A stretch of DNA of 64,000 nucleotides, from positions 390,009 through 454,008 of the forward strand of contig CBDBDK010000002.1 of assembly GCA_965203745.1 (NCBI GenBank), in the 5' to 3' direction. This document shows, in pieces, positions 1 through 64,000 of this stretch. Every line of letters begins with the position of its first letter. The stretch's first letter is position 1. A model generated the notes under the pieces. That model had not been told where the DNA came from and did no database searches. It was given only the letters and a program-made list of their open reading frames with translations. This DNA comes from an uncultured Candidatus Binatia bacterium (GTDB taxonomy: Bacteria > Desulfobacterota > Binatia > Bin18). Both the position numbers and the translations under genes were made by a program.

Positions 1-507
1 TTTGCGGCCAAACACTGTGAGTGGTTGTTCTGCGCCGGAGGCATAGAGAAGATGAAACTGGCGGCCGATACCGTGGTCGACCGCGCGGCGGAGTATGGCC
101 GCCATGTCGATCCCATGGCGGTTGCCTATGTTATTATTGAGGGAACTGACGCCAAGGCGGAAGCCGTCTATAATCGGTTGGTGGAAGAGATTGACGAAGA
201 CGCGACAGACACCTTTGTGGAGCGAGCCACGGCGCAACCGCACTCCTTCGCGCCGGACCGGAAGCGCGATGCAACGAAGCGTATACGGGAACAGGTGGGA
301 GAGGATGCCTACCGTGAGATCGCATTGGGGCTAGCGGGGTATCAGATCTGTGGCAGCCCACAAACGGTGGCCGAGCAGCTCCGCGCCGTCCACGAACAGG
401 CCGGCCAACGCGGGGTCCTGCTAGGTTTTTTCGATCCGATCAAAGGGCTGCATCTGTGTCATGATGAGGTGTTGCCCCTCCTGCGCAAAATGGGCCTCCG
501 TAAGTAG
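1..507 (+). CDS. LLM-class flavin-dependent oxidoreductase, C-terminal part (5' truncated by window)
   Basis: Typical LLM C-terminus ICGSPQTVAEQL...GVLLGFFD...EVLPLLR. Confidence 0.8.
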   Translation, partial: FAAKHCEWLFCAGGIEKMKLAADTVVDRAAEYGRHVDPMAVAYVIIEGTDAKAEAVYNRLVEEIDEDATDTFVERATAQPHSFAPDRKRDATKRIREQVGEDAYREIALGLAGYQICGSPQTVAEQLRAVHEQAGQRGVLLGFFDPIKGLHLCHDEVLPLLRKMGLRK

Positions 508-610
508 GGGCTTCTGGGAAGCGGCGTTTCAGCAGACCGGCTAGAGCAGGGCTGGCACCCAGCGGCCAGGGAGGGGATGGCCGCCCTCCTCAAGGAGGGT
601 CTGCCCAACG

Positions 611-1465
611 TCAGCTCTGCGCTTCCACCAGGGCCGCGTCGTCAAAATTCACCAGACCCAGCCGTCCACCAAAGACGGACGGATGAGGGTGATAGGAGCG
701 ATAGCCCAGGAGGTGCTGTGCCTGTTCGGGCAGTTGGCGGGCGACTTCCAAAGGAACGGCCAGAGAATGGTGCTCCTCCGGGCGTAGCCAGCCAAGAACA
801 AAGCTGACGTGCATCCCGCGCCGCCACCTGTCTGGCGTGCGGTTTGCCCCAGCTCCGTGAATGACTTTTCCCGTATAGAGCAGCACAGAGCCGGCCGTCA
901 TGACCGCCTGGGTCAGTTCTTCGGGGCGAGCCTCGCGCTCCGGGTCCTGCCAGCGATGGCTGCCCGGCACGACGAGCGTGGCGCCGTTCTCTTCGGTGAA
1001 GTCGTTCAGGGCAAACAGCGAGCTGACCGTGAGTTCCGGGCCGGACCAGGGAAAATGGGGCCAGTTGGCCTCATCGCGGTGCAACATCTGGGCTGGTTCG
1101 CCCCCACCAATGATCATGGTCTGAGAGGTATTCAGCCAATACGAGCCGCAATTGGGCAAAAGATAATGATCCGCAAACGCTTTGAGCGTCGGGTGGAGGA
1201 GGACCTCAATAAACGCCCGTGACTTCGCGGCCAGACCGCAAAAACGAATCGTTTTCTGGCCGTGAAAGACTTGCCAGAGTTCTTCGTCGCTACGACTGCC
1301 GGGTGGGTGAGTGGCGATATAGCCGTCGAGTTCGGTGTTGAGCCGTCTTACCAGGTCGGGCGCAAGCAGGTTTTCGATAATCACCCCGCCGTCCCGCTCA
1401 ATCACGGGCAGGTAGGTTTCCGCACTGGCGTCAGGCCCTACAGTCGTGAGTGTGACCTTGCTCAT
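611..1465 (-). CDS. Phytanoyl-CoA dioxygenase (PhyH) family Fe(II)/2OG oxygenase
   Basis: Q-x-LHRD, DFTEENGAT, VPGSH, HGAGAN, WLRPEE motifs. Confidence 0.9.
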   Translation of the reverse strand: MSKVTLTTVGPDASAETYLPVIERDGGVIIENLLAPDLVRRLNTELDGYIATHPPGSRSDEELWQVFHGQKTIRFCGLAAKSRAFIEVLLHPTLKAFADHYLLPNCGSYWLNTSQTMIIGGGEPAQMLHRDEANWPHFPWSGPELTVSSLFALNDFTEENGATLVVPGSHRWQDPEREARPEELTQAVMTAGSVLLYTGKVIHGAGANRTPDRWRRGMHVSFVLGWLRPEEHHSLAVPLEVARQLPEQAQHLLGYRSYHPHPSVFGGRLGLVNFDDAALVEAQS

Positions 1466-1530
1466 ATGCCCTCCTTGGCGATTGCTACCACCGGTATACC
1501 GCTCTTCACCGGTTCTTTCCAGCCGCCGTC

Positions 1531-1995
1531 CTATCTCCGGACCCTGACGACTCTGCCCCCGTTGGCCTGGAGGAGCGCCTGGGGCGAGACCCGGACCAAG
1601 GCGGTTTCCGACCCGCCGCCTGTATACACTTCGTCTTTCTGCATGACCCGAGGATCAATAAGAAAGGTTGCGGCAAACCCGAACGACGGTGTCCCACCGC
1701 ACGGATAGCCCGTTTTGGTCAGCATTTCGTCCGGCGTCATGGTTCTCACCCGCTCGGTCTGGAGTGCCTTGGCAACCCGCGAGGTGCTGGCTCGATCTTC
1801 GCCCTTGACGATGGCCACAGTCACCTGGCCCCGAGTGTCCGTCAGGCAGATATTCTTGACGAAATTTTCCGGACCCGTGCCAACCACTGCGGCCGCTTCG
1901 GCCACCGAGTGACATGACTGCTCGAAGGATAAATGTTCCGCCTCAATACTACCGGCGACAATAAACTGTTTGAGCTTGTCTTCATAGGCGTTCAT
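1531..1995 (-). CDS. YbaK/EbsC family aminoacyl-tRNA deacylase
   Basis: HSVAEAA, FVKNI, TGYPCGGTPSFG, GGGS motifs; start taken at MNAYEDK. Confidence 0.85.
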   Translation of the reverse strand: MNAYEDKLKQFIVAGSIEAEHLSFEQSCHSVAEAAAVVGTGPENFVKNICLTDTRGQVTVAIVKGEDRASTSRVAKALQTERVRTMTPDEMLTKTGYPCGGTPSFGFAATFLIDPRVMQKDEVYTGGGSETALVRVSPQALLQANGGRVVRVRR

Positions 1996-2122
1996 AGCTG
2001 TTGATAGGTATACCACCTTCCGTGCCATTCTCCCATATGAAGGGGAAAAGACCTCGGTCTTCCGCTTGCACCTCGGCTACCCCTCGTGCTAGGTGGCGAG
2101 AAAACACCACGTGAGGTCGGCC

Positions 2123-3049
2123 ATGACAAAGCGAGTGCTGTACGTGAACCCCATTTACCTCGATGCCAATCCCGCCATAGACGCGCTCGCCTACGGGCTG
2201 CAATCGGTCCTGCACGCGGCGGATATTCAGATGCCGGTGCTGTTCGCCGATTTTCGCGAGCCGGGTATGCGAAAAAAGTATGAGGCCGCGATCGAGGAAG
2301 GGATACGTGCCCAGGTCGAAGGTATCGTGATTTATGCTCTCAATCCGACGCTGTTTGGTGAGGCGGTGGCCAAGGCTCGCTCGGCAGGCATTCCCGTTTT
2401 TTCCTTTGTCCGACCGCGTTATGCCGTCAATGCGGCCGTGGTGTATCCGAACTTCAACCACGGCGTGTTCATGGCTGAATACCTCACGTCAGTGCTGCCG
2501 GCGGACAGCGGAGTGGGGGTGGTCGGGGGGCCGGATACGGTGGACGATGCAGAAGAGGTGGCCGGTTTGGTCTACGCGCTGAAACGGAGCCATTGTCGCT
2601 TGCTGAATGACCCCGAGGATAAAGGCTACTGCAACGTTCAAGATGTCTCGGAAGGGGCACGCGAGCCAACTCTCCGCCTGTTGGAAAACGTCCCTCAGCC
2701 CCAGCTCCAGGGGCTCATTCCCTATAATGACGAGACCATGCTGGGCTGCCTGAGCGTGCTTGAAGAAACGGGAAGGCTGGGCGATATCAAGATCGTTTCC
2801 CGGAATGGTTCACCCCAAGCGGTTGAGATGGTCCGGACCGGAAAAACGCTCGGCACCTGGGACCTGGATGCATCGGGCATAGGCACGACGCTAGGGGATT
2901 TGGTTGTCCGTCATCTGGTGGGTGGGGAAGTGCTTGAAGATTATCTGAACATGAGTCCGGTTGGCCGGATGATTACCCTGGACAATATCGAAAGCTGGAA
3001 GCCCTGGTCGGAGCGAGTGGACTGCACGCCACTATCCGTCGGGCTCTAA
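2123..3049 (+). CDS. RbsB/LacI-type (class I) sugar-binding fold protein, no signal peptide
   Basis: VEGIVI..., GIPVFSF, NDETMLG, NGSPQAVE motifs; GAGG RBS before ATG 2123. Confidence 0.75.
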   Translation: MTKRVLYVNPIYLDANPAIDALAYGLQSVLHAADIQMPVLFADFREPGMRKKYEAAIEEGIRAQVEGIVIYALNPTLFGEAVAKARSAGIPVFSFVRPRYAVNAAVVYPNFNHGVFMAEYLTSVLPADSGVGVVGGPDTVDDAEEVAGLVYALKRSHCRLLNDPEDKGYCNVQDVSEGAREPTLRLLENVPQPQLQGLIPYNDETMLGCLSVLEETGRLGDIKIVSRNGSPQAVEMVRTGKTLGTWDLDASGIGTTLGDLVVRHLVGGEVLEDYLNMSPVGRMITLDNIESWKPWSERVDCTPLSVGL

Positions 3050-3062
3050 AGCGGAGGGTGAC

Positions 3063-3980
3063 GTGCGTGTACTCTACGTGAATGTGATGGAATACGGGGC
3101 GCATCCGGGTCTGGATGCCCTTGCCCATGGACTTGACCACCGCTTGCAACAGTCGGGAATTGAGCTGCGAACGCTGACGGTCGATGTGCGCCGACCGGAC
3201 TGGATAGAAGGACAGGACCAGGCGATTCGGCGTGGCATTCAGGCCGGGGTGGACGGGATCGTTGTTTATGTCCTTGACCCCCTCCAGCCCGCCGAGGCGG
3301 TCGAGGCCGCCCGCCAACAGGGGATTCCGGTCTTCTCGTTTGAGCGCCCGCGCTTTCCGGTCGCTGCGTCGTTGGTCTACCCGAATTTTAATCACGGCGT
3401 GTATATGGCCGAGTATCTGGCCTCGCTCCTGCCGGCCGGGGCGAGGCTGGCGATCATCGGCGGTCCGGAAGTCATTGACGACATCGAACTTGTCACTGGC
3501 ATCGTGCACGGCGTCAGACAGAGTGGGTTTACCCTGGTCAACGATCCGTTTGAGGAACGCTATCGGAACCTGCAAGATGTTGCCGCGGGCGGTCGGGAGG
3601 CCGCGCGGCGTCTGCTGGCCGATTTTACCGACCTGGTCGGTCTGATTCCGTTCAACGACGAAACCATGCTGGGAACGCTCGATGCGCTCGAGGCGGCCGG
3701 TCGCTCCGGTGAGATGAAAATGGTCTCACGCAACGGGAGTCCAAAGGCAGTCGAAGCCGTTCGTGCCGGCAGGTCTCACGGAACCTGGGATATTGAAATT
3801 ACCAATATCGGAGCAGCGGTCGGCGGTCTGGTCGCGCGGGTACTAGTCGAGGGCGAAGACTTGCACGGAGAGTCTTTTATCGCCGGTCTGGGGCGGCTCA
3901 TCACACAAGAGAACGCCCATACGTATAAACCCTGGACGGAGCGGGTGCCGCACACGCCGCTGCGGGAGGGGCTGGAGTAG
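3063..3980 (+). CDS. RbsB/LacI-type sugar-binding fold protein, paralogue of preceding gene
   Basis: Shares YPNFNHGVxMAEYL, NDETMLG, SRNGSP, GTWD, KPWxERV with upstream gene; GGAGG RBS. Confidence 0.75.
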   Translation: MRVLYVNVMEYGAHPGLDALAHGLDHRLQQSGIELRTLTVDVRRPDWIEGQDQAIRRGIQAGVDGIVVYVLDPLQPAEAVEAARQQGIPVFSFERPRFPVAASLVYPNFNHGVYMAEYLASLLPAGARLAIIGGPEVIDDIELVTGIVHGVRQSGFTLVNDPFEERYRNLQDVAAGGREAARRLLADFTDLVGLIPFNDETMLGTLDALEAAGRSGEMKMVSRNGSPKAVEAVRAGRSHGTWDIEITNIGAAVGGLVARVLVEGEDLHGESFIAGLGRLITQENAHTYKPWTERVPHTPLREGLE

Positions 3981-4029
3981 GAACGGTGCTACTCCCTCGC
4001 CCGTTGGGGGCGAGGGGCCTATCGGAGGC

Positions 4030-4509
4030 CTACGCCGCCAACGGTGGATTGTCCAATAGGCGCTCAATCGGCTCAACCGAGTTGTCCGGCTGACCTTCAC
4101 TCTCGCGCACGGTGAACTCCAACAAGGCCCGCTCGTGTCGAGTAATATGCTGGGCGATGGCCAGCCCATCGGACGGGGCCGTTTTCTCGTGCTTTTCAAA
4201 GTAACGGATGTACTTCTCAAGCTCGGGTTTCAGCTTATCCATCGCCTCGGACCAAGGCAGTTTGGCGAACCTCTCGCCCCAGGATTTTCCCTCGGCACGT
4301 TTTTCAGGGTCCTCCTCGACCGATTCGCCGAGGGCTTCGAGCGCAGCCCGAATCCGGCCTTTGGTCTCGCGTTCGAGCTGTTCTACAAAACGCCACTTTT
4401 GGCTGTGGACGGGGTCCTGCGCCGCTTCTGCGAGTGCGACTCCAAGGGCTTCTCCCATTACTTCACCCTGAAAACATTCGTGCAGATACGCCACAAATTG
4501 ATCGCTCAT
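4030..4509 (-). CDS. Ferritin-like fold hypothetical protein
   Basis: Helical, with E..E and HE motifs (GEVMGE, LERET, HERAL); AGGAGGAAGG RBS. Confidence 0.55.
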   Translation of the reverse strand: MSDQFVAYLHECFQGEVMGEALGVALAEAAQDPVHSQKWRFVEQLERETKGRIRAALEALGESVEEDPEKRAEGKSWGERFAKLPWSEAMDKLKPELEKYIRYFEKHEKTAPSDGLAIAQHITRHERALLEFTVRESEGQPDNSVEPIERLLDNPPLAA

Positions 4510-4567
4510 GGTCCTTCCTCCTTATCTCTGCCAATTCTGTCCGTGTGACCAACTCTCTCTTATTTGA

Positions 4568-5194
4568 TCATGAAGAAACGAACGCAATCCTGAGTGGCGT
4601 ACATTGTGCCCCATTAGGTTGCTGGCCGTCAATTTCTATATCGTACGGACACGCCGAGACCGCGACCAGGCAATCCATCAGCGCTTTCAGGGCAACATAT
4701 TCGCCCGCCTGGGTTGCCGCGGGACGTGCGTCGATGGTGCCGTCGGAGCGGACCCGCGTATATTGGAACAGGTTGATGGGGTCGGGCACGTCGAGATAGC
4801 CCAGCCCATGCGGCTCCACCGCCTCGGTGAGATTGTCCCGACAGTTGCGATGGTTGAGGGCGCCGGCGGCCGCATAGAGAGCGCTGCTGCACGGAGCAAA
4901 CAGGGCGTCGTGCACGCCGTGGGCCTGATCCTCGACAATCTCGAACATGGGGTGCTGAAGATTGGAATAGAACCTGCTGCCGACCGTGAAATGCAGGGAA
5001 CCGCTCCCGGTCAAGGTGTTGAAATTCACGGTTTCACCGGTAGACAGTTTCTCCGCCAGATGATGCAGGTGAAAGCAGACGAAATCGCAGATCTGCTGGC
5101 CTTCCACATCAACAATGCGAATCGTTTCCCCTTGCCGGACCATGCAGGCCGCACCCTGGGTTGCCGGAACATGGACGTCTCGTTTGTCAGCCAT
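4568..5194 (-). CDS. Urea carboxylase-associated family protein (DUF1989)
   Basis: DVEGQQICD, HDALFAPC, NCRDNL, PDPINLF, AVSACP; start MADKR with GAGGAG RBS. Confidence 0.9.
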   Translation of the reverse strand: MADKRDVHVPATQGAACMVRQGETIRIVDVEGQQICDFVCFHLHHLAEKLSTGETVNFNTLTGSGSLHFTVGSRFYSNLQHPMFEIVEDQAHGVHDALFAPCSSALYAAAGALNHRNCRDNLTEAVEPHGLGYLDVPDPINLFQYTRVRSDGTIDARPAATQAGEYVALKALMDCLVAVSACPYDIEIDGQQPNGAQCTPLRIAFVSS

Positions 5195-5378
5195 GGTGTC
5201 GTTCTCCTCGTCGTGCTCTGCTCGTGAGTCCTCTTTAGCGTCTCGGTGGGAATGGGACAAGCAAATTTTACAAATACCTGCGGGTATCCTGTTTGCATGC
5301 GGCGCCGTTGACCCGAATGTCGCTGGTCGGATAAGGTGTCGAGTACGTCCTTGAGCTTGAACAGGAGAGTGGGAACTC

Positions 5379-6212
5379 ATGAAAGGCTATGCCCATCCCG
5401 AGGTGCTGGTTGACACGCAGTGGGTTGCCGAACATCTGAACGACCCGCAGGTGCGGATCGTTGATGCGCATATTGATCCTGCGCCGTATGAATCCGGTCA
5501 TATCCCCGGTGCGGTTTTTTGGAACGGCTTTGAGACGCTACTCACACCGGACTGGCGCATCAATTTTGACACAGACACAGTAGAACAGTTCTGCGGACGA
5601 TCGGGCATTGACAACGACACCACCGTGATCGCCTATAGCGATCATAGTGCGATTGCGCCGTGGGTGTTCTGGTTTCTCAAGTCCGTCGGTCACGACGATG
5701 TGCGCGTCCTCAATGGCGGACACAAGAAGTGGGTTGCTGACGGCCATGCGCTGACGACCGAGTTGCCGACCGTGACGGCAACGAGCTATACCGCCCGAGA
5801 ACCCGACCCGGACCTGCGGGCTCTACAGGACAGGGTCCGGGCTGCCGTTGGGAACGAGAGCCAAGTCCTGTTGGACGTCCGTACCCCCGAGGAATATCGG
5901 GGTGAATTATTTCTGTTGGAGCCACCCCAAGGCAGCGAGCGGGGTGGCCATATTCCGGGAGCCACCCATCTCTACTATGAGGCCGCTCTCAACGACGATG
6001 AGACGTTCAAGTCCGCGGACGAGCTGGCCGCCCTCTATGCGAACCATGGCGTCACCGCAGACAAGGAAACGATTACGTACTGCGCGGTTGGCATCCGTTC
6101 GGCCCATACCTGGTTTGTGCTGACGCAACTGCTCGGCTATCCGGCCGTCCGCAGTTTCGATGCCTCGTGGAATCTGTGGGGCCGGCTGCCGGATACACCG
6201 GTTGAGGCCTAA
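5379..6212 (+). CDS. Tandem-domain sulfurtransferase (rhodanese, SseA-like)
   Basis: GHIPGA twice, LNGG, DVR, active-site YCAVGIRS, FDASW. Confidence 0.92.
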   Translation: MKGYAHPEVLVDTQWVAEHLNDPQVRIVDAHIDPAPYESGHIPGAVFWNGFETLLTPDWRINFDTDTVEQFCGRSGIDNDTTVIAYSDHSAIAPWVFWFLKSVGHDDVRVLNGGHKKWVADGHALTTELPTVTATSYTAREPDPDLRALQDRVRAAVGNESQVLLDVRTPEEYRGELFLLEPPQGSERGGHIPGATHLYYEAALNDDETFKSADELAALYANHGVTADKETITYCAVGIRSAHTWFVLTQLLGYPAVRSFDASWNLWGRLPDTPVEA

Positions 6213-6230
6213 TCGCTAAAATTGATAGGG

Positions 6231-7919
6231 CTAAAACTGATACGTCATCCGTACAACGGTCTCGTCCCGCTTGCGGTACAGCCCGCCCAGACCCCAGCTC
6301 TCGTCCACCTGACCGCCGAAGCCGGGCACGAAGAAATAATTCTGGGCGAGCCGGAAGATCAGCCGGGGAGTAATATAGTAATCCACCACCCAGCCGAACT
6401 GGGAGCTGTAGCGGTTGATCGGGTCAATGACAAAGAAGGCCACCGGCAGGAGCTTGCCCCGCATATAGGTGGTGCTGGCGGCAATCGTGCCGACGGCTTC
6501 CCAATTGCGGACTTTATCCGTGGCTGAAATCTGGCCCTGAAAACGGGACGTGCTGGTCGGAATATATTGCCAGAAGACCTGCGAGGTCAGGAAAAACGTG
6601 GAGCGGCGGTTGAGGGCGCGAATCCAGGTCGGCCGGTCAAAGCCGATAAACGCCTGCCAGACATCGCTCTTCTTGATCCCGAGAAAACCGCTCTCTATGG
6701 GCCTCTCGCCCTCGTCCAGAATCATAATCGGCTTGCGCTTATCGGCGAAGGGCTTGCCGAACTCGTAAATCGTTTCCATGCGCCACACGCCCTCGGTATA
6801 GTCATCGTCCGCATAGCTGGCGGAGATGCCGACCGCGTGAGTGTAGGGATAGTAGGCTTCAGCCGGCAGAATACCGCGCCCTAGCAGGGCACTATTACTG
6901 CGTGCCACATCCGCTATGGTCTCGCATCCGACCGTGCCGAGTTGGCACTGGTTGAGGCCGCGTAGAGCGGAGGTGTTGACGCCGTCATCGTGAGCCGTGC
7001 GTTGATACAGATAGTTCAGCGTCACGGTTACACCCTGCGGCGTGGTCGCGCCCAGGCGGAAGCCGACCTGGCTGTTCTCGTCGATGCTTTTGCTATAGTT
7101 CCCCCGCCGGCCCAGGACCGTGCGGTTGAGGAGCTTGAAATTTCCTCCGGTCGGACTCCCCCCAAACGGATTCGCACTCGGCGAACTCCAGGGCCGACCC
7201 GGAGAGAATCCAAACTTGAGCGGCACCCACAGCCCCGGGACCCAATAGGACTCGGTATACACATCGCTCAAATCCCCAATCCGCCCAAAACGATAGGTGG
7301 CGCGTATCATCCAGTACGGAATACGCAGATCGTCCCAGGTTTCCTGACCGACGCCACCCCCGTGCCAGGTGGTATCCAGCGCGTTGGTGCGGTCGAGCAT
7401 ACGCAGGTTGTCGGACTCGCCCCACACCACCATTTGACGGCCAATGCGCAAGGACAGGGGTATCTTGGCAAACTCCAGGTCAGTGAAGACTTCGCGAAAT
7501 GTGCTCTCAAAGCGCAGGGCGTGGGCCGCTTTGTGAGAGAGGTCGGATAATTTTCCGTCCCGGCCAGCTCGGCCGCGATAGGGAAACACGTCCTGGCGCG
7601 AGCCCGGCTGAAAATCGTATACGCTGTCGTACACCCCCCGGTACAGGCCGACGAAGTGGGCGTAGTCTATGCCCGGCAGGGAGAAGCGGCTGAACGCCTG
7701 GCCGTTTTTGATCCAGTCATATTCCACGCGCGCGCGTATGACGTTGCGCTGCTGAATGATCGACCATTTGTCCGGTTCCGGATGACGAAAGATCTGCTGC
7801 GTTTGCAGATTGCCGGACAGGGAAAGATCACCATAGGTGAAGTCCGCGTGGGCGAAGGAAAAGGGAAGGGCAAGGAAGAGCAGGCAAAGAGAGACAAAAG
7901 GAGGGAAGGCCCGCGACAT
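6231..7919 (-). CDS. DUF1302-family outer-membrane beta-barrel protein
   Basis: Signal peptide, LRIGRQMVVWGESD motif, C-terminal YQF; adjacent to DUF1329 gene; start could also be 7943. Confidence 0.75.
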   Translation of the reverse strand: MSRAFPPFVSLCLLFLALPFSFAHADFTYGDLSLSGNLQTQQIFRHPEPDKWSIIQQRNVIRARVEYDWIKNGQAFSRFSLPGIDYAHFVGLYRGVYDSVYDFQPGSRQDVFPYRGRAGRDGKLSDLSHKAAHALRFESTFREVFTDLEFAKIPLSLRIGRQMVVWGESDNLRMLDRTNALDTTWHGGGVGQETWDDLRIPYWMIRATYRFGRIGDLSDVYTESYWVPGLWVPLKFGFSPGRPWSSPSANPFGGSPTGGNFKLLNRTVLGRRGNYSKSIDENSQVGFRLGATTPQGVTVTLNYLYQRTAHDDGVNTSALRGLNQCQLGTVGCETIADVARSNSALLGRGILPAEAYYPYTHAVGISASYADDDYTEGVWRMETIYEFGKPFADKRKPIMILDEGERPIESGFLGIKKSDVWQAFIGFDRPTWIRALNRRSTFFLTSQVFWQYIPTSTSRFQGQISATDKVRNWEAVGTIAASTTYMRGKLLPVAFFVIDPINRYSSQFGWVVDYYITPRLIFRLAQNYFFVPGFGGQVDESWGLGGLYRKRDETVVRMTYQF

Positions 7920-7964
7920 AGTCTTTTGGTGTTTTTTATCCATAAGCGAGAGGGAACAACGTTT

Positions 7965-8163
7965 TCCCCTCTTGAGAGGGGTGATGCCCATTCCCAGGAA
8001 CGAGCGCTCGCCAGACGTGGGAGCCGCCGGGCCGGGGAGAACCCACCCCGCCGCTAGCGCGGCACCCCTCCGAGGAGGGGATAAAAAAGCTCCCCTCTTG
8101 GGAGGGGTGGCCCGAAGGGCCGAGGTGGGTTTCTTTTTGCATTACAAGTCCAAGGAGGGGATA
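7965..8163. repeat. REP/REPIN-like palindromic repeat cluster (TCCCCTC..GAGGGG family)
   Basis: TCCCCTCTTGRGAGGGGTG..GGTGGGT and ACCCACCCC..CACCCCTCCGAGGAGGGGA units also at 29403-29508 and 42888-43043. Confidence 0.8.
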
Positions 8164-8225
8164 GAACATCGAGTAGTCGGACATGGGGTATAACGAGGGG
8201 CTGACAAGCGTCTTCGACCTCGGCA

Positions 8226-9473
8226 CTAGCGTCCCCTGGCGACGATCTTATTGAGATTGAAAAAGTCGGCAGGTATGGGCTCATTGTAGATGATTTTGGT
8301 CACCTCCGTGACCGACCCAAATTCGTTCTGATAGTCAATCATGGTCTCACCGGTCCACACCGGCACGCGTACCTGTTCGTTGCCGGGATTGAATTGCGGG
8401 TTTCCGTACAACTCGAACATGGTCTTGATATGCGTCCCGGCGCGGTCATACATGAGCGCATAAACGGGCACAAACATCTGGCGGTCGATATACAGAACGC
8501 GTTTGCCATACGGATGATCATCGGTCTTGGGCACGCCTTCGAGAACCACCATCTCGCGTAACTCCCAGGGATCGACCGGATACCAGCCACCGCGCCCGCC
8601 AAAGGTCGTTTTTACCGCCTGGACACCGACCGGCGCGAGGAGGGTCTGTATGCCCACCAACTTCCACGTATAGCTGCGGATATAACCGGAGAAGCCAAAG
8701 TAGTCGTCGTTCAGCATGCCCGAGTCGAGCGCAGCATCTTCGTGTTTCACAATGATCTTGCGAATCTTGCGTCCAGCCGGGGAATAGACCCAGTCGTCAT
8801 CCTTGGCCTGGTCACGGATATGACGATGCTTCAGACTGATCGTATTTTTCAGATCAAACGGCGCGGTGATGTGGTAATATTCCTTATACAGCAAGCCCTC
8901 TTCCTGCCAGATGTTGGGGTCGGGGCCATCCGTTGGCGGTCGATGCATGCCGAAGGCCACGACATAATAGTTTTCGATCTCCCGATTGACGGCGCCCGAC
9001 TCTTCGATGAGGCGAAACGTATTCCAAACCTGCATGATATTGCCAAAGTCGCGGTGGCGATAATTCCACGCCGCTTTGAGGCCGGCTTGTTCATCGGCCG
9101 GGTCGAGAATGGGGAAGGGCATGCCGGCTACATAGCCGCCGAGTTCGCCGTCGGCGCCAAGTTGCACGTGTTCGGCGTGGTTCTGTGTGGCCGTGATATA
9201 GGCGTCGCTCACCGGCAGGTCGGTTGTTTCTCGGACTTCAAACGCAAACTCACCAGCCTTGATCCTGTCGAGGATTTCGACCGGCAGATAATCCTGGGCT
9301 GCCTGCCACGAATCTGGTCCGATCTTCGTTCCGGGAGCCAGACCCTCCACCGACGGCTTGCCGTTGGCATAGGGATGAAACATCGCCTGTATGGCCGTGG
9401 CGGACATTTCTGCCCAGGCAGACGACGACCAGAGCAGGCTACAGACGCTCAAAGCCCAGAGTAATTTTTGCAT
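8226..9473 (-). CDS. DUF1329-family periplasmic protein (LolA-like)
   Basis: Signal peptide MQKLLW..AWA, GMPFP, DDWVYSP..RKIR, WELRE, HPYGKR. Confidence 0.85.
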   Translation of the reverse strand: MQKLLWALSVCSLLWSSSAWAEMSATAIQAMFHPYANGKPSVEGLAPGTKIGPDSWQAAQDYLPVEILDRIKAGEFAFEVRETTDLPVSDAYITATQNHAEHVQLGADGELGGYVAGMPFPILDPADEQAGLKAAWNYRHRDFGNIMQVWNTFRLIEESGAVNREIENYYVVAFGMHRPPTDGPDPNIWQEEGLLYKEYYHITAPFDLKNTISLKHRHIRDQAKDDDWVYSPAGRKIRKIIVKHEDAALDSGMLNDDYFGFSGYIRSYTWKLVGIQTLLAPVGVQAVKTTFGGRGGWYPVDPWELREMVVLEGVPKTDDHPYGKRVLYIDRQMFVPVYALMYDRAGTHIKTMFELYGNPQFNPGNEQVRVPVWTGETMIDYQNEFGSVTEVTKIIYNEPIPADFFNLNKIVARGR

Positions 9474-9654
9474 ACTTCCCCCTGCTGGCCGGCGGTCTCC
9501 CTGGTCCGTCAAACCGACCGGACCGCCGACCGATAACGCCGCCTTATACCAGTTCGTTTCATCTCCAGCAATGAAGCCAGCGCAGTGGTCCTTCTCCTTG
9601 TGTCCCGAACGTTTGCCTGCTAGGTGTCGGCTCACATGCACTGAGGAGGGACGC

Positions 9655-10806
9655 ATGGTAGCTCCAGTCATTATTTCGAGTGATAGTCATATTGTCGAAC
9701 CGCCCGATCTCTACACCAAGGGCATGCCCTCAAAGTTGCTGGACCGGGCGCCGGTGATGAAGCGCTATAAAACCGAGGACGGCAGAGACGGGGACGCGTG
9801 GTTTATTGGCGATACCCAGATCGCCACTCTCGGAGGCGTGACCCAGGCGGGTCGGCGCTTTGATGACGGTTCGACCATCGATTTTGTCAGCATCTGGGAA
9901 GACGTGAGAGAAGGGGCGTATGAGCCGCGGGCGATGATTGCCGAGTTGGAGATGGATGGCATATGGGGAGCTGTGCTGCAGCCGAGTCAGGGGCTGTTCT
10001 GGTACCACCTGGAGGACAGCGAGCTCTTATCCGGCATTTGTTCCGCCTATAACGACTGGATTGCCGATTTTTGTACCGCCTATCCTGAACGGCTGCGTGG
10101 CATTGGCATGATCAATGTCGATGATCCTGCCCAGGCGAGTGCCGAGCTCAAGCGCTGTGCTGAGCTCGGGTTAGCCGGAGTATTTATTCCTGTCACCCCG
10201 CTGCCCGGACGGCCCTACCGCGATCCCCTGTACGAGCCATTCTGGGCGGTTGCCCAAGAGACGGAGGTGCCGCTCTTAATGCACTTGGCGACGCAGCGGG
10301 CCAACGTGCCCGGCTGTGAGATCTCGATCAGTTTTTCGACCTTCACGCCAGCCGGACTCCGGCCCACTCAAGATTACTGGGTCCGCTATGCGCTGACCGA
10401 TATTATTTTTGCTGGGGTGTGCGAGCGCTATCCGCGCCTCAAGATTGGCTCTGTCGAGCACGAGATCTCATGGGCTCCTCACTGGCTCCAACAGATGGAT
10501 TATACGTATACGGACCGGCCGGTGTATGCGAAATTCAAATCCAAAGAGGGGCTGTTGCCCAGTGACTACTGGCGCCGCAATATGTTTGCGGTGTTTCAGG
10601 AAGATGAGGTTGGCGTTCTGCTGCGACACCGGATCGGCATGGACACCATGCTGTGGGGCAACGACTTCCCACACTCGGAATCGACGTGGCCGAAATCGAT
10701 GGAGTTCCTGGAGAAGATGTTTGCCGGGGTACCTGCGGACGAACGCCGTCAATTGACGCGGGATAATGCTGCGAGGCTCTTTGGGTTCTCTCCTCCAGAG
10801 GCATAA
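9655..10806 (+). CDS. Amidohydrolase_2 family protein
   Basis: SSDSHIVEP, AYNDWIADFC, WGNDFPHSES; GAGGAGG RBS. Confidence 0.9.
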   Translation: MVAPVIISSDSHIVEPPDLYTKGMPSKLLDRAPVMKRYKTEDGRDGDAWFIGDTQIATLGGVTQAGRRFDDGSTIDFVSIWEDVREGAYEPRAMIAELEMDGIWGAVLQPSQGLFWYHLEDSELLSGICSAYNDWIADFCTAYPERLRGIGMINVDDPAQASAELKRCAELGLAGVFIPVTPLPGRPYRDPLYEPFWAVAQETEVPLLMHLATQRANVPGCEISISFSTFTPAGLRPTQDYWVRYALTDIIFAGVCERYPRLKIGSVEHEISWAPHWLQQMDYTYTDRPVYAKFKSKEGLLPSDYWRRNMFAVFQEDEVGVLLRHRIGMDTMLWGNDFPHSESTWPKSMEFLEKMFAGVPADERRQLTRDNAARLFGFSPPEA

Positions 10807-10954
10807 CGTGGGCTACACAAAGGGGCGGTAACGATACCGCCGCCTTAATACCTGTCCGTTCGATCCCCGGCAACAAAGCCAGCGTGGTGCTCCTTCTCCT
10901 TGTGTCTCGAATGTCTGCCTGCTACAAAAAATTCCTCTCCTCAAGGCGTCTCAT

Positions 10955-11251
10955 ATGGAAGCAAAGGACATTCTTACTTGGTGTTTTACGGTTGCAGCTC
11001 TGACCTTTGGCGTCTTTGGTTTTCTCTACTCAACCTATGCAGGAGCTATGCTTCAGACGGCAGCAGTCCCCCCTATAACCAGGGACCTCCGACGGTTTTG
11101 CTGGGCCCTAGCCTTTGTCCTAGTTATTCTTACCGGGCTTGCCGCCTTCACGAGCTATCGCGCGGAAGTCGGTTTTTCTACATGGCTGATTGTCTGCTGC
11201 TTTGTGGCTCTCATGATTTTCACTGTCGGTCTTGCGTATAAGATGGAATGA
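10955..11251 (+). CDS. Small 3-TM membrane protein, unknown function
   Basis: Three hydrophobic segments; AT-richer islet. Confidence 0.55.
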   Translation: MEAKDILTWCFTVAALTFGVFGFLYSTYAGAMLQTAAVPPITRDLRRFCWALAFVLVILTGLAAFTSYRAEVGFSTWLIVCCFVALMIFTVGLAYKME

Positions 11252-11261
11252 AAGAACAGGG

Positions 11262-11573
11262 ATGGCATTCACGACTGCAACGGATCTTCAGACACTCAAG
11301 AGTCGTAGCTTTTTGACGGATTATATGAAAAATAGGACTAAATTCATTGAAGTTGGAAAAATTGTTTACCAAGCTCTTTTGAATCACGGAGGGACCGTCC
11401 CCGCAGAGGCTGACATGGAAAGACCGCTAGCAGTAGCTCTGCAAAGTACGACTCTTTTCAATACCCTATGTGCAGCAAAGCCCCATGCAAATCCAGTGTT
11501 TTATCCGACCTTTGCTTATGCTCTGGCCCGATATATGCTGGATGATTCCTGGAACGAAATGAGCACTCCTTGA
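11262..11573 (+). CDS. Hypothetical protein
   Basis: ORF 10 nt after previous stop, AT-richer codon usage. Confidence 0.55.
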   Translation: MAFTTATDLQTLKSRSFLTDYMKNRTKFIEVGKIVYQALLNHGGTVPAEADMERPLAVALQSTTLFNTLCAAKPHANPVFYPTFAYALARYMLDDSWNEMSTP

Positions 11574-11590
11574 AGTAAGGAGAAAGTTCA

Positions 11591-11839
11591 ATGGAAATCC
11601 CGACGATACAAGACAAAGAACTCTCCCTGCGGGCGGATGCCTTTGCCGAAGACCTAGCTGAGAGGCTTGGGGAATTTAACGACCGGAATCCTAAGCCAGA
11701 GATGAGCCTGGAAGCGTGGCAGTGCCTTGAAAAGCAACATGGGGATAATATACCGGGACTTACACCCGATGAGATGATCCCCTTCTTCAAGATGATCTTT
11801 TGTGTGTATATGGGCTCTCATTATGGACTCGTGCCGTGA
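11591..11839 (+). CDS. Hypothetical protein
   Basis: AAGGAG RBS, compact spacing with upstream ORF. Confidence 0.5.
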   Translation: MEIPTIQDKELSLRADAFAEDLAERLGEFNDRNPKPEMSLEAWQCLEKQHGDNIPGLTPDEMIPFFKMIFCVYMGSHYGLVP

Positions 11840-11931
11840 AGAAGCATGAATCACCTGAATACCTCACTTGCTCTGATTATATGGGCTACCTCGGGTCACC
11901 AAATACCGCATGGTAGCAAAGGGGCATCGAT

Positions 11932-13929
11932 ATGAAAAAGGGACTGCTGGTTGCGCCGGAATTCCCGGCTGATTCCTTCTGGAGCTTTAAGTATGTGATG
12001 AAGTACATCCGGCGCAAAGCTCCGTTCCCACCCCTTGGGCTGCTGACCTTCGCGGCCCTGATGCCACAGGATGAATGGGAATTTGAACTGGTTGATCTGA
12101 ATGTCGGGCGACTCTCGTCTCAGCAGCTCCAAAAAAAAATCCAGGACAGCGACACTGTCTTTGCCGGGGCGATGAATGTCCAACGCGACTCCCTCGTTGA
12201 GCTTCTCAAAGGACCGGCCCACGGTACGGACACCCCCTGGGTTCTTGGCGGGCCCCTGGCCTCGACCTATCGCAGCTCCATTATGGACCCGCGGAACGAG
12301 CAGGATGCGGTGCTGCATCGAGGTCTCGACTACCTGGTCTGGGGAGAGGCGAGTCCGTGGATTGCCGAGCTGAACCGTCGCCTGGAGGAAACCCCCACAC
12401 ATAGCGACGCGTCCCCCTTTCTCTTCATTCCCGAACGAGTCCTCAACGAACCCGAGGCATCCCGCAAGTATCTCCAGGACCGTTCAATTTTCGAACCTTT
12501 TGACGGCCTGCCCAGCCCGCGCTGGGATTTGATTGATGTCGGTCACTACCGCGCCTTGATGTTGCAAACAACCGCCGGCTGCCGCTTTCGGTGTAATTTC
12601 TGTGACATCATTCAGTTCAACGGCGGATTCCCCCGGGCAAAGGGGGGAACCGATGTCACGCGGGAATTACAAGCCATCTATGACACCGGCTTTCGGGGCG
12701 GGGTGTTCACGGTTGACGATAATTTCGTGTCCGAACCCAAGGCCATGGAAGAGATCCTGGACGCGATGACGGAATTCCAGCGTCAGCACGACTATCCCTT
12801 TGAATTTTTTACCCAGGCAAGTATTGACCTGGGCAAGGAGTCGCTGGCCTATCTGGTGCCCCTGATGCAGCAGGCCGGGTTTGCCACCGTCTTCCTGGGA
12901 ATCGAGAATCCTGACCCCGCGGCACTGCGGCAGATGAATAAGATCCAGAATATCAAAACCGCGCCAAAGGATACGATTGGCTTGCTCCAGAAAAATGGCA
13001 TTGAGGTCCAGGCCGGCTTTATCTTTGGGGCCGATACCGATACCCGACAGACGGCTGACAATATTGTAGACTTTGTCGAAAAGAATGGGGTCTTCTCGGC
13101 CATGACCGGCACCTTGACCCCGCTGCCGCATACCCCGCTGTATGTCGAATTGAAAGAGCAGGGCCGTCTGCTCGAAGCGGAGCTGGCATGTAATAATGTT
13201 GACGACACCGTCCAGTTCAAGCCCCTGATGGGCGCCGATAATTTGCAGAGCGGCTTTCTCCATATCCTGGAGTCCCTATTCAGCCAGCAGGCCATGTATG
13301 GACGGGCGGAGCGCCTGATAGGTCGTCTGGATACCCATATTTTTACGAACAGCCATCTTGATATGGGCCAGGTCTTGGCGGCGTTGCGCTCGTTTGCCAG
13401 GCAGGGCTTGGGCGGATTGTGGACGAAGGAACAGCGGGGCTACTTCCATCTGCTCAGGCGCGCCGTTCAGCTTGACCGACAATTCCTGCGGGATATCCAC
13501 TCGGAGGCCCGGAATCTGGGTTCCTATTGGGACAAGATGGGGGCCGCGGCTAAGAATTATATCGAGTTGGACGGGCAAGATGCGAAGCGGTTTGCCGAGA
13601 TGCTGTCCTATGCCCAGGATGCTTTGGTGCGCTGCCGGCCCGACATGGGTCTGACCGAAGTCCAGGATTTTGTCCAACGCGTGCGAGAAGCGGTTGCCCA
13701 AGGCGTCCTGCCACGCGCCGAAGCCCAATCGGTCTATGAAGCCGCCCGCGAGTATTTGCATACGAAACGTGCCCTGTTTCAGTTTCCAGGGTCACACCTC
13801 GTTAAGGCTCTTGAATTGTCCATTGTCGGTATTCACTACGGAACGGTGGTGGAGCACGTGCTCACCAAAATGCGTGAGGGACGTGGGCTGACGCTTTCCA
13901 CCGAACCCATGAGCACGCGGCCGGTATAG
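11932..13929 (+). CDS. B12-binding radical SAM protein (DUF4070/HpnP-like subfamily) with C-terminal helical extension
   Basis: SFWSF..PPLGLLT B12 domain, CRFRCNFC, VDDNF, FLGIE, GFIFGAD. Confidence 0.88.
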   Translation: MKKGLLVAPEFPADSFWSFKYVMKYIRRKAPFPPLGLLTFAALMPQDEWEFELVDLNVGRLSSQQLQKKIQDSDTVFAGAMNVQRDSLVELLKGPAHGTDTPWVLGGPLASTYRSSIMDPRNEQDAVLHRGLDYLVWGEASPWIAELNRRLEETPTHSDASPFLFIPERVLNEPEASRKYLQDRSIFEPFDGLPSPRWDLIDVGHYRALMLQTTAGCRFRCNFCDIIQFNGGFPRAKGGTDVTRELQAIYDTGFRGGVFTVDDNFVSEPKAMEEILDAMTEFQRQHDYPFEFFTQASIDLGKESLAYLVPLMQQAGFATVFLGIENPDPAALRQMNKIQNIKTAPKDTIGLLQKNGIEVQAGFIFGADTDTRQTADNIVDFVEKNGVFSAMTGTLTPLPHTPLYVELKEQGRLLEAELACNNVDDTVQFKPLMGADNLQSGFLHILESLFSQQAMYGRAERLIGRLDTHIFTNSHLDMGQVLAALRSFARQGLGGLWTKEQRGYFHLLRRAVQLDRQFLRDIHSEARNLGSYWDKMGAAAKNYIELDGQDAKRFAEMLSYAQDALVRCRPDMGLTEVQDFVQRVREAVAQGVLPRAEAQSVYEAAREYLHTKRALFQFPGSHLVKALELSIVGIHYGTVVEHVLTKMREGRGLTLSTEPMSTRPV

Positions 13930-13945
13930 GCGACTTTCCCGCCTG

Positions 13946-14935
13946 GTGACTCTCATTTATCTTCCGTGTGCGGACCTGCCCGTTTCCCCTATGACTCGCC
14001 CTGTTGCAGCCTCCGCCTGCTCTCTCCCGTTTGCGGAAGCCGAGTATAGGCGGACCTTTGAGGCCGAGATTGACAATCTGGTCAACTCGGAAATGCGAGT
14101 CCGGGGAACGCTTGCCGACCATCGCTGTACACTGACCGCCGAGTGGGTGGTGCGGCTGCCGACGTATGAAATCCGCCAGGCCTCTGCGACGCATCTCTCC
14201 GGCGCCCTCGAGGTGCTCTCGCCAGCGTTGATCACGCGTCTTCCCGCCATTCAGGGCGCAACGATTGGTCAGGGCTTTAGCCGGACCATGGGAGCGACCC
14301 TGGGCAACCTGCCAGGTCACAAAGAGCACCGGACGTTAGCAACGGAAATGGCGCGTGTTAGCCTTCAGGCCTTTCCGGTTCCCAAAGACGATCATGAACG
14401 GTTTGCGTCGTTTGTGACGGACATGCCGCCCGGACCGAGCCGGCTGGCGCGTATGCTCTGGGAACGGGACCGCGCCGATTTCGGTATGCTGAAGAACTCG
14501 TGCTTTACGTATCGTGATCAGTCGGCTCGACTGTTTGGGGAACGGACGATTGAGCCTTTCGACCCTGATATGACTGTCCCTAAACCGGGAGAGGCGCGCT
14601 TCTTTTGGCGCACCAAACGCTTACAGATTGCCCCACGCTCCGACCGGGCGAGTTTTCACTGTCAGCATGCACTGGATGACCGCTTTCAGCAGATGCAGAT
14701 CGATTTTGATATCGACGCTGAGGGGACGATCACCAACGCCACGAGTCGGCCCGGACGGCTACCCTTCCGCGGGCTATGCGAAGAGCCTCACTCCCGAACG
14801 GGAGGGCTCAACGGCCTCAAGCTCGGAAAAAATTTCACGCCTCCGGTCGTCGATCAGATCGGTGGCTCAACCGGCTGTCGCCATTTGTTTGATTTGGCGA
14901 CGGACTGCCTGCGTCTCTTTACCTGGCGAGAATAG
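13946..14935 (+). CDS. DUF2889 domain protein (two-domain)
   Basis: PFRGLC..., GGSTGCRHLFDL and KNSCF motifs; start uncertain. Confidence 0.6.
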   Translation: MTLIYLPCADLPVSPMTRPVAASACSLPFAEAEYRRTFEAEIDNLVNSEMRVRGTLADHRCTLTAEWVVRLPTYEIRQASATHLSGALEVLSPALITRLPAIQGATIGQGFSRTMGATLGNLPGHKEHRTLATEMARVSLQAFPVPKDDHERFASFVTDMPPGPSRLARMLWERDRADFGMLKNSCFTYRDQSARLFGERTIEPFDPDMTVPKPGEARFFWRTKRLQIAPRSDRASFHCQHALDDRFQQMQIDFDIDAEGTITNATSRPGRLPFRGLCEEPHSRTGGLNGLKLGKNFTPPVVDQIGGSTGCRHLFDLATDCLRLFTWRE

Positions 14936-14957
14936 CCGGGCTCCTCTCCACGCCGTT

Positions 14958-15818
14958 TTATGGGAGTACGTCTGCCTGCACGACCCAGGTTGCGCTCGAC
15001 AGGTAGACGCTGTCTCCGTCCGCATACGGGAGCAGGGCTGAACGGATAGCCTCGGCAACGCGGCTGCGTGTCTCGGCATCGGACTCACGCAACAGGGAGG
15101 CAACCGGCCCGATGGCGAGCAGGAAAGCGACCGCTCCGTCTACGCCCGTTGCGCCGCCGACGCTGATATCCGTTTCATGGGACTGGCAGCCCACATTACG
15201 AAATCCGGCCGAATCAAGAATAGCGCGTACGCGGTCAGGATCGGCCAAAGAAAAGGGGCCGGGGGTGCCGGGCTCGGGACGAGGCGGAAGCGGCACATGT
15301 TGAGCCGCGGCTTGAAGCGGCACCCGAACCCAGTCGTTTTTCTGCAACTCCTGCCAGCACAGGAAACACAGTCGCCCTCCAGGGCGGAGTGCAGTCCGTA
15401 GGTTACCGAAAGCCTGGGCAGCATCCTCGAAGAACATGACGCCGAAACGAGAAAAGATCAGATCAACGCTCTCCGGCTCAAAGCGGTGTGTCTGGGCATC
15501 GGCATGCAGGAAGCTCAAGTGCCGAAGCTGTTGCTCCTGTTGACGCTCACGAGCGCGACCCAGCATGGGACGGGAGACATCAATCCCCGTCACCGAGCCG
15601 TGAGGACCGACCCGGTCTGCCAGAGCGAGCGCGGTGTGTCCGCACCCGCAGCCAACATCGAGCACGGACTCTCCCGGTTGCGCGGCCGCTTGCTCCAAGG
15701 CAACAAGTCCCAACGGACCGATCTGAGCATCGAGCCGCTCCTGGAGTTTGACCCATTGCGGACCGCCCCGTTCGTTCCAATACTCAATCTGCTCTGCGTT
15801 GGTCTGTCCGTTCGCCAT
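14958..15818 (-). CDS. Class I SAM-dependent methyltransferase
   Basis: VLDVGCGCG, SRFGVMFF, LRPGGRL, PGPFSLAD. Confidence 0.9.
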   Translation of the reverse strand: MANGQTNAEQIEYWNERGGPQWVKLQERLDAQIGPLGLVALEQAAAQPGESVLDVGCGCGHTALALADRVGPHGSVTGIDVSRPMLGRARERQQEQQLRHLSFLHADAQTHRFEPESVDLIFSRFGVMFFEDAAQAFGNLRTALRPGGRLCFLCWQELQKNDWVRVPLQAAAQHVPLPPRPEPGTPGPFSLADPDRVRAILDSAGFRNVGCQSHETDISVGGATGVDGAVAFLLAIGPVASLLRESDAETRSRVAEAIRSALLPYADGDSVYLSSATWVVQADVLP

Positions 15819-15910
15819 ATACTGCTCCAACCGATACCGTGGTGTCCCCTCTAGGGCTGGCGTTCTCGTGTATCAGTCTGAAGTACTGCTGACCAGTGAG
15901 GGCCCGGCGT

Positions 15911-16309
15911 TTATGCCGCTGCGATCTTTTGGCGCGTCAGCGTCAGTGGTTCGTGAAAATGCGTCTCCACCAGTGTAATACCAAGACTTTCCGCTATCGC
16001 TCGATCCTCGGCGTCCCAGCCATCCTCGACCCACACGATCTTTTTTCCCGGCCCGACCAGGCCGGCCAGCCCCTCGGTTTTTGTGGCCTTCCAGGACAGT
16101 GACGGCAGGTGGATATCGAGCGCTGCGAACTCCAGGTGGATATGAGCCTGCCATGAAGAGAGGATAAGGACGACGTGGAACTGTTCCTGACACCACGCAA
16201 CAAATTCCTGGACTCCCTCTTTCCAATCCGTCCCGCGTATGGTGCCAGCAGCACCCTGGAGGGATTTCAGCACACCATCGACATCGAGCAAGAGAATATT
16301 TGTCGTCAT
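15911..16309 (-). CDS. Small HAD-superfamily protein
   Basis: LLLDVDGVL motif I, LSSW motif II, VWVED motif IV. Confidence 0.7.
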   Translation of the reverse strand: MTTNILLLDVDGVLKSLQGAAGTIRGTDWKEGVQEFVAWCQEQFHVVLILSSWQAHIHLEFAALDIHLPSLSWKATKTEGLAGLVGPGKKIVWVEDGWDAEDRAIAESLGITLVETHFHEPLTLTRQKIAAA

Positions 16310-16317
16310 GGGAAAGT

Positions 16318-17148
16318 TCAGCGGCCGGTGAAGACGGGCGATCTTTTCTCCTTGAAAGCGCGAACCGCTTCTTGAAAATCCTGTGTTCCGGACGCCCGGA
16401 TCAGCCGGTCCGCTTCCATGTCCAGGCAGGTATGCAGATCCTGGGTCGTGGCCCGGTTCAGATTCTCCTTCATATAGCGCAGGGCCAGCGGTGGGCCGGC
16501 GGCAATCCGTTTGGCAAAGGCCAGGGCTTCCGTCTCGAATGTCTCGTCCGCAAAGACCCGGTTAAAAATGCCTAAACGCGCACACTCCGCGGCGTCTATG
16601 CGCTCGGAGGTATAATAGAGTTCTCGCGCCTTGGCCGTGCCGATCAGTTGGGTCAAAAACCAGCTTCCCCCGTAATCTCCGGGCAGCCCGATTTTTCCAA
16701 AGCCGGTGGTGACAAACGCTCGCGCCGCGGCAATACGGATATCACACGCCAGGGCGATCGAAAGTCCGGCTCCGGCCGCCGGGCCGGGCAGGGCGGCGAG
16801 CACGGGTTTTTCGAGTTCGTAGATCATGCCGGTCAGCGTTCTCTGTCGCCGCCGTAAGAGCTGGATCTTTTCCTCCGGTGTCTGTTCTTCTTTGGACCAT
16901 GAGCCAAAGGTTTTAACATCGCCGCCGGCACAAAAGGCCGTCCCGGCTCCAGTAAGCATAATGCAGCCCACATCGGGGCGGACTGCCAGCTCCGGAATAA
17001 TAGTGCGGAGCGCCGGGGTGAGCGTATCCGACAGCGCGTTCCGAACCTCAGGGCGATTCAGGGTCACCACTCCAACACGCTCTTCGATATGGCATAGGAG
17101 TTGGTCGGTCCCGGTATCTATGGCCTGTCTGTGCGATTCTTCGGACAT
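16318..17148 (-). CDS. Enoyl-CoA hydratase/isomerase family protein
   Basis: TLNRPE, AFCAGGD, AAGAGLSIALACDIR, PGDYGG. Confidence 0.92.
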   Translation of the reverse strand: MSEESHRQAIDTGTDQLLCHIEERVGVVTLNRPEVRNALSDTLTPALRTIIPELAVRPDVGCIMLTGAGTAFCAGGDVKTFGSWSKEEQTPEEKIQLLRRRQRTLTGMIYELEKPVLAALPGPAAGAGLSIALACDIRIAAARAFVTTGFGKIGLPGDYGGSWFLTQLIGTAKARELYYTSERIDAAECARLGIFNRVFADETFETEALAFAKRIAAGPPLALRYMKENLNRATTQDLHTCLDMEADRLIRASGTQDFQEAVRAFKEKRSPVFTGR

Positions 17149-17171
17149 ACATTCTCCTCGTTCATCGTATC

Positions 17172-18791
17172 TTACTGGTCCGCCGCGGCCAGAAACATTC
17201 TCGCTTCTTGCAGTGCCTCCGGAGCATTCCTGTCCCCCCAGACGGCAAGAAGCTTCTGATAACTCTGACGCGCGGTGCCGAGGTTATCACTTTTTGCGGC
17301 TGCGCGTGCCAAGCCGCGCAGAGAAAGGGGACGGTTCGGGGTACGCCGCAAAGAGGCTTCGAACCAGGTCATCGCCTGTTGCGGCTGGTCAAGCGCAAGC
17401 AAGACTTCTCCATATAACTCGTGCGCGGGTTTGATGGGTATAGCTGCTCCGTTGGGTAGGCCCATACTGTTGGCAATCGCCACGGCTTCGTCCATGAGGG
17501 CGATGGCGGCGTCGCCCTGGCCCTGTGCCAGACGAACCAGGGCGGCAACCTCAAGCCGCATGATAGTCAGAGCTTGGTGGGTCTGTTTGAAGCGAGGCGA
17601 CGCCCCTTCCTGCTCTCGTGCGCTCAACTTGGCCTCCACCTGCTGAGCGATTGCCACATCCCCCATGCGCACAGCGCTCATGCCGGTTGCCATCAACTCG
17701 TGAGTAGTGAGATCGGAAAGAAGAGAGAGTTGCTCCCACCGCTCGCTTTCGACAATATAGCGGGCCGTCATTTCGCCGACACCTTCCTTGACCCTTGAGA
17801 CCGTGCTTTTCTCTGCGACTGGTCGCAGCAGTGCAATCGCCTGCTTTGCCTTGGCCCAATCCGCCAGTTGCAGTGCGCCGTACTGGCCCCAGTCCAAGGC
17901 GTGCCAGATATACACATCATTAAAATATCGTTGTGTTTTAGAAAAACTGTCTCGCTGATGCCACCTCGCGAAAGCGGCTTGATATGAGGCTTCATTGGAA
18001 GCCACAACTTCGGCCCACATGCCGCGCTGAATAAAAATATGCGAGGGCATGTGTAAGGCATGGGAGACATCCGGAGCGATTGTCGCGTAGCGTTGGGCGG
18101 CCGTCAGGGCCAGGGGCGCGTGAATAGGATCGTCGAAGGCGTGAATAATATAATGGGCAGCCCCAGGATGGTTGGGGTGTTGACGAAATACATCCTGCGC
18201 TATCGCCCCCGCTTCCATTCGTACTCCAAACGTTGACTCTGATCCCCAGGTGTCTCCGACATGGCGGACCGTCCCCAGGAGGGCAACAGCGTAAAACGCC
18301 TGAATTTCTTCGTCCTCAGGATAGCGGGTCGCCAACCGCCCCATCGCCTCTGCGTAAGCAAAGGCGCGCTTGGCATCGTCTCCCTCTCCATACAGAATCT
18401 CCACCGCGGCCAGTAAGCCGGCTTCGCGCGGAGTCGGGGCTTTGGCGGCCCGCTCGGCCGGTGAAGAACCGAGCCGGGCCAGGACTTTTCTCGGCGTTTC
18501 AAGGTCACGCGCCGGTTGCAGCGGATGATTGTGACTGAGCGCCTCTCCCCAGTAGGCCAGGGCAAAGTCCGGCTCGACTTTCGTCGCCGCCCGGAACGCC
18601 TCGGCGGCGTCCTCGAATCCAAAATTATGCAGATATTTGACACCCCGCAGGAAGTGATCTTGGGCTTCGGCTGAGCCGGAGGTCGGGAAATTCAGCTCTC
18701 CGAGCTGCTCGGCTCGGGCCACTGGCAGACCGACAAAGATACTCGCGAGCAGGAATAGGGCGCTGACACCGTGTGGGACTCTTTGCCTCAT
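17172..18791 (-). CDS. Secreted tetratricopeptide-repeat protein
   Basis: Signal peptide; HPGAAHYIIH, HALHMPSHIF; TPR-like helices. Confidence 0.8.
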   Translation of the reverse strand: MRQRVPHGVSALFLLASIFVGLPVARAEQLGELNFPTSGSAEAQDHFLRGVKYLHNFGFEDAAEAFRAATKVEPDFALAYWGEALSHNHPLQPARDLETPRKVLARLGSSPAERAAKAPTPREAGLLAAVEILYGEGDDAKRAFAYAEAMGRLATRYPEDEEIQAFYAVALLGTVRHVGDTWGSESTFGVRMEAGAIAQDVFRQHPNHPGAAHYIIHAFDDPIHAPLALTAAQRYATIAPDVSHALHMPSHIFIQRGMWAEVVASNEASYQAAFARWHQRDSFSKTQRYFNDVYIWHALDWGQYGALQLADWAKAKQAIALLRPVAEKSTVSRVKEGVGEMTARYIVESERWEQLSLLSDLTTHELMATGMSAVRMGDVAIAQQVEAKLSAREQEGASPRFKQTHQALTIMRLEVAALVRLAQGQGDAAIALMDEAVAIANSMGLPNGAAIPIKPAHELYGEVLLALDQPQQAMTWFEASLRRTPNRPLSLRGLARAAAKSDNLGTARQSYQKLLAVWGDRNAPEALQEARMFLAAADQ

Positions 18792-18891
18792 AATTCACCT
18801 TCCTTGTGTCATGCCGAATATTTGTTTCAAAACATCATAGAGTTCCTCTGGTCAACCCGCTATATAGGCCGAAAGAGAAAAGGGGAACATC

Positions 18892-19311
18892 ATGGCAGCA
18901 GACATACAGAGTTTGGAAGCAGCCTTTCACGCCTGGAATGACGGGCTCAATACCGGCAACTTGGACGCCTTCTGGCAGGCGTTTCACGAGGAGGCGGAGA
19001 TTCTGGACGAAGACTTTCCGTGGCGCATGGACCTGGACGACTTCAAGGACCATATTGCCTTCCACGCTGGCGGGAAAGGGATGTGGGAGTCGTTTGAATG
19101 GAAGCCGCGCGAAATGCACTTCAAAGTGTTTGGGGATACCGGCCATGTCAGCGGCTTTTCGACGTTTCGGGGCAAACCGCGCGATGCCGGTTTCCGCCAG
19201 CGCTTTATGGGCTTTACCCTGACCTGGGTGTATCGGGACGGAGCCTGGAAGCTGGTCTGCTGGCACCAGAGTCCCTTAATCGGACGGATACTCGAAGCAT
19301 CGCCGAGCTAA
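18892..19311 (+). CDS. NTF2/SnoaL-like (DUF4440) protein
   Basis: GDTGHV, GAWKLVCWHQS C-terminus. Confidence 0.8.
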   Translation: MAADIQSLEAAFHAWNDGLNTGNLDAFWQAFHEEAEILDEDFPWRMDLDDFKDHIAFHAGGKGMWESFEWKPREMHFKVFGDTGHVSGFSTFRGKPRDAGFRQRFMGFTLTWVYRDGAWKLVCWHQSPLIGRILEASPS

Positions 19312-19359
19312 GGAAGCAGTCCAGAGAGCCCACCCCGCCAGGGGAGAGGGAATGAAAAT

Positions 19360-19427
19360 GTAGCGGCACCCCCTGTGGTTGCCCGGAGGGGCTCACGCGA
19401 CTGAAGGGGCAATTCATGAATTGCCCC
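19360..19427. repeat. GTAG-type REP-like palindromes
   Basis: GTAGCGGCACCCCCTGTGGTTGCCC and perfect palindrome GGGGCAATTCATGAATTGCCCC between convergent genes. Confidence 0.65.
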
Positions 19428-19431
19428 CACA

Positions 19432-20590
19432 TCAGTATAGAGCCGCTTCTACTCGTTCCCGCAGGCCGCGCAGCCGACTGACGGGTTCGTTTGAGAAGAC
19501 AAAGCGGACAAAGTTTGCGCTCCGCTCACTGCCCCAGCCCGTCATGGCCGTCGCCGCGATTTTCCCCTTCTCCAACAGGCGCTGAGAGGCCTCCGCACCC
19601 GTCAGGCCGAAACCCGAGACATCCAGCAGCATGGACCAGCCGCCTTGGGGCTTGACGATGGGGAAGCCCTCAAGTTCGTGCAGAATCGTATCTCGCCGGT
19701 GCTGCCATTCCGCGCTGGCCGCGGCAATATCAGTGTCGGGCGCTTGCAGCGCTACGGTTGCCGCGGCCTGAGCGATGCCGACCGGGCAGACCACGTTGGA
19801 GATATTCACCAGACCGATATCATCGATAATGGCGGGCGGGGCAACGATCCAGCCGACCCGCCAGCCTATCATCCGGTATTCCTTGGAGACCGCACCAACC
19901 GTAATGGTCCGCTGGGCCATACCGGGGAGCGCAGGCCGGGTGCGTGGAGTCCAGGCCGTCGAACAGAATGCGTTCCATGGCGCTGTCATACAGCAGCCAC
20001 GCGTCAGCCTCCTGGCAGGCCGCACAGATGCTGTCCCAGTCCTGGCGCGTAAAGACGGCGCCGGTCGGCATGGAAGGGCTCATCATCAGCAGGACTTTTG
20101 TCTTGGCGGTCACGGCCTGCCGTAACCGGTCACGGTCTAAACGCCAGACGCCGTCTTCAATCTGGTACGGCGCAAAAACCGGCACCCCGCCGGCCAGACG
20201 CACACGGTTGACCAGACCAATATAGATCGGGTCGGTGAGGATGACCTCATCTCCGGGCTCAAGCAGAGCCAACAGCACGTTGAGAATGCCGTTCAGGCCG
20301 CCCGCGCTGACAATGGTGGAATTCCGCCAGTCATACTCCACACCCGAGAGGCGACTGACGAGGGCGGCGGCCGCCTGCCGTAGGGCGTCGGCACCCAGAA
20401 ACGGCAGATAGCTGTTGGCGTCGTCTTCGCCTACCGCCTGCCGGGTCGCTTCTTCCACTCCGGGCGGCGGCCGCAGGTCGGTGTCGAGATTCTCCAAACG
20501 CAGTATCGCTCCGTCCTGGGACTGGTCCGCCAGATTACCCATGCGGTCAACCCCAATCCCGGCCATGCCTGACAGACGACTCACTGGCAT
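19432..20590 (-). pseudogene. PLP-dependent class I/II aminotransferase, frameshifted (or sequence error)
   Basis: N-part (..YDSAMERILFDGLDSTHPA) and C-part (LPGMAQRTITVGAVSKEYRMIGWRVG) join if one base is removed at ~19930-19933. Confidence 0.85.
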
Positions 20591-20684
20591 CGTGCCCTCC
20601 TCTCGCAAACGACTATCTGCATAACGCCTTTTCGGCTAGAATGCAGCCCGACCACGCCAGGACGAGGGAGAGAAAGGATACGCC

Positions 20685-21785
20685 ATGAAATTCGGAGGTT
20701 CGCTGATTTGTCAGAACTATTTCCGGTCGCCCCGACCGGACCACGAGATTTACGCCGAAGACCTGGCCCTGGCCGAAATGTACGAAGACCTCGGGTTCGA
20801 TATGGTCTGGTCGGTGGAGCATCATTTCACGGACTACGAACTCATTCCCGACCCGGTGCAGATGCTCAGCTATGTGTGTGGACGGACCAAGAAGATCGGA
20901 CTTGGCACGTTTGTGATCGTGCTGCCCTGGCACGACCCGGTGCGGGTCGCCGAGCAGATTGCCATGCTGGATAATTTTGCGCGCGGACGCGAGCTGCTGC
21001 TGGGCTTCGGGCGCGGCGCCGCCCAGGTGGAGTACGACGGCTTTCGGGTCTCGATGAGCGAGGCGCGCGAGCGCCTGATCGAGAGTATCGAGGTTGTGAA
21101 GTGCGCCCTCGGACAGGATCGTTTTTCCTTTGCCGGCACATATTTCAACATCCCGGAGATGCGCATTCGCCCGCGCCCGGTCAGTTCAGACCTGACCGAG
21201 CGGATGTACGGTGCCATTATCAGCCCTGAGACCGGCGAGATCATGGCGCGGGCCGGCTTGGGCATGCTGATCATTCCCCAGAAGAGTTGGGCCGACCACC
21301 TGAAGGACTATGAGGCATATCAGGCGGCGTGCGCCAGATTCGGCACCGTGGCGCGGCGGCCAATTATTACCGCCTGGATCTACTGCTCCGAGGACGAGTC
21401 TGCCCAGGAAGACGGGCGGAAGTGGATCATGGACTATGCCGACACCGCCGTACAGCATTACGCCTTTGACGAACCCGAGCATTTCCGTGCCGCCAAGGGC
21501 TATGAGGCCTATGTCGAGCTTGCCCAGGCCAGCCAGCAGCAGGCCAACGCCTTTCAGCAGGAGTTCGCCAAAACGCAGGTCTTTGGCACCCCGGAGCAGT
21601 GCGTTGCCGCCATCCGGGAGCTGCGCCAGGCCATGAACCCGAGTCAGTTTGTCGGTGTGTTCAAATACGGCAGCCTGCCCAACGACCTGGCCGTCCGCAG
21701 CACCGAGTTGTTTGCGTCACAGGTGATGCCGATCCTCCGGGCGGATGACGCCACGGCCCAGGAGCAGCCGGCGGCCGCCCTCTGA
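20685..21785 (+). CDS. LLM-class flavin-dependent oxidoreductase
   Basis: WSVEHHF, PWHDPVRVAEQIAMLD, GFGRG, FGTPEQC. Confidence 0.92.
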   Translation: MKFGGSLICQNYFRSPRPDHEIYAEDLALAEMYEDLGFDMVWSVEHHFTDYELIPDPVQMLSYVCGRTKKIGLGTFVIVLPWHDPVRVAEQIAMLDNFARGRELLLGFGRGAAQVEYDGFRVSMSEARERLIESIEVVKCALGQDRFSFAGTYFNIPEMRIRPRPVSSDLTERMYGAIISPETGEIMARAGLGMLIIPQKSWADHLKDYEAYQAACARFGTVARRPIITAWIYCSEDESAQEDGRKWIMDYADTAVQHYAFDEPEHFRAAKGYEAYVELAQASQQQANAFQQEFAKTQVFGTPEQCVAAIRELRQAMNPSQFVGVFKYGSLPNDLAVRSTELFASQVMPILRADDATAQEQPAAAL

Positions 21786-21789
21786 GGCC

Positions 21790-21854
21790 CGGAGTAAGGC
21801 CGTCTCATAGGCTGCGGAGAAGAGGACATTGGCATCGAGAAAGGCACGTTTCAC
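21790..21854 (-). pseudogene. Truncated PIN-domain (VapC-like) toxin remnant
   Basis: GTG start 3 nt after antitoxin stop reads MKRAFLDANVLFSAAY (PIN N-terminal motif), then runs into the antisense strand of the LLM gene and stops after 45 aa. Confidence 0.7.
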
Positions 21855-21857
21855 GAC

Positions 21858-22157
21858 TTAGTCTGTTAAAATCCGGTGACGGGGAATTTTATTTGGATCA
21901 AGACCGAGCTTCCGCACCTCTTGGACCGCCTCTGCATAATCGTCCGCGTCAACCGCGTTTGACAGCAGGAATTCTGCTCTGCGCTCTGGAGTATAAATCT
22001 CGACGGGAGTAACGACGGCAGGACGAATAAGAATCCCCTTGGCACACTCCTCAGCAATCACAGAGGAACCTTCTTCGATCCCAAAACGATGCCGGAGACG
22101 GGCTGGCAGGACGACTGTCCCCCGCTTTCCGACTCTGCTGGTTTCAGTAGTTCCCAC
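21858..22157 (-). CDS. AbrB/MazE/SpoVT-family antitoxin
   Basis: SRVGKRGTVVLPARLRHRFGIEEG..GILIRP. Confidence 0.88.
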   Translation of the reverse strand: MGTTETSRVGKRGTVVLPARLRHRFGIEEGSSVIAEECAKGILIRPAVVTPVEIYTPERRAEFLLSNAVDADDYAEAVQEVRKLGLDPNKIPRHRILTD

Positions 22158-22230
22158 GATTTTGCCTGATATTCAGCCTTTCAGGCATTCTACGTTTTCC
22201 CAAAAGGCATAACAAGCGAAAAAGCTGAGC

Positions 22231-24099
22231 CTAGCATTGAGGCGGGTCTGATGCATAACAGTTTATACGCCCGATTGGATATAGGCCGGTAATCACGAAG
22301 TTCTGTAAGGGTTGGGACCATTGCAGTCTGGGGCTCAAACCCTCGGTAGGGAAATCCCACAGATAGTACGCCCGGAAATTCGGCGGACCGTAATAGCCCG
22401 CCCCAAAAATCAATCCGTCGTGGCGGATGACCCAACTGTGCTTGGGCTCTTCTACCCCGCCGGCCGCCGGGTTGGGCCACAGGTAATGGACCCAGTGGCC
22501 GGCCTCGGTCGCCGTGGCAATCGCCTTGCCGATTTCAGAGCCGTCCGAGCCCACAATGGTTTTGCCATCCTGCCCGATCAGGTCGGGCCTGACCGGATGC
22601 GCGAGGAAGAGATCGTGCTCGTCGAGGATGAACACATACCACTCTCCCTCCCACTCTTCCTCAATGCTCGCCTGGCTGTTGTAGTGGGCGACCGTCGCCT
22701 CACGCCCCTCACGGTCGTAGCGGTCCAGTGCGGCTTGTACGAACTTCTGTGTAAAGGTCGCTTTTTCCTCATCCCCCAGCATGTCCTCCCCGAAGGTGGT
22801 GACGGTGACAGAAGATCGTGCGAAGGGAACACCGTCAGCGAGAGCCAGGACGTTATGAGCCCCATCCCCGAGGTTATTCCAGTTCCACAGCAGGCTGAAG
22901 CCGTTATCCGTATCCCCGCAGACCTCTGCGGTATCCTCCCGAACGGTACCGTAGGCGGCGGTGAGCGGCTCCCCGTTGATTTCAATGACAATTTCCTCCA
23001 CGTCACACGCCCAGCCGGAGATTGCAGATATTCCGCTACGGAACGACTGCGGAGTTGGATTCTCCAAGACAGCAGCGATACCAGGGCACCGAGAGGCACC
23101 GAAGTGATAGTAGGGGCAGAAGCGGTACGCGGAGTCAACAAGATGAAATCGGCAGACAGGAGTCGTCGCCTCATAATAGCCCGACACGAAAATGAGCCCG
23201 TCGTGGCGGATCGCCCAACTCCGCTTGGGCTCTTCTTCCGGGCACGTTACATCGCGGGGGGTTGGGTCTGATGCAGAAGGGCCCCGGGGGTGGGGCCATG
23301 AGTAATGAATCCAGTGGCCGGCCTCGGTTGCCGTGGCAATCTCCTTGCCGAACTCAGAGCCGTCCGAGTCGACCAGGGTTTTGATATCCTGCCCGATCAA
23401 CTCGGGCCTGAGCCGATATGAGACAATGAGATCGTTCTCGTCGATGATGAACATATCCCACGGCCCATAAACGTCCACCGTCTCCCTCAACGGATTGTCA
23501 GAGTCAGTCTGCGACCGGTCATTATAGTAGGCCAGCGTTGCCTCAAGCCCGTCCCGGTCGTAGCGATCCAGCGCGGCTTGTACAAGGTCCTGGGTGAAGG
23601 CTGCTGGATTACCCTGAATCACGAAGTTCTGAAGCGATGGGTACCAGCGGACCCAGGTCTCCTCGCCGGTAGTTGGGAAATCGTCGAGGATATGAACACG
23701 TGAACCCTGAGCCTCGCGCAGAAACGGCGTGCCAAAGGTGGTCACGGTAACCGTGGCCGTCCCGAACTCTACCCCATCAGACAAGGCCCGGACCGTATGC
23801 GCTCCATCTCCATTGTTGCTCCAGTTCCACAGCAAGCTGAAGCCGTTATCGGTATCACCACACATCTCCTGGGTGTCCTCGCGCGGCGTGCCGTAGGCCG
23901 CATTGAAGGACATATCGTCAATCTCGATAATAATATTCTCGGCGTCACAGGCCCACCCGGAGATCACCGAGACGCCGCTTTGGTACGAATCGGGCGCGGG
24001 GTTTTCCAACATCGCCCTGCCGTTCCCGGTCTGAGCAGAGGCTACTCCGCTCCACAGCAGCACACACAACGCAACCGCCGTCAATATGCTTTTCTTCAT
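22231..24099 (-). CDS. Secreted protein with two LENP/SGWAC beta-rich domains and two Cache-like domains (copy A)
   Basis: Signal peptide ASA/Q; LENP..SGxSxISGWAC twice; FIxDE..HP..GHWxHYxWPxP..PKxSWxIRHDGLIFxSGYY twice. Confidence 0.8.
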   Translation of the reverse strand: MKKSILTAVALCVLLWSGVASAQTGNGRAMLENPAPDSYQSGVSVISGWACDAENIIIEIDDMSFNAAYGTPREDTQEMCGDTDNGFSLLWNWSNNGDGAHTVRALSDGVEFGTATVTVTTFGTPFLREAQGSRVHILDDFPTTGEETWVRWYPSLQNFVIQGNPAAFTQDLVQAALDRYDRDGLEATLAYYNDRSQTDSDNPLRETVDVYGPWDMFIIDENDLIVSYRLRPELIGQDIKTLVDSDGSEFGKEIATATEAGHWIHYSWPHPRGPSASDPTPRDVTCPEEEPKRSWAIRHDGLIFVSGYYEATTPVCRFHLVDSAYRFCPYYHFGASRCPGIAAVLENPTPQSFRSGISAISGWACDVEEIVIEINGEPLTAAYGTVREDTAEVCGDTDNGFSLLWNWNNLGDGAHNVLALADGVPFARSSVTVTTFGEDMLGDEEKATFTQKFVQAALDRYDREGREATVAHYNSQASIEEEWEGEWYVFILDEHDLFLAHPVRPDLIGQDGKTIVGSDGSEIGKAIATATEAGHWVHYLWPNPAAGGVEEPKHSWVIRHDGLIFGAGYYGPPNFRAYYLWDFPTEGLSPRLQWSQPLQNFVITGLYPIGRINCYASDPPQC

Positions 24100-24127
24100 T
24101 TTTGCATTCTCTCAGACCGGCTAGGAA

Positions 24128-25933
24128 TTACGGTAATGATGAGGATAGGGAAATACGTTGCGGCGTCACGCCGGTAATCACAAAGTTCTGCAAGGGTTGA
24201 GACCATTGCACCGTGAGCTTCGATCCCTCGGTAGGAAAGTCCACCAGTTCGTATTCCTGGAAATTAGGCGGGCCGTAATGCCCCGACCCAAAAATCAATC
24301 CGTCGTGGCGGATAACCCACGTATGCTTGGGCTCTTCTTTCCCGTCCGCTACGGGGTGGGGCCACAGGTAATGAATCCAGTGGCCGGCCTCGGTTGCCGT
24401 GGCAATCTCCTTGCCTAGTTCATAGCCGTCCGAGCCGACAATAGTTTTGACATCCCGACCTATCAGTTCAGGCATGACCGGATGCGAGACGAAGAGATCG
24501 TGTTCATCAATGATGAACACATACCACTCCCTATCGACGCTCGCCGAGCTGTTGTGGTAGGCGACCGTTGCCTCACGTCCGTCCCGGTCGTAGAGGTCCA
24601 GCGCAGCTTGCACGAAGTCGCGGGTAAAGGTCGCTTTTTCCTCATCCCCCAGCATGTCATCTCCGAAGGTGGTGACGATGACAGGAGACCACGCGAAGGG
24701 AACGCCATCAATGCGAGCCCGTACGGTATGGACCCCGGCTCCGAGGTTGTTCCAGTTCCATAGCAGACTGAAGCCGTTATCCGTATCCCCGCAGACCTCC
24801 GCGGTATCCTCCCGAATGGTGCCGTAGGCGGCTGTCAGAGGTTCCCCGTTGATTTCAATGACAATTTCCTCCGCGTCACACGCCCAGCCAGAAATTGCGG
24901 ATATCCCGCTGCGAATCGAATCCGGAGTCGGATTCTCCAGGATGGCAGCGATATCAGGAACCCGAGAGTGACCGAGCGGGAAGTATCCGCAGGATGACCC
25001 AAGGCCGTGGGGAAATGTACCACGACGGGCCTTAACCCGTTCATAGTATCCCGATCCAAAAATGAGCCCGTCGTGGCGGATGACCCAACTATGCTTGAGC
25101 TGCTCTTTTTCTTCCCACTCGCACGCTGCGGGGTTGGGCCACAGATAATGAATCCAGTGCCCGGCCTCGGTCGCCCTGGCAATCTCCTTGCCGAACTCAT
25201 AGCCCTCAGAGTCGATGATGGTTTTGATATCCCGACCCATCAACTCAGGCATGACCGGATACGAGACAATAAGATTATCCTCGTCAATGATGAACAGATA
25301 CCACTGCCTATAAACGCCCGGCAACGGGCTGTTAGAGTATATGTTCTCCCGGTCGTTGTAGTAGGCCAGCGTTGCCTCGCGACCGTCCCGACCGTAGCGG
25401 TCCAGTGCGGCCTGCACGAACCCCCGAGTGAAGGCTGCCGGACTATCTCGAATCACGAAGTTCTGAAGGGAGGGGGACCAGTGGATCCGAGTCTCTTCTC
25501 CGGTAGTCGGAAAATCTTCAAGAATATGAACACGCGAACCCTGAGCCCCACGTAGAAACATCGTGCCAAAGGTGGTCACAGTGACAGTGACCGTCCCGAA
25601 CTCCACTCCATCAGACAAGGCCCGGACCATGTGCTCTCCGTCACCACTGTTGCTCCAGTTCCACAGCAAGCTGAAGCCGTTATCGGTATCACCACACATC
25701 TCCTGGGTGTCCTCGCGCAGAGTGCCGTAGGCCGCAAGGAAAGGCTTACTATCAATCTCGATCACAATATTTTCTGCCTCACAGGCCCACCCGGAGATCA
25801 CGGACACTCCGCTCTGGTACGAATCGGGCGCGGGGTTTTCCAACATCGCCATGCCGTTCCCAGTCTGAGCAAAGGCCAACCCACTCCACAGTGTCACCCA
25901 CAACACAACAGCCGTCATTATTCTTTTCTTCAT
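24128..25933 (-). CDS. Secreted LENP/Cache-like domain protein (copy B)
   Basis: Same architecture as copy A, high DNA similarity. Confidence 0.8.
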   Translation of the reverse strand: MKKRIMTAVVLWVTLWSGLAFAQTGNGMAMLENPAPDSYQSGVSVISGWACEAENIVIEIDSKPFLAAYGTLREDTQEMCGDTDNGFSLLWNWSNSGDGEHMVRALSDGVEFGTVTVTVTTFGTMFLRGAQGSRVHILEDFPTTGEETRIHWSPSLQNFVIRDSPAAFTRGFVQAALDRYGRDGREATLAYYNDRENIYSNSPLPGVYRQWYLFIIDEDNLIVSYPVMPELMGRDIKTIIDSEGYEFGKEIARATEAGHWIHYLWPNPAACEWEEKEQLKHSWVIRHDGLIFGSGYYERVKARRGTFPHGLGSSCGYFPLGHSRVPDIAAILENPTPDSIRSGISAISGWACDAEEIVIEINGEPLTAAYGTIREDTAEVCGDTDNGFSLLWNWNNLGAGVHTVRARIDGVPFAWSPVIVTTFGDDMLGDEEKATFTRDFVQAALDLYDRDGREATVAYHNSSASVDREWYVFIIDEHDLFVSHPVMPELIGRDVKTIVGSDGYELGKEIATATEAGHWIHYLWPHPVADGKEEPKHTWVIRHDGLIFGSGHYGPPNFQEYELVDFPTEGSKLTVQWSQPLQNFVITGVTPQRISLSSSLP

Positions 25934-25991
25934 TTTTGCATTCTCTCAGACCGACTAGGAAATACGGTGATGAGGAGGATAGCGGGACACG

Positions 25992-27812
25992 CTACGGCGT
26001 CACGCCGGTAATCGCAAAGTTCTGCAAAGACTGGGACCATTGCACCGTGAGCTTCGAGCCCTCGGCAGGAAAGTCCGCCAGTTCGTATTTCTGAAAATTT
26101 GGCGGGCCGTAATATCCTGACCCGAAAATCAATCCATCGTGACGAATGACCCAACTATGCTTAGGCTCTTCTACCCCGCCGGCCGCCGGGTTGGGCCACA
26201 GGTAATGGACCCAGTGCCCGACCCCGGTTGCCGTGGCAATCTCCTCGCCCAACTCATAGCCGTCGGAACCGACGATGGTTTTGATATCCCGACCGATCAG
26301 TTCGGGCATGACCGGATGCGCGAGGAAGAGATCGTTCTCGTCGAGGATGAACACATACCACTCTTCCTCCCACTCTTCCTCAACGCTCGCTGGGCTGTTG
26401 TAGTGGGCGACCGTCGCCTCACGCCCCTCACGGTCGTAGCGGTCCAGTGCGGCTTGTACGAAGTCCTGGGTAAAGGTGGCTTTTTCCTCATCCCCAAGCA
26501 TTTCATCCCTGAAGGTAGTGACGGTGACAGAAGATCGCGCGAAGGGAACGCCATCAATAAAAGCCAGGACGTTATGAACCCCATCCCCGAGGGTGTTCCA
26601 GTTCCACAACAGGCTGAAGCCGTTATCCGTATCGCCGCAGACCTCTGCGGTATCCGCCCGAACGGTGCCGTAGGCGGCGGTGAGCGGCTCTCCGTTGATT
26701 TCAATGACAATTTCCTCCGCGTCACATGCCCAGCCGGAGATTACGGAGATACCGCTACGGAACGACTGTGGAGTCGGATTCTCCAGGACGGCAGCGATAC
26801 CGGGGCACCGAGAGACGCCGAATGGACCGTAGGGACAGGAGTAGTCGCCGCCAGGAAAAAAATGATGTCGGCAGACAGGATTCGTCGCCTCATAATAGCC
26901 CGACACGAAAATGAGCCCGTCGTGGCGGATCGCCCAACTCCGCTTGGGCTCTTCTTCCGGGCACGTTACATCGCGGGGGGTTGGGATGCCTAGATCTGCC
27001 GAGGGGCCTTGGGGGTGGGGCCACAGGTGATGAATCCAGTGGCCAGCCTCGGTTGCCGTGGCAATCGCCTTGCCGAACTCATGGCCGTCCGAGCCGATAA
27101 GGGTTTTGATATCCTGCCCGATCAACTCAGACCTGGACGGATGCGCAACAATGAGATCGTTCTCGTCGATGATGAGCATATCCCACGGTCCATAAATGTC
27201 CGATGTCAACGAGCTGTCGGAGGAAAGACTCGTCCAGTCGTTATAGTAGGCCAGCATTGCCTCACGCCCGTCCCGGTCGTAGCGGTCCAGTGCGGCTTGC
27301 ATGAAGTCCTGGGTAAAAGCCGCGGGGTTCCCTTGAATCACAAAGTTCTGCAGCGATGGGTACCAGCGGACCCAGGTCTCCTCGCCGGTGGTTGGGAAAT
27401 CGGCGAGAATATAGGAGCCCTGAGCCTCGCGCAGAAACGGCGTGCCAAAGGTGGTCACGGTAACCGTGGCCGTCCCGAACTCTACCCCATCAGACAAGGC
27501 CCGGACCGTATGCTCTCCATCTCCATTGTTGCTCCAGTTCCACAGCAAGCTGAAGCCGTTATCGGTATCACCGCACATCTCCTGGGTGTCCTCGCGCAGA
27601 GTGCCGTAGGCGGCGGTGAAGGACATCTCGTCAATCTCGATCACAATCTCCTCTGCCTCACAGGCCCACCCGGAGATCACCGAGACGCCGCTTTGGTACG
27701 AATCGGGCGCGGGGTTTTCCAACATCGCCCTGCCGTTCCCGGTCTGAGCAAAGACCACTCCGTTCCACAGGGTCACACACAACGCAACCACCGTCAGCAC
27801 TCTCTGTGTCAT
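25992..27812 (-). CDS. Secreted LENP/Cache-like domain protein (copy C)
   Basis: Same architecture as copies A and B; AAGG RBS. Confidence 0.8.
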   Translation of the reverse strand: MTQRVLTVVALCVTLWNGVVFAQTGNGRAMLENPAPDSYQSGVSVISGWACEAEEIVIEIDEMSFTAAYGTLREDTQEMCGDTDNGFSLLWNWSNNGDGEHTVRALSDGVEFGTATVTVTTFGTPFLREAQGSYILADFPTTGEETWVRWYPSLQNFVIQGNPAAFTQDFMQAALDRYDRDGREAMLAYYNDWTSLSSDSSLTSDIYGPWDMLIIDENDLIVAHPSRSELIGQDIKTLIGSDGHEFGKAIATATEAGHWIHHLWPHPQGPSADLGIPTPRDVTCPEEEPKRSWAIRHDGLIFVSGYYEATNPVCRHHFFPGGDYSCPYGPFGVSRCPGIAAVLENPTPQSFRSGISVISGWACDAEEIVIEINGEPLTAAYGTVRADTAEVCGDTDNGFSLLWNWNTLGDGVHNVLAFIDGVPFARSSVTVTTFRDEMLGDEEKATFTQDFVQAALDRYDREGREATVAHYNSPASVEEEWEEEWYVFILDENDLFLAHPVMPELIGRDIKTIVGSDGYELGEEIATATGVGHWVHYLWPNPAAGGVEEPKHSWVIRHDGLIFGSGYYGPPNFQKYELADFPAEGSKLTVQWSQSLQNFAITGVTP

Positions 27813-27997
27813 CCTTGCCTTCTTTCGAGACTACTGGAAATCAGGTAGTGCCTCCGTTTGAGAACGTGTGGCCGGTCAAAACCGAACCGTCCGCCCTCGC
27901 ACCTCCCCCTCGGTCCTTGCGGGCTTCTCTCGGCTCCCCAGGCACGACGCTGACACGCGTACGGGGAGCGCATGGCCCTTCTTACACGACTGGGGCC

Positions 27998-28031
27998 CGG
28001 CTGTCCCTAGTCATTTGACTAGGGACAGCCG
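27998..28031. promoter_or_regulatory. Perfect 16-bp inverted repeat with 2-nt spacer
   Basis: CGGCTGTCCCTAGTCA-TT-TGACTAGGGACAGCCG; function unknown. Confidence 0.5.
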
Positions 28032-28205
28032 CCCTCGCGCCAGCCCTGTCCCGATCCGCGGCGCTCACGGCGGGCGTGGGGAGTTCTCTTCCCCACCCAA
28101 AGCGCGCGGGGCGGGAAGGGCGGGGCGGACACGGCGGCGAAAGAAATTCAAAGGGAGACACTATCGGAAATCACGGTGAGGAGGAGAAATCACGAGCGGC
28201 CCTCA

Positions 28206-29327
28206 TCAAATCCCATAAAACGCGGCGGCATTCGCCCCCAGGATTTTATCGACCGACTGCGTTGGCAGGGCGGAGAGCAACTCGCGCATGGTCTCTACCG
28301 GCTTGGTAAAGCCCTCGGCGTGCGGATAATCCGAGCCGACAAAGAATTTCTCATCTCCGGCAAACTGGACGATATACGGCAGCAGCCTTTCGCTTGGGTC
28401 GGCGTTGATCCAGATATTGCGGGCCAGATATTCTCGAATCGGGCGTTTCATCTGTGAGGTGTGGCGCATGTATTGGTAGCGGTAGTCGAAACGCTCAATC
28501 CACTCCCCAACCCAACTGCCCATGGATTCCACGGTTGCCGCGCGCAATTCGGGAAAGCGCTCAAACACGCCGTCATACACCATGGTGCTCAGCGACATGC
28601 GGGGGTCCTGGATCACATTCATGGAGATAAACATGAAGCCGGGATTACGGTTTTTATACCAGGCGCTGCCGAGGTACTCCTTGTTGCCGGCCGGGTGAAT
28701 GCTGACGGCGATATTGCAGTCCTGGGCGGCTGCCCAGAGCGGATTGTAATCTGGATGGCCGAAGCTTTTGCCATTGATGGGCGCGGAGCCGATCATGATT
28801 GAATGCGCGCCGAGTTTGGCCACGCGTTGGATCTCCCGTACGGCCAGCGTTGGTTCACGGAGGGAGATATGGGCCGCGGGAAAGAGGCGGTCACGATGGC
28901 CGGCGCTGATCTCAAACGCCCAGGTGTTATAGGCCCGACAGAGGGCCGCGGCGAGCTGCGGGTCCTGGACCTCGCCTTCCCATAACAGGCCCATGGTGGG
29001 GTAGAGGACCTGATAATCAATGCCCTCGGCGTCCAGAAACTGCATACGCTTGTCCATGTCCTGCCAGTCGCCGCCCTCGTATAGAGACTGGTCAAACTCG
29101 TTGAGTGCGCTCCCATCTTCCTTCTGTCCATAACCGACGACAATGCTGAGCATCTCGTCGATTTCGCTTCCCAGCCGCATGGATTTATTATCCACCACCA
29201 TGCGCAGCTTGCCGCTGGCGCTATCCTGCTCCACGTGCATGGCCCGCTCGCGGTAGGCCGGCTCAATATACTGGAGGTATAAATTCAGCGGTTCGATCAA
29301 ATGACTGTCGCCGTCAACGATTTTCAT
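28206..29327 (-). CDS. Amidohydrolase_2 family protein
   Basis: IVDGDSHLIEP, AYNTW, FERFPEL, GSDYPHAEG; AAGGAG RBS. Confidence 0.9.
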   Translation of the reverse strand: MKIVDGDSHLIEPLNLYLQYIEPAYRERAMHVEQDSASGKLRMVVDNKSMRLGSEIDEMLSIVVGYGQKEDGSALNEFDQSLYEGGDWQDMDKRMQFLDAEGIDYQVLYPTMGLLWEGEVQDPQLAAALCRAYNTWAFEISAGHRDRLFPAAHISLREPTLAVREIQRVAKLGAHSIMIGSAPINGKSFGHPDYNPLWAAAQDCNIAVSIHPAGNKEYLGSAWYKNRNPGFMFISMNVIQDPRMSLSTMVYDGVFERFPELRAATVESMGSWVGEWIERFDYRYQYMRHTSQMKRPIREYLARNIWINADPSERLLPYIVQFAGDEKFFVGSDYPHAEGFTKPVETMRELLSALPTQSVDKILGANAAAFYGI

Positions 29328-29402
29328 GCCGGGCTCCTTTTCTCCGTGAAACATACGAGACATGGGAAAAAATGGGTAGGGGAGACAAAGAATGTCGGGA
29401 AA

Positions 29403-29508
29403 ATCCCCTCTTGGGAGGGGTGCCGTGTCAGCGGCAGGGTGGGTTGTACGGTCCGGTCGAGTATGGGGAAACCCACCCCGGCCTGCGGCCACCCCTCCGA
29501 GGAGGGGA
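29403..29508. repeat. REPIN-like inverted repeat pair (TCCCCTC..GAGGGG family)
   Basis: Matches copies at 7965-8163 and 42888-43043. Confidence 0.8.
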
Positions 29509-29539
29509 GTGGAAATATGGTGGTCCTATTTTCTCTCCC

Positions 29540-30304
29540 TCAACGCTGCTTCTGCAAAAATCGATTGATGACCGTGGCGACATAGACCGGCGCTTCTTGT
29601 TGCGGGTAGTGGCCGGCATTGCGGCAGACAGCCATTTCGGCGTTGGGATACCAGGTGAGAAATGTCTCTTTTGTGACCGCCTCAGTGAACGGCTCCATGT
29701 CGAACTCGCCGATGATGATGAGCATGGGCGTGATATTGCCCTTCATCTGGTCAAGAAAGCCCTGGCTGGCCAGACTCTTCAAATAGCCGGCCTGGGCTTC
29801 TTTGCTGCGGGTCGAGCGGGTCTGCCGGATTTTGAAGTCGAGCCATTCCCGGCACAGCCGGTTGCCGGTCAGGACGTCGAAGGCTTGGGCCAGGGCGTCG
29901 TTGTCGGTAATCGAATCGGTGATGACGGCCAGGCCCTCGGGAGAGAAAGCCAAGCCGGTCGCGGCAACCGGCGTGTTGAGGATCGCCGACTTGACGCGCT
30001 CGCCGCCGTCGAGGACAACTCTTTGCGCCAGCATACCGCTCATGGAGTGGCCGACGATGTGGAACCGCTGCCAGCCCAGGTTATCGGCCAGGGCAAGGAT
30101 ATCGGATGCCGCTTCCACCGGCGTATATTCGCCGGGAATATGACGCGACGCGCCGTAGCCGCGCACCTCAACGAACGCGAACGTGAAATTCCGGGTATCA
30201 AAAAAATTGCGGGCAAACGCCCAGGTATCCCGGCAGCCGTAGAAGTCGTGCATGACAATAACGCCCTCCGGGCCGCTGCCGTACAGTTCGTGACCAATAA
30301 TCAT
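29540..30304 (-). CDS. Alpha/beta hydrolase
   Basis: RGYGAS, GHSMSG nucleophile elbow, AGHYPQQE. Confidence 0.9.
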   Translation of the reverse strand: MIIGHELYGSGPEGVIVMHDFYGCRDTWAFARNFFDTRNFTFAFVEVRGYGASRHIPGEYTPVEAASDILALADNLGWQRFHIVGHSMSGMLAQRVVLDGGERVKSAILNTPVAATGLAFSPEGLAVITDSITDNDALAQAFDVLTGNRLCREWLDFKIRQTRSTRSKEAQAGYLKSLASQGFLDQMKGNITPMLIIIGEFDMEPFTEAVTKETFLTWYPNAEMAVCRNAGHYPQQEAPVYVATVINRFLQKQR

Positions 30305-30389
30305 GTTGCTCCCCCGTATCGTTCATAAAGAATGCGGTGATAGTATCAGGCCGTCTTAGTGAACCGCTACTGCAACGAAGGAGACAGGT

Positions 30390-30776
30390 ATGGCCGACAA
30401 CAACGAAGTCACCCCCGAATTTCTGGCGAATTTTACCCAGGCCTGGAACGACAAGGACCTCGACAAGCTGATGGAGCATATGGCCGACGGCTGTGTGTTC
30501 ATGGCCTCCGTCGGCACTGAAACCGAAGGGACCAAGTGGGAGGGGAGAGAAGAAGTTCGCAGGGGCTTTGCCAGCCTATGGGAAGGCTATCCGGATGCCC
30601 ACTTCGAGCCGGTGGGTAAAGACTTTATTGCGGGTAATCGGGGGGTGTGTGAGTGGATATTTACCGGAACCAGAGCGTCGGACGGGACCAAGGTGCGGGC
30701 GCGGGGCTGCGACGTGCTGACCTTTAGGGACGGCAAGATTCTGGTCAAGAACTCGATGCGCAAGCAGCGCCCGTAG
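30390..30776 (+). CDS. SnoaL-like/NTF2 family protein
   Basis: AWN..DLDKLM, GREEVR, EWIFTGT, GCDVLTFRDGKI. Confidence 0.85.
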   Translation: MADNNEVTPEFLANFTQAWNDKDLDKLMEHMADGCVFMASVGTETEGTKWEGREEVRRGFASLWEGYPDAHFEPVGKDFIAGNRGVCEWIFTGTRASDGTKVRARGCDVLTFRDGKILVKNSMRKQRP

Positions 30777-30799
30777 CCGTTGGGTTTCCGAAAAAGGAG

Positions 30800-30833
30800 C
30801 CCTCACCCTGGCCCTCTCCCAGAGGGAGAGGGG
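30800..30833. repeat. CCCTCACCC..CCCTCTCCC..GGGAGAGGG palindromic REP-like element
   Basis: Hairpin between convergent genes; related units near 3994-4017 and 19328-19351. Confidence 0.6.
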
Positions 30834-30891
30834 ATTGAATCGCGACACGCTCCCAGAGGGAGCGCGAAGGGGAGCGAAACTTGCCTCTCAC

Positions 30892-32062
30892 TTAATGAGC
30901 AAACTCGGGAATAATTTTTGTCCCCAAGATGTCCAACTGTTCTTTCATCTCATCCCGAGGCAAGAATCCCTGGTCAGACAGAATCATGAACCAGTCCGGG
31001 TTGAGTTTTTCTCTGACCGCTTCCAGTTGTCGCCGGATATCATCGACCGTTCCGACAAAGGCAATGCCGGCCTCGATAAACGGCTCGATCGTGGTTGGAA
31101 TCTCTTGAGCAAACTTGGCGTGGAACCGGCTGAACAAGAAGATTGCTCCGTCGTGGGCTCGCCGCAGGGCTTCTTCGCGTGTCTTGGCGACATATAGGAG
31201 TCTGGCCAAACCGACCTTCTGGCCGAGCCGGAGATCGTGTCCGGCGGCATTGGCGGCTTCGGTGTAGACCGCCGCGCCCTGGATAGCCAGGTCCGGGAAG
31301 GGCAGGAACATCATCGGTGTAATCCCTTCGCGGGCAGCCCAGCGGATGGTTTCTTCGTTGGTGGTTAAGGCTTGGAACAAGGGCGGATGCGGCTTTTGAT
31401 ACGGCTTGGGCACCGGGGATATCTTATGCAGCCAGCCCCTGGCGTCCACCTCGCCCGGTGCGCCGTACCGCCGGGTTGCCTCGTGAGCCGGCCAGTCATG
31501 TCCGCCGGCAGGAAAGGGGGCTTGATAGTATGTGCCGTTAAAAGCGAACGGCTCGTCTTTCCAGGCGAGTTTCATGACTTCGAAAAGCTCCTGAAAAACC
31601 TCACGGTTACGGAGTTCGGCGTCGGGACCCGAGGTCCCCGGTTCAACGCTATATTTTTGACCCAACACATTCACCCAGCGCGGAAAAAATCCACGCGCGA
31701 GGCCCACAAAGACGCGCCCTTTCGACATATGGTCCACCCAGGCAATATCCTCAGCCAGGCGAATGGGGTCCCAGGTGGGGAGGACAAAACCGACCGGTCC
31801 AACCTGAAGGCGTTTGGTGTGGTGTATCAGGTTAAGCATATGCGGAATCGGGGTGGCTCCCGCCTCAAGGCCCTCCGTATAGAAATGATGTTCCGAATAG
31901 CTCAGCGCGTCGAAGGCCATCTCTTCGGCAAACTGCGCCCAGGTCAATCATCTCTTCGAGCATTTCCTGGGTTTTATCCGTACGGTGGGCAATGGGAGCC
32001 AGACGTTCTCGTTCCTCCGGGGTGGCGGGAACAACTGGGGTGAGGTGGAGCATGAATTTCAT
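30892..32062 (-). pseudogene. LLM-class oxidoreductase, frameshifted (or sequence error)
   Basis: MKFMLHL..EMIDL joins AQFAEEMAFDALSYSEHHF if one C of the CCC at 31938-31940 is removed; GGAGG RBS at 5' end. Confidence 0.85.
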
Positions 32063-32087
32063 GGAAACCTCCTGTATCGGGCCGATG

Positions 32088-33179
32088 TCACACTAAGTAC
32101 CGGGCGACCGCATCCTCGTTCCAGGCGATGCCAGCCCCTGGGGTTGGCGAGGGAAAGGCAGAGCCATCTTCAAGCTGCGTTGGCTCCTGGAGCACGGGCT
32201 CGGCCCAGTCTACATATTCCAGCCAGTGTCGCGTCGGGGTTGCGGCCAGCAAATGGACGCTGATTTCCGGGTAGAGATGGGAGGAGACGGGAATCCCGGC
32301 TGGCTCGGCCAGGGCGGCTGCGCGTAGCCAGCCGGACACGCCACCGATTTTATTGACATCCGGCATGAGAAAATCCCCGGATCCGGCTGTGATGGCTTTG
32401 GCCATGTCATGTGGACCCCAAAAATTCTCCCCAAGCTGGATGGGCGTATGGGCGGCTTGGCGAATCTGGGCATAGCCGGCGTAATCGTCCGCGCGCGTCG
32501 GCTCTTCGATCCAGCACAGTCCTTCGCCGTCAAGAGCGTGGGCGCGTTGTACGGCCTCCGGCACGGTCAAGGACTGATTGTAGTCCGACATGAGCGTGAT
32601 ATCGTCCGGCACGGCATTGCGGATTGCCCGTACGATCTCGACATCGGCGCGGGCGTCTTCATAGCCAAGTCGTACCTTTATGGCATCGAAGCCCGGCTCA
32701 ACCAACTCGCGGGCCTCACTCCGCACCCGGTCCACATCCATAATGCTCAGGCCGGTACTGTTATAGGCTGGGATGGGCTGCGATTGCCCGCCCAAGAGTT
32801 GCACCAGGGGCTGTCCTACCGCCTTGGCGCAGGCGTCCCAGGCCGCCGCGTCGATCCCGGCCGCGGCCATGGCCGTAAAACCCTGTGGGCCGAGCAGCCG
32901 GAACGCCTTGTGGAGCTTTTCTTCCAGGGCGAGCGGGCTAACCTTGTCACCAACAATAAGCTCGCCCAGATTTTCGAGCAGTTGCACCAGCGGCAGCATG
33001 ACAAATGGGGCATAGCAGAAGATATAGCTACAACCGCAAACGCCCTCCTCGGTCTCAAGATCAACCAGGACCATGGGAAATCTCGTGACCGATCCACCCC
33101 CGGTATATATCGGGCGATTCATCGGCAAGCTGACCGCGCGGGCGCGGAGGGCGCGAACAGTCAGAGCATCGGCAGACAT
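32088..33179 (-). CDS. Mandelate racemase-like enolase superfamily enzyme
   Basis: KVR, DYNQ, WIEEP, GEN, MPD, SSH, HWLE motifs. Confidence 0.9.
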   Translation of the reverse strand: MSADALTVRALRARAVSLPMNRPIYTGGGSVTRFPMVLVDLETEEGVCGCSYIFCYAPFVMLPLVQLLENLGELIVGDKVSPLALEEKLHKAFRLLGPQGFTAMAAAGIDAAAWDACAKAVGQPLVQLLGGQSQPIPAYNSTGLSIMDVDRVRSEARELVEPGFDAIKVRLGYEDARADVEIVRAIRNAVPDDITLMSDYNQSLTVPEAVQRAHALDGEGLCWIEEPTRADDYAGYAQIRQAAHTPIQLGENFWGPHDMAKAITAGSGDFLMPDVNKIGGVSGWLRAAALAEPAGIPVSSHLYPEISVHLLAATPTRHWLEYVDWAEPVLQEPTQLEDGSAFPSPTPGAGIAWNEDAVARYLV

Positions 33180-33341
33180 ACAGTCCTCCTTTATATTTCA
33201 GGACATTCCTGCGGAACGCTGTGACGTGAGTATAGCGAATGGATTGGGAGAAAGATAATCTTGCCTGCCGCGTGGTAATTTATTATTGATATTCACTCTT
33301 GCTGGGTTCCGGCAGGCTGGTGATGGAGGAGAGGAATTTGC

Positions 33342-34538
33342 ATGCAACGCAGCACTGATCGTGTTCTCACCACGCATGTTGGCAGTCTGCCACGCAGTGC
33401 AAGACTCCTGCAGATGTTGGTCGATCGAGAAGCCGGTCACGAGGTCGATGAAGCCGCGTTTGAAAAACAGGTCGAGCACGACCTCGATGATGTGTTGCAA
33501 AAACAGCACGAGGTGGGGGTCGATATTGTCTGCGATGGCGAACTGCCCCGGCTCGGATTCTCTTTTTATGTCAAGGACCGCATGTCAGGCTTTGGGGGCC
33601 ACTCGCCACGTGGTACGGTAACTGACTTTGCAAAGTTTCCGGGCTACGCCAAACTCAAGCAACAGCAAGCGTCAAGGGGAGACGAGATTTCCAAGAGCGC
33701 AACCCTATACGCTATGCCGGAATGCCAATGTGCCGTGAAATACGACACAGAGCAGCACGCCGCGCAGCAAGAGCTGCGGCTCTTCAAAGCCTCTCTGGAA
33801 CGAACGGAGGTCGGAAGCCAAGCAGCCGAGACGTTTGTGACCGCCGCCACTCCGGGCATTGTCTCTACCACCCTGTTGCGCAATCCAAACAATCCCGACT
33901 ACACCACTGACCGGGACTATGTGATGGCCTTGGCCGAGGAGTTGCGCGGTGAGTATGAACTCATTGTAGAGCACGGCCATATTCTTCAGGTCGATGGACC
34001 CGACCTGGCCCTTGAGCGCCAGATTCTGTATGTGGACAAACCGCTCGACGCCTTTCTCAAACGAGTCGAGCTGCATATCGAGGCGCTTAACGCCGCCCTG
34101 ATCAACATCCCCAAAGACCGCGTGCGCCTGCACGTGTGCTGGGGGAACTGGGACGGTCCTCATATCGACGATATGGATTTGGAACCCCTTTTGCCTCTCC
34201 TCTACCAGGCCAAGGTAGGCGGGTTGAGCATTCCCTTTGCCAACCCGCGCCATCAGCATGAGGGCGAGCTGTTTGTGTCCTACCCGCTCCCGGATGATAT
34301 GTTGCTCTTTCCTGGCGTGGTGGATGTGACCACGAATTATCTCGAACACCCCGAGGTCGTTGCCGAACGCATTGCGCGGTTGATCGATGTGGTTGGCGAG
34401 CGGGAACGTATTATCGCCAGTACGGACTGTGGGTTTTCAACTTTTGCCGGCTATACCATGGTCGCTGACGATGTGGTATGGGCGAAATTGCAGGTGCTGA
34501 GCCAGGGCGCGGCCTTAGCGTCCAAACGTTTATGGTAA
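33342..34538 (+). CDS. Cobalamin-independent methionine synthase II family (MetE C-domain-like) protein
   Basis: TTHVGSLPR, LHVCWGN, NPRH, STDCGF. Confidence 0.88.
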   Translation: MQRSTDRVLTTHVGSLPRSARLLQMLVDREAGHEVDEAAFEKQVEHDLDDVLQKQHEVGVDIVCDGELPRLGFSFYVKDRMSGFGGHSPRGTVTDFAKFPGYAKLKQQQASRGDEISKSATLYAMPECQCAVKYDTEQHAAQQELRLFKASLERTEVGSQAAETFVTAATPGIVSTTLLRNPNNPDYTTDRDYVMALAEELRGEYELIVEHGHILQVDGPDLALERQILYVDKPLDAFLKRVELHIEALNAALINIPKDRVRLHVCWGNWDGPHIDDMDLEPLLPLLYQAKVGGLSIPFANPRHQHEGELFVSYPLPDDMLLFPGVVDVTTNYLEHPEVVAERIARLIDVVGERERIIASTDCGFSTFAGYTMVADDVVWAKLQVLSQGAALASKRLW

Positions 34539-34565
34539 GACCACGAGTCTGAAGGAGAGGGAGCA

Positions 34566-35138
34566 ATGGCAAATCGCAATATGACCAAAGAGGAAATTGC
34601 CCAGCGGGTTGCCCGGTTTGATCAGCTTCAGCCCATGTCCACGGCCAAGGATATGGCGGACGTGTCGCAGGACGCGATGGACGTCATCTTTGCGCGTACT
34701 CTCATGCCGGTCATTCTGGAGAAGACCAAGAATCCGTTTGGTGAGACCGCCGCGATATTTGGAGCGGCGGGAACAACAATGCACGTTTCCGTTTGCCCGC
34801 CAGGACAAGGGCCATGCCTCCACTCGCACAACAATACCTATGAGACCTTCATGGTCCTCGATGGTGCGTTTGAGTTTTCGGTTGGCGAGGAAGGCCAGGA
34901 AACCGTCACGCTCAATAAATGGGACGTGTTCTCCTGCCCGCCAGGTGTGTATCGCGGCTTCCGCAACAGCGCGCCCAAAGACAGCGTGTTGCTGACTGTT
35001 ATTAGCGGTGCAGCCGATGCCCGGGATGACGTGGGGGTACCACCGAAGGTCACCGAACAGATTCGTGCCGACTACGGGGAAGAGGTGCTTGGCAAGTTTC
35101 GGACGATCATGACGTTTGACGACCGGGATTCGGCATAG
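34566..35138 (+). CDS. Cupin domain protein
   Basis: PPGQGPCLHSH..ETF, PPGVYRGFRN. Confidence 0.85.
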   Translation: MANRNMTKEEIAQRVARFDQLQPMSTAKDMADVSQDAMDVIFARTLMPVILEKTKNPFGETAAIFGAAGTTMHVSVCPPGQGPCLHSHNNTYETFMVLDGAFEFSVGEEGQETVTLNKWDVFSCPPGVYRGFRNSAPKDSVLLTVISGAADARDDVGVPPKVTEQIRADYGEEVLGKFRTIMTFDDRDSA

Positions 35139-35190
35139 CCGGGCGCAGACTCTTCACCTGACCCGTATGGCATAAGGAAGGACGACATTC

Positions 35191-35634
35191 ATGGACACCG
35201 AGCAAAAACAAAAGCTCGCAGACCTGTACGTACAGCAGCATGTGGCAATCCTTACAACTCAAGGAGAAACCTGGCCGACGGCCCATCTGCAAGCGTTTGG
35301 GCAGACCGATGAGCTGGATTTGATCTTTATTATGCTGGCCGACGCGGAGAAGTATCACAATCTGCTCACGCGCCCCCAGGCGACCGTTGTGGTTGATAAT
35401 AGAGACACGGCCGATGTCTCAACCCTGCAAGTGGCGCGCGCGACGATACAGGGACTGGCCAAAGAGGTCGCTCGGGACAGCGCCGAATGGGACGAGTTAA
35501 AAGAGCGTTTCCTGACAAAGAACCCGTTTGAAGAACCGTTCTTTGGCTATGACAGCTTACGCATGATGCGCCTGACTCCCAAGCGGGTCTCGTATGCCAA
35601 CGGCCTGACGGATACCTTCAAGGCCGAACTGTAG
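35191..35634 (+). CDS. Pyridoxamine 5'-phosphate oxidase-like split-barrel protein
   Basis: VAILTT, KYHNL..P, IQGLA, RLTPKR pattern. Confidence 0.7.
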   Translation: MDTEQKQKLADLYVQQHVAILTTQGETWPTAHLQAFGQTDELDLIFIMLADAEKYHNLLTRPQATVVVDNRDTADVSTLQVARATIQGLAKEVARDSAEWDELKERFLTKNPFEEPFFGYDSLRMMRLTPKRVSYANGLTDTFKAEL

Positions 35635-35689
35635 AGAAAAGACGAGCCTTTAGATCTGCTCCGCGTTTCATGTACGACAGAGTCGCGGA

Positions 35690-36694
35690 CTACGGAGCCA
35701 TGGCGCCGTCTGCGAAGTACTTGGCGGCCAAGTCCCTGGCCTGCTCACGGCTGAGTCCGTATGACTCCCAGGCGTCACGCGAACGATCCAGGATGTCTTC
35801 GAGGTCGGTGGTCTTCTTGAAATCGCCGAGCTGATCGTGCTCGGTCTCAAGCCCCAGGGCTTCGGCAACGATGGAGATGTAATTGCGGACGGCGAGACGA
35901 GCGTCGCCGATGTCGCACCACTCGCGATGACAGGCGTGTGAGATCGTTGCCAGTGTATCTGCCTGGCTCGTGCTCTTGAGCGAACGGACCAGTTCAGCCC
36001 GGATGGCTTGAAAGCGTTGCGGCGGCAGACGCAGGCCGGCCGCCCCGCAGTCGTAGTCCAGCTCCGGTGGGGACTGAAGTTCGTCGAGCAGTTCGACCCC
36101 AGGAATCGAATCCAGGAGGGTGGCCGCGGCCTCTCGGTCCCGCTTGGCCCGCCGTTGCCCCTCTTCATGCCCGGTGCGGCCCACGTGGGTATGCAGCGCG
36201 ACCTTGCCGGAAACCGCGTGTTCCCACGCGATCTCTCCGCGCTGGACCATCCCGGCCAAGAACTGGGTGGTATGGGTGATCTCGAACTGGGGGTGACGGC
36301 TGTCGCGGCCAATGACAATGTCCTTGAAATGGACGTTGCAGGACGGGCACCACATGACCACTTGCTTGGGCTGATAGGATTCCAGGCGTTCAACCGTCCG
36401 GTCGGAAACCTGACTGCCGCGCTTGGGACCGTCAAATTTGTCCCACACGATGCCGCAGCAGAACTGCACCCCGCCGACGGGAATAAAATCGATCCCCAGG
36501 TGGGTGAACACGTCGATGACCTGCTTGGCGATATGTGGCGTGCGTAAAATATTGCAGCCCAGATACAGCACGGTATCGTAGACGCGGTCGGGCGTCTGGT
36601 GCTTCTCGACCCACGAAACGTCCTCTGCCTTGATCTGTAACTGCTTGAGGTCTTGAATCCGGCGAAAAAAAGCCGAGTAGTTAAACTCTGCCAT
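35690..36694 (-). CDS. Stand-alone CCG-domain (HdrB/GlpC-like) Fe-S protein
   Basis: YLGC, FCCG, WCPSC; degenerate second repeat YDCG..HACH. Confidence 0.75.
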   Translation of the reverse strand: MAEFNYSAFFRRIQDLKQLQIKAEDVSWVEKHQTPDRVYDTVLYLGCNILRTPHIAKQVIDVFTHLGIDFIPVGGVQFCCGIVWDKFDGPKRGSQVSDRTVERLESYQPKQVVMWCPSCNVHFKDIVIGRDSRHPQFEITHTTQFLAGMVQRGEIAWEHAVSGKVALHTHVGRTGHEEGQRRAKRDREAAATLLDSIPGVELLDELQSPPELDYDCGAAGLRLPPQRFQAIRAELVRSLKSTSQADTLATISHACHREWCDIGDARLAVRNYISIVAEALGLETEHDQLGDFKKTTDLEDILDRSRDAWESYGLSREQARDLAAKYFADGAMAP

Positions 36695-36706
36695 GCGGTT
36701 CGCTCC

Positions 36707-37552
36707 TCAATACGTCACCCCTTCGACATCTTCGAACATTTCGAGTGGGGTCTCACGGGTTTGCAGCTCACTATCCCGACCATCAACCCAGCCGAGGAAG
36801 GTGTCGTGCGCCCGATAGCCGAGCAACTGCTGCAAGCGTTCCGGCAGTTCTTTCGCGATATCAACCGGGACGGCTAAATACTGATTCTCTTCCTGCCGCA
36901 GCCAACCCACGCTAAAGGAAAAGAACAGGCCGGTGCGCGGGGTGTCGGTGGTATTCGTACCCAGCCCGTGCAGCGTTTTGCCAAGCCACACCACCGCCGA
37001 GCCCTGGGGCATGACGGCCTGGCAGACTTCCTCTTCGGCTGCGCACCGGTCCGCCGGCCAGCGATGACTGCCCGGCACGAGCCGGGTCGCGCCGTTTTCA
37101 GCGGTAAAGTCGCTCCCGGCAAACATGAAAAAGAGAATATATTCCGGGTCGTCCGGATTGAGCTTGATAAACGGTGTATAGGCGTCGAGTTCCCGGTGCA
37201 GCGGTTGGTTTTGTCCACCACCCCAGACCTGTATCGATCCGGTGGCATGGAGCTGGTAGGTGTTACAGGTCGGACCAAGCACCTGGTCTGCGAGTGATTG
37301 AACGATCGGGTTGAGGGGGAGCTGGCTCAGTTCCGGTCCGTGAGAGAACAACGCGCCTATACTGCGTTTGCGATACCCGAAAAACTTCCCACCGCCCGTT
37401 TTGCGCTCGGCGAGTCTGGGCTCGATCTTGCCCACAATCTCTTGCATGGCGGCCCGGTCAATCAACTCCCGGATGATGACCACCCCGTCCCCTTTGAGAA
37501 TGGCGAGGATATCGTTCGGCGCAGCCGTGCGCTCTACGCTTTGAATCGGCAT
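36707..37552 (-). CDS. PhyH-family Fe(II)/2OG oxygenase
   Basis: QPLHRE, DFTAENGAT, PGSH, HGLG, WLRQEE. Confidence 0.88.
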   Translation of the reverse strand: MPIQSVERTAAPNDILAILKGDGVVIIRELIDRAAMQEIVGKIEPRLAERKTGGGKFFGYRKRSIGALFSHGPELSQLPLNPIVQSLADQVLGPTCNTYQLHATGSIQVWGGGQNQPLHRELDAYTPFIKLNPDDPEYILFFMFAGSDFTAENGATRLVPGSHRWPADRCAAEEEVCQAVMPQGSAVVWLGKTLHGLGTNTTDTPRTGLFFSFSVGWLRQEENQYLAVPVDIAKELPERLQQLLGYRAHDTFLGWVDGRDSELQTRETPLEMFEDVEGVTY

Positions 37553-37681
37553 GGGCTCCCTCCCTCAATTAGTGCCGTACCCTCCCCGCCATACCACTTC
37601 GGGCCGGTTGAGGAAAGGCTTGGACAAATCCGGTGTTGCTTCTGAGCGAGAAAGTGGGCACGGGCGCAACGCCCGTGCCGT

Positions 37682-38464
37682 TTACTGCAGAAAGGTCGTA
37701 ACCGCCCGAACAAACTCCTCCGGTTGTTCGTAGGGAATCATATGTCCGGCCTTTTCGATTTCAACAATCTCGGCGTTGGCAATCTGTACTTTGAACTGCT
37801 CCGCGTAGACCGGCGGAATGAGTGCGTCACTCTTACCCCATACGAGCAGGGTTGGCGCAGTGAGACGGTACAGGCGTTTTGAAAGCCGCCGGTTGGGAAC
37901 CGGGAAAAGAATTTTTCCGGCCATACTCAATCGGCGGGAATTGCCAATATAGAACTCTTTGAGTGCCTCAGGATTTTTGAGGTCAAGGCCACCGGTCAAC
38001 ATGGCCTCGCCCTGGGACCGGTCGTGGAACAGATACTGCGCGAACTCATGCGGCAGAAAGGAAAAAATATCCGGAATCGGATGCTCCGGCAGCCACAGGC
38101 CGGCTGCGGCGACCAGGACAAGCTTGGAAACGTCGTTTGGCGTCAGGGCTGCCATTTCCGCAGCAATCATACCGCCCATCGAATGACCGACAATATGCGG
38201 CTTGGTCAGACCCAACTCGTGCACCACATCCCAGCCGTGCAGGGTGAAGTCCAGCATATCTTCCAGCAAAGCTTCGCCGGTTGACTCGCCAAAGCCTGGG
38301 AATTCCGGGGCAAACACATGGTAGTGTCGGGCCAGTTGGTCGAGGAAGGGATTTTCCGGAAACAAGCCGCCGGCGCCGTGCATAAAGACCAGTGGCTCGC
38401 CGCTGCCCGCGTCGAGGACGCGGACCTTGGTTCCGCGTCCCGTCTCGATCATGCGGCTGTTCAT
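37682..38464 (-). CDS. Alpha/beta hydrolase
   Basis: HGAGG, GHSMGG, AGHMIPYE; overlaps LLM stop by 4 nt. Confidence 0.9.
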   Translation of the reverse strand: MNSRMIETGRGTKVRVLDAGSGEPLVFMHGAGGLFPENPFLDQLARHYHVFAPEFPGFGESTGEALLEDMLDFTLHGWDVVHELGLTKPHIVGHSMGGMIAAEMAALTPNDVSKLVLVAAAGLWLPEHPIPDIFSFLPHEFAQYLFHDRSQGEAMLTGGLDLKNPEALKEFYIGNSRRLSMAGKILFPVPNRRLSKRLYRLTAPTLLVWGKSDALIPPVYAEQFKVQIANAEIVEIEKAGHMIPYEQPEEFVRAVTTFLQ

Positions 38465-39723
38465 AGCGGCATCCTTGCGTCCTGACGCGCCTGCTCAATA
38501 CCGGTCTCGGGTTGCAGCCGTTCGTCGAGCGGCTTGCACCACCAGCGATTGTCGTCCTTCCACTCCGGCCACATATCGCGCAGGTGGGGCATGACTTGTT
38601 CGGCAAACAGCTTGGTCGAGTAGCGTGTTTTCCAGTCGGGCATATTACCGATATGGATCAGGCAGAAGATATGTCCCACGCGCAGCGACTTGATGAGTGC
38701 CTCCATGCGTTCGCGGACCGTGGCCGGGCTGCCGGCAATGATATAGCCCTCGTCAACCAGTTCTTTCCAGGTCAGGTTCGGAAACAGGCTTTGCATCTCC
38801 TCGCTCAAGGCGTTGAGCACATCCGCCTTGAGGGTCTTGATCGTGCGATAGCCCGGTGCGTCGGCAAAACCGCCGTGGACGTGCAAGCAGCGGTTATAGA
38901 AATAGCTGACATGCTCGGCGTACATCTCTTCGGCCTGCTGGTCGGTATCGGCCACGCAGATAGTCTGGGCAAATGCCGCCCGATAGGGCGACTCGTCTTT
39001 GCCGCGAGCGGCCACGCGATCCCAATAGCCGTCCAGCAGTTTCTTCCCGCGCAAATAGCCGGTGAAGGACAGGTAGGAGTAGTTGTAGTCGTTGTCCAGG
39101 CAGAAGTCCCAGGTTTCGACCGAGCCGCCACCGGGGATATAGATGGGCGGATTCGGCTTTTGAATGGGCTTGGGCCACAGGTTGACATAGCGGAGTTGAT
39201 TGTATTTGCCGTCAAAGGCGAACGGTTCTTCCTCGTGCCAGGCACGCATAACCAAGTCGTGCGCTTCGGCATATTTATCCCTGGTCAGACCCGGAATCTG
39301 GCCGTAGCAATAATTGGTGTCCATCGAGGTCCCGACCGGAAAGCCGGCCAGCAGGCGGCCGCCGGAAATGACGTCCAGCATGGCAAATTCTTCGGCCACC
39401 CGCAGCGGCGGGTTGTACAGGGCCAGCGAGTTGCCGATCACCGCCAGTGCGGCCTGGGACGTGCGCCGGGCCAGACCGGCGGCAATGATATTTGGGGAGG
39501 GCATCAGGCCGTAGCCGTTCTGGTGGTGCTCGTTGACGCCGATGCCGTCATAGCCGAGCGAGTCGGCGTATTCGAGTTGGTCCATATACTCGTGGTAGAC
39601 AAAGTGACCCTTGTTGGGGTCATACAGCTTATTGGGAATATCCACCCACACGGAGTGGTGTTCTTCGCGAAAATTATCCGGCAGACTCGGCCACGGCATG
39701 AGGTTAAACCACGTGAATTTCAT
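38461..39723 (-). CDS. LLM-class flavin-dependent oxidoreductase
   Basis: NEHHQ, RVAEEFAMLDVISGGR, WPKPIQKP. Confidence 0.92.
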   Translation of the reverse strand: MKFTWFNLMPWPSLPDNFREEHHSVWVDIPNKLYDPNKGHFVYHEYMDQLEYADSLGYDGIGVNEHHQNGYGLMPSPNIIAAGLARRTSQAALAVIGNSLALYNPPLRVAEEFAMLDVISGGRLLAGFPVGTSMDTNYCYGQIPGLTRDKYAEAHDLVMRAWHEEEPFAFDGKYNQLRYVNLWPKPIQKPNPPIYIPGGGSVETWDFCLDNDYNYSYLSFTGYLRGKKLLDGYWDRVAARGKDESPYRAAFAQTICVADTDQQAEEMYAEHVSYFYNRCLHVHGGFADAPGYRTIKTLKADVLNALSEEMQSLFPNLTWKELVDEGYIIAGSPATVRERMEALIKSLRVGHIFCLIHIGNMPDWKTRYSTKLFAEQVMPHLRDMWPEWKDDNRWWCKPLDERLQPETGIEQARQDARMPL

Positions 39724-39816
39724 TGCTTCCTCCGTTTCGTGGGTAATGTGTTTCCGACGATTGCCTTTCCCGAATCTAGCGGACCTGGGTGGAGAATTCT
39801 AGGCCGAAGGTCTTCC

Positions 39817-41997
39817 TCACGCCGCCTGTACCTTCCGTGGAGCGGTCAGCGTCTCCACCGCATTATGCATCAACCGCAGACCCAGGTCTTCCTGAAGCGT
39901 CAAGATGGACTCCGGATGAAACTGCACTGCGGCGATGGGCAGGTTGGTATGTTCAACTGCCATGACAACGCTGTCATCGCTCTCGGCGGTGACGCACAGG
40001 CAGGCGGGCAGGCTGTCCCGCACGGCAAACAGCGAGTGGTAACGCGCCGCCCGAAATGTTCCGGGGAGACTGTCGTACAGCCCGTTTCCAGCCAGGACGT
40101 GAATGCGTGACGGTTTACCGTGCATGGGATAGGGGAGCATTGCGAGTCTGCCCCCAAAGTACTCGACAATACCCTGGAGGCCGAGACACACGCCAAAGAC
40201 GGGCAGATGTCGTTTCAGTATGGCGCCGAGCGTCTCCGAGAGGTTGAAATCTCTGGGTTCCCCCGGGCCAGGCGAGAGGACAACCAGGTCGGGACGGTAG
40301 GTATCAAATTCGCACTCGGGAAAACCGGTTCGCAGGGTGAGGACCTCGGCTCCGGTTTGGCGTAGATAATTGGCCAGGGTATGGACAAAGGAATCCTGAT
40401 GGTCGATCAACAGAATTTTCTTATTCCGGCCAACAGGCGCTAGAGGCATACCTTTTTCTGGGGTAAAACCACGCGGACGGCGGATAGCGTCGAGAAAGGC
40501 AGAGGCTTTGATGTGGGTTTCTTCCTCCTCCGCCTGCGGGTCGGAGTCGTAGAGCAGGGTGGCGCCGGCCCGGACTTGGGCCACTCCGTCTTTCAGGCGA
40601 ATGGTCCGTAGCGTCAGGCCGGTATTCAGGTTGCCGTTAAACCCAATCAGGCCCACCGCGCCGCCGTACCAGGCGCGAGGCGATTTTTCGTGATCTTCAA
40701 TAAACTGCATGGCCCAGGCCTTGGGGGCGCCGGTGACGGTCACAGCCCACGTATGAGCCAAAAAGGCGTCGAGCGCGTCAAACTCGTCTCTGAGATAGCC
40801 CTCCACATGATCGACGGTATGGATCAGGCGGGAGTACATTTCGATTTGACGCCGCCCAATTACGCGGACGCTGCCCGGCTCACAAATGCGAGACTTGTCA
40901 TTGCGGTCCACGTCCGTACACATGGTCAGTTCGGACTCGTCTTTCTTTGAGGTCAGTAGTTCAAGAATCCGGTCGGCATCGGTGATAGCGTCCTGCCCGC
41001 GGGCAATGGTGCCCGATATGGGACAAGTCTCGACACGTCGGCTTTCGACCCGAACGTACATCTCGGGCGAGGCCCCCACCAAGTATTCCTCCTGTCCAAG
41101 GTTGATAAGAAAGCCGTAGGGCGACGGGTTGCGTTCCCGGAGTCGTCGGAACAGTTCCGCGGGCGAGGCCGGGCAGCCTTCAAAAAACGTTTGTCCGGGC
41201 ACCACCTCAAACAGGTCTCCCTTTTTGAAGGCTTCTTTGGCCACGGTGACCCCGGCGGCATATTCACCCGGCTCGTGGTCGCAGCCCGGCTTCACCTGCG
41301 AGTTGCCCTGATACGCTTGGCTTTCGCCGCTGCGGGGTATGCCATGCGTTGAGTGCCCGTCTATTTCAAACTCATAGCTGCGCCGCATCGCCCGCTCGCG
41401 TCGATGGTCAACCACAATCAATTCGTCAGGGAGATAGAGGACCAGGTCGCGCTGATCGGCCGGACGTTCCAAACGCAGCCGTATCGGCTCAAACTGAAAG
41501 GCGAGGTCGTAACCAAACGCACCATACAGACCCAGATGAGGCTCTGCGGTGCTATAAAAGAGTTGCACCAGTACGCGCAGCACGGAAAAAAGCGACGCTT
41601 GCTGACTGCGCTGCTCCTCTGGGAAGCGCTCACGCGTTGGTGTGACAGAGCCAATCAGATCCTGCCCCTGGACCTCCAACGAGGCGACGGCGGAAAGCTG
41701 CTCAATCATCGCGGTGATGGCCGGTAAGAGTAGGGTGCCGCGCTCGTTCAGAGCTGACACCCAAAAATTCAGGCCACGTCCCCCAATAGCCAAGGGCGGG
41801 TTGATAAAGCCCATATCCCAGCGGGTGTAGCGTCCGGGATATTCATAGCTTGAGGCAAATAGGGCCCCGCGCTGGCTGTCGAGCGCGTCCAGAACGGGCT
41901 CGATGGTGTCTGCCGCAGGCAGGTCGTCAATCACCCGATGAACGGTGATCCCCCCACGGGTATGGTAATGATCTGTGTGTTGGAGCAGGGATGTCAT
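39817..41997 (-). CDS. trpE: Fused anthranilate synthase TrpE(G)
   Basis: SSYEYPGRY, GASPE, CPISGT, TVTGAPK plus GATase domain DHQDSF, SPGPG, GVCLG, QFHPES. Confidence 0.95.
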   Translation of the reverse strand: MTSLLQHTDHYHTRGGITVHRVIDDLPAADTIEPVLDALDSQRGALFASSYEYPGRYTRWDMGFINPPLAIGGRGLNFWVSALNERGTLLLPAITAMIEQLSAVASLEVQGQDLIGSVTPTRERFPEEQRSQQASLFSVLRVLVQLFYSTAEPHLGLYGAFGYDLAFQFEPIRLRLERPADQRDLVLYLPDELIVVDHRRERAMRRSYEFEIDGHSTHGIPRSGESQAYQGNSQVKPGCDHEPGEYAAGVTVAKEAFKKGDLFEVVPGQTFFEGCPASPAELFRRLRERNPSPYGFLINLGQEEYLVGASPEMYVRVESRRVETCPISGTIARGQDAITDADRILELLTSKKDESELTMCTDVDRNDKSRICEPGSVRVIGRRQIEMYSRLIHTVDHVEGYLRDEFDALDAFLAHTWAVTVTGAPKAWAMQFIEDHEKSPRAWYGGAVGLIGFNGNLNTGLTLRTIRLKDGVAQVRAGATLLYDSDPQAEEEETHIKASAFLDAIRRPRGFTPEKGMPLAPVGRNKKILLIDHQDSFVHTLANYLRQTGAEVLTLRTGFPECEFDTYRPDLVVLSPGPGEPRDFNLSETLGAILKRHLPVFGVCLGLQGIVEYFGGRLAMLPYPMHGKPSRIHVLAGNGLYDSLPGTFRAARYHSLFAVRDSLPACLCVTAESDDSVVMAVEHTNLPIAAVQFHPESILTLQEDLGLRLMHNAVETLTAPRKVQAA

Positions 41998-42038
41998 ATT
42001 GGCCTCGCTATCCTCCATTGATGGAGCCGGGCCTATAC

Positions 42039-42073
42039 AAAAAAGGCCGCAACCTTGGGAGAGGCGGCGGCCT
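42039..42073 (-). terminator. Attenuator terminator 2
   Basis: AGGCCGC..GCGGCCT stem followed by U-tract on minus strand. Confidence 0.75.
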
Positions 42074-42112
42074 AAAAAATATGGAGCCGCCTCTCAGCGA
42101 AAAGGCGGCTCC
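42074..42112 (-). terminator. Attenuator terminator 1
   Basis: GGAGCCGCCT/AGGCGGCTCC 10-bp stem followed by AUAUUUUUU. Confidence 0.7.
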
Positions 42113-42128
42113 GATTTCAGTCGTTATC

Positions 42129-42209
42129 CTACGTCCGGGCCACCTCCTCAGGCAGCCACCACCAGTTCCGGTTATGCTGGAACAGATAATGGTTTGAACG
42201 ATTCATCAT
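42129..42209 (-). CDS. trpL: trp attenuation leader peptide MMNRSNHYLFQHNRNWWWLPEEVART
   Basis: Three tandem TGG codons upstream of trpE(G), followed by terminator hairpins. Confidence 0.88.
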   Translation of the reverse strand: MMNRSNHYLFQHNRNWWWLPEEVART

Positions 42210-42218
42210 AGATAGGCC

Positions 42219-42246
42219 ATTATACCTGGCACGAACAAAAAGACAA
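42219..42246 (-). promoter_or_regulatory. Sigma70-like promoter of trpL-trpE(G)
   Basis: TTGTCT-N16-TATAAT, 9 nt before the leader ATG. Confidence 0.6.
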
Positions 42247-42324
42247 TCACTCCTGAGAGCGCTGGGTTATGAGGCGTTTGCGCGCCTGTTGTGGAAGGTC
42301 TAGGACGTGAGTGAGAGGCAAACT

Positions 42325-42885
42325 ATGACCGGCAGCCAAATCTACCTCCGACCGCTGACAGGCGAGGATGCGGCGGCCTTTGTACCGTGGGTCAACGATG
42401 CTGAGGTGACCCGCACCCTGGCCGTCGGAGCGGCTGTTATGGACAGACAAGCGGAGCAGGCCTGGATTGAAAAGATGAATGCTAGTGGGAGCGATGTGCT
42501 TTTCGGCATTGTCGTCCAGGAGACCGACCGGCTTATTGGTTCGATCGAGCTGAATCAGATCGACTTTCGACATCGGAGCGCCAGCCTGGGCATGATGATT
42601 GGCGAGAAAAGTATGTGGGGCAAAGGGTATGGAACGGAGGCGACAAGGCTGGTGGTGCGCTATGCTTTCGAAGAACTCCATCTGAATCGTGTCCAACTCC
42701 ACGTGTACGAATATAATCTGCGCGGCATTCGCGTGTACGAAAAGGTCGGCTTCCGGCGGGAAGGCATGCTACGACAGGAGCATGTGTACGACGGTCGTTT
42801 TTGGGATACGGTCGTCATGGCGATCTTGCGTGAGGAATGGGAGGAAAAGCCGGCTTTGCCTGCGTCCGAGCCGAGCAAAACCTAA
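42325..42885 (+). CDS. GNAT acetyltransferase (RimJ/RimL family)
   Basis: IYLRPL, WGKGYGTEA, YEKVGFRREG; alternative GTG start 42307. Confidence 0.9.
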   Translation: MTGSQIYLRPLTGEDAAAFVPWVNDAEVTRTLAVGAAVMDRQAEQAWIEKMNASGSDVLFGIVVQETDRLIGSIELNQIDFRHRSASLGMMIGEKSMWGKGYGTEATRLVVRYAFEELHLNRVQLHVYEYNLRGIRVYEKVGFRREGMLRQEHVYDGRFWDTVVMAILREEWEEKPALPASEPSKT

Positions 42886-42887
42886 AA

Positions 42888-43043
42888 ATCCCCTCCTCGG
42901 AGGGGTGGCCGAAGGCCGGGGTGGGTCTCCCTGGCCAGCCCGACTAAACCCACCCCGCCGCTCACGCGGCACAAAGAGGAAACGTGTCCTTCAACAGACA
43001 GGTAGATGTTGACACGTTTCCTCTTTCCCTCCCAAGAGGGGAT
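42888..43043. repeat. REPIN-like repeat carrying a nested insertion
   Basis: Same family as 7965-8163 and 29403-29508. Confidence 0.8.
42973..43026. mobile_element. 54-bp palindromic miniature element (GAAACGTGTC..GACACGTTTC)
   Basis: Interrupts GGCAC/CCCTCC of the host repeat; second copy at 48584-48638. Confidence 0.6.
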
Positions 43044-43055
43044 ATGTAATAACGA

Positions 43056-43595
43056 ATGCGCAACCCCTTCCGTATTGGCACAGGCATCTATCTCCGCCCG
43101 CTGGAGCCTGAGGATGTTCCCAGCCTGACCGACTGGACAACCCAGCCGGCAATACAGACTGCTCTAGATCTCTTTTACCGTCCGTTAGACCAAGCCGCTA
43201 CAGAGCTGTTTCTGGAACGTACCAAGAGCGATATGCACGATATCGCTCTTGGGATTGTCGCGCAGGAAACGGAGACCCTGCTCGGTTTCATTGGCCTCAA
43301 TTGCATTGACCAGGAAAATCGCCACGTCCAATTAGGGTTTTTCCTTGGCGAGCGAAAGGTGGACGGTGAGCGCTGTCTGTCTGAGGCTGTCGACCTGATG
43401 ACACGCTATGTGTTTGCAGTCCTCGGTATGAACCGCCTGTGGCTGTACGTGGATGCCACGGAAGCCCGGACCATCAACCTGCTGGAACGCCAGGGCTTCG
43501 TCCGTGAAGCAACCCTGCGCCAGGACCGCTATCTTAATGGACGGTATTCCGACACCGTTGTGATGGGGCAGGTAAGGAGAGATGTGAGAGCATAA
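43056..43595 (+). CDS. GNAT acetyltransferase (RimJ/RimL family), divergent paralogue
   Basis: IYLRPLE, NRLWL, QGFVREA; acetyl-CoA loop degenerate. Confidence 0.8.
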   Translation: MRNPFRIGTGIYLRPLEPEDVPSLTDWTTQPAIQTALDLFYRPLDQAATELFLERTKSDMHDIALGIVAQETETLLGFIGLNCIDQENRHVQLGFFLGERKVDGERCLSEAVDLMTRYVFAVLGMNRLWLYVDATEARTINLLERQGFVREATLRQDRYLNGRYSDTVVMGQVRRDVRA

Positions 43596-43637
43596 CGTAT
43601 AGGAGTAAGCTTTCCGCCCCCAGCATGTTTCGTCCCT

Positions 43638-44828
43638 TTATCCCTTCGGTAACCCCAACACCCGCTCGCCCATGATATTCTTCTGAATCTCACTCGTTCC
43701 GCCGGCAATAGTATACTGCCGGGCGCTGAGGACCCGGTTAAACCAGCGTGGGGCGTCGGGGACGATGTCGGTCGCCTGCTCGGTAATGGCCGCGCCGGCG
43801 AGGAGTTCGCTGGCAAACGCGGCAATATCGATACCCAACTCCGAGCCGCACAGCTTCAGCATGGAGCCTTCCGGACCTGGGGGCAAACCCTTGAGCAACT
43901 TGGTCAGGCCGCGTAAGCGGGTGTATTTCAGGGCTTGGCTTTCAATGTGAAATTGGGTCAGCTGCTGCCGCACCCAGGACTGCTCCCAGGCCGGGCTCCC
44001 GTCGATGTGGACCTGTTGGGACAGTTCCACCAAACGGCCAATCTGATCGTCATAATTTGCGACCCCGGCATAGGCGCGCTCGAACATTAAGGTCGTCATG
44101 GCTACCTTCCAGCCCTGGTTGAGCGGGCCAACCAGGTTGGCCTTGGGCACGCGCACGTCTTCGAAAAAGACTTCGTTGAAATGTGAATGACCGTTCATCA
44201 GCACCAAGGGCCGAACCGTCACCCCAGGAGCCTGCATATTGACCAGTATATAACTGATGCCGCGATGCTTGGGCGCGTCCGGGTCGGTCCGAACCAGCAT
44301 GAAAATCCAGTCTGCGTACTGCGCGCCCGAAGTCCAGACCTTCTGGCCGTTAATGATGAAATCGTCGCCCTCGGCCACGGCCTTGGTTTGCAGACCGGCC
44401 AGGTCCGAGCCCGCACCGGGCTCGGAATACCCCTGACACCAGACATCATCGCCGTTCAGTATCCGCTTGAGGAAGCGTTCCTTTTGTTCGTCCGTGCCCC
44501 AGTGCATGAGCGTCGGACCGCACAGGGCAATGCCGGAGTAGCCGGGTAAGACCGGTGCATGGGCGTTTGTGTATTCTTCGTCAAAAATGACCTGTTCCAG
44601 CAGACCGGCGCCGCGACCGCCGTATTCTTTGGGCCAGGCAATACCGACCCAGCCGCTGTCGTACATGGTGCGCTGCCAGATACGGCGTTTTTCAAACGTT
44701 TCCCGGTCCGGGGCAACCCGCTCGTCTTTGGGGTCGTCGACACACAGGGCAGAGTCCAAATTCGCGGCCAGCCAATCACGGACTTCGGTCCGAAAGGCGT
44801 CCTGTTCAGGCGTGTATTGAAAATCCAT
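43638..44828 (-). CDS. Acyl-CoA dehydrogenase family protein
   Basis: WCQGYSEPGAGSDLA, NGQKVWTS, FNEVFF, IAGGTSEIQ. Confidence 0.93.
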   Translation of the reverse strand: MDFQYTPEQDAFRTEVRDWLAANLDSALCVDDPKDERVAPDRETFEKRRIWQRTMYDSGWVGIAWPKEYGGRGAGLLEQVIFDEEYTNAHAPVLPGYSGIALCGPTLMHWGTDEQKERFLKRILNGDDVWCQGYSEPGAGSDLAGLQTKAVAEGDDFIINGQKVWTSGAQYADWIFMLVRTDPDAPKHRGISYILVNMQAPGVTVRPLVLMNGHSHFNEVFFEDVRVPKANLVGPLNQGWKVAMTTLMFERAYAGVANYDDQIGRLVELSQQVHIDGSPAWEQSWVRQQLTQFHIESQALKYTRLRGLTKLLKGLPPGPEGSMLKLCGSELGIDIAAFASELLAGAAITEQATDIVPDAPRWFNRVLSARQYTIAGGTSEIQKNIMGERVLGLPKG

Positions 44829-44861
44829 GTGCTTTCCCTCTTCGTTTTGTACTGAGGCCGT

Positions 44862-45902
44862 TTACGCCAGCGTCTTGAGGGCGGGCAAGACTTCTTCGCC
44901 CAGCCGCTGGATGCATTCGATGACCTGCTCCGGCTTTGGTCCCATGGGTACCCGGCAGCGTAGCACGAAATGCTCGACCCCGAGTTCTTTTTGCCACAGG
45001 CTGAGGTGTTCGAGCCAGTCGTCTTTAGTGCCTATCACCATATAGGGGAGAACTTTATCCAGGGTGAAATCCGCTTCTGAGCGAAAATCTTTGGTCGGCG
45101 TGAGCATGCCCATGCGCAGATAAAACTTGCACTCCTCAAGCCAGAGCCGGCCAAACGTCTCTTCGGCTTCCTCCATGCTGGAGGCCAGCCAGCCGTCCCG
45201 CAAGAGCGCCACATGCGGTGTTTTTCCAGCTTTTATTGCCGCCTCCTGATAGATTTCCAGTTGGCCTTTGAGGGTGTCAAAGGTGTCAAAAAACGGCGCC
45301 ATCGACCAGACGTCGCCCAAGCGCCCGGCCCGGGCGATGGATTTCGGGCCAAATGCGCCTATCCAAATGGGAGGGCGGGGTTTTTGGTAGGGCTTGGGCG
45401 TAATGTGGATCGCATCATAATCGTAATACCGACCGTGGTGGGCAACCGGCCCCGGTGTGGTCCAGGCCTTGTGCATGATGTCGAGACACTCCTCAAAGCG
45501 ACCCTCGCGTTGCCGAATCGATACACCAAAGTGGTTGAAGTAATCGATATGATAGCCCACTCCCACGCCCATGATGAGGCGACCGCGCGACAGAACATCA
45601 ATCATGGCGGCCTGCTCGGCCAGATGGACCGGATGATACAGGGGCGGCATGATGACGTAGGAGCCGATCTTAACGCGCCCGGTACGGGCGGCCAGCGCGG
45701 CCATGAGGGTGAGAGTCGAGGGAAACATGCATTCCGTGCGGGCGTGTCGTTCCGGCACAAACAGGGCGTCAAAGCCGGCCTGTTCTGCCTGCTCGGCCTC
45801 GTTGAGCAATTGCTGGGCAAAATCGGCCGAACGCTCCGGGTCGGGTTCTGGTTGTTGATACGGGCCACCGTGGGTATCGGGAACATAGCCAACCGAAATC
45901 AT
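44862..45902 (-). CDS. LLM-class flavin-dependent oxidoreductase
   Basis: PERH, HLAEQAAMIDVLSRGR, PKPYQKPRPPIWIG. Confidence 0.9.
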   Translation of the reverse strand: MISVGYVPDTHGGPYQQPEPDPERSADFAQQLLNEAEQAEQAGFDALFVPERHARTECMFPSTLTLMAALAARTGRVKIGSYVIMPPLYHPVHLAEQAAMIDVLSRGRLIMGVGVGYHIDYFNHFGVSIRQREGRFEECLDIMHKAWTTPGPVAHHGRYYDYDAIHITPKPYQKPRPPIWIGAFGPKSIARAGRLGDVWSMAPFFDTFDTLKGQLEIYQEAAIKAGKTPHVALLRDGWLASSMEEAEETFGRLWLEECKFYLRMGMLTPTKDFRSEADFTLDKVLPYMVIGTKDDWLEHLSLWQKELGVEHFVLRCRVPMGPKPEQVIECIQRLGEEVLPALKTLA

Positions 45903-46068
45903 CCTGCCTCCTTTTGCATCACCTGCGCCGGAACGTCCAACTTTATATACGCGCTTGATCCGGCGGGCTCAATGCGAGGGGACTGGCTTGACCTGTGACA
46001 GCGGTGTCCAATAGGTAAGGGAAGAGCGGAGTGCATACCCGCAGCATCGACCAAGGAAAGGGCAAGGT

Positions 46069-46740
46069 ATGATCAAACTCATGTCATTTTTTAAGCGCAA
46101 ATCGGGCATGTCGGTCGAAGCCTTCCAGGAGTACTGGCGGACGAAACATGCCGACGTGGTCGTCAAGCTGCCAGGTATTCAGCGCTATGTGCAGTCGCAT
46201 ACGCTGCTGTCCGGCTATCGCAAGGGAGAGCCGGTCTACGACGGCGTGGCCGAGGTGTGGGTCGAGGATACCCAGGTACTGCGAGACCAGGCCGAGACGC
46301 CGGAATACGTCGCGGTCCGGGCTGATGAGCCGAATTTTATCGACCTCTCAACCATGGGCAGCATTATCACCCAGGAGCATACGATCAAGGATGAGAGTGT
46401 CCCGCCCAATGCGGTCAAGAACATGGAGTTTGTCACGCATCGGGCCGACCTCTCGATTGAGGCGTTTCAAAAACACTGGCGGGAAGTCCACGGTCCGCTT
46501 GGTGCGGCCATTCCGGTGGTCAGACGCTATGTGCAGAGCCATACCCGACTCTCTGCGTATAAAGCCGGAAAAACGCCCATCTATGATGGGGTGGCCATTA
46601 CCTGGTTTGCCGACACGCAGGCCATGCGGACCTCAGCATCCTTACCCGAATATACGGCAACGCGGGCGGATGAAGCCAACTTTATCGATGGCACCAAACT
46701 GCCGTTTATCATTACCCGCGAACACGTTATCGTGGGATAG
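46069..46740 (+). CDS. Tandem EthD-domain protein
   Basis: Two repeats of EAFQ.(Y/H)WR..H..RYVQSH..YDGVA..ADE.NFID. Confidence 0.9.
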   Translation: MIKLMSFFKRKSGMSVEAFQEYWRTKHADVVVKLPGIQRYVQSHTLLSGYRKGEPVYDGVAEVWVEDTQVLRDQAETPEYVAVRADEPNFIDLSTMGSIITQEHTIKDESVPPNAVKNMEFVTHRADLSIEAFQKHWREVHGPLGAAIPVVRRYVQSHTRLSAYKAGKTPIYDGVAITWFADTQAMRTSASLPEYTATRADEANFIDGTKLPFIITREHVIVG

Positions 46741-46746
46741 GCGCGA

Positions 46747-47229
46747 TCACGCTTCCGCTTCAAGCCGGTCGGTCATGGCCGGGAAGAGTTGCGAGCTGTC
46801 CATTTTTCCCTGCTGGCTGAAAAACGAGAGATTGCCGTCCTCGTCACACAGCCAGCATTCACGGGCACCCCTGGCAAAATACAAGGCGCGTTTCGCCGCC
46901 ATTTCCGCGTCGGAGTTGGAAGGGGATTGAATCTCGACACACACCTCAGGGGCCTCGATATAGGGCGTTGCGCCCCTATTGCGTTGCAGAAATGCGTCAG
47001 ACGCCCAGGCCACGTCAGCCACTTTCACGCCTTTGGCTGTCTCCACCGAACATTCGGTGAGGACCGTCCCGTCCGGCATATGACTCATCAGGTGAAAGGC
47101 AATTTTGGTTTGCAGATTGCCATGCCGATTGGAAGCCGGGCTCATGACGATATTTCCCCACTCGTTGAGTTCAATCTTGTACGGCAAATCCTGGAGCAGG
47201 GTATCCTTGCAGACTTCGTCCCACTTCAT
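46747..47229 (-). CDS. Uma2-family (PD-(D/E)xK) endonuclease-like protein
   Basis: MSPA..HG, ADVAW, APEVCVEIQSPSN, GARECWL. Confidence 0.88.
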   Translation of the reverse strand: MKWDEVCKDTLLQDLPYKIELNEWGNIVMSPASNRHGNLQTKIAFHLMSHMPDGTVLTECSVETAKGVKVADVAWASDAFLQRNRGATPYIEAPEVCVEIQSPSNSDAEMAAKRALYFARGARECWLCDEDGNLSFFSQQGKMDSSQLFPAMTDRLEAEA

Positions 47230-47336
47230 GGCAGTGTTCCCCCAGCAGATCTATCCTATCCCATCCCGTGTGATCTAATCAGGTGCCGCCAGGAATTTAG
47301 CCGTTCCCCTGCCAAAAAAGGATCGATTTTTTACAT

Positions 47337-48578
47337 TCAGGGGGTGTCGCCGGCTGCCTGCTGTTTCTGGAGGGTGACCAGGGAGGCAAGTTTGCCAACG
47401 GGCGGCAGACCGCGGATAATCCGCCCGTTCACCACCAGGGTGGGAGTGGCTTCGATCTCAAGACGCAGGGCCTCGTCAATATCGTTCTTGACCAGCGCCT
47501 CGGTACGCCCATCATCCATACACGCGTTGAACTGCTCGAAATCCAATCTGGCAGTCCTGGCATGGGTGTCAAAGTCGGCCCGCTTGAATTTGGTTTGATC
47601 CGCAAACAAGAGGTCGGCGTACTCCCAGAATTTTCCCTGTTCGGCGGCGCACTCGGCAGCCATGGACGCCGCACAAGCACCTGGATGCACCTGGCTCTTC
47701 ATGCCGGTGTTACACTGCTGGTCAAGTGGATAGTGCCGAAACACGATGCGGACATCATCCGGGTTGGCATGCTGAAATTTGAGCAGGGTGTCTCGGGCTC
47801 TGGCACATTGCGGGCAGCGGAAGTCAACGAACTCGTGAATGGTGAGCACGGCGTTCGCGGGACCCTCAACGTGCCGTTCCGAGCCACGCAGCACGACGGC
47901 GGGCTGGTCGTAATAATAGCGCACAAAACCCATGTCCATCTCTGCTGGAGGAGGTGCGAGATATTCCTGAAGGGGGGTGACGTGGGCGGCGTCCTCTGTC
48001 TGGGTCAGCCCGATGCCAAGCAACACGACGGAAAAGCCAAGTGCGGCGTAAGCCAGCCGAGGCCGGGTCATCGTATGGTCTGCCCGCCCCTGCACGACGG
48101 CACTGACGAAGAGGCCCAGGTTCACCAGATATAGACCGGTACACAGGGGACAGACCGCTCCTATCGTGAAGAATGAGATCGCCGCCATATACAGCGAGAA
48201 GACAAACATCCAGCCACACAGCAGGACGGTCAGCCCAGGCACTGCCAGGAAGGTGCTGGCGAGGAGGATGACATAGCTCCCAGCGGCCAGGACGGCAACC
48301 GGAACCCCAAAGAGCGTGGCATAGGCGCTGCTCAAGACCAGGCTACAGTTGACCGTGGTCCCGCTACCGCAAAAAGCCGATTCAATGCTACCGCCTGCCC
48401 TCGCCTGATAGTGGAGGACCGAGAGGTAGACCCCGATAATGAGACCGAGCGCTCCAAGGACACGTATAGCGAGCAGCGGCCAACGGGGAGCGTGGCGTTG
48501 CGCGTGACGTGTTGCCTGCGAGGTCGGGTCATGTGCGGCTGCCTGACGACGGGCAGCTTTTGCTTTCTTTGCTGACAT
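47337..48578 (-). CDS. VKOR-DsbA/thioredoxin fusion
   Basis: VKOR C-x7-C..VLSS and CPLC in TM region; DsbA DFRCPQC, FRHYPL, TPT. Confidence 0.9.
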   Translation of the reverse strand: MSAKKAKAARRQAAAHDPTSQATRHAQRHAPRWPLLAIRVLGALGLIIGVYLSVLHYQARAGGSIESAFCGSGTTVNCSLVLSSAYATLFGVPVAVLAAGSYVILLASTFLAVPGLTVLLCGWMFVFSLYMAAISFFTIGAVCPLCTGLYLVNLGLFVSAVVQGRADHTMTRPRLAYAALGFSVVLLGIGLTQTEDAAHVTPLQEYLAPPPAEMDMGFVRYYYDQPAVVLRGSERHVEGPANAVLTIHEFVDFRCPQCARARDTLLKFQHANPDDVRIVFRHYPLDQQCNTGMKSQVHPGACAASMAAECAAEQGKFWEYADLLFADQTKFKRADFDTHARTARLDFEQFNACMDDGRTEALVKNDIDEALRLEIEATPTLVVNGRIIRGLPPVGKLASLVTLQKQQAAGDTP

Positions 48579-48583
48579 AGGCT

Positions 48584-48638
48584 GAAGAAGAAACGTGTCC
48601 TCCAATAAACATGCAGATGCTGGACACGTTTCTTCTTT
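48584..48638. repeat. Second copy of the GAAACGTGTC palindromic miniature element
   Basis: AAGAAGAAACGTGTCC..GGACACGTTTCTTCTT inverted repeat with core similar to 42973-43026. Confidence 0.65.
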
Positions 48639-48748
48639 GAAGCATTACCATACCCCTTTCCGAATCGCCAAGAGGGGTAGGGTCACCTTGCGCACCACGG
48701 GGAAAGCGGGTAGGGGCGAACAGAGCGCTGTGAGGAAAGGGAGCGGGT

Positions 48749-48997
48749 ATGGAGACGGATGATCTTGGTTGGATTCCCCGTTCTGTTCGAGACAAGCTCG
48801 ACCACGTCCGGATCAAACTCCACTTAAAAGAATGGCAGGCCTTCCCCCTGGAGGAGCGCCAGGCCCTGTGCGCTTTGCCCTGCCAGACCGCGGTTGAAAA
48901 AAAGGCGTTCCAGGACCGCCTCGATGCCTTAGCCTTGCAGCACTGCGGAGTCCTGCCGCGACGGCTGCCTCCAGACAGATGGGGTGGGAGAGACTAG
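48749..48997 (+). CDS. Nitrate reductase-associated (NarM-like) short protein
   Basis: IPxxVRxKLD..IKLxLxxW..ERxxL..PC pattern. Confidence 0.6.
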   Translation: METDDLGWIPRSVRDKLDHVRIKLHLKEWQAFPLEERQALCALPCQTAVEKKAFQDRLDALALQHCGVLPRRLPPDRWGGRD

Positions 48998-49022
48998 GGG
49001 CGACCGACAGGTCACCCCTATG
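48995..49022. repeat. GTAG-type REP-like hairpin
   Basis: TAGGGGCGACC-GACA-GGTCACCCCTA between convergent genes. Confidence 0.55.
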
Positions 49023-49024
49023 GA

Positions 49025-50053
49025 TTACTGCGTTGCCAGCATTTCCTCTATCAATTCGGCAAACGCCGAGTAGGGTTGCGAACCGGACAGAAAACGGCCG
49101 TTCACAAAAAAGGCTGGCGTCCCGCTCACCCCGAGTTGGGTGCCGAGCGCCAGATCCTTGCTGACTGCTGCGGTATAGGCGTTATTGTCCAGGCAGGCCG
49201 TAAACTGTGCCGTGTCCAGTTTGAGGTCGGCGGCGTATTGTTTCAGTTCCTCAGGCTGTAAGGCTTTAATATTGGCAAACAGGATGTCGTGGTACTCCCA
49301 ATATTTGTCCTGATCTCCGGCACAGCGTGCCGCCTCAGCCGCCTTATACGCCTGGGGATGAATCCGGGTTAACGGAAAGTCCCGGAACACGAACCTGACT
49401 TTATCCTTGTAGGTCTTCTGGATTTGGGAGAGTGCAGACTGCACTCGGGCACAGTACGGTCATTGATAATCGGAGAACTCGACTAGCGTAATGGGCGCGT
49501 CCTGCGGTCCTTTTGTGGGTGCGCCGGCGGTCGGAACGTCAACAATCGGCGGCGTCAGCTTAAAGTTGATCGTGGCGGCTTTACGCAGTTCGGCGGCAAA
49601 TGCCTGTTGGCGCTGTTGCTGCTTGCGGGCCTGGAGGGATTGTTTGAGCTGAGCCTGCACCTCCTCCAGCTTTCTCTCGCCAAACCGGGCCTTGTTCTTA
49701 GTATAGTACTCCTCGACCTCTGCGTCGCTCACCGGTTCTGTTTTATCGGTTACTTCCTGCTGGCGGAGTTGTTGGCGGGTGATACCCCGCTTCTTTGCTT
49801 CCTGCTCTTGCAGATGTGCGTTGATGATCGAGTCGACCGCTTGCTTTTTGAGCGAGTAGATTTGATTGTTCAAACGGAGCATCTGGCCTTTGATCTGGTT
49901 TTCAATCTCTGCCTCGGTAATGCTTCTCTCGCCGACCGTAGCCAAGACCGTACCGGTGGCGTCGGCTCTGAGTGTGCCCGGAGCTAGCACAATTCCTGCT
50001 ACTAGTAGCAAGGCCCAGACGCGGCTGAGGCTCTTCTGCCCGTGTGGTTGCAT
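49025..50053 (-). CDS. DsbA/thioredoxin-like selenoprotein (UxxC) with N-terminal SurA-like helical domain
   Basis: ORFs 49460-50053 and 49025-49444 are in frame; in-frame TGA at 49460-49462 gives EFSDYQ-U-PYC; SECIS-like hairpin follows. Confidence 0.88.
49430..49446 (-). promoter_or_regulatory. Bacterial SECIS-like hairpin
   Basis: GAGUGCA-GUC-UGCACUC starting 13 nt after the UGA, loop begins with G. Confidence 0.7.
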
Positions 50054-50076
50054 CGTTGCTCCTTCTTTGAGTTCTG

Positions 50077-50175
50077 CTAGCCGGTAAAGGTCAAAATAAG
50101 AAAGAAGAGCAGCAAGGGGGCGAGCATCCAGATCAGAAAAACCACCCAGGCCGGTCCTTGTCCCTGATTTTCCAT
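50077..50175 (-). CDS. 32-aa single-TM small protein MENQGQGPAWVVFLIWMLAPLLLFFLILTFTG
   Basis: GGAGGAG RBS, one hydrophobic helix; below ORF-track cutoff. Confidence 0.6.
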   Translation of the reverse strand: MENQGQGPAWVVFLIWMLAPLLLFFLILTFTG

Positions 50176-50285
50176 GTCATCTCCTCCAACTGAAATGGTT
50201 TGATTTCAGGCCCCTACCATACGGAAAACCGGGCTCCGACTCAATGTGGTCGGTCGTGAGGTAAGAGGACGGTCCACGTATTGCC

Positions 50286-50966
50286 CTACTGGGGCTGGTC
50301 GAAGAGGGACTGCCGGGTAATCCAGAATCGAAAGAGGCTCCAGACGATAACCGCGACGAGCAGCAATCCCCACGCAACGTGCCCAAGACGTTGGACAGAA
50401 GCGAGGGCGGCGTCAATCTCGGCTCCAAAGGAATAGGCCAGTGTAAAAATGAACGGCACATAGACGGCGATGGCAATCAGACAAATCCGCACATAGATAG
50501 GCGTTGGCATTCCGTGGGCACCAACAATAATATGGGCGGGGAGGCGCAGGCCGGGCAGGAAGCGGGTCAAGAAAAGTGCCCGATTCCGATGCTGGTCAAG
50601 CCAGGTCTTAAATCGCTCGACCCATTTGCTGCGATGGAGAAAGGGAAATGCGGAGCGTGAACTTCTGCCCCTCCAGTGTCGTCCTACCCAAAAACCAACA
50701 AAATCGCCACAAAAAACGCCCAGGCCGAGCAATATGAGCACGGTAGTCAGCTGAACCTGGTCCGAGTAGTAGAGATAGCCGGCGGCAACGAGGGCGATTT
50801 CCTCGGCGAGTGGAATGAACCATATCCCCGCAATAAGCAGCAGAAAGATGGTGATATAGGGTGAGTACGTGAAGTAAGAAACCCAGTAATCAATGGCGGA
50901 TGCCGAGAATAATTCAAACACAGGAGTAGAGACTTTCTTGTAATGATACTGCCTGGCGCTCAACAC
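50286..50966 (-). CDS. DedA family membrane protein
   Basis: PLAEE, GDFVGFWVGR, RFLPGLR; start uncertain. Confidence 0.85.
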   Translation of the reverse strand: MLSARQYHYKKVSTPVFELFSASAIDYWVSYFTYSPYITIFLLLIAGIWFIPLAEEIALVAAGYLYYSDQVQLTTVLILLGLGVFCGDFVGFWVGRHWRGRSSRSAFPFLHRSKWVERFKTWLDQHRNRALFLTRFLPGLRLPAHIIVGAHGMPTPIYVRICLIAIAVYVPFIFTLAYSFGAEIDAALASVQRLGHVAWGLLLVAVIVWSLFRFWITRQSLFDQPQ

Positions 50967-51145
50967 GAAAAACAGCGCGGTGCGTTCCAGGAGAATGTAA
51001 GCCTTATTATACCGAGATCAAGTCCGGTGGAAGATACCGGGGGCGAGACGACACTCCTCAACATCGCCAGGGGGTGTTATTCTTTCCTTCTCGGGCTGTT
51101 CTGAGTATATTGAGACCTGACTTCAGCAATGCTGGAGGATGCAGA

Positions 51146-52354
51146 ATGACATGGTGGATAGTGTTTCTGAGCGGCTTGCTCTGGGTGCAGTCGGCCTGGG
51201 CGACGGCAGATATTTCTCCTGCTCTCTTGGGCATGTACCGCAAGACCATTGAGATCGAGAGGGAACTCTACACCCATGCCGCCCGCTACGGGGTAGACCA
51301 TCGGCTCGCTCGGGCTGTGATTCTACAGGAATCGGGCGGGAATGCGGAGTGGGTTTCTGCGGGCGGAGGGGCCGGGTATTTCCAAATGTCCCCCGGCCTC
51401 GTCCGCTTACTTGGCAGTCCGACTGATATTGAAGCTGGTATAAAATACTTGGCGCAATTACAAAATCAGTTCACGCGTGAGGACTATGTCCTGGCCGCGT
51501 ATAAGCTCGGTCCCGATCGGGTACAAGAAGACGAGCCCATCCACTTCAAGACGCTGCAATACGTGGTGAGCGTTGGGTACTATAAATCCGTTTTGCAGGA
51601 ATATGAGCCCGAAGTACGTCGCCGAGCAGAACAGTTTAAGCTGAGGAAAGTCCAACCCGAGGAGTCATGGGAATCCGTTGCCCAGGCCCTTCGGCTCACG
51701 CCCACCATCCTGCGTTTGTACAATCCCATGCTGGCGAAGCGTTTTCTTCAAGGCGGCTCGACCGTTGTCTATCCCATGGAGATACCCACGGACTTGGTCG
51801 GTGTGGGGGAAAAGCCGGTGTATGTGGTCCGTATTGGAGACACGCCCGAGCTGCTGGCCAACGTCTTTCAGGTCGATCCGCAGACGTTTCGTCAGCAGCA
51901 TCAGCTGTGGTATTTGCATCCCCTTGCGGCTGGAAAAGAAATCTCCCTTCCAATATCCTCGGCGGCAGCGCCGGATAGACGGGCGGTAGCGTCCCTGCCG
52001 ACACCGCTGCCCTCTGCCGCGGGACGTGGCGCTGAAGAAAAGAAAAACGAGCAAGACCTCCGGTATACCGTGCGTCGCGGGGATTCCCTGGAGAGAATCG
52101 CTCGGCGTTACGGGACGACGGTGCGTGCTCTGAGGGCGGCAAACAGCCTGCGCGGGACCCAGATTAATATAGGTGCGGTCCTGCGGATTCCCACCGGCCG
52201 GACCGAGACGACGCTCTACCGGGTGCGCTGGGGGGATACTTTGGGGGAGATTGCTCTCCGCCACAATACCACGATTGCGACCCTGGTGCGGCTCAACAAC
52301 CTCCGCAGTCATCAGATTCAGGCGGGCAAGGTGCTGCGTATCCCCGCGTCATAA
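51146..52354 (+). CDS. SLT lytic transglycosylase with multiple LysM domains
   Basis: Signal peptide, QESGG, GYFQ, LAAY; LysM YTVRRGDSL and YRVRWGDTL; GGAGG RBS. Confidence 0.88.
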   Translation: MTWWIVFLSGLLWVQSAWATADISPALLGMYRKTIEIERELYTHAARYGVDHRLARAVILQESGGNAEWVSAGGGAGYFQMSPGLVRLLGSPTDIEAGIKYLAQLQNQFTREDYVLAAYKLGPDRVQEDEPIHFKTLQYVVSVGYYKSVLQEYEPEVRRRAEQFKLRKVQPEESWESVAQALRLTPTILRLYNPMLAKRFLQGGSTVVYPMEIPTDLVGVGEKPVYVVRIGDTPELLANVFQVDPQTFRQQHQLWYLHPLAAGKEISLPISSAAAPDRRAVASLPTPLPSAAGRGAEEKKNEQDLRYTVRRGDSLERIARRYGTTVRALRAANSLRGTQINIGAVLRIPTGRTETTLYRVRWGDTLGEIALRHNTTIATLVRLNNLRSHQIQAGKVLRIPAS

Positions 52355-52381
52355 AGTGTAGGAGACAGGGACGATCGGCCT

Positions 52382-53374
52382 TTACTCAGGGGTGTCAAGC
52401 CGTGCGGGGTAATCGTCCTCTATGGCTCTGACCGCACGATAGGCAAACTCGGTGTAGGGAACGGGAATGCCGAGGCGCTGACCTTCCTTGAAGACGTGTC
52501 CGACGGTCTCTTCGATCTCCGTTTTTTTTCCTGCCAGGACATCTTGGAGCATGGACGGAATAATCCGTGTCCGTCCGCTCCGTGCCACCTGTTGGCCTAC
52601 CCGGACGAGCATCTGCACGGCCTCGTCGAAGGGGGCGTCCCGGAGCGTCTGCTGATCGAACAGGCTCCAGGCCGCATGGTCGGACAGGGGAATGCCGAGA
52701 GCATCCGCAACGGCCGCAGCTTCTCGAAACATATGGACTGACAGGGTCGCCAGTTCCGGGCTCGACCAGACCAAATGGACCGGCAGGCGGGTCAGGGCGG
52801 CCAGCGGGGCAAAGGGGTTTTGAATGGCCTGTTTCGTCCATTCGATCGAGACGATATTCTCGACCGCAGCCGCCTTGAGTCCGGCGTCAATAAACGTCTG
52901 AGCAAGATGATCGACCCGCGTTGAGCGCGTGCCGTCCGGTTCGCCAAAGAACGTAATCCCATCCAGGGTATAATGGACCTCGCCATCGCGGACGAGGGTC
53001 GCGCCGATCATGGTGGTCGCGCCAACCACAGTACCCGCGCCAAAAACGTGAGCCATCTGAGCGTTTTTCACCACGCCATTCTGAAGTGAAGCGACACTGT
53101 TGGTCCGCAGATGTTTGACGCTGGCCAAGGCGCGCGGCATGTCCTTGGTCTTCACGGTAATCAACAAGACATCGGCCGTGTCGAGGGCAGAAGCATCGAC
53201 GTACGCTGGCAGCCGGACCCGAAAGTCGGACAGTCCGGCGAGGCGGAGACCGTTTTGCTGGACAGCCCGCGCGTGACCTGGCCGGGCAATCATAACGGTG
53301 TCTACCCCATGCCGGGCGAGATGCCCGGCAACAACCGAACCCACACCCCCGGCACCGAGAATCACAACCCGCAT
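52382..53374 (-). CDS. panE: Ketopantoate (2-dehydropantoate) reductase family
   Basis: GAGGVG, VK, LQNG, WTK, SMLQD, TEIE. Confidence 0.8.
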   Translation of the reverse strand: MRVVILGAGGVGSVVAGHLARHGVDTVMIARPGHARAVQQNGLRLAGLSDFRVRLPAYVDASALDTADVLLITVKTKDMPRALASVKHLRTNSVASLQNGVVKNAQMAHVFGAGTVVGATTMIGATLVRDGEVHYTLDGITFFGEPDGTRSTRVDHLAQTFIDAGLKAAAVENIVSIEWTKQAIQNPFAPLAALTRLPVHLVWSSPELATLSVHMFREAAAVADALGIPLSDHAAWSLFDQQTLRDAPFDEAVQMLVRVGQQVARSGRTRIIPSMLQDVLAGKKTEIEETVGHVFKEGQRLGIPVPYTEFAYRAVRAIEDDYPARLDTPE

Positions 53375-53447
53375 ATCTATCCTCCCTTTTTATTGGCACG
53401 GGATTATGGCGGGTCCGGCTCGATATTGTCAACGAAGGCACTGATGT

Positions 53448-54044
53448 CTAGGGGTGCTCCGGAAATCGGACCCGATACACCCGCGACAGATGGATGAAAT
53501 ACCCCTCTCCCGGTTTCAACGCGGCCAGATTCTCGGCCGTGACCTTTCGGCCGACGGTCTGACTGATCGTCTCAGCCTCAGTTCCTTCTGCGCGCAAGAG
53601 CAGCGTTGTTTCGTACCGCCCAAAAACGAGGCGGGACGGGTATGGAAGGAATTCGACCACCACCATTCCGGTGCGTAAGAAGAAGGTGAGTGTGTGCTCC
53701 CAGTCGGCAGTCTCTTGGGCACCATCAACGATGAGAAGGGGGGGCAGGGAAGGCGTCCGCCCCAGACCGGTCTGTAGCGTCTGAAGCACCTGCTGAGCGA
53801 TGTCATCCGAAACCGTCCCCTCTGCCGGCAGGGGAATATAGGCGGCGTCTTCACGCAGCAGGAGACGAAAGGGCATTTCGAGTTGCTGACGACCGTGGGC
53901 GTCCAGACACACCACCACGCCGTGCTGACTCGCTTGACGCAGGGCAAGGCCCAGGCATAACTCGGTCCGGTCGCGCGGCTGTCCCCCCAGCACAGCCAGA
54001 CGGCCGCTGAGGTCGGGCAGCGGAAAGAGACGCTCCTGGGCCAT
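53448..54044 (-). CDS. Hypothetical protein with degenerate P-loop NTPase-like layout
   Basis: LAVLGG..RTE (Walker A-like position), VVCLDAHG, LLIVDGAQ (Walker B-like). Confidence 0.5.
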   Translation of the reverse strand: MAQERLFPLPDLSGRLAVLGGQPRDRTELCLGLALRQASQHGVVVCLDAHGRQQLEMPFRLLLREDAAYIPLPAEGTVSDDIAQQVLQTLQTGLGRTPSLPPLLIVDGAQETADWEHTLTFFLRTGMVVVEFLPYPSRLVFGRYETTLLLRAEGTEAETISQTVGRKVTAENLAALKPGEGYFIHLSRVYRVRFPEHP

Positions 54045-54153
54045 GGAGCGGAGAGCATAGCGTCTCTCCTGTTGCAGGGAAAGCTGACCAACCCCCGGTC
54101 ACGCGCTGTCTCCTCCCCTACTCAGGCCGTGCCGAACCGCGTATAAAGTGGGC

Positions 54154-54606
54154 ATGGCAACGGCGCGCTCGTACAAAGGTGTTTTCCTGGTACTAGGACT
54201 CCTGACCATAGGCGTGGTGGCGGTGACGATGACCTATCGCCATCGCATCCAACCCAAAGAGACAGTGCAGAGTGTCCTGCAAGCCCGCGGGATGCCTGCG
54301 GCAAAACGGGGAATGCGACTTTCCCAAGCCGGCCGCCAGCTTTTACCACCCGCCGAGCGGACCGAAATGGATGCGCTCTATGCCGAGGCCCTCCGGTCGT
54401 TACCCGAGCGGGAGCGACTGAAACTGGAGGAGATGAGAAAGCGTGGAGCCCAGGCCAGCGGGCGGGAGGTGGTGGAGATGGGCCTGTTGATCCAGAAGGC
54501 GCTACGGGCGCTGCCACCGGAAAAAAATCAACGCCTGTTCGCTTTGGTCGAAAAGGCGGTTGCCCTCCAGCTTGCCAAACAACAATCCGCACCCCAGCCG
54601 AAGTAA
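54154..54606 (+). CDS. Membrane-anchored helical hypothetical protein
   Basis: N-terminal TM helix; first of three tightly linked ORFs. Confidence 0.55.
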   Translation: MATARSYKGVFLVLGLLTIGVVAVTMTYRHRIQPKETVQSVLQARGMPAAKRGMRLSQAGRQLLPPAERTEMDALYAEALRSLPERERLKLEEMRKRGAQASGREVVEMGLLIQKALRALPPEKNQRLFALVEKAVALQLAKQQSAPQPK

Positions 54607-54611
54607 ATGGT

Positions 54612-55100
54612 ATGCCGCTCTCAGCCCGCCGTGCCGCTGTCCGCCTGCTGTGTCTGCTCGTCTGTCTGGTCTGGCCCGCCCCGGTTGCCGGCATCCGGTC
54701 TGACGCCACGACGCTGTTCGGGATCGAGGGTTTTCGGGTGGCTATTGTGACCATCAGCCCTCCGGCGCGGAAACTGGGATTTTCGGAAGCGCAGCTCCAC
54801 ACGCTGGCTATTACGCATCTGCGCCGCAACGCGCTGACGGTCGGAGATTTCCCAGCCGTGCTGAATATCTCACTCCGGGTTGTGGAACACCCGGCCTCGG
54901 TGTTGGCCTATTCGCTCGAACTGCAAGTCCAACAAGTCGTCCATTTGAAACGAACGGAGCAGGTCCATTTAATGGCCCCAACCTGGACGGAAGGGACGCT
55001 GACCATGGTGCCGCGAGCAGGGTTGAGGCGTAGCGTCGAAAGTGCCCTGGCCGAACTCTTTGACTCGCTGGGTCGGGATTATCGCCTGGTCAACTCATGA
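54612..55100 (+). CDS. Secreted hypothetical protein
   Basis: Signal-peptide-like N-terminus; ATGA overlap with next gene. Confidence 0.55.
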   Translation: MPLSARRAAVRLLCLLVCLVWPAPVAGIRSDATTLFGIEGFRVAIVTISPPARKLGFSEAQLHTLAITHLRRNALTVGDFPAVLNISLRVVEHPASVLAYSLELQVQQVVHLKRTEQVHLMAPTWTEGTLTMVPRAGLRRSVESALAELFDSLGRDYRLVNS

Positions 55101-55822
55101 AGCCCGTCGTCAACCCAAAAGATGGGAGCCTGCTCGTCCGCATCCCCGCGGACGAGTATCGCATGGGAAGCGAGAGCGGGATGCCGCCCGAACGTCCGGC
55201 CCACCGGGTCTCGCCGGGGAGTTTTTATATTGCCCAACACCCGGTGACGAATGCCCAGTACCGGCAGTTTGTTCTCGACACCGGCCACCGCGCACCCTAT
55301 CTCGATGATGCCCGGGTGGAACGCGAAAACTGGGACCCCGAGCGCCGCGCGCCGCCAGCGGGGCGAGAAAACCATCCGGTAGTCCTGGTGAGTTGGCATG
55401 ATGCCCAGGCCTACTGCGCCTGGGCCGGAGGACGGCTGCCAACCGAGGCCGAATGGGAAGGCGCGGCCCGTGGCGGGTTAGCCGACCAGCCCTATCCGTG
55501 GGGAGACGGGATCAATCGGGAGCTGGCAAATTATGACAATCGAGCCGGGACCACCCCGGTCGGGAGCTATCCGCCCAATCCCTATGGGCTGTATGACATG
55601 GCCGGTAACGTCTGGGAGTGGGTGGCTGACTGGTACGATCCACGATACTACGCGGTCTCCCCGACCCAAGACCCACAGGGCCCGGCGACCGGAACGGTCA
55701 AGGTGTTGCGCGGAGGAGCCTGGCTGCTCTTCCCCGAGTTCTGTCGGGTGTCCTACCGCTTCCGCAACAACCCCAATTTTCGCTTCAATCTGATTGGCTT
55801 TCGTCTGGCGAAATCGGCCTGA
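55097..55822 (+). CDS. FGE-sulfatase (SUMF1-like) domain protein
   Basis: YRMGS, VTNAQY, RLPTEAEWE, DMAGNVWEW, RGGAW, GFR. Confidence 0.9.
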   Translation: MKPVVNPKDGSLLVRIPADEYRMGSESGMPPERPAHRVSPGSFYIAQHPVTNAQYRQFVLDTGHRAPYLDDARVERENWDPERRAPPAGRENHPVVLVSWHDAQAYCAWAGGRLPTEAEWEGAARGGLADQPYPWGDGINRELANYDNRAGTTPVGSYPPNPYGLYDMAGNVWEWVADWYDPRYYAVSPTQDPQGPATGTVKVLRGGAWLLFPEFCRVSYRFRNNPNFRFNLIGFRLAKSA

Positions 55823-57278
55823 GCAGGCCCTCCTGATACAACTGGGCCAGGACCCGACGGACCTGGGCAGGCGGGCTCTGCCGCCCGTCGGGATGCTGCT
55901 GATAGGCTTCCAGAATGTCCGGCACGGCGCGCCGGGTCTGCACGCAACGCAGCAGGGTCGGAACGTTGACCCCGGACAGAAAACGCAGGCCGCGTGGGTA
56001 ACGCGGGGTCACAACCGCGGGCCGGAGCTCCACATGCGAGCCTTCGATAACAGGCTGCTCCTGGATACGCAGGTCAGGCGTGACCATTAAGTGCGAAACC
56101 GGCTGGGAATCAAATGGCGAAAAGGCCGTAGACGGCTGCTGCGGAGCGACGGGACCCGCGTCGGGCTCAAGGCGCAGGCAACGATGCTGCCAAAAGGGAC
56201 GGTCCGGCCAGCGGCCCTCTTCCGCGTAATAGCGGGCCGATTGCTGATAGTGGCTGTGATAGGTGTCCCGCTGACCGGATTCGTACAGCTCGGCAGCCTG
56301 GGACCGCATGGCGGGCCGCTGAAGTATAGTATTGACAACCACAGCGCCGGTAATGGCGGACGCCATGGCTTTCCGGACTCCCTCTGAGGACAAGGGATCA
56401 ATGAACAGGCCGGCGTCACCGACGAGGAGGGTGCGGCCGGCGACAAACTGCCGTGCGGTGTACAGGCTGGCATCAAAGACCTGAGGTGGGTGGGGGAGGT
56501 GCGCGTCAGCCAGAAAGCCGGAGATATAGGCCGCCTTGCGGAGTTCCTCGATATAAAAGCGTTGCAGTCCGACCCGCTTTATGGCACGGCTGTGTCGCCA
56601 GTCAACCAGCAGCGTGACATTCCGCTCGCCCGTGTGTAGCGGGACTGACCAGACCATGCCGTCCGCATAGGCTTCAAGCAGAGTGTTGGCGAAGTCTACG
56701 CCGGGTGGATTCCCCGCGTTTTGCCAATAGCCCGTCAGGGCCAGGGTCTGAAAGACGCTGTCTCGCTGGCGCAGGTTGTGGCGGGCGTATATGCCCGCGT
56801 GGCCGGTCGCATCAACACAGAAGGCTGCCCGAATGCGCCCTCCCGAACCATAGCGGACGAGCACGTCGTGCTCCCCATCAGGCCGGACGTCTCGCACCGG
56901 TTGTCCTTCCACAACCCGGACACCGGCCTGGCGCGCATGCTTGAGCAGAATCAGGTCAAAGTCGGCGCGTACAGACTGAAAACCGCGCCGGTGGTGATCC
57001 GAGCTGTAATACGCGGTCCGCGGCCGAGACGAGCCCCAACACACGCTGTGACCGGCCATACGTAGAAAGCCGGCCTGTTCCACCTGGTCCCGAACGCCCA
57101 GAAAGTCGAGGAGGGGAAAGATGCTCGGTGTCAGAGACTCCCCAATCTGGTGCCGTGGAAAACGGCGCTTCTCAATCAGCACGACGCGATAGCCGAAGCC
57201 CGCGAGTTGGTGGGCGATGGTTGCCCCGGCCGGACCGCCACCGGCAACCACGATGTCTGCTGTGGGAGGGAGTGTCAC
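55785..57278 (-). CDS. qhpG: FAD-dependent monooxygenase QhpG (CTQ biogenesis)
   Basis: GGGPAG, RHQIGES, DATG, GDAGLFIDPLSSEG; located in qhp cluster. Confidence 0.75.
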   Translation of the reverse strand: MTLPPTADIVVAGGGPAGATIAHQLAGFGYRVVLIEKRRFPRHQIGESLTPSIFPLLDFLGVRDQVEQAGFLRMAGHSVCWGSSRPRTAYYSSDHHRRGFQSVRADFDLILLKHARQAGVRVVEGQPVRDVRPDGEHDVLVRYGSGGRIRAAFCVDATGHAGIYARHNLRQRDSVFQTLALTGYWQNAGNPPGVDFANTLLEAYADGMVWSVPLHTGERNVTLLVDWRHSRAIKRVGLQRFYIEELRKAAYISGFLADAHLPHPPQVFDASLYTARQFVAGRTLLVGDAGLFIDPLSSEGVRKAMASAITGAVVVNTILQRPAMRSQAAELYESGQRDTYHSHYQQSARYYAEEGRWPDRPFWQHRCLRLEPDAGPVAPQQPSTAFSPFDSQPVSHLMVTPDLRIQEQPVIEGSHVELRPAVVTPRYPRGLRFLSGVNVPTLLRCVQTRRAVPDILEAYQQHPDGRQSPPAQVRRVLAQLYQEGLLRPISPDESQSD

Positions 57279-57434
57279 GTCAGACCTATAAGACTGCCAA
57301 TAGGAAATTGTGGGATTATTGCCCGGAGCTTATGCCGTCGGATCAGGAAGAGCAACACGCGGGCCGTGTCTATTTTATCTCCGGCCAAGCTGCTGTACAG
57401 TCGGCTTGGTCATTGCCCTCTCAGGCCTGTCGCT

Positions 57435-59174
57435 ATGCGTATTGCCTCGGTACTCTCTCGTTTCTATCGGCTGTCGCCCTTTGTGAAGCCGTATGTGCGC
57501 AGAATCGGCTTCGTCTTTCTCCTATCCTCCTTTGGCACCGTTCTCGGTCTGCTCTGGCCGCTGTTCACCAAAATCCTGATTGACGACGTTTTGCTCGCGC
57601 GCAACCTGTCGCTCTTGGTGACGCTGTGCGGGATCATGTTGGGTGTCACCCTGCTCGGTTATGGAGTCGGGGCAGTCAACCGTTATCTCTATACCCAGGT
57701 TACGGCACGCGTTTTATTTGCGCTCAGACAGCACCTCTTCGCCCATTTGCAGAAACTCTCTCTTCGCTTCCATACCCAGGTCAAAGTCGGCGACCTCCTG
57801 TCGCGTCTGAATACCGATATTGCCGAGATTCAGTCCGTCCTCACCGACGCGGCCTTCACCTTTGTCACCAATATCTTTGTCCTGCTGGCCACCGTGGGAT
57901 TTCTTATCTGGCTCAACTGGCGGCTCTTTCTGGTCAGCCTGCTCGTCATCCCGCTCCAAATATATGGGGTCCGCAAAATCCAGCCGTATATGGTCGAGGA
58001 AACCCGCAATGTACGCGAGTTGAACGCCTCGATTTCCGCCTTCTTGGTTGAGTCCCTGTCGGCTATCAAATTCGTCAAGCAGTTTGGTGCGGAGCACACG
58101 CAGTTGGGGCGTTTGGGCCGATTGGGTCAACGCTTTGTTGCGCTGGTGACACGGTTTGAAATGATCGGCTATATCGGCAGTACGACCGCGACGGCCACGA
58201 CGTTTCTGGGCAGCACCCTGGTCACCCTATACGGAGGCTATCTGGTGATTGAGGGCCAGATGAGTATTGGCAGTCTGGTTGCCTTCGCCGCCTACCAGTC
58301 CCGCGCCTTCAGTCCCATTCAGGTTCTGATGGACCTGTATTTGCGTATCGAGCGGGCCGGCGTGTCCGTGGACCGGGTGTTCGAGTTTCTGGATATCGGA
58401 CAGGAATATACCGAGCCGTCCGGCGGGACCTTACGCCTCGAAGACCTACGGGGGGAGATCGAATTTCGTGATGTGTCGTTCGGCTATCAGAACAACGCTC
58501 CGACCGATCAGCCGGTGTTGCGTCAGGTGAGTTTTCTGGTGGGGGCCGGGCAGCGCCTGACCGTTCTGGGACCGAGCGGAACGGGCAAGTCCACACTTGT
58601 CGATCTCCTGATACGGCTGTATGAGCCCCAGGCCGGAACCATCCGTCTGGACGGTCATGACGTGAGGGAGTTGGACCTGGTATGGCTGCGCCAACACGTG
58701 GTCGTCATCGGCCACGAGCCCTTTCTGTTTCACGCCTCGATTCTGGAAAACGTGTCCTACGCCAGCCCGGAGGCAAGCCGCGAAGAGATCGTCGCGGCGG
58801 TCACGGCAGTTGGCCTGCACGAGTATGTGACCGCGTTGCCTGACGGCTACGAGACCACCGTGGGTGAACGGGGGGCGCGCCTGTCGGCCGGCCAGCGTCA
58901 GCGTATTGCCCTGGCCCGCGCCCTGCTCAAAAAGCCCCGGATTCTGGTGCTGGACGAAGCCCTGTCCGGCCTTGATGTCGAAAGCGAAGCCGACCTCCGT
59001 CAGACCTTGTCCACGGTGATGCGAGGCTGTACGACCCTGGTCGTGACCCATCGGTTGAGCTCACTCCACGCCGACGATGCGGTTGTCGTGCTCAAGCGCG
59101 GCGCGGTCGAGTGGCAGGGGACCTACCGGGAACTGACCCGAGCGCCCGATATATTACAGGCCGCCACCGGATAG
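57435..59174 (+). CDS. qhpF: ABC exporter (fused TMD-NBD), QhpF-like
   Basis: TM domain, GPSGTGKS, LSAGQRQR, LDEA; qhp context. Confidence 0.75.
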   Translation: MRIASVLSRFYRLSPFVKPYVRRIGFVFLLSSFGTVLGLLWPLFTKILIDDVLLARNLSLLVTLCGIMLGVTLLGYGVGAVNRYLYTQVTARVLFALRQHLFAHLQKLSLRFHTQVKVGDLLSRLNTDIAEIQSVLTDAAFTFVTNIFVLLATVGFLIWLNWRLFLVSLLVIPLQIYGVRKIQPYMVEETRNVRELNASISAFLVESLSAIKFVKQFGAEHTQLGRLGRLGQRFVALVTRFEMIGYIGSTTATATTFLGSTLVTLYGGYLVIEGQMSIGSLVAFAAYQSRAFSPIQVLMDLYLRIERAGVSVDRVFEFLDIGQEYTEPSGGTLRLEDLRGEIEFRDVSFGYQNNAPTDQPVLRQVSFLVGAGQRLTVLGPSGTGKSTLVDLLIRLYEPQAGTIRLDGHDVRELDLVWLRQHVVVIGHEPFLFHASILENVSYASPEASREEIVAAVTAVGLHEYVTALPDGYETTVGERGARLSAGQRQRIALARALLKKPRILVLDEALSGLDVESEADLRQTLSTVMRGCTTLVVTHRLSSLHADDAVVVLKRGAVEWQGTYRELTRAPDILQAATG

Positions 59175-59198
59175 GGTGCGCACTTTTTCTCGCCCGAA

Positions 59199-59906
59199 TT
59201 ACGCGCGACTCGTCTGTTGGAGATAGGTCCGGGCGGCTTCTGGCGTCAGGTCCGGGTGGCGCTCGGCCCGGAGGGCGAGGGCTGCGGCAATATGCGCTGA
59301 GGCAAAACTATGCCCGTAAAAGTTCTGCGTCTGGGCCGGGCCGGGTAAGGGGCGCGGATAGGGATGAGCGCGAAAGGGAACCGGGCTGTCTGTGAGGGCG
59401 CGGTATTCGTCCCACGCACAGCTTTCATCCGCGGCCACGCCTATGACGCCGGGTAAGGTTGCGGGTAACACATCCGAGCGGTCCGGGGGAGAAGACGCAA
59501 TCAGGATGAGATTGGCTTCTTGCGCCTGGGCGACGAGAGTCGAGAGCGGCTGGCGATGCTGCGCGTTAATCATTCCCAGACTCAGATTGATGATTTTCAT
59601 GCGCTGTTCAATGGCCCAGCCCAAGGCCGTTTCCAGGACCGGAAATGAAGTGGCCAGATGGTCGGTAAAAATCTTGACCGCGTAGAGCTCAGACTGTGGA
59701 GCTTTGGCACGGACCACACCGGCGAGTGCGGTTCCGTGCCCGATGTGATCGGGGTACTCCGGGCTGGTCTGGACCGCGTTCTCCTCGTTCAGGAAAAAAT
59801 GGATACCACCCGCGACGTTGCCAACATGCGAATGCCGGGCGTTCACCCCGCTGTCGATAAGCGCGACTTTGACTCCCGCTCCTGTCGGCGCGCTGTCCTG
59901 ACCCAT
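59199..59906 (-). CDS. qhpE: S8 subtilisin-like peptidase QhpE (leader removal)
   Basis: IDSG, GHGT, INLSLG, GHSFA triad; no signal peptide; qhp context. Confidence 0.8.
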   Translation of the reverse strand: MGQDSAPTGAGVKVALIDSGVNARHSHVGNVAGGIHFFLNEENAVQTSPEYPDHIGHGTALAGVVRAKAPQSELYAVKIFTDHLATSFPVLETALGWAIEQRMKIINLSLGMINAQHRQPLSTLVAQAQEANLILIASSPPDRSDVLPATLPGVIGVAADESCAWDEYRALTDSPVPFRAHPYPRPLPGPAQTQNFYGHSFASAHIAAALALRAERHPDLTPEAARTYLQQTSRA

Positions 59907-59993
59907 GTCCCTGCTCCCTGCTCGCAAAGCATACCAAATATGTCTTTTTATACGAGGGTAGAAGACGACATATACAACTCCGATTCTTTCCAT

Positions 59994-60021
59994 TTGACTC
60001 TCACTCAGGGAGGTATAGAAT
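59994..60021 (+). promoter_or_regulatory. Sigma70-like promoter upstream of qhpA
   Basis: TTGACT-N16-TAGAAT. Confidence 0.45.
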
Positions 60022-60077
60022 CCGGCTATTGCGTCAGAGATGGCGTCCAGTGTTCCAGCCTGGAGGAGAGGACAGGT

Positions 60078-61757
60078 ATGACGACCGGAAAGACATGGAA
60101 ACGGATGAGAATGCAGAGCTGTATATTGCTCCTTGCAGGTGGGCTGGTTGGTCTGGCTCAGAACGTCAAGGCCGCAGAACACCAAGCAACACCTTCCGCC
60201 CGAGAAACGTTGGTGATCCGCTGTATCCGTTGCCACGCGCCGCAAGGAGAGAATGGCAAGCTTGACGCGATTGAAGCCCAGCGCAAGTCACCCGAAGGCT
60301 GGAGCATGACGCTCAGCCGTATGGTCCGCACGCACGGAGTCGAATTGCAGGACGGAGACGCCCGTATTCTGGTCAAATATCTGAGCGATCACTACGGGCT
60401 GGCGCCCAAAGAAGTCGGGCCCTATCGCTTTATTCTCGAACAGCGCAATACCCGCACCACGCAGGACGTGCCCAAACCCCTCCAGGCCGGCTGTATCCAG
60501 TGTCATACCTACGCGCGGATCGCCTTGCAGCGCCGGACGCAGGACTCGTGGGAACGGCTGCCGGATGCCAAGGTCGCGCTCATGGCGAATATCGGCAGTG
60601 AGACCGCTTCCGCCGGTCAGTTGAAAGACTATTGGTTTAATGACGCCAAGAACAGCGCAGTGCCCCATCTGATCAAGCACCAGCCGTTTGAGACCGAAGC
60701 CTGGACGGCCTGGCAGGCGGCCAAAAAGCCAAGCTATGCCGGAACCTGGCTGGTGGTTGGTCATGACCCCGGCCGCGGTGGGGATTATACCGGGCAACTT
60801 ACGCTGACCGCCGGGGAGGACGATCAATACACGGGCGAGTTTTCCTATACGTTTGCCGACGGCTCGCGGACGGAGGGCTCCACGACCGGGACGATGTACA
60901 CCGGCTTCCAATGGCGCGGCGTTGCCCAAGCCAAGGAGAGCGGAGCAGCCGGCCGGGAGATGCGGCAGCGTGAGATTTTCTTTGCCTCCGAAGACGGGAA
61001 CACCGTTTCCGGCCGGCGCTTGCTGACCAACTTCGGCGACCTGGGCATGGATGAAACCTGGTATCGCAGCCAGGGCGGGGCGCGGCTGCTGACGGTCAGT
61101 CCGGCCATGATCCAAACCGGCTCCCCCCAAACGGTAAAAATTTTCGGGATGGGCTTCTCTGGAGACACGCTGTCGGCAGATCAGGTTTCTTTTGGCGAGG
61201 GTGTGGGCGTGTTGTCTCTGCGGCTTGATGGCAACCAGACGATTGTGGCGGAAGTTTTTGCCAAGGCCGGTGTGGCAGAAGGACTGCGCGCGGTCTCCAT
61301 TCAAGGTGTGGAGGGAGAAGGGCAGGTCGCGGTCTACGAGGCGGTCGATTATATCCGCATCACGCCGGAACGGGGCTTCGCTCGCCCTGGCGGCATTCGG
61401 ACGCCGAAAATTTTTCAGCAGTACGAAGTGGTCGGCTATGCGAACGGCCCGGATAATGCCAAGGGCACGGACGACGATGTCAAGCTGGGACGGATCGGCC
61501 CGGTCAAGTGGAATCTGGAAGAATATGTGAAACGTCCGAACGACGACGATATCCAGTATGTCGGTGCGGTCGATCAAACCGGCCTGTTTCACCCCAACGA
61601 GGACGGGCCGAATCCCAAACGACACCTGATGGAAGGCAATGTGGGCGATGTCTGGGTGGAAGCCTGGTATACGCCCGAGGGTGCGAAACGGCCCATGGGG
61701 GCGCGGGCCCACCTATTGGTGATGCCGGCCAAGTTTGTCTTTCCACCGATTGAATAG
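60078..61757 (+). CDS. qhpA: Quinohemoprotein amine dehydrogenase alpha subunit (diheme)
   Basis: CIRCH and CIQCH, QRKSPEGW.MT..RM, YTGFQWRG, GPD..GTDDD, GPNPKR..NVG. Confidence 0.93.
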   Translation: MTTGKTWKRMRMQSCILLLAGGLVGLAQNVKAAEHQATPSARETLVIRCIRCHAPQGENGKLDAIEAQRKSPEGWSMTLSRMVRTHGVELQDGDARILVKYLSDHYGLAPKEVGPYRFILEQRNTRTTQDVPKPLQAGCIQCHTYARIALQRRTQDSWERLPDAKVALMANIGSETASAGQLKDYWFNDAKNSAVPHLIKHQPFETEAWTAWQAAKKPSYAGTWLVVGHDPGRGGDYTGQLTLTAGEDDQYTGEFSYTFADGSRTEGSTTGTMYTGFQWRGVAQAKESGAAGREMRQREIFFASEDGNTVSGRRLLTNFGDLGMDETWYRSQGGARLLTVSPAMIQTGSPQTVKIFGMGFSGDTLSADQVSFGEGVGVLSLRLDGNQTIVAEVFAKAGVAEGLRAVSIQGVEGEGQVAVYEAVDYIRITPERGFARPGGIRTPKIFQQYEVVGYANGPDNAKGTDDDVKLGRIGPVKWNLEEYVKRPNDDDIQYVGAVDQTGLFHPNEDGPNPKRHLMEGNVGDVWVEAWYTPEGAKRPMGARAHLLVMPAKFVFPPIE

Positions 61758-61788
61758 CGTGCTACAGGGTATGTGAGAGTCGAGCGAT

Positions 61789-63252
61789 ATGGAACTGCAC
61801 TTCCGGGCGGAAAACGCCCACGCCATAACGGAGGGCAACCAGAATATTCTGGTCGCGGCCAAAAGTATGTCCATGTTTGTCATGGACCCGGTCTCCCAGG
61901 CCGTCCTCAATTATATGCAGGCACATCCGCACGCGACCCAGGAAGCGCTGACCACCAGTCTGGCCGAGCACTTCCCGCTGGCCGAAATAACCGAGACGAT
62001 CCAGGAATTTATCACCCTGGAAATTCTGCACACCCAGGAGCGTGCCGCTACTCCCGCTCCCCAGCCGGTGCTTGATGTCGAGCATTTCCCGGTGAGTTCG
62101 CTCGTCGTCAACGTGGCTAATAAGTGCAACCTCCACTGTACCTACTGCTACGAACCCGAGGGGGCGAAATACGGCCCCTCGCCGGTCCAGATGGACTGGG
62201 AGACCGCGCGCGACAGCGTCGATTTTCTGTTCAAGAAGTCCGGCGCCAGCAAAGAGGTCAATCTGATTTTCTTTGGCGGAGAGGCGCTGCTGAACTTCAA
62301 GCTCATGCGTCGGGTCGTCGCCTATGCGGAAGAAAAGGCCCAGGCTGAGGACAAGGTCGTTGACTTTTCGCTTACGACCAATGGGACGCTGTTGACCGAC
62401 GAGGTGATTGATTTTTTTCAGGCGCATCGTTTTGGCGTGACCATCAGCATCGACGGCCCCAAAGACCTGCACGACAAACGGCGCATTTTTCTTACCAAGC
62501 GGGGCGAACAAAAAGGCTCGTACGATCTCTTACGGCCCCGCCTGGAACGCCTGCTGGAGCGCTATACGGTCAGACCGGTAGTCGCCCGGGTCACGGTCAC
62601 AAAAGACGCCATTGATATCGTGCGCACCTACGAGCATCTGACGCAGCTCGGTTTTTTTGAGGTCGGCTTTTCGCCGGTCACCGCCCAGGCCGAGACCGAC
62701 TACGGTTTGGAGCCGGCCGATTTGCGTGAATTGCTGCGGCAGTTTCGCGAGCTTGGCGCGGTATACGTCGAGCGGGCGCTTAACCAGCAGTACACCGGGT
62801 TTTCAAATTTGAGCACCATGCTGACGGACATCCACCTGGGCACCAACAAACTCTTTCCGTGTGGGGCCGGCCTGGGTCTGTTGGACGTGGACGGTAACGG
62901 TGATGTGTATTTATGCCATCGGTTTCCGGGCACTGAGGAACAAAAATACGGCAATGTCAAAGACGGCATTCAGTACGACCGGCTGAACACCTTTATCAAC
63001 GGTGCCCATGTGGGCAATAAGCCGGTGTGTCAGACCTGCTGGATTCGGGGCCTGTGTGGCGGTGGGTGCTATCACGAAGCCATGACCGAGTTTGGGGATA
63101 CGACGCTGCCGAATCTGCACTACTGCGATTTCTTGCGGGAATGGACGGAATACGGCATTGGCGTGTATATGCAGTTGCAAGAACAAACCCCTGGGTTTGT
63201 CGAGCAATATGTGCTACGCGGGCGTGGAGACGCCCCAAAAGAACTGACCTAA
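61789..63252 (+). CDS. qhpD: Radical SAM/SPASM thioether-forming maturase QhpD
   Basis: CNLHCTYC, FFGGE, PCGAG, CHRF, CQTCWIRGLCGGGCYHE. Confidence 0.95.
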   Translation: MELHFRAENAHAITEGNQNILVAAKSMSMFVMDPVSQAVLNYMQAHPHATQEALTTSLAEHFPLAEITETIQEFITLEILHTQERAATPAPQPVLDVEHFPVSSLVVNVANKCNLHCTYCYEPEGAKYGPSPVQMDWETARDSVDFLFKKSGASKEVNLIFFGGEALLNFKLMRRVVAYAEEKAQAEDKVVDFSLTTNGTLLTDEVIDFFQAHRFGVTISIDGPKDLHDKRRIFLTKRGEQKGSYDLLRPRLERLLERYTVRPVVARVTVTKDAIDIVRTYEHLTQLGFFEVGFSPVTAQAETDYGLEPADLRELLRQFRELGAVYVERALNQQYTGFSNLSTMLTDIHLGTNKLFPCGAGLGLLDVDGNGDVYLCHRFPGTEEQKYGNVKDGIQYDRLNTFINGAHVGNKPVCQTCWIRGLCGGGCYHEAMTEFGDTTLPNLHYCDFLREWTEYGIGVYMQLQEQTPGFVEQYVLRGRGDAPKELT

Positions 63253-63265
63253 GGGAGAGTGTGGG

Positions 63266-63607
63266 ATGAAACACCTCAAGGCAGCAAACTCCAAGGCCCG
63301 GGCCGTCACCGCCAGCGTGGCACAAGCGACTTCTACCGAGGAAGATGTCATCGGAATGGCCCAACCTATCGGCTGTACGACGATCTTCAATCCGGGCTGG
63401 GAGGCCAACCCGTGGGGCGGGGCCAGCAGCATGTGCGCCCCCATGGAGGCCGACCTGCTGAGCTGTGCGAATCTGTGCTGGTGGCCGGCTCAGGTACCGG
63501 ACAGCCTCCAGAACGCCCCCGAGTGGGCCAAAGGATGCTCGGGCATGAACCAGGAAGACTGGCGCAACCTCGACGTTGTTTTCCCTAAGACCGATACGTC
63601 CGGGTAA
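63266..63607 (+). CDS. qhpC: QHNDH gamma subunit (CTQ precursor) QhpC
   Basis: MKHLK leader; GCTT.F.PGWE, C.PMEADL..C...CWWPAQV.D. Confidence 0.96.
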   Translation: MKHLKAANSKARAVTASVAQATSTEEDVIGMAQPIGCTTIFNPGWEANPWGGASSMCAPMEADLLSCANLCWWPAQVPDSLQNAPEWAKGCSGMNQEDWRNLDVVFPKTDTSG

Positions 63608-63632
63608 ACGCGGCGGGCGGAAGGAGCCGGTG

Positions 63633-64000
63633 GTGCACGGGAAAAACAGGCCGCTGCTGGGGGCCGCGCTCTTCGTGTTCGGGCTGCTGGTCCTACCGCA
63701 GACGACTTGGGCCAAGTGGTATCTCCTGGCCAGTACGCATCCCAACAACCTGGTCGTCGTCGATACCGAAACCGACACGGTGGTCAAAGACATCGCCCTT
63801 GAGGGTCGCGGACCGGCGCTCTATATCGCGCCGAACCCGGCCCAGCCGCAGTTCGCCTATGTCGTGAACAACCTGGCCAAAAGCGTTGCCATGGTCGATC
63901 TGGACGAGGGCAAGCAGGTCAAAAGCTTTGACCTGTCGAGCGACAACGAACTGGTGCGCACCATGGCGATCGACGTGAATACGCAGGGCACCCGGCTGTT
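63633..64000 (+). CDS. qhpB: QHNDH beta subunit QhpB (3' truncated by window)
   Basis: AAGGAG RBS, GTG start, signal peptide, then YLLASTHPNNLVVVDTETDTVVK beta-propeller start; open to window edge. Confidence 0.85.
   Translation, partial: MHGKNRPLLGAALFVFGLLVLPQTTWAKWYLLASTHPNNLVVVDTETDTVVKDIALEGRGPALYIAPNPAQPQFAYVVNNLAKSVAMVDLDEGKQVKSFDLSSDNELVRTMAIDVNTQGTRL

Follow-up and report, generated by a model that had tools for sequence, protein, structure and literature searches.

No extracellular sensor module is commoner in prokaryotes than the Cache domain. In the available part of a recent preprint, more than 90% of Cache domains are fused to signalling modules, and stand-alone sCache_heme proteins (DUF3365/Tll0287), which have no signalling module or linked partner, are called "highly unusual" for Cache (bioRxiv 10.64898/2026.02.01.703092). 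Chemoreceptor sCache_2 domains, such as those of PscD (PscD-SD, 5G4Y/5G4Z), Adeh_3718 (4K08), a V. parahaemolyticus MCP (2QHK/4EXO) and H. pylori TlpB (3UB6-9), lie between two transmembrane helices and drive a cytoplasmic output. According to the accessible portion of the PscD report, the pockets of characterised sCache_2 domains form closed sites that take C2–C3 acids (with a Trp sandwich in PscD), and the carboxylate is held in PscD by Tyr90, His103, Tyr143 and Lys156 (PMC5062169).

The window considered here (the whole stretch of DNA analysed, 64,000 nucleotides from an uncultured Candidatus Binatia bacterium) holds three genes, A, B and C, whose products carry domains of this type and look exported. 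A first-pass annotation had described three head-to-tail paralogues of about 600 amino acids with no partner gene beside them, and both observations held: three intact ORFs lie head to tail on the minus strand, exactly where it had placed them (Table 1), separated by 28 and 58 nt and encoding proteins with 74–84% pairwise identity. At the DNA level each gene contributes two half-units, which makes the array a six-fold repeat with 63–95% identity between units. Its neighbours encode metabolic enzymes and an antitoxin, with nothing for signalling or transport adjoining it in the window, and no adjacent partner was found in three syntenic relatives, which have one copy each. A scan of positions 21700–28400 gave six promoter-like sites (2.5 expected) and seven terminator-like sites (5.5 expected), none of which sets the three genes apart or points to where the array begins. 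Parts of the genes are covered by contigs from two RNA libraries (X12 and X22) at 90–99% likeness. As such libraries can hold DNA and the contigs give neither strand nor level, this is a weak hint of transcription only, and gene parts without contig cover carry no meaning.

Table 1. Coordinates and basis of the features of the three-gene array
Feature	Position	Strand	Description	Basis
Gene A (P0002)	22231..24099	-	622 aa; signal peptide, LENP1, Cache1, linker, LENP2 core, Cache2, LENP2 tail	ORF, translation, Pfam, own HMMs
Gene A LENP module 1	23614..24015	-	residues 29-162	own HMM
Gene A Cache1	23170..23610	-	residues 164-310; tetrad D-Y-Y-K	own HMM, tetrad alignment
Gene A LENP module 2 core	22732..23073	-	residues 343-456	own HMM
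Gene A Cache2	22387..22770	-	residues 444-571; tetrad Y-H-Y-K	Pfam, own HMM
Gene A LENP module 2 tail	22291..22371	-	residues 577-603	own HMM
Gene B (P0001)	24128..25933	-	601 aa; architecture as gene A, Cache1 loop and linker shorter	ORF, Pfam, own HMMs, AF2 model
Gene B signal peptide	25868..25933	-	residues 1-22; ends ..AFA before QTG	sequence, N-terminal hydrophobic stretch
Gene B LENP module 1	25448..25849	-	residues 29-162; Ig-like sandwich, two invariant Cys, three-strand tail	HMM, alignment A3, AF2, fold matches
Gene B Cache1	25040..25444	-	residues 164-298; tetrad Y-Y-Y-K	Pfam, AF2, own HMM
Gene B linker	24947..25039	-	residues 299-329; variable, Cys-containing	low identity, dN/dS, low pLDDT
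Gene B LENP module 2 core	24605..24946	-	residues 330-443; HMM positions 1-115	own HMM
Gene B Cache2	24272..24643	-	residues 431-554; tetrad Y471-H484-Y522-K536	Pfam, AF2, Foldseek, alignment
Gene B LENP module 2 tail	24176..24259	-	residues 559-586; HMM positions 105-132, after nested Cache2	own HMM; low model confidence
Gene C (P0003)	25992..27812	-	606 aa; architecture as genes A and B	ORF, translation, Pfam, own HMMs
Gene C LENP module 1	27333..27728	-	residues 29-160	own HMM
Gene C Cache1	26889..27329	-	residues 162-308; tetrad D-H-H-K	own HMM, tetrad alignment
Gene C LENP module 2 core	26451..26792	-	residues 341-454	own HMM
Gene C Cache2	26106..26489	-	residues 442-569; tetrad Y-H-Y-K	Pfam, own HMM
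Gene C LENP module 2 tail	26010..26093	-	residues 574-601	own HMM

The Cache domains of all three proteins are, by profile and predicted structure, true sCache_2 folds. The Pfam models sCache_2 and dCache_2 match two stretches per protein (whole-protein E 2e-13 to 8e-17; 51–62 bits against cut-offs of 25–26.5), and the scores for sCache_2 (PF17200) itself are 55.6, 56.9 and 51.0 bits, all above its cut-off of 25. In the AlphaFold2 (AF2) model of protein B both Cache domains are predicted at pLDDT of about 80–97, each with the long helix (residues 165–193 and 431–460) followed by a sheet that is expected of a Cache/PDC fold. The top Foldseek matches in the PDB are sCache_2 sensor domains (2qhk/4exo, TlpB 3ub6-9, 4k08 and 5g4y; E about 1e-6, TMt 0.55–0.68), and 5g4y is matched in sequence as well (E 3.9e-7); a search of the ESM Atlas with P0001 gave no usable match. 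The domains which the first-pass annotation had called Cache-like are thus confirmed as sCache_2, the concern that they might not be Cache folds does not apply, and neither does membership of a characterised family with a known transducer partner. In a six-frame search of the genome (96.7% complete), six sCache_2 domain matches were found, four of them above cut-off and all in A, B and C. The genome has no dCache_1 match, and none to MCPsignal that exceeds the cut-off.

The proteins look exported from their N-terminal sequences (signal peptides were called by eye and hydropathy), and a crude hydropathy scan found no transmembrane-like segment past the N-terminal hydrophobic stretch. Searches of Pfam and NCBIfam revealed no kinase, MCP or cyclase domain, and the NCBIfam model MctS matches the sensor part only (22–29.5 bits against a cut-off of 700); the absence of transmembrane helix and output domain that had been reported is therefore borne out. 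The order of parts that had been proposed requires one change: signal peptide, two LENP modules, two Cache domains and a variable, Cys-rich linker are all present, but Cache2 does not simply follow the second LENP module. Our HMM matches this module in two pieces, positions 1–115 before Cache2 and 105–132 after it, so that Cache2 is nested inside the module rather than merely downstream, an arrangement that is poorly modelled in the full-length AF2 model of protein B (pLDDT below 50 for residues 556–601).

The four carboxylate-binding positions of PscD map to Y471, H484, Y522 and K536 of gene B, where the equivalence of Lys156 and K536 needed a register shift and is based on the alignment with 4k08, not that with 5g4y. 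Across 427 Cache repeats of the family, Tyr, His, Tyr and Lys are kept at these positions in 378, 328, 384 and 387 repeats, respectively. The two pockets of each protein differ in this respect: Cache2 has the complete tetrad YHYK in A, B and C alike, as it has in 42 of 43 close homologues, while Cache1 keeps it in part, reading YYYK in gene B, DYYK in gene A and DHHK in gene C, with YHYK in only 23 of 45 elsewhere. Since Asp replaces Tyr90 in Cache1 of A and C, that pocket may bind no carboxylate, or nothing. Because a constant pocket is paired with a variable one, ligand specificity can be probed by concrete tests.

The LENP module is a promiscuous, clade-restricted, disulfide-bearing Ig-like module that is uncatalogued as a domain. 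Our HMM recovers 59 stretches in 45 ORFs of the source genome, where the module is often paired, takes a terminal position (N or C) in dozens of exported proteins that are otherwise unrelated, and is fused to Ank, LRR, matrixin, FGE-sulfatase, SNase, beta-lactamase-family, GDSL, DHOR, imelysin, cadherin/fn3 and other domains; among the 38 LENP ORFs of at least 200 aa, 29 have a signal-peptide-like start. A genome-wide count of paralogues and other LENP fusions, as the first-pass annotation had proposed, thus returned sCache_2 in A, B and C only and LENP in 45 ORFs with unrelated fusion partners, and LENP does not belong to a Cache-specific architecture. Two Cys are invariant in the module (alignment A3), and its AF2 model (pLDDT 92.8) is an Ig-like/E-set beta-sandwich. 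Residues 1–95 of the model align by VIA-align with 6tn6 (Z 11.3, rmsd 1.8, 84 residues aligned), sulfite oxidase (Z 9.8) and the Fn3-like domain of CbhA (Z 9.5). Foldseek returned only generic Ig/fn3 matches (E at least 2.9e-4, TMq at most 0.49), and the last 40 or so residues matched nothing in the fold searches. In sequence, no relative was found in Pfam, NCBIfam or the PDB (best E 0.067 in the PDB profile search); scores against Big_7 (PF17957) reach 18.3–20.5 bits, below the cut-off of 24.1, and cover profile positions 38–70 only. Although over 2000 cluster representatives contain the module, it turned up in just two Binatia families, and a literature search for secreted Ig-like proteins of Binatia found nothing relevant. 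As LENP is common to some 45 unrelated exported proteins, it is most likely a common scaffold, tether or envelope address, and from its promiscuity and position we infer an anchoring role. A large part of this lineage's exoproteome bears the module, whose target would therefore reveal how the surface of these bacteria is organised.

The best explanation, to which we give a probability of about one half, is that A, B and C are Sec-exported, non-signalling ligand-binding proteins built on Binatia-specific Ig-like modules. Given two Cache domains and no signalling part, their role is most likely binding and not signalling; we infer their export, final location, ligand binding and ligand class. 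Each protein would offer two sCache_2 pockets, a paralogue-variable N-terminal Cache1 and a constant C-terminal Cache2 that keeps the residues which hold carboxylate in characterised chemoreceptor domains. The pockets would be carried on two disulfide-stapled Ig-like modules acting as scaffold, tether or envelope address. The proteins may capture small organic acids or other carboxylate-bearing metabolites at the envelope, or retain them there, and would pass on no signal themselves.

Alternatively, the ligand-loaded Cache protein might act in co-reception or substrate delivery by docking on a membrane transducer or transporter encoded elsewhere, in the manner of periplasmic binding proteins that serve certain sensor kinases, chemoreceptors and carriers. 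This would fit the predicted export of A, B and C and the retention of ligand-type pockets, and solute-binding proteins are described as feeding both transporters and signalling proteins in the accessible part of one source (PMC8050422). The missing adjacent partner is likewise compatible with a partner that may be encoded elsewhere in the genome. We nonetheless regard docking as unlikely, because the genes adjoin no membrane protein, permease or kinase included, either here or in the three syntenic relatives, the genome has no MCP domain above cut-off, and the four most recurrent neighbours in the P0112 subfamily (42 loci) are ThrRS, an M20 peptidase, a PhyH protein and a ceramidase-like protein, with no permease among them.

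Output-less Cache proteins are not unique to this locus: A, B and C belong to a family of over 1000 comparable exported proteins from several phyla. A literature search found no study of exported output-less sCache_2 proteins or arrays. Relatives without LENP (n = 65), which have 4–7 tandem Cache domains, show an N-terminal hydrophobic stretch in 64 cases and a lipobox-like Cys in 27, and SLH domains occur in 2 of 15 Cache-array relatives scanned. As Cache arrays elsewhere are tethered, LENP may by analogy occupy the place of a tether in Binatia. Related sequences are also present in sequencing runs labelled sponge and coral metagenome.

Modules that bind repetitive ligands typically come as tandem copies with conserved pockets, and the 4–7 copies with the same conserved pocket residues in these relatives could therefore point to adhesin-like polymer binding, in which the pockets grip acidic groups on host or matrix glycans or cell-wall material and the Ig modules are spacers, for attachment and not metabolite capture. 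The sharing of LENP with Ank, LRR, cadherin and fn3 proteins, the resemblance of its Ig-like core to accessory modules of glycoside hydrolases and the sponge and coral labels are all in keeping with this. A closed pocket of the kind reported for characterised sCache_2 domains in the available text would not easily admit a polymer, however, and Pfam and NCBIfam searches detected no carbohydrate-binding family in A, B or C; we judge attachment improbable.

Pairwise Nei-Gojobori comparisons with homologue DNA sequences (n = 6) gave whole-gene dN/dS of 0.24–0.33, indicating purifying selection, and 0.14–0.30 for Cache2, while protein change (dN) is several-fold to about 20-fold that of flanking genes. 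With all three ORFs intact, these ratios mark A, B and C as functional genes. Pairwise dN/dS is below 1 in every structured domain and reaches about 1 only in the poorly aligned linker (0.36–1.24; mean pairwise identity 31% among 46 homologues, pLDDT below 50 in the protein B model), so that domain-wide positive selection is unsupported. The suggestion of a diversifying family thus applies to the linker and the Cache1 pocket only, and not to Cache2 or to the genes as a whole. In family f1 the gene was found in 8 of 41 genomes, single-copy in seven and in three copies only in the source genome. From the tree the three copies are old paralogues and a recent lineage-specific triplication is rejected; "amplified" therefore describes the source genome, but neither the other genomes sampled nor any recent burst. 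That the Cache folds are mere ligand-free surface scaffold, or the array is drifting to loss, would suit the patchy distribution, the raised dN and the replaced Cache1 anchor residues in two of three copies, but is very improbable given intact ORFs, low dN/dS overall and in Cache2, and the nearly invariant Cache2 tetrad.

Returning to non-signalling ligand binding, the genome's only sCache_2 domains are output-less and exported, no chemoreceptor domain lies above cut-off and the family has over 1000 members, which together argue for a non-signalling use of the Cache fold; our literature search found no description of such a use. More tentatively, this probably host-associated Binatia clade may possess a lineage-specific display system, in which some 40–130 unrelated exoproteins per genome carry a disulfide-stapled Ig-like address module and the Cache proteins are the metabolite-reading members, with one fixed carboxylate site, one evolving site and no signal transduction. 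If so, the paralogues, which differ in their variable pocket, would jointly give the cell surface a small repertoire with which host or community metabolites are captured or recognised, and Cache, known as sensor input, would have a second widespread role as a plain extracellular binding module.

Compared with chemoreceptor sCache_2 domains, A, B and C share Pfam family and fold, an extracytoplasmic location implied by the signal peptide, and Tyr/His/Tyr/Lys in Cache2. They differ in having neither transmembrane helix nor output, and in placing two Cache domains, with Ig-like fusions and altered Cache1 anchors, on one soluble exported protein; they thus fall outside the Cache-type transmembrane sensors (chemoreceptors, histidine kinases and cyclases). 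With the sCache_heme proteins, as presented in the available preprint text, they share a Cache fold that lacks a signalling module or genetically linked partner. Those proteins bind c-type heme through CXXCH and look redox-related, whereas A, B and C are sCache_2 proteins with a small-ligand pocket; CXXCH is absent from all three translations, and a heme-Cache reading was rejected. Periplasmic solute-binding proteins follow the same proposed principle, exported and output-less small-molecule binding outside the cytoplasm, but are two-lobed flytraps, whereas A, B and C have the Cache fold and no adjacent transporter or sensor gene; no solute-binding family (ABC, TRAP or TTT) was detected with Pfam or NCBIfam, nor a nearby transporter here or in the three syntenic genomes. 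LENP recalls SLH-type surface families as one non-catalytic module that recurs terminally, often paired, on dozens of unrelated exported proteins; unlike SLH, it was found in two Binatia families only and lacks sequence relatives in those databases. Finally, tandem sCache_2 arrays of 4–7 domains occur as hypothetical proteins in Chloroflexota, Caldilineaceae, Dehalococcoidia, Limisphaerales and Gemmatimonadota MAGs, and have the Cache subtype (28–38% identity over about 65% of the query), pocket residues, export and lack of output in common with A, B and C. These arrays are plain and tethered by lipobox, N-terminal anchor or SLH, whereas A, B and C have two Cache domains only, interleaved with a Binatia-specific Ig-like module in which one of them is nested.

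Genes A, B and C lie head to tail, separated by gaps of 28 and 58 nt (see table). Their proteins are 74% (A and B), 84% (A and C) and 76% (B and C) identical, and at the DNA level the region forms a six-fold repeat, with two half-units per gene, of 63-95% identity, far above chance. Each protein begins with a hydrophobic, signal-peptide-like stretch ending in A-x-A ahead of QTG, and a crude hydropathy scan found no transmembrane-like segment past the N-terminus in any of the three, which are therefore probably exported. Neither Pfam nor NCBIfam gives a kinase, MCP, cyclase or any other output family in A-C. The first-pass annotation, which had described three head-to-tail paralogues of about 600 aa lacking a transmembrane helix and these output domains, was thus right about the feature itself, but its interpretation was only partly so.

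Coordinates of the tandem genes and of other features in the window
Feature	Position	Strand	Remarks
Gene A	22231-24099	minus	ORF, 622 aa
Gene B	24128-25933	minus	ORF, 601 aa
Gene C	25992-27812	minus	ORF, 606 aa
B12-binding radical SAM protein with DUF4070	11932-13929	plus	followed by a DUF2889 protein
Class I/II aminotransferase, ORF 1	19432-20025	minus	overlaps ORF 2
Class I/II aminotransferase, ORF 2	19820-20608	minus	overlaps ORF 1
PIN-like start	~21720-21854	minus	stop after 45 codons
MazE/AbrB-type antitoxin	21858-22157	minus	
Intergenic insert	27838-28169		~332 nt; perfect 13-bp hairpin inside

Two stretches of each protein, here termed Cache1 and Cache2 for the N- and C-terminal copies, match sCache_2/dCache_2 in Pfam (whole-protein E 2e-13 to 8e-17; 51-62 bits, with cut-offs of 25-26.5 bits), and NCBIfam adds only a weak hit, confined to the sensor region of the MctS kinase model (22-29.5 bits vs a cut-off of 700). 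For gene B, an AF2 model computed from an 81-sequence alignment (A2) has a mean pLDDT of 69.7, with both Cache domains at ~80-97, and its top Foldseek matches in the PDB are the sCache_2 sensor domains 2qhk/4exo, TlpB 3ub6-9, 4k08 and 5g4y (E ~1e-6, TMt 0.55-0.68). The earlier 'Cache-like' call was therefore correct and can be refined: by HMM, fold and pocket residues, these domains are members of sCache_2.

In the solved sensor domain PscD-SD (5G4Y), as described in PMC5062169, the carboxylate of the ligand makes hydrogen bonds to Tyr90, His103, Tyr143 and Lys156 and lies sandwiched between Trp92 and Trp145. We aligned gene B Cache2 to 5g4y and 4k08, setting the numbering by the named residues and taking the lysine register from 4k08; the tetrad then falls on Y471, H484, Y522 and K536, and the sandwich positions on F473 and W524. 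Across 427 Cache repeats from the family, the residue is Y in 378 at the first position, H in 328 at the second, Y in 384 at the third and K in 387 at the fourth. Cache2 of A, B and C alike reads YHYK, as it does in 42 of 43 close homologues, whereas Cache1 reads YYYK in B, DYYK in A and DHHK in C, and YHYK in 23 of 45 close homologues, with 11 other combinations. Mean pairwise identity among 46 homologues is 88.8% for the first LENP module, 86.7% for the second, 79.7% for Cache2, 75.6% for Cache1 and 31.3% for the linker. These residue and identity patterns indicate one constant, carboxylate-type pocket and one variable pocket per protein. The suggestion that the family is diversifying accordingly holds for the Cache1 pocket and the linker, but the Cache2 tetrad is constant and the structured domains are under purifying selection.

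The accompanying LENP..SGWAC..CGD unit is a module of ~133 residues with 12 invariant positions, two of them Cys, when 36 genomic copies are aligned (A3). An AF2 model from this alignment (pLDDT 92.8, pTM 0.78) predicts an Ig-like sandwich. Its best fold matches are glycoside hydrolase accessory modules and the Ig-like domain of sulfite oxidase (6tn6: Z 11.3, rmsd 1.8 over 84 residues, within model residues 1-95); Foldseek gave generic matches only. Sequence searches of the PDB found no significant relative (best E 0.067), and Pfam does not capture the module (Big_7 at 18.3-20.5 bits vs a cut-off of 24.1). The copy in the second half of each Cache protein is split, HMM positions 1-115 preceding Cache2 and 105-132 following it, so Cache2 is nested between the Ig-like core and a three-strand tail; the full-length gene B model has low confidence around this nested part. 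Two homologues, P0052 and P0058, have instead a single LENP module and then two directly tandem Cache domains.

The LENP domain is not specific to the Cache proteins, as a genome-wide count shows. An HMM iterated on the ORFs of the window's genome finds 59 stretches in 45 ORFs, and among 36 further LENP-bearing ORFs scanned with Pfam, 16 have no match and 20 contain other families: ankyrin and leucine-rich repeats, matrixin, FGE-sulfatase, staphylococcal nuclease, beta-lactamase-family, GDSL lipase, di-haem oxidoreductase, imelysin, META, BACON/MAM, cadherin/fn3/arylsulfotransferase, and PD40 and other propellers. LENP modules occur N-terminally, behind the signal peptide, or C-terminally, often in pairs, and a signal-peptide-like start is present in 29 of 38 LENP ORFs of at least 200 aa; the module is a common component of exported proteins. 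Some of these genes are clustered (C1:1081928-1089484, C1:2574933-2577561 and C1:1504195-1507944 of the same genome), with adjacent module-bearing ORFs, some of them fragments; two neighbours there, a di-haem oxidoreductase (DHOR) and an imelysin, each have an N-terminal LENP-like stretch. Searching 1.84 billion cluster representatives returned 2184 LENP proteins at E <=1e-3 (1823 at 1e-10), mostly with two stretches at one end and 270-2363 aa in size. The range is narrow: one of 201 genomes sampled across the phylum, namely the window's own, and 31 of 151 sampled across the class, all within two Binatia families (f1 16/18, f88 14/18, 17 other families 0/114). The closest public records carry Candidatus Binatia MAG titles, and five of these each contain 42-132 matches with the whole protein at E <=1e-10, the listed ones being mostly to the LENP module.

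A search with gene B gave 1092 proteins at E <=1e-3 among 8000 scored candidates, about 48 of which have the window architecture (64-92% identity). Among the matches listed, 65 of 120 are without the LENP module and consist of just 4-7 tandem Cache domains; 64 of these 65 have an N-terminal hydrophobic stretch, 27 a lipobox-like Cys and three a later transmembrane-like segment, and SLH domains occur in two of 15 scanned with Pfam. Related loci lie in MAGs titled Chloroflexota, Caldilineaceae, Dehalococcoidia, Tepidiformaceae and Limisphaerales, and named matches include 'hypothetical proteins' of Gemmatimonadetes and Chloroflexi. Tethered, output-less Cache arrays are therefore widespread, and in Binatia the LENP module occupies the place that a tether has in the other arrays. 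We propose, with a probability of about one half, that A-C are exported, non-signalling binders: a lineage-specific Ig-like module, acting as scaffold or tether, would present a constant carboxylate pocket beside a variable one, and small organic acids or metabolites bearing a carboxylate would be captured or held at the envelope.

The neighbours of the array encode luciferase-like monooxygenases (LLM), an Amidohydro_2 enzyme, an alpha/beta hydrolase, SnoaL-like proteins, an MR/MLE enzyme, an aminotransferase and a MazE-type antitoxin. As first noted, no partner gene is adjacent: there is no signalling or transport gene, permease included, among them or at the syntenic loci of three related Binatia genomes (G204, G201 and G202), and no permease is among the four commonest neighbour clusters at 42 loci of the Cache-array subfamily P0112. 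In the window's genome (96.7% complete) the six window domains are the only sCache_2 matches, with no dCache_1 match and no MCPsignal match above the Pfam cut-off, and judging from its gene content the organism seems to be without chemoreceptors. Given these surroundings, we regard a co-receptor or delivery protein serving a partner encoded elsewhere as unlikely. A somewhat weaker contender is an adhesin, in which the carboxylate-type pockets would bind acidic polymers.

Several features of the locus differ between genomes. The aminotransferase, split over two ORFs here, is a single ORF of 391 aa in syntenic G204; the gene of the window is either frameshifted, a pseudogene or misassembled. The PIN toxin looks truncated by its early stop, and the antitoxin/PIN pair is absent from G204, where ~450 nt separate the Cache and LLM genes. 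The insert between the amidohydrolase gene and gene C is replaced in G204 by a short spacer, and is skipped by contigs of sequencing runs X22 and X4 (27825-28173 and 27837-28170); partial copies of 71-77% identity lie elsewhere in the window's genome (C1:826991, C4:520971). The insert is possibly a small mobile or repeat element. The radical SAM gene is unrelated to the Cache genes.

Synteny with G204, G201 and G202 extends over ~20 kb, with flanking proteins mostly 82-98% identical, and each has a single Cache gene between the amidohydrolase and LLM/aminotransferase genes, sharing only 73-75% identity with A-C. Variants occur in G203, as an 898-aa ORF at a non-syntenic locus (C8:551693-554389, L057), and in G202 (C1:443258-445036), as three separate matches, one with an internal TAA. 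Cache genes have dN 0.10-0.18, dS 0.29-0.69 and dN/dS 0.24-0.33, compared to 0.009-0.06, 0.14-0.54 and 0.03-0.20 for seven flanking genes. The Cache proteins thus change much faster than their neighbours, yet every structured domain is under purifying selection and only the linker nears a dN/dS of 1; a ligand-less scaffold or a decaying gene, with which the rate but not the selection would agree, is very improbable. In an ML tree of 46 full-length homologues the window copies form no clade, B pairing with P0004 (support 100/100), C with P0030 (97/100) and A with its own cluster's representative, and this scattered placement identifies them as old paralogues. The proposed amplification is therefore true of the three copies here, but the Cache gene occurs in eight of 41 genomes of family f1, seven of which have two domain matches each against six in the window's genome, and the paralogues are old. 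In the gene B search a longest contig of 106,369 is common to three homologue clusters and one of 15,046 to two, which is consistent with, but not proof of, arrays in further genomes. RNA-library contigs from X12 (labelled coral metagenome) and X22 (sponge metagenome) match gene parts at 90-99%, only a hint that A-C or close relatives are transcribed.

Among known systems, Cache-type transmembrane sensors are ruled out by the lack of both transmembrane helices and output, sCache_heme by the absence of a CXXCH motif from the three translations, and solute-binding proteins by the absence of both a family match and a transporter neighbour. A 2026 preprint on heme-binding Cache proteins (10.64898/2026.02.01.703092) describes stand-alone organisation as highly unusual, >90% of Cache domains being fused to signalling modules, and a surface recognition role has been proposed for the Cache domains enriched in sponge-associated Thaumarchaeota (PMC7848895). 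In open-access papers and preprints we found neither output-less tandem sCache_2 arrays nor the Ig-like module of Binatia described. The window case combines, in an organism whose only sCache_2 domains are these six, a Cache-LENP fusion containing a nested Cache domain, constant and variable pockets, and an array of three old paralogues.
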